The position numbers were made by a program, and so were the translations under genes. From positions 1-13,028 of the forward strand of contig JAEORO010000073.1 in NCBI GenBank assembly GCA_016840855.1: DNA of 13,028 nucleotides, given 5' to 3'. The notes below the pieces were generated by a model, which was not told the DNA's origin, searched no databases, and saw nothing but the letters and a program-made list of their open reading frames with translations. This DNA comes from Candidatus Thorarchaeota archaeon (GTDB lineage Archaea; Asgardarchaeota; Thorarchaeia; Thorarchaeales; Thorarchaeaceae). Below, piece after piece: positions 1 to 13,028 of the stretch (within the stretch, counting starts at the first letter, position 1; every line of letters starts with the position of its first letter).

Positions 1-2
1 AT

Positions 3-2900
3 TATCACATTGGAAGTATCATTTGTTATTCCACTTCCAGATGAATCTGAATATAGGAATGTATAGACCATGTAATCAAGACATGGAGAAGGAAGTGCTG
101 CCTCAATCAAAGTCAGTTCTGTATCTGCTCCAACAATCTCAACAGTTACAGATAGCTGCTTGTTCTCATACTTTTGTATGCTTCCAGTCCAATCAAAGAA
201 GACAGTAAGTTGCTGAATCCCAATTCCTCCAAACTGAGAAGCGGCAATTGATATGATGTAGTGTCCATCACCATTGACAGTATCGTTTTCCCAATAAATT
301 ACCAATTGGTGAGTTGCATTCCAGACTGTACATTGGACAAAAGATGATGCTATCCCTTGCAGATGATCACGATCGCCGAAATACACCGAGATGTTGATTT
401 CTCCATCTGAAGTTGTATCTTGAACCGGTGACGTGAAACGAAGCTCTGTCTTGATTGTACGAATTATAACTGTGATATTGAATGTGGCTGCTTCATATTC
501 TGTTCCAGCTGAAAAAACAAAGACTAAGTAATACGATTTCAGGGCATCACTTTCAAAGGTGTGAATTGTGATACTGTATCGACTACCTGTCCAAATGATA
601 TCATAATGTTCCACAGTCCAATTACACGAGTGGCTTGGAGTAAGTATTGGAACATTGTGGTCCATATCCATATAGTCAACATAGAATGTTCGAGAGTCGC
701 CAACAGGTATTTCTAGAGAACCCACGGTGGCTGTTGCGTATGTTCTGATTTGCCTAATCTGAATGTTAATTGTTATCGTCTTGTTATCGTAGTTTTCCGC
801 TGAAGCTGTAAAGTTCACAGGGTAAATTCCAATACTCCATGTGGAAGTGTCGATTGTTACTCTGTATCTGCCACTGCTAATCAACTGCTGACCAAGCTTT
901 CCTGATCCTACAACATAGATTGTAGCTGTATCAATTCCTATTCCTCTATCTATATCCACAAACTCCAAGGTAACAATGGCATTTGTGCTATATGAGATAG
1001 TCAAGACAGGATAATCAGGAGAGCTCAGGTCACTTCGAGCTTGACTAAATTGAAAACTAATGATTGGGCTTTGTGTATTGGAGTAATTCTCAGATATCCC
1101 AAAAATGACGAAAATTCGAATACCATAAGTACCTCCTAAGAAGTACGATTTATCGAGGGTCAGGACATAAGTTCCTGTACCTTGAGCTGAAAATGTCTTG
1201 ATATTGTAGATTGTTCCATTCTTATCTCTTATACTGAAATGACTTTGAAGAAGACCATCGACTGGCATATTGTCATAGGTTGAACTGGATTCATTTACGG
1301 TCACATATACGGTTATCTCGAAGTCATCTCCAATTGGAAAGGCACCTATCTCATCCCACGAAAGGGTAGTAGTTAGTTTTTGAACTCTAAGAATTATTGC
1401 TATAGTACCATCATAATAGAATCTCGGAGATGTAGTGGCAAGCACTGTGATATCAATTGTATAAGTTCCTATCAACCAATCTTGAGATTCAATTTGGAAT
1501 TGAAGTGACCCATAAACAGCAGATCCAGTGGTCCATTCGGCGAAGACGCTCGAAAGGTTTCCTGAAATTGCTGTGTTTCCTAGGTCTTTATCCAAATAGG
1601 AGAGTGTGACTGTGACGTTTGATCCCATAGGTATTGAGCCATCATAGGTAGCCACAACAATTGTCCTATGTGGTCTGACAGACACCGCAACAGTGATCTC
1701 ACCTGATTGATAATTTGTGCGTATGATAGTGAAATTAAACATGTATATGCCGACGCTATATGACCCGACATCAATTTGGATGGAGTATCTGCCATCAAGC
1801 AGGTCTACATATTCAAATGTTCCATCTCCACTCAACGTTCCTCCAGTTAAACCGATGCTACCGTGATCAAGATCCAGCCAATTAAGCGTTAATGTGACAT
1901 TTTGACCCCAAGGTGTGTTTACGGGATTTGTTTCAATCTGAATAAGATCTGTTTTAATCTCTCGTAACCTAAAGACAATATCAATTGAACTCTCAATCAC
2001 AAAACTTTGTGATGGGAATACGTTTATCCTGAAACAATATGTTCCTATGCTCAAGCCTGTTGAATCTAAACTTACAAGATATGTTCCATTGTTGTAATCC
2101 GTCCACCCAAGACCTGTACCGTTTGAGGTCAGAGTTGCCCCATCATAGTATGCTCCAGTTATAGCATCTTGAAGATTTACTTTGACATTGAAATCTTCGC
2201 CATACGGTGTTGATGGTGGTGTCCTGTAAGTCAAAATTGTTCTGTGTGAAAGTTCCAGGTCAAAGAAAGTTGTTGTATCAAGGAGATAGGGGTGACTTGA
2301 AACGATGTTCAACCTCCAGTTTCCTGGTTGACCTAAATCAGAGGTGTTGAGTGTTTTTCCATAGACCCCATTACCATAGTCTTCAAATTGAACTTGTGTT
2401 TCAGTACCTAAAACAGTCCAGTTCATCGTGACGCTCGAACCTGATACACTTTCAGCAGTTTCAGTATTTGTCAGTTGAACCTCAACCTCGAGAAGTTCTC
2501 CTGCAGTCCTAACTGAAATGCCATCTCCAACTGCATCAGCTGGTGAAAGAAGATCTAATGATGAAGCATGTTTGACGGTGAATAATCTATTGTATCTTCC
2601 AACACGCTCCGGACTAGAGTCTGCTGTGTTGTTAAAGTCGACATATACCTCCCAAAGTCCATTGGGCCATGCACTGGTCACACTGATTCCAGCCCATTCG
2701 AATTCACCACTCCCATTCTGACTCAAATCATCAGTACTGTAAAAGAGCTGACCACTTGGGTCTACCAAATGCAGCCTCATCGCTGAACCAGGCATCACAG
2801 TGGCAGTCCCTTTGAACTTTGCTTGGTCTCCTATTTGAAGTGCCACAGTATTTCCATAAGCTCCTGCATTCGCTCCACATTCAAGTTGAAGCACCTCATT
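3..2900 (-). repeat. Gene B stalk: about 9 complete plus 1 partial divergent ~95-115 aa Ig-like repeats (protein-level repeat)
   Basis: Units begin NEVLQL, HASSL, HRTIL, IKTDL, HRTIV, LTTTL, ARSDL, IRTYA, IKTEL and ADTEL. Most contain a P[YWMIV]G-type turn, a 'v.l.y.D.d' strand, a 'G.G.Y.i.id' strand and a 'G.Y.i.i' strand. I noticed no exact DNA-level repeats. Confidence 0.8.
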
Positions 2901-5900
2901 GCTTGAGGAGAATTCAAATTCCCAGATTCCAGAAACATCAAGTATCGATGAAGTCACCATTACCTGAGTGCTTGTTTTAGTGACCTCTGAGAGTCTGTTT
3001 TTACCAACTGGATCAGTGACACTTGTTAATGTCCACGCTACGGGATTGCTTAGATTGAAACTTACGTGGCTGATGCCTGTAGGTGGACTCACTAAGACGT
3101 TCGCTGTCCAAGTCGCATCAGTCCCATTGTTTACACTAAACGATGTCCCTTGTTGGAAATTCTCATCAAGAGTCGAGCTAGAATGGGCAACATTGAGATT
3201 CAATCTTGGAAGAATCTCTACAACGGACTCGACATTCGTGGAAAAGACCAAATCAACAGTTTCTCCAAACTGTGTTGTCTGCTCAAGACCTTGAGTCAGG
3301 AACCCTGACGGATCATATTGGTTTGCGTATTCTGTCTGTATCCAGCCAGCTGATTTGTAGCCATCTATTACTCTGAACTCGTCAATGCCTCCACGAAACG
3401 GAGTGCCACCAGTCTCAGAGCAAATTACAAACATATTACGGTCGATTCTCAAGGAACCTCCAGTTCCTAAGGTGTTATCAGTGAATGAGTCTACAAGCGA
3501 GCCATCCGCAAAGCAATATCCCCTGTATATACCATCTCCACTGCTTTCATACTTAAATACTACATAGTTCCAAGCCTGTCTTTTGACCAGCACACCTTGA
3601 TAAGCGTCGTACCCGTTGAAATGAACATCAACTTGGAAGTTTGCATAACCAGGTACTCCTACATCAAATGTACGAGCTAGATTCATCGATACACCCTTGT
3701 CGAATACTCTCCACTCGTTCGACCAGAATTCAGCATCTGTGGCAAAGTCAAAGTAAATCCAAAACGAGAACTGCCAATCAGACCAACCATCAAAGAAACC
3801 CATTCCATCAACAAAGGATATGTAGTTGCCTGCTACATTCTGAATGTATCTAGCACCATCAATCATCCCGTTCTGCATATAGCTCGTTAAAGTTGGTTCT
3901 CCACCATGGCCATTGTAGCTTGAGTCCTTCAAGTATGCAGCACTACCCGACTGTTCAGCGAGATGCCAGACACTTTCATATCCTTGCCAAACATTTGCTG
4001 TAGTCTCTATGCGTTGTGGTTCAGGTGCTCCATATTGCATGCTGATTACCGTATCCTCTGATGCAGACAAATAGGGGATCTGAACCCACGCAATCAGGTG
4101 CGCGTGAGTACCATTGTAATCAGGGTCATATACTTCGATTTGGTAGTCTAGAGTTTTTGAACTTGCTATGAATCTAATGTCATCACCAGTTGATTGAGCA
4201 TGACTCTTGAGATCACTGTCGAAAATGTCAACCAGAACAGGGAAATTTTCAAGGTCAGCGCTGACCTTTGTATGGTCTATGGTGAGATCTTTACTATACT
4301 GTTGTACTGATATTGTGTCTTCTTCCTGAGGTATCATGAAGTCAACATAGAGTCTAGCGAGGTTTCCTCCACCATATGACCAGGTTCCCTTTATTGTATT
4401 ATAGTCGCGATAATTATCTGAGTACATATAACCAAGCATAATTCCAAGATAATTCCCACTAGACCACCCAGAACGTGAAACCACTGCTTGAACAAGTGAT
4501 GAGATGTCTGGGGAGGCAAATCGATAATCTGCGTCCCAGTAATTTGGTGTCCAGTCTATGCTATTCTTAATCCAAGTATATTGAACCTCCAAAGGATTTG
4601 CTCCGCTAGCAAATGGTGCCATATTATCAGCTTCAGCCACCCAGACTCTGAATTTGTTGTCATCTCCATCTAAGTTGTACTCACCTAATGCCTCAATCTC
4701 AATTCTGGAAGAAGTAATTACCGCGCCTCTTGGAATGGTCAATGGAAACTGGAATCCAGTTTGATACTTAATCACATCATTCCATGTTGTTCCACTTGAA
4801 CTCCAAACTCCCACTTCAGGAGTTCCCGAAACACTGATTCCAGTGTCAGAACGACTGACGCAGTCTCTGTTCGCACCATCGGTTACAAATGGTGCAATGC
4901 TATCTGACGTAACTCCGGTGATAGCAGTCTGATTAGCGTATAGACCAATCTGCTCCGGAAACGGTCTTGCTTTGAATATTGCCTCTATCTCGTCTATATA
5001 CACATAATTGTTGATATTGGACGAAGGTTGACCTGAGAAATCTGTACTTAGACCAATCGCAAATGAAACAGAACCAGGTACCGGGATACTCGAGAATACG
5101 GAAGCTGGAACATCGACAGTAGCTTGAAGCCATGTGTCAGTAGTATATCCTGAACTAAGCACATTGAACTTAGCTTCGTAGCTACCTACTCGTACAAACA
5201 AGTAGAATATGCCATTCATTGTTTGACCGCTAGGTACTCTGTGATAAAATGACACTGTGCAGGAGTACACTTCCCTCCATGGTAACTGGATCTGCTGGCC
5301 TAAGTATATCTCCATACTCGGACTGAGGGTCTTGGTTGTATCAAAGAGCACGCTAGGTCTCCATCCCATGGATCCCTCTCTACCATTTCCTGCAGCAGTA
5401 TACCAGTATAGACCTCCATGAGTTGGATGGCTTGTTGAATCTCCACTCTTCAAAACTGACCAGCTATCTGGAATATTGAAGACCTCTGAGTTCCATGGCG
5501 AACCAGATATTATATGCCGTTCTCCATGATAGTCATCTAAGAGGCTGTTCTTCAATGTTCTGAACTCTGTAGAAAGGTATTCCAAAGACCCGCTGAGGTC
5601 GTAACCTGTCCAACCTGATGGTGCTTGAATCGAAGCTGTGCTTGGGTTTGAGGAATCAAGCATAACAATGCCTTGTGAATCATCATAAAAAACTCCATCA
5701 AAAGACACTGGTTGGGATGCACCTGTTGCGCTATATGCTTGTTGTCCTTCTGCAAGTCCAAACAGATTTGGTAAACCATCCCAAGTGAAACCTTCGACAG
5801 AAGAACCAGACTCATTTGGAATGACACCAACTGGAGTGCAGAAAATGAACAGAATAATGCAAGGTATAATGAATTGATAGGACAAACGTTTCCCTTTTCT

Positions 5901-5975
5901 TATCACAGTTTCATAATTGAGCATATGATTTGACTGGATTCCAACTTGATTGTTGGAGGTTTCATTACGACTCAT
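3..5975 (-). CDS. Gene B: giant surface protein with DUF2341 + LamG/ConA-like head and tandem Ig-like repeats, paralog of gene A (3'-partial, at least 1991 aa; absent from the ORF track)
   Basis: Manual translation from the ATG at 5975-5973 (MSRNETSNNQVGIQSNHMLNYETVIRKGKRLSYQFIIPCIILFIFCTPVGVIP...) gives one stop-free frame to the left edge (...YTFLYSDSSGSGITNDTSNVI). The frame agrees at both ends (1991 codons). It has an SD and an ATGA overlap at the start, recognisable DUF2341/LamG motifs and clear homology to gene A. Alternative starts at 5924 (ATG) or 5906 (GTG) are possible but lack an obvious SD. Confidence 0.95.
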   Translation of the reverse strand, partial: MSRNETSNNQVGIQSNHMLNYETVIRKGKRLSYQFIIPCIILFIFCTPVGVIPNESGSSVEGFTWDGLPNLFGLAEGQQAYSATGASQPVSFDGVFYDDSQGIVMLDSSNPSTASIQAPSGWTGYDLSGSLEYLSTEFRTLKNSLLDDYHGERHIISGSPWNSEVFNIPDSWSVLKSGDSTSHPTHGGLYWYTAAGNGREGSMGWRPSVLFDTTKTLSPSMEIYLGQQIQLPWREVYSCTVSFYHRVPSGQTMNGIFYLFVRVGSYEAKFNVLSSGYTTDTWLQATVDVPASVFSSIPVPGSVSFAIGLSTDFSGQPSSNINNYVYIDEIEAIFKARPFPEQIGLYANQTAITGVTSDSIAPFVTDGANRDCVSRSDTGISVSGTPEVGVWSSSGTTWNDVIKYQTGFQFPLTIPRGAVITSSRIEIEALGEYNLDGDDNKFRVWVAEADNMAPFASGANPLEVQYTWIKNSIDWTPNYWDADYRFASPDISSLVQAVVSRSGWSSGNYLGIMLGYMYSDNYRDYNTIKGTWSYGGGNLARLYVDFMIPQEEDTISVQQYSKDLTIDHTKVSADLENFPVLVDIFDSDLKSHAQSTGDDIRFIASSKTLDYQIEVYDPDYNGTHAHLIAWVQIPYLSASEDTVISMQYGAPEPQRIETTANVWQGYESVWHLAEQSGSAAYLKDSSYNGHGGEPTLTSYMQNGMIDGARYIQNVAGNYISFVDGMGFFDGWSDWQFSFWIYFDFATDAEFWSNEWRVFDKGVSMNLARTFDVGVPGYANFQVDVHFNGYDAYQGVLVKRQAWNYVVFKYESSGDGIYRGYCFADGSLVDSFTDNTLGTGGSLRIDRNMFVICSETGGTPFRGGIDEFRVIDGYKSAGWIQTEYANQYDPSGFLTQGLEQTTQFGETVDLVFSTNVESVVEILPRLNLNVAHSSSTLDENFQQGTSFSVNNGTDATWTANVLVSPPTGISHVSFNLSNPVAWTLTSVTDPVGKNRLSEVTKTSTQVMVTSSILDVSGIWEFEFSSSNEVLQLECGANAGAYGNTVALQIGDQAKFKGTATVMPGSAMRLHLVDPSGQLFYSTDDLSQNGSGEFEWAGISVTSAWPNGLWEVYVDFNNTADSSPERVGRYNRLFTVKHASSLDLLSPADAVGDGISVRTAGELLEVEVQLTNTETAESVSGSSVTMNWTVLGTETQVQFEDYGNGVYGKTLNTSDLGQPGNWRLNIVSSHPYLLDTTTFFDLELSHRTILTYRTPPSTPYGEDFNVKVNLQDAITGAYYDGATLTSNGTGLGWTDYNNGTYLVSLDSTGLSIGTYCFRINVFPSQSFVIESSIDIVFRLREIKTDLIQIETNPVNTPWGQNVTLTLNWLDLDHGSIGLTGGTLSGDGTFEYVDLLDGRYSIQIDVGSYSVGIYMFNFTIIRTNYQSGEITVAVSVRPHRTIVVATYDGSIPMGSNVTVTLSYLDKDLGNTAISGNLSSVFAEWTTGSAVYGSLQFQIESQDWLIGTYTIDITVLATTSPRFYYDGTIAIILRVQKLTTTLSWDEIGAFPIGDDFEITVYVTVNESSSTYDNMPVDGLLQSHFSIRDKNGTIYNIKTFSAQGTGTYVLTLDKSYFLGGTYGIRIFVIFGISENYSNTQSPIISFQFSQARSDLSSPDYPVLTISYSTNAIVTLEFVDIDRGIGIDTATIYVVGSGKLGQQLISSGRYRVTIDTSTWSIGIYPVNFTASAENYDNKTITINIQIRQIRTYATATVGSLEIPVGDSRTFYVDYMDMDHNVPILTPSHSCNWTVEHYDIIWTGSRYSITIHTFESDALKSYYLVFVFSAGTEYEAATFNITVIIRTIKTELRFTSPVQDTTSDGEINISVYFGDRDHLQGIASSFVQCTVWNATHQLVIYWENDTVNGDGHYIISIAASQFGGIGIQQLTVFFDWTGSIQKYENKQLSVTVEIVGADTELTLIEAALPSPCLDYMVYTFLYSDSSGSGITNDTSNVI
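3300..3990 (-). other. Gene B head module 4: LamG / concanavalin A-like lectin/glucanase domain
   Basis: VWQGYESVWHLAE...LKDSSYNGHGG...GMIDGARYI...FSFWIY...AWNYVVFKY...FADGSLV...FRGGIDEFRV...SAGWIQTEYANQYDPSGF is the standard Laminin_G_3-type signature that follows DUF2341. Confidence 0.88.
4029..4301 (-). other. Gene B head module 3: DUF2341 domain
   Basis: YSKDLTIDHTKVSADLENFPVLVDIFDSDLKSHAQSTGDDIRF...LDYQIEVYD...HLIAWVQIPYLSASEDTVISMQYG carries the characteristic DUF2341 motifs (L.nFPvLv, G.DIRF, L.yeIE, aWV.vP.L, i.mYYG). Confidence 0.88.
4338..4880 (-). other. Gene B head module 2: DNRLRE/CBM96-like beta-sandwich domain
   Basis: The motifs GFQFPLTIPRGAVITSSRIEI...SPDISSLVQAVVSRSGWSSGNYLGIML...ARLYVDF resemble the 'F..IP.GA.I..A.L...DIT.LVQ..V...N.G..L...P.L.V.Y' signature of DNRLRE-type surface domains. 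Confidence 0.6.
4962..5552 (-). other. Gene B head module 1: probable galactose-binding-like/CBM-type jelly-roll domain
   Basis: The pattern KNSLLDD...IPDSWS...IYLGQQIQLP...TVSFYHRV...YLFVRVG...TDTWLQATVDVP...SFAIGL...YVYIDEIEAIF matches the general CBM4/9-like signature (N..F, P..W, l.Q.i, SF, W...v, terminal vyiDdv). Recognised by eye only. Confidence 0.55.
5820..5900 (-). other. Gene B N-terminal signal peptide or signal anchor (basic n-region plus hydrophobic h-region)
   Basis: Residues 26-52 read RKGKR-LSYQFIIPCIILFIFCTPVGVI. I saw no other long hydrophobic stretch in the visible 1991 aa. Confidence 0.75.
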
Positions 5976-8900
5976 TCATCGTCACCTCCTTTCCCGAGGA
6001 TGCTTTTCAGAAGCTCTTCTGCAAGCTCTCTTGGAAGTTCGCGCGTCTGGTCCATTATAGTTTCAAGTTCACTTCCTTTAATTCCTGCATCCGTTAGTCG
6101 TTTTCGTATCTCTTTCAGCTCATCATCGCTAAGCATATCGGTTGAAATAACTTCTTCAAATTCCACAGGCTCTGGAATCATTCTTTCTGGTTCTTTAACT
6201 TCCTCAGTTTCGATTTGTTCTTCAACTGGTTTTGGTGCTGTGATTTCTTCGATCTCTTCCCCAGCCAGTATAGCGCGTGCCTTGATTGCTGTTTCTTCCA
6301 AGATTAGTTCCATAGGCTTTCTTTCAATACGCCCTTGCTTGATTGCTTCTTGATTGATTACTTCCTTCACAAAATTCACTTGTTCACTCAATTTCATCTT
6401 TGAAACATCAAACTTGAAGTCTTCAAGTTCCTCAGGGGTTAGCTTTGTTAGAATTGATAATTGAACAAGTAACTCTTCTATTTCAGGAACAGCTGTAGTG
6501 ATAGCTTCACTTGGTATGCTAGAAGCTGTTTTTGTAATACCAATAGGTCCTGCAATATCATTGAATAAGTCTGCGACAATCTCTTGTCTACTAAGAACAT
6601 TCTCCGGAGGTTTAGGAATCTTCCCTTTACTGATAGTCTTTACCATTCCTCTTATTTCCCGCAGCCGCTTAGGCACGCTAAAGAGTCGAGACCATAACAG
6701 TGCTCCAGCTAACACTATTACACCAATTGGAAATCCGTAGATTATTACATTACCAATGAGTATATCAACATCTGAAGGTTCGACTGAAATATTGATGACT
6801 ATACTAGCAGAATCGTAATTTTCTTTTGATAGGATAATTGAGATAATAGTTGATCCCTGCGTCCATTGAGACCTCACCCTGATTTCATACCAGCCTGGTC
6901 TTGATGGATCTGATTGGTTGAACATCACTTTTACATGGCGGAGGTCTAGACTTGTCGCATTTATTGAACCTCCTGTTATTCCCACGGTGGCATGGCCTAT
7001 CCAATCATCATAATAGAATACCCAAATGCTGTAATATTGCCCGTAACTCAGAGTAAGAGAGGTCAGTCCGTCAACTTGGATATCAGTTGGTACATTGATG
7101 ATTGTAATTTGGAGCTTGATTGTGGCTCTGCTCCAGTTAGCGAGATAGAACCTTAGAACGACTTCATATGGTATTGAGCTTACCTGCCATCGTGTGGTGT
7201 CTATCATCAGGCTGTAGTTTCCAAATGCAAGTTCTTCTATAAGGAGATTATCTGCTTCCGGATCCCCAGGAACAAGAATCACGCCTGTCATCTCAGTTGC
7301 ACCAGAAATGCCCCTATTATACCAGGTGTCATTGTAGAACAAAACTAATGGAAGTATGTCACCATATGGCACTCTCAAATCTAGAACATCCTCATCAATC
7401 TGGTTCATTTCGGGTGCGAATACAGCGACACTTGTTGGTACTTCTTTCACAGTGAGTGTGAAGACACCAGTACCAGTCCTATAGTTATCCATGAGGAATC
7501 TGACTGAAACCGGGTAGATTCCTGGACTCACTAATGATGTGTTTATGAATATCTGATAGGTTCCGTTTGCATAATAATTGAATACACTCTCTTCACCATC
7601 CCAATCTACGACAACACTTGCACCGGCAATTCCTCTATCAAATAGAATATCCCAATACGTGAGATTGACCCAACCTGTCCAACCCCAAATTTTGGGGCCC
7701 AAATAGGTGGATTCGACTGATGTTTCAATTGGTTCAATAATGAGTGTAGTAAGATTGTTTGAATATGCAAACATCGCAATAATAGGGTAGGCAGTAATCC
7801 TGAGAGTGTACGTGGACGCATCATAGTTCCATGTTTCAAAATCGAAATAGAAGTATCCCGGTCCACCAATGGATGACCCATTTAGGAATTCACCTGTGAA
7901 AGGTGAACCTGAAAGTGACCATCGCACAATACAATTAGCTATACCGGTTGATAGTGGATATGACTCATTCAATGACGGTGCAAGAACATATACTCCAATT
8001 CGAATTGTGTCTGACCAATTGAAGGTTCGTGCGCTATACGTAGAAGTGAGGTCATCAAGGAGAAGGATTGTTTTTATTTGCAAGACCTTAATACTTGCGG
8101 AGGTTGCTACTGAAAGGTAATTGGTACCCTCAGCTCTTATAGTGACAACATAATCACTTACAGGGAGACTGCTTGTATCAATAAATCCTCCATAGTATCC
8201 ATTCTTGCCAGGAATTGGGGATAGTATCATTTCATGAAGGGTTACATAGAACCAAGAAACTTTGACTATAGCTCCTAGCAATGGTGTGTTACTGTAGGTG
8301 TTATTAACATAAACCGTAATATTCACGAAACTACCCTTGTAAACCTCCTGTTGAGCTTCACTAACCAGAATCAACGCAATCGGTAGTTTTAGGACATTCA
8401 CTATTACTTGTCTTGTAATAGTGACATAGTTCTTGAGGGTGGCTGTAATTGATACCACATAGGTTGTTGCTATTGCCAGATTTCCTGTATCAACAGTGAA
8501 GGAATAATTACCTGGATCTAATATTACTTCGGAAAGACTACCACTGAGAACTCCAAACTTATAGACAAGGCTAGCTCCCGATATGAGGATGTTATCTCGA
8601 GTATTATTGAAGATAGCCCAGAGTGCAATATCATCGCCCCAATAGACATCAGGAATGGTCTGAGGGAGTATGAGATTTGTAGGTATTGCTAGGATTTGAA
8701 CAGGCACAGAAATATCCGCGATGAAGTAATCACTCTTCTGAGCTCCAACTACAAGTGTGAAAAGGCCTGCATCTAAGCTCGTTGTTGTCAGATTTATCAT
8801 GTACTGGCCATTTCCAAGAGGTGTATAATCAGGCGTATAACCAATATCTGGCCATGTTATTATCAGAATTGCATCACTAATCGGCGTATTATTTGCATCA

Positions 8901-11900
8901 GTGTCAACAAGCTCTACTATGACATATGTGGCTTCTCCATAGAATGCATCTGGCGAAATAACTTCATCCAGTTCTCCTTGTCGAAGCCTGATTTGAAATG
9001 GAACCTGTATCTGTATCGTCTGGTAATCTGATAATGATAGAGTAATAATGAGGGCGTTTGTCCCTGTTACACCTGCATCAAAGCAATCTACAACCAATTC
9101 GTAAACTCCTTGTGAGATTGGAGTTATGCTCCATGATGCTGGTCCGGATTCGTTGGTCTTGTATACAACTGAGAATGAAGTTTCTGCACCACTTATTGGA
9201 ATGGAATGGTCTAAATCCTGAAGGTTCAAGACAACAGAAACATTATCATTTATTGGAACAGTTGATGGATTTGGTTCTTCATTCGTTAGCTGTGCCTGAA
9301 TTAATCTAACTGATCCCTGCAGAAAAATGGTTGTAGTATTTTTATAAAATGGTACCATGGTGGGGTTCCAAAGCAAGCGTAGGGAGAATGTGAAGGTGCC
9401 CGTACTGCCAAGACTTGTAGTATCGACAACAATTGAGTAATCACCAGCGTTCCGAAATATCCAGAAATTAACACCCTCAACAAGACCACTAGGACTAAGG
9501 CAATCAAATATGACAATTGCATCATTTATGCCAGCACCTGTTGAATCATCAACATATGTGAATTCGAGTGTCATATTATCGTGTATTGGAACAGTTGGAG
9601 TGGCACCACGTATTATGAGTCCAATTCTATTGACCACGGTCACCCAAGCTGATGCACGACCGTCAGAGTAGTATGGTGCTACACTCTCCTGCCAATCAAT
9701 ATAGAAAGTGATATTCCAATTACTGACCAACCCAATATTCAATACTGACGAGTTGATAGAAACCACATAGCTCGAAGATAGATAGCTCATCGAGAAGTCG
9801 CTGTTTTGTAAAAGGGTGCCTTTACTGTATATGAGCAATTGACCTTTGCTCAGCTGGATTGCTTTTCCATTCATTACATCACTATACCTGATTGTAAACG
9901 TGACATTCTCAAGGAATTTAACTAGAGTTGTCGAAGCTAAAATTTCAGTAAGGGACTCTCTTTGCGTAACACTGAGTGTCAGACTAATCGTAGACGTTGA
10001 GTAATAAGGTGCGTTTGATGTCCATGATGCACTGAACACAAGGTTAACAGATGTCCCGGCTGGTCCTAGTGCTGTTGTGTTGAGTGAAATATGATAGGTG
10101 CCTTGGGTTGGACTTTGCAATATATAATCCACGCCCTCAAGAAGATCCACTCCACCTACTGTTAGAGCAATGGAGGCTCCTGCAATTCCATTCAATGATA
10201 GTGAATCTTGATAATATGCTGTGAAATTGATGTTCTCAAGATATTGAGTAGGTTCTGGTGATACTGTCAGTTCCAAGTTAGTTGCTCGCTCTCTCAGAGT
10301 GAATGAAGCAAATGCATCCGCAGATAGATAGAATGGTGATGAGTCTGGGTAGCTTATCTCAATCCAGAGAACATATTCTCGATTTATTTCAAGTAATTGA
10401 TTATACGTTTGGATTGTAAGAAGATAATCTTCTGTAGAACCTCGCCATACTGAACTGAAGAGCCATGAACTTCCATTTAGGATTCGAATTGTTGTTGGTG
10501 TCGAAGTATTACCAATATCTACCAGCGATAATGCATCGCTATAGTGAAACACCACCTCAAGGGAGTTATTGTAGGGCGTATCCGTAACAGGCTCCACAAG
10601 AAGGACAGTTAATCTATACCGTAGATTGAGTGATCGGGTTGCGGTGACAATGGCGTAATAGAAGTGACTTGTACTCATTCTTACTGAGATAGAATATGTG
10701 CCAGGTCTACTGAAGTATGTTGTCTTTAATTCTATATCATACTCGCCATTTCCGAGGAATATGACTGAATATTCAGACACGGGGATTTCCAATGACCCGT
10801 TAAATAGAGTGACTGTTCCATCATTGATTGTTTGTGGTATTCCTAATGTAACATCAGTATATGTGACATGAAGAGTAACATTATCACCGTAAGATGTTGG
10901 ACTAATTGTCGAATAATCAAATTCTGTGTCACGGAACCTAACATTAATGATGACTATTCTACCAGTCACATTAGCATAATACGGGGACCCACTCCAACTC
11001 ACACTAATTGTGAACTGCCGGCTTCCTAGTGGTGATCCTAAGATACTTGTGTTGAAGGAAACATGGAATTGTTTTGTTGTTGTGTTATACGTAATTGAAT
11101 AATCTGGAAGTCCAATAGTAATATCCATCTGAGAACCAAGGGGTATTCTCTCAGTAGTGCTTTCTGCAACATCATCAAATGAGAAAGAGAAGGTTGCATT
11201 TACACCATAAGGAGTGCTTTCAGGTGGAATCAGATTGACCAATGTATTTCTCGGGATTATACGAACTGACACACTGTCAGTCCTGTTGTCATAACCTGGA
11301 TCAACCCCTTTGGACCAATTCACATATACAATCATGGCATAAATTCCAGGTTTCTCGAACATCGTGCTATTGAACTCAATCGAATAATAGCCCGGATTTC
11401 CACTATCCTCGGTTATTGTAAATAACGAGGGACTAAATGTATAGCCAATAAATTCAACATAAATGAACACATTTCCTGCTGGCGCAGATATATTCGAGAT
11501 GCCATTTCCACTGTAAAGCTCACTGTAGAGATAGGTGTATGTTAAGTTGTTGAGGTATGGTGTAGGTCCAGCTGAATCAATCAAACTAAGCTCTGAAGCT
11601 TCCCCTATTATCTTTACAAAAGCCTTGACTGAACCATCGTAGTACTTCTGTACAGGTCCCGTCCAGTTGAAATAGATAGTAAGCTCGAAGATTCCAGAAG
11701 GTCCCAAATTCGTGGCTGGAAATCTGATTATATAGTACCCATTTCCCAGAATAGTGTCATTTTCATAAGTTGATAGAATCCATCCCAATTCACCATATAC
11801 TGATAGATTAACAGGTGCATCAATTATTCCTGCATCATTATCGAGGTCTCCACAATATACCGATATGTTGACCATGGCATTATAGCTTGTAGGTTCGATA

Positions 11901-13027
11901 GCGCTCGCAAGTCTGAATTCGGTCAAGTGAGTCCTAAGAATGATGCTTATGTTGAAGTATCCAAATTGATAGTTTGGACCCTTTGAGAAGTTAAAGATAA
12001 CCAAGTAAGAACCTAATCCATCTATGTCTTCACTGGGCAGCTCTATTCTGTACTGGTCGCCAGTCCAACTAATACTTAATGGATATATCCAATTGTGACT
12101 GATTGTTGCTCCGAGAATTGGTTCATCGTGAGTGATATCCCAGTAGTCTGCGTAAAATACTGCAGTATCCCCAACTGGCAAATCGATGATAGACACAGAA
12201 GATCTAGCATATGCATATGCAATCTGGACGAGAATCTCGCAGGTCAATGTCTTTGCTTGATAACCACTTGCATCAGCTGTCAGGTTGACTTCGTGAGCAC
12301 CAAGATCCCATCCTTGTACAACTATGAGAACCTCATATATTCCACTCCCGATGTGCTCCCAAACAATCAATGCACCTTCTGAAGTTATTGCCCCAATAGT
12401 AATATTCTGACTATTATCAATATCAACATATGATAGTGTGATTGTAACATTCGTGTCAAAACTAGTCGCTACTGTTGGATAATTCGGAGATGAAAGATAG
12501 GTTAGTATTGGACGATATGTGAATGAGATTTGAGGACTATTGGTGTCAATGTAATTGTCTGTTGGTTGGAAATCGATGAAAATAATAATCTTGTACTGTC
12601 CCTCAAGAAATCTCGAGTTGTCAATGGTAATTTGATAGAGTCCATTTCCAAGATTTGCGAAACTCTCGAATGTGTAGAGCCCACCTGTTTCGTTTCTCGC
12701 ACTGAAATAGGTCTGATCAAGACTTGCAATTGGTGTACCATCTATTGGACTGCTTGGCTCACTAACATTAACATAAATAAATAATACAAAGTCATCTCCA
12801 TTTGGAAATGGCTCAAGAGGGTCCCAGCTCAAGTATACATTCAGTTTTCGTATCTCAAGCTGAATTATGATATAGGAATCCATATAGAATCTTGGAGAAG
12901 CTAATGCGCTAATTGTCACGTTTACTGTATATGATCCAACAGCCCATCCACTAGTATCCAGCCAAAAGCTAAAGGTAGCAAAACTTGTGCTTCCTGTCCC
13001 CCACTCTAGACCTACCTGACTCAGATT
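5972..13027 (-). CDS. Gene A: giant membrane-anchored surface glycoprotein/adhesin with tandem Ig-like repeats, C-terminal TM helix and long cytoplasmic tail (5'-partial, at least 2351 aa)
   Basis: The track gives a 2315-aa ORF at 5972..12919. I translated upstream of its GTG and the frame stays open to the window edge (NLSQVGLEWGTGSTSFATFSFWLDTSGWAVGSYTVN-VTISALASPRFY), so the GTG is an internal Val. The ectodomain is S/T/I/V/Y-rich with a recurring 'GnGxYxIxIdTs.l..GxYxixi' motif. It is followed by a hydrophobic stretch, a basic segment and a charged helical tail ending KGGDDE*, with TGA at 5974-5972. Confidence 0.95.
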   Translation of the reverse strand, partial: NLSQVGLEWGTGSTSFATFSFWLDTSGWAVGSYTVNVTISALASPRFYMDSYIIIQLEIRKLNVYLSWDPLEPFPNGDDFVLFIYVNVSEPSSPIDGTPIASLDQTYFSARNETGGLYTFESFANLGNGLYQITIDNSRFLEGQYKIIIFIDFQPTDNYIDTNSPQISFTYRPILTYLSSPNYPTVATSFDTNVTITLSYVDIDNSQNITIGAITSEGALIVWEHIGSGIYEVLIVVQGWDLGAHEVNLTADASGYQAKTLTCEILVQIAYAYARSSVSIIDLPVGDTAVFYADYWDITHDEPILGATISHNWIYPLSISWTGDQYRIELPSEDIDGLGSYLVIFNFSKGPNYQFGYFNISIILRTHLTEFRLASAIEPTSYNAMVNISVYCGDLDNDAGIIDAPVNLSVYGELGWILSTYENDTILGNGYYIIRFPATNLGPSGIFELTIYFNWTGPVQKYYDGSVKAFVKIIGEASELSLIDSAGPTPYLNNLTYTYLYSELYSGNGISNISAPAGNVFIYVEFIGYTFSPSLFTITEDSGNPGYYSIEFNSTMFEKPGIYAMIVYVNWSKGVDPGYDNRTDSVSVRIIPRNTLVNLIPPESTPYGVNATFSFSFDDVAESTTERIPLGSQMDITIGLPDYSITYNTTTKQFHVSFNTSILGSPLGSRQFTISVSWSGSPYYANVTGRIVIINVRFRDTEFDYSTISPTSYGDNVTLHVTYTDVTLGIPQTINDGTVTLFNGSLEIPVSEYSVIFLGNGEYDIELKTTYFSRPGTYSISVRMSTSHFYYAIVTATRSLNLRYRLTVLLVEPVTDTPYNNSLEVVFHYSDALSLVDIGNTSTPTTIRILNGSSWLFSSVWRGSTEDYLLTIQTYNQLLEINREYVLWIEISYPDSSPFYLSADAFASFTLRERATNLELTVSPEPTQYLENINFTAYYQDSLSLNGIAGASIALTVGGVDLLEGVDYILQSPTQGTYHISLNTTALGPAGTSVNLVFSASWTSNAPYYSTSTISLTLSVTQRESLTEILASTTLVKFLENVTFTIRYSDVMNGKAIQLSKGQLLIYSKGTLLQNSDFSMSYLSSSYVVSINSSVLNIGLVSNWNITFYIDWQESVAPYYSDGRASAWVTVVNRIGLIIRGATPTVPIHDNMTLEFTYVDDSTGAGINDAIVIFDCLSPSGLVEGVNFWIFRNAGDYSIVVDTTSLGSTGTFTFSLRLLWNPTMVPFYKNTTTIFLQGSVRLIQAQLTNEEPNPSTVPINDNVSVVLNLQDLDHSIPISGAETSFSVVYKTNESGPASWSITPISQGVYELVVDCFDAGVTGTNALIITLSLSDYQTIQIQVPFQIRLRQGELDEVISPDAFYGEATYVIVELVDTDANNTPISDAILIITWPDIGYTPDYTPLGNGQYMINLTTTSLDAGLFTLVVGAQKSDYFIADISVPVQILAIPTNLILPQTIPDVYWGDDIALWAIFNNTRDNILISGASLVYKFGVLSGSLSEVILDPGNYSFTVDTGNLAIATTYVVSITATLKNYVTITRQVIVNVLKLPIALILVSEAQQEVYKGSFVNITVYVNNTYSNTPLLGAIVKVSWFYVTLHEMILSPIPGKNGYYGGFIDTSSLPVSDYVVTIRAEGTNYLSVATSASIKVLQIKTILLLDDLTSTYSARTFNWSDTIRIGVYVLAPSLNESYPLSTGIANCIVRWSLSGSPFTGEFLNGSSIGGPGYFYFDFETWNYDASTYTLRITAYPIIAMFAYSNNLTTLIIEPIETSVESTYLGPKIWGWTGWVNLTYWDILFDRGIAGASVVVDWDGEESVFNYYANGTYQIFINTSLVSPGIYPVSVRFLMDNYRTGTGVFTLTVKEVPTSVAVFAPEMNQIDEDVLDLRVPYGDILPLVLFYNDTWYNRGISGATEMTGVILVPGDPEADNLLIEELAFGNYSLMIDTTRWQVSSIPYEVVLRFYLANWSRATIKLQITIINVPTDIQVDGLTSLTLSYGQYYSIWVFYYDDWIGHATVGITGGSINATSLDLRHVKVMFNQSDPSRPGWYEIRVRSQWTQGSTIISIILSKENYDSASIVINISVEPSDVDILIGNVIIYGFPIGVIVLAGALLWSRLFSVPKRLREIRGMVKTISKGKIPKPPENVLSRQEIVADLFNDIAGPIGITKTASSIPSEAITTAVPEIEELLVQLSILTKLTPEELEDFKFDVSKMKLSEQVNFVKEVINQEAIKQGRIERKPMELILEETAIKARAILAGEEIEEITAPKPVEEQIETEEVKEPERMIPEPVEFEEVISTDMLSDDELKEIRKRLTDAGIKGSELETIMDQTRELPRELAEELLKSILGKGGDDE
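5975..6691 (-). other. Gene A cytoplasmic tail (239 aa): basic juxtamembrane helix, helical module, acidic Pro/Glu linker, terminal helical module
   Basis: Composition switches abruptly from beta-rich S/T/Y/V to E/K/L-rich helical sequence after the TM, and the tail has no N-X-S/T sequons. Confidence 0.8.
5982..5989 (-). promoter_or_regulatory. Shine-Dalgarno sequence (GGAGGTGA) for gene B, embedded in the last codons of gene A
   Basis: The plus strand reads tcacctcc at 5982-5989, so the minus strand reads GGAGGTGA-CGATGA-ATG. This is full complementarity to the canonical 16S anti-SD with a 6-nt spacer. Confidence 0.88.
6692..6763 (-). other. Gene A single C-terminal transmembrane helix
   Basis: ILIGNVIIYGFPIGVIVLAGALLW is 24 aa with no charged residue. 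It is followed by the basic segment SRLFSVPKRLREIRGMVKTISKGKIPKPP, which fits the positive-inside rule. Confidence 0.9.
6773..13027 (-). repeat. Gene A stalk: about 19 complete plus 1 partial divergent ~100-115 aa Ig-like repeats (protein-level repeat)
   Basis: Units begin KLNVYL, PILTYL, IAYAYA, THLTEF, GEASEL, PRNTLV, FRDTEF, YRLTVL, ERATNL, QRESLT, NRIGLI, LIQAQL, LRQGEL, AIPTNL, KLPIAL, QIKTIL, PIETSV, EVPTSV and NVPTDI. They share the motif order T.L / PYG.nv / Y.D / I.GA / GnG.Y / dT..l..G.Y / nY. Confidence 0.82.
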
Positions 13028-13028
13028 C

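Follow-up and report, generated by a model that had tools for sequence, protein, structure and literature searches.

Eukaryotic adhesion receptors such as integrin beta and the cadherins adopt a type-I topology, with an ectodomain of Ig-type modules and, inside the cell, a conserved tail that can dock adaptors, and the fibrillar adhesins of bacteria include FdeC and the invasin/intimin Big-domain adhesins. Bacteria also encode giant repeat adhesins, such as an adhesin of Marinomonas (1.5 MDa) that binds ice (PMC5550230). In archaea, PySLP of Pyrobaculum arsenaticum is described as a colossal S-layer protein with an Ig-like pillar and a C-terminal transmembrane (TM) anchor (bioRxiv 10.64898/2026.08.21.746120). 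A survey of archaeal 'huge proteins' identified Laminin_G_3 as the commonest domain, located near the N-terminus and with variants carrying two or more copies, and stated that what these proteins do is not understood (PMC11573180). A cultured Asgard relative is described as having no ordered S-layer, and complex protruding surface proteins that are thought to mediate cell-cell contacts (PMC9834061). Aloposons of Heimdallarchaeum contain the tandem giant genes Otus and Ephialtes, and tandem giant genes were also noted in two Thorarchaeota MAGs (PMC8813620). With the sole exception of this passing mention, our search of the literature on Thorarchaeota or Asgard giant, surface, adhesin or DUF2341 proteins found no description of the present family. 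A sequence-only reading of the locus studied here knew of no characterised system with this arrangement, a statement that has to be qualified: tandem giant genes of Thorarchaeota are in print (PMC8813620), as is an S-layer protein with an Ig stalk and C-terminal TM helix in Pyrobaculum (bioRxiv 10.64898/2026.08.21.746120).

The window analysed here, 13,028 nt in length, is an entire contig (C2) of a Thorarchaeota genome bin. Because window and contig coincide, both genes in it are cut by the contig ends and not by biology. Two giant open reading frames, A and B, were found, both on the minus strand; of gene A the window covers the distal 60%, and of gene B the proximal half:

5975..13027, minus strand: C-terminal part of gene A, 2,351 codons, open at its 5' end (contig end), with the stop TGA at 5972-5974
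3..5975, minus strand: N-terminal part of gene B, 1,991 codons, open at its 3' end (contig end)
5972..5975, minus strand: ATGA overlap, in which the A stop TGA (5972-5974) shares bases with the B start ATG (5973-5975)
5982..5989, minus strand: GGAGGTGA, a Shine-Dalgarno-like motif 6 nt upstream of the B ATG

ORF coordinates and junction bases agree with the earlier proposal of two giant same-strand genes joined by an ATGA overlap, and the GGAGGTGA motif is encoded by the conserved C-terminal G-K-G-G codons of A. Contigs assembled from public runs (4 runs, 4 studies) differ from the window by substitutions only, with 0 indels, and the A/B junction is spanned by one such contig of 722 nt (5940-6661) with 0 differences. 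In single runs, parts of the window had no contig cover. Two plus-strand ORFs, at 2968..3294 (antisense in B) and 5946..6353 (across the junction), were taken as shadow ORFs. The motif SPRFY, pointed out beforehand as common to the two genes, is residue 8 of the 2,315-aa GTG ORF of A and residue 1516 of B, and becomes residue 44 in the open A frame. Sequence alignment of A 1-512 with B 1473-1985 gave 41% identity (E 1e-112), and the collinearity of A with the continuation of B extends as far as the C-terminus (32-46% identity in windows of 200 aa).

Gene B continues on a second contig of the same genome, C195, through an exact 127-nt overlap in which the left end of the window is the start of C195. 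The window part of B is 76% identical to residues 15-1976 of the ortholog G001_B, C195 aligns with residues 1937-3981 of the same protein at 70% identity, and genes for an N6_N4 methylase-like protein and a class III aminotransferase lie downstream on C195 and beside the ortholog alike. B is complete over the two contigs, at about 4,001 aa. It opens with a segment that serves as signal or anchor and continues with a pair of CBM-like jelly rolls, a DUF2341 domain, a LamG domain, 23-24 Ig-like units, a single TM helix and a tail of 412 aa; the TM helix and tail foreseen for B beyond the window are both present on C195. A length of about 3,820 aa had been projected for both proteins, which fails for A. 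Over the window part of A, identity to the 5,889-aa ortholog G001_A (residues 3540-5889) is 74%, and A orthologs form frames of 5,176-6,560 codons, in which a head like that of B is followed by approximately six extra DUF2341-LamG modules (a Pfam scan of an A ortholog returned 6 Laminin_G_3 stretches, E 1e-97, and 5 DUF2341 stretches). Only these A-type proteins exceed the 5,000-aa threshold of the huge-protein survey, the available text of which contains no analysis of tails, pairing or Ig stalks (PMC11573180). No contig in the genome bin overlaps the right end of the window and, because the N-terminus of A is missing from the bin, the head of A is known from orthologs alone. Contig C231, which is 50% identical to G001_A 1979-2815, may or may not be part of gene A.

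The following ectodomain features were located in the window:

5814..5885, minus strand: N-terminal hydrophobic segment of B (residues 31-54; hydropathy scan), a predicted signal peptide or signal anchor
4962..5573, minus strand: head domain 1 of B, a CBM-like beta jelly roll (residues about 135-338)
4311..4928, minus strand: head domain 2 of B, a CBM-like beta jelly roll (residues about 350-555)
3984..4187, minus strand: DUF2341 domain of B (PF10102; residues 597-664; Pfam 27.9-28.8 bits, cut-off 23.4)
3339..3779, minus strand: Laminin_G_3 domain of B (LamG/concanavalin-like; PF13385; residues 733-879; 28.5 bits, cut-off 27.6)
3..2852, minus strand: stalk of B in the window (residues 1042-1991), nine full Ig-like units and the start of a tenth by repeat HMM
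6770..13027, minus strand: ectodomain stalk of A (residues 1-2086), containing Ig-like units of ~105 aa, 18 of them full and 1 partial
6689..6769, minus strand: TM helix of A (residues 2087-2113; hydropathy scan; helix 97-128 of the model)

Orthologs and paralogs likewise begin with a basic n-region, after which comes a hydrophobic segment. Membership of a Pfam family was set at the gathering cut-off, with B scanned as the piece 561-900, and the DUF2341 and Laminin_G_3 domains suggested from the letters both score above it. A DNRLRE/CBM96 module had also been suggested for the head and was not recovered, with 0 matches on head pieces in NCBIfam (E up to 0.1) and Pfam; a profile search of the head against the PDB gave no match (best E 0.051). 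DUF2341-LamG modules number one in B and about six or seven in A orthologs. Below the head, 14 further Ig-like units of the B stalk lie on C195, and the repeat HMM counts 23 units in B and 22 in the A ortholog. The A stalk contains one gap domain at A 1637-1781. The Ig-like fold of the stalk unit was identified by a fold search with model residues 1-96. One C-terminal TM helix is predicted in A and one in the continuation of B. N-X-S/T sequons are ~2.3-fold enriched in the A ectodomain (55 vs 23.4 expected) and in the part of B on C195 (37 vs 16.4 expected), and 1.3-fold in the window part of B; the A and B tails have 0 sequons. Fully extended, the stalk would measure ~90 nm at ~4 nm per Ig-like domain.

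Two hallmarks of fibrillar adhesins are found here, namely a stalk of tandem Ig-like domains and a cell-surface anchor in the form of the predicted C-terminal TM helix. In contrast to bacterial fibrillar adhesins, A and B have an archaeal host, form a translationally coupled pair of paralogs and are attached by a single C-terminal TM helix with a conserved tail of 238-412 aa, not by an outer-membrane, T1SS or sortase anchor; the two groups have no sequence family in common, DUF2341 and LamG being all that Pfam detects. S-layer domains (SbsC, Sap) and adhesins are matched equally well by the Ig-like unit. In one alternative, A and B would belong to a colossal S-layer or canopy comparable to that of PySLP in Pyrobaculum: Ig pillars, each anchored through a TM helix at the C-terminus, would carry a distal CBM/LamG layer far above the membrane, and adhesion would be secondary. 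We consider this unlikely. S-layers are usually built on one or two dominant proteins, whereas this one genome has six tail-bearing genes of very different lengths. The largest S-layer known measures 37 nm, and the heads of A and B would stand ~90 nm out on 23-24 units. The one cultured Asgard archaeon to have been imaged has no ordered S-layer, though it is of another class. PySLP itself (292 kDa, with 19 Ig-like domains and a TM helix at its C-terminus) has been proven to be an S-layer protein, and the likeness to the present pair is broad, extending to archaeal origin, a signal peptide, many Ig-like domains as a pillar, a C-terminal TM anchor, glycosylation (here predicted) and lineage-wide homologs (bioRxiv 10.64898/2026.08.21.746120). 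As described in the available text, PySLP extends to 37 nm, possesses a lattice core plus a crown and lacks a CBM/LamG head (bioRxiv 10.64898/2026.08.21.746120). A and B differ in their 23-24 units, lectin-type heads, long acidic helical tails, many paralogs and gene pairs. The short, basic, lysine-ended tail of PySLP homologs is absent, the tails of A and B being acidic and 238-412 aa long.

The cytoplasmic tail of A was divided into parts using an alignment of 34 tails and an AF2 model:

5975..6688, minus strand: cytoplasmic tail of A (residues 2114-2351; 238 residues), from the alignment and the model
within 5975..6688, minus strand: juxtamembrane motif FSVPKRLR..KGKIPKP
about 6266-6589, minus strand: helical block, from the alignment and the model
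about 6143-6256, minus strand: acidic disordered linker, from the alignment and the model
about 5996-6127, minus strand: C-terminal three-helix motif, from the alignment and the model

The juxtamembrane motif is basic, the helical block spans ~110 aa and the three-helix end motif ~45 aa. The end motif is present once in A and in four copies in B (tail lengths 238 and 412 aa, respectively), and all four copies are kept in 11/11 B-type orthologs. Both tails are net acidic (D+E 0.22-0.24 vs K+R 0.14-0.17), and A terminates in ...GGDDE. The expectation of a folded tail was borne out for the helices, modelled at pLDDT 70-88, and for the small three-helix end, and not for the 38-residue acidic linker, which is disordered in the AF2 model. 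Searches of the tail gave no match above curated cut-offs in Pfam (E up to 1), NCBIfam or PDB profiles (best PDB E 0.29) and no usable match in the ESM Atlas. Among 11 B tails, the only weak Pfam matches to recur were below cut-off, to DUF6074 (7/11, best 22.8 bits, cut-off 27.2), the Bap31 C-terminal domain (6/11), RecX_HTH1 (6/11) and SAP (2/11).

The tail is one of the best-conserved parts between paralogs: A is 37-43% identical to a paralog over its last 350 residues and 22-31% identical in the membrane-proximal stalk, although some distal stalk windows reach 35-46%. Only 133 clusters match the tail among 1.84 billion proteins, and the family is almost confined to one Asgard family, with the tail found in 72/76 genomes of its own family and 1/1 of the sister family, and not found in other families of the phylum (e.g. 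0/28, 0/21 and 0/11 genomes). The names given by sources to the 59 tail homologs are all those of Thorarchaeota, Promethearchaeota or Sifarchaeia MAGs, in accord with the Asgard origin that had been guessed for this DNA. Candidate stand-alone tails of ~200 aa were rejected as genes truncated at contig ends. In layout A and B resemble integrin beta and cadherins, but the analogy is functional only: there is no detectable homology, no known adaptor-binding motif was found and the tail is a lineage-specific family.

Conservation of the tandem pair, which the sequence-only reading had put forward for checking, was confirmed: in 15 other genomes from two genera (11 of genus g1 and 4 of genus g12), a B-type head comes directly after an A-type tail, both on one strand. 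The junction was surveyed in 15 A-type loci, comprising the window and 14 orthologous loci. A start/stop overlap is kept in 15/15 (one with the downstream frame cut by a contig end), as ATGA in nine, GTGA in five and a one-base TAG/GTG overlap in one, and GGAGG lies 6-8 nt upstream of the B start in 14/15, the remaining locus, L031, having GGAAGG there.

A pair of tandem giant paralogous genes in an Asgard archaeon, with products of 3,000-6,000 aa, recalls Otus and Ephialtes (PMC8813620), and sizes and layout alike would fit the cargo of an aloposon-like mobile element, a Thorarchaeota counterpart of the Heimdallarchaeum genes. The surroundings of the pair make this highly improbable. The flanks are syntenic between two genomes and include housekeeping genes (PolB, aminotransferase, GTPases), paralogs are likewise located among housekeeping genes, and the pair has been inherited across two genera at the same place relative to an upstream leucine-rich repeat (LRR) gene and a Ras/Roc GTPase-domain gene, whereas aloposons have upstream of the giant genes four genes that include a MinD/ParA-like ATPase. 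No MinD/ParA ATPase, integrase or transposase was detected by Pfam among 10 flanking ORFs. Aloposons integrate at a tRNA gene downstream of their giant genes; ARAGORN found 0 tRNA genes across ~90 kb of sequence surrounding the pair (L020-L024, from two genomes), although intron-bearing archaeal tRNAs can be missed. With no tRNA site, ParA/MinD gene or integrase found and with stable chromosomal synteny, the A/B locus is set apart by its locus features from the aloposons as described (PMC8813620).

Immediately upstream of A-type genes, and in the same orientation, is the LRR gene, which encodes a cytoplasmic-looking product of ~210-220 aa and is accompanied by a divergent Ras/Roc-domain gene. 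It was identified by Pfam in G001, G143, G254 and G090 and by eye in G002, so that the adjacency holds in 5/5 A-type loci with upstream DNA, in two genera, while downstream synteny differs between these genera; the five loci are close kin and not independent. In the genome under study, the ortholog of the GTPase (79% identity) is encoded at the extreme end of contig C19. We speculated that the pair could be an outside-in contact-sensing receptor, in which the TM helix would relay ligand binding or fibre tension to the tail and the end motifs would recruit partners such as the upstream LRR protein and the divergent Ras/Roc-type GTPase. The good conservation of the tail between paralogs, the recurring LRR and GTPase genes and the GTPase ortholog on C19 are consistent with such a role, which we nonetheless regard as doubtful. 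Gene neighbourhood is the sole link to these partners, the LRR/GTPase pair was not found beside the paralogs, the second pair of G254 is preceded instead by a DUF4332/HHH_5 gene, and Pfam and NCBIfam scans of the tail found no kinase, phosphatase or other known signalling domain. A still more speculative extension would make the whole conserved block of Ras/Roc GTPase, LRR, A and B an archaeal outside-in adhesion-signalling module. Its two matched ~90-nm fibres would sense contact with a partner cell or polymer, and their multivalent tails, bearing 1 and 4 three-helix docking motifs tethered by acidic linkers, would bring in the LRR adaptor and switch a small GTPase.

The gene structure, domain folds, topology signals, conserved pairing and restricted lineage documented here describe A and B as conserved, translationally coupled giant type-I membrane glycoproteins. 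Their most likely function, in which we have somewhat better than even confidence, is long-reach, glycan-directed adhesion or capture. The two paralogs would be produced in fixed proportion from one message, which may allow them to cooperate, and each would be exported via its N-terminal signal segment. The tip is built only of folds of carbohydrate-binding type, two CBM-like jelly rolls and then DUF2341 and LamG, and is carried on a stalk of 23-24 tandem Ig-like domains that passes straight into the single TM helix. At the cell surface the fibre would capture or adhere by binding glycans, in the manner of a fibrillar adhesin, and the conserved tail may fix it to a cytoplasmic partner. The head folds point to acidic polysaccharides, for instance of the alginate or chondroitin-sulfate type, as candidate ligands, although a CBM-like fold need not mean sugar binding. 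Through such fibres the cell probably reaches and holds partners or particles.

The locus is a concrete molecular candidate for cell-cell contacts in Thorarchaeota, and such contacts matter for syntrophy and for models of eukaryogenesis (PMC9834061). It represents a lineage-specific family of giant, lectin-tipped fibres that, unlike bacterial adhesins and known S-layer proteins, have a conserved modular tail inside the cell. If this tail has no cytoskeletal or GTPase partner to dock, it would still represent a novel type of anchor by which a fibrillar surface protein is held; if it does dock such partners, it would set a precedent among prokaryotes for linking surface and interior in the manner of a receptor. 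Should the signalling module of GTPase, LRR protein, A and B prove true, the lineage closest to eukaryotes would contain a prokaryotic counterpart of the signalling that leads from adhesion receptors to small GTPases.

A six-frame ORF listing of the window, which is the entire contig C2 (13,028 bases) of a 3.36 Mb bin (259 contigs, 42% G+C, completeness 92%, contamination 6%), identified two giant frames:

5975..13027, minus strand: gene A, 2,351 codons, running off the right window end
3..5975, minus strand: gene B, 1,991 codons, running off the left window end
5982-5989: GGAGGTGA, 6 nt upstream of the B ATG

Gene A ends in ...GGA GGT GAC GAT GAA TGA and the ATG of B consists of the final A of this GAA and the TG of the TGA, so that the two genes share ATGA at 5972-5975. 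Contigs from four public metagenome runs (four studies) differ from the window by substitutions only, with no insertions or deletions, and one of them crosses the A/B junction without any difference. The ORF listing, the junction sequence and these contigs confirmed the sequence-only reading of two giant same-strand genes joined by an ATGA overlap, and its positions for a motif shared by A and B proved exact. Residues 1-512 of A align with residues 1473-1985 of B (41% identity, E 1e-112). Two plus-strand ORFs, one antisense within B (2968-3294, 108 codons) and one antisense across the junction (5946-6353, 135 codons), were taken as shadow ORFs.

The 127 nt at the cut end of B recur without a mismatch at the start of C195, a contig of the same bin, and match no other contig end of the bin. 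On C195 the B frame extends over 2,051 codons, of which 41 at the start repeat the last 41 of the window; this part is 70% identical to residues 1937-3981 of G001_B, the ortholog in the related genome G001, and the window part is 76% identical to its residues 15-1976. The next two genes on C195, N6_N4 methylase-like and class III aminotransferase, also lie beside the ortholog. From the overlap, the ortholog alignment and the shared downstream genes, B is therefore a protein of ~4,001 aa, and it closes with a TM helix and a 412-aa tail. The membrane anchor and tail predicted for B thus stand: rather than ending soon after the contig edge without them, B has both on C195. For A, no overlapping contig was found in the bin. 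Its window part shares 74% identity with a complete ortholog of 5,889 aa, over ortholog residues 3540-5889, and A-type open frames in relatives have 5,180, 5,894, 5,898, 6,208, 6,555, 6,555 and 6,560 codons; B-type frames have 3,975-4,011. A orthologs start with a classical signal peptide, followed by a head 35% identical to B residues 40-914 and then by six Laminin_G_3 and five DUF2341 stretches. The orthologs thus bear out the proposal that A has a comparable head, but not the proposed length of 3,820 aa, their frames indicating a far longer protein.

In the head of B, DUF2341 (597-664) and Laminin_G_3 (733-879) score above the Pfam cut-offs. Residues 55-560 gave no sequence match in Pfam, NCBIfam or PDB; folded with 32 homologs, they were modeled as two beta-rich domains (pLDDT 85.4, pTM 0.83). 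Because of the Pfam domains and this model, every head module is assigned a predicted carbohydrate-binding-type fold, and sugar binding is putative. The head was matched in 59 of 76 genomes of the organism's own family. Stalk units, with a period of ~105 aa, were counted with an HMM iterated from a single Ig-like unit, which found 9 full units in the window part of B and 14 on C195 (23 in G001_B), and 18 full and one partial in the window part of A (22 in G001_A, its G001 ortholog). One HMM-undetected gap of ~145 aa occurs per protein, at the same relative place. Each protein has a single TM helix. The A ectodomain contains 55 N-X-S/T sequons (23.4 expected) and the two B ectodomain parts contain 37 and 25 (16.4 and 19.2 expected); there are none in the A and B tails. 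This anatomy of lectin-type tip, Ig rod and anchor is that of a fibrillar adhesin, in proteins of type-I membrane topology whose inner tail is conserved. An alignment of 34 tails and a structure model gave the tail anatomy:

Part 1: basic juxtamembrane motif FSVPKRLR..KGKIPKP, with P, K and P invariant
Part 2: SRQE..LFND
Part 3: helical block PEIxELLxQLSILT..EELDxF..SKMKxSEQ..FVKEVIxQEA (pLDDT 70-88)
Part 4: variable E/P-rich linker (pLDDT <50)
Part 5: three-helix end motif, ~45 aa (pLDDT 81-87)

A has one copy of the end motif and B four in tandem, as do all 10 other aligned B-type tails. The motif is also C-terminal in unrelated proteins, namely a UPP-synthase fragment (two copies), a MoCF-type domain and an OPT transporter fragment, with weak copies in a bacterial FliK-like protein (P0163, P0175, P0181 and P0183 together); the unrelated carriers may reflect chimeric contigs or a mobile mini-module.

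A tail query returned 59 proteins from a 5.8-billion-sequence set, with source names that are all Thorarchaeota, Promethearchaeota or Sifarchaeia MAGs. Across the phylum, 95 of 301 sampled genomes matched. The tail occurs in 72/76 genomes of the own family (1-8 copies each), in 1/1 of the sister family and in 1/68 and 1/3 of two further families; two others matched weakly (15/19 and 4/4 genomes, E 1e-6 to 1e-11), and the remaining families among the 301 genomes had none (e.g. 0/28, 0/21, 0/11). The weak matches cover the TM and proximal tail of other large proteins, part of them in tandem arrays. Tandem arrays of 1,400-2,200-aa proteins in another family of the phylum (G014:C24 89,500-101,200 and G063:C2 40,900-52,900; L095, L096, L101, L103) show remote similarity to the giant-gene tail in this region (22-31% identity). 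A tail-only profile found 133 proteins at E <=1e-3 among 1.84 billion cluster representatives, and in nearly all the match stops at or a few residues before the C-terminus. The own genome has six tail-bearing genes, among them a paralog of 4,128 aa that is complete and follows the whole head-stalk-TM-tail plan, and a second tandem pair on contig C176; the paralogs are surrounded by unrelated housekeeping genes. On C248 (22163-40784; L004, L006) two members stand head to head, 217 bases apart, one being the 4,128-aa gene, which contains two DUF2341 stretches. A DUF2334 gene (deacetylase/GH57-like, ~230 aa) lies directly upstream of the giant gene, on the same strand, at 11 of 14 scanned paralog-group loci in other genomes (L079-L093), and one adjoins the own-genome paralog on C53 (L062 8492-9187). 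A colossal S-layer or canopy role for A and B would have a precedent in the Pyrobaculum arsenaticum protein PySLP (bioRxiv 10.64898/2026.08.21.746120), which shows that an S-layer can be made of Ig-pillar proteins anchored by a TM helix at the C-terminus; A and B differ by their long acidic tails, many paralogs and lectin heads, and we regard such a role as unlikely.

Fifteen genomes besides this one, 11 from its own genus and four from another, carry a B-type head directly after an A-type tail in the same orientation, and a second giant frame was present at 6/6 close loci fetched with downstream DNA. At 15 A-type loci, the window included, the junction is ATGA in nine, GTGA in five (at one of which the contig ends and the downstream frame is not verifiable) and a one-base TAG/GTG overlap in one. 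GGAGG, coded by a conserved GKGG at the A C-terminus, stands 6-8 nt upstream in 14 and is GGAAGG in the fifteenth. Genome G254 has four giant genes in a row over ~60 kb (C8 ~25,000-87,500; L056, L057, L058), in the order A', B', GTPase and LRR genes, A, B; upstream of the A'/B' pair, a DUF4332/HHH_5 protein occupies the position expected for the LRR gene.

The gene next upstream of A-type genes, in the same orientation, encodes an LRR protein of ~210-220 aa without a signal segment, and one or two divergently oriented genes of 400-455 aa encode an unknown N-domain and a Ras/Roc GTPase domain. This layout, in which LRR beside Roc recalls ROCO proteins, holds in two genera, at 5/5 A-type loci for which upstream DNA was present (Pfam-confirmed in G001, G143 (LRR only), G254 and G090; G002 by eye). 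Positions of such loci, and of the GTPase gene in the own genome, are:

L021 17972-19998: upstream LRR/GTPase locus
L058 1327-3453: upstream LRR/GTPase locus
L059 1271-3387: upstream LRR/GTPase locus
L113 693-2787: upstream LRR/GTPase locus
C19 13700-14992 (= L064 4700-5992): own-genome ortholog of the GTPase gene, right at the C19 contig end

The last of these fits an own-genome order in which C19 comes first, the LRR gene and the 5' part of A fall into a gap after it, and C2 and C195 follow. A receptor role, which would act through the tail and the conserved LRR/GTPase neighbors, is suggested by the gene neighborhood and seems to us improbable. Downstream, Pfam searches of ORFs found PolB, an aminotransferase and a methylase-like gene, and two genomes lack tRNA genes in the ~90 kb that surrounds the pair. 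That A and B are aloposon-like cargo is very hard to credit, as this stretch has no tRNA gene and the flanking ORFs scanned include no ParA/MinD gene.

In print, tandem giant genes in Thorarchaeota turned up only in PMC8813620, in one sentence and a figure legend, and in PMC11573180 the function of archaeal huge proteins with LamG is 'not understood'. No published description of the tail, pair or head folds was found in the main text of the literature searched. A and B are giant Ig-repeat surface proteins, a known kind; new here are the undescribed cytoplasmic tail and the obligate pairing. Long-reach glycan-directed adhesion or capture is probably their function, and the most likely one, with ATGA/GGAGG coupling such that the long form (A) and the short form (B) would be made together.
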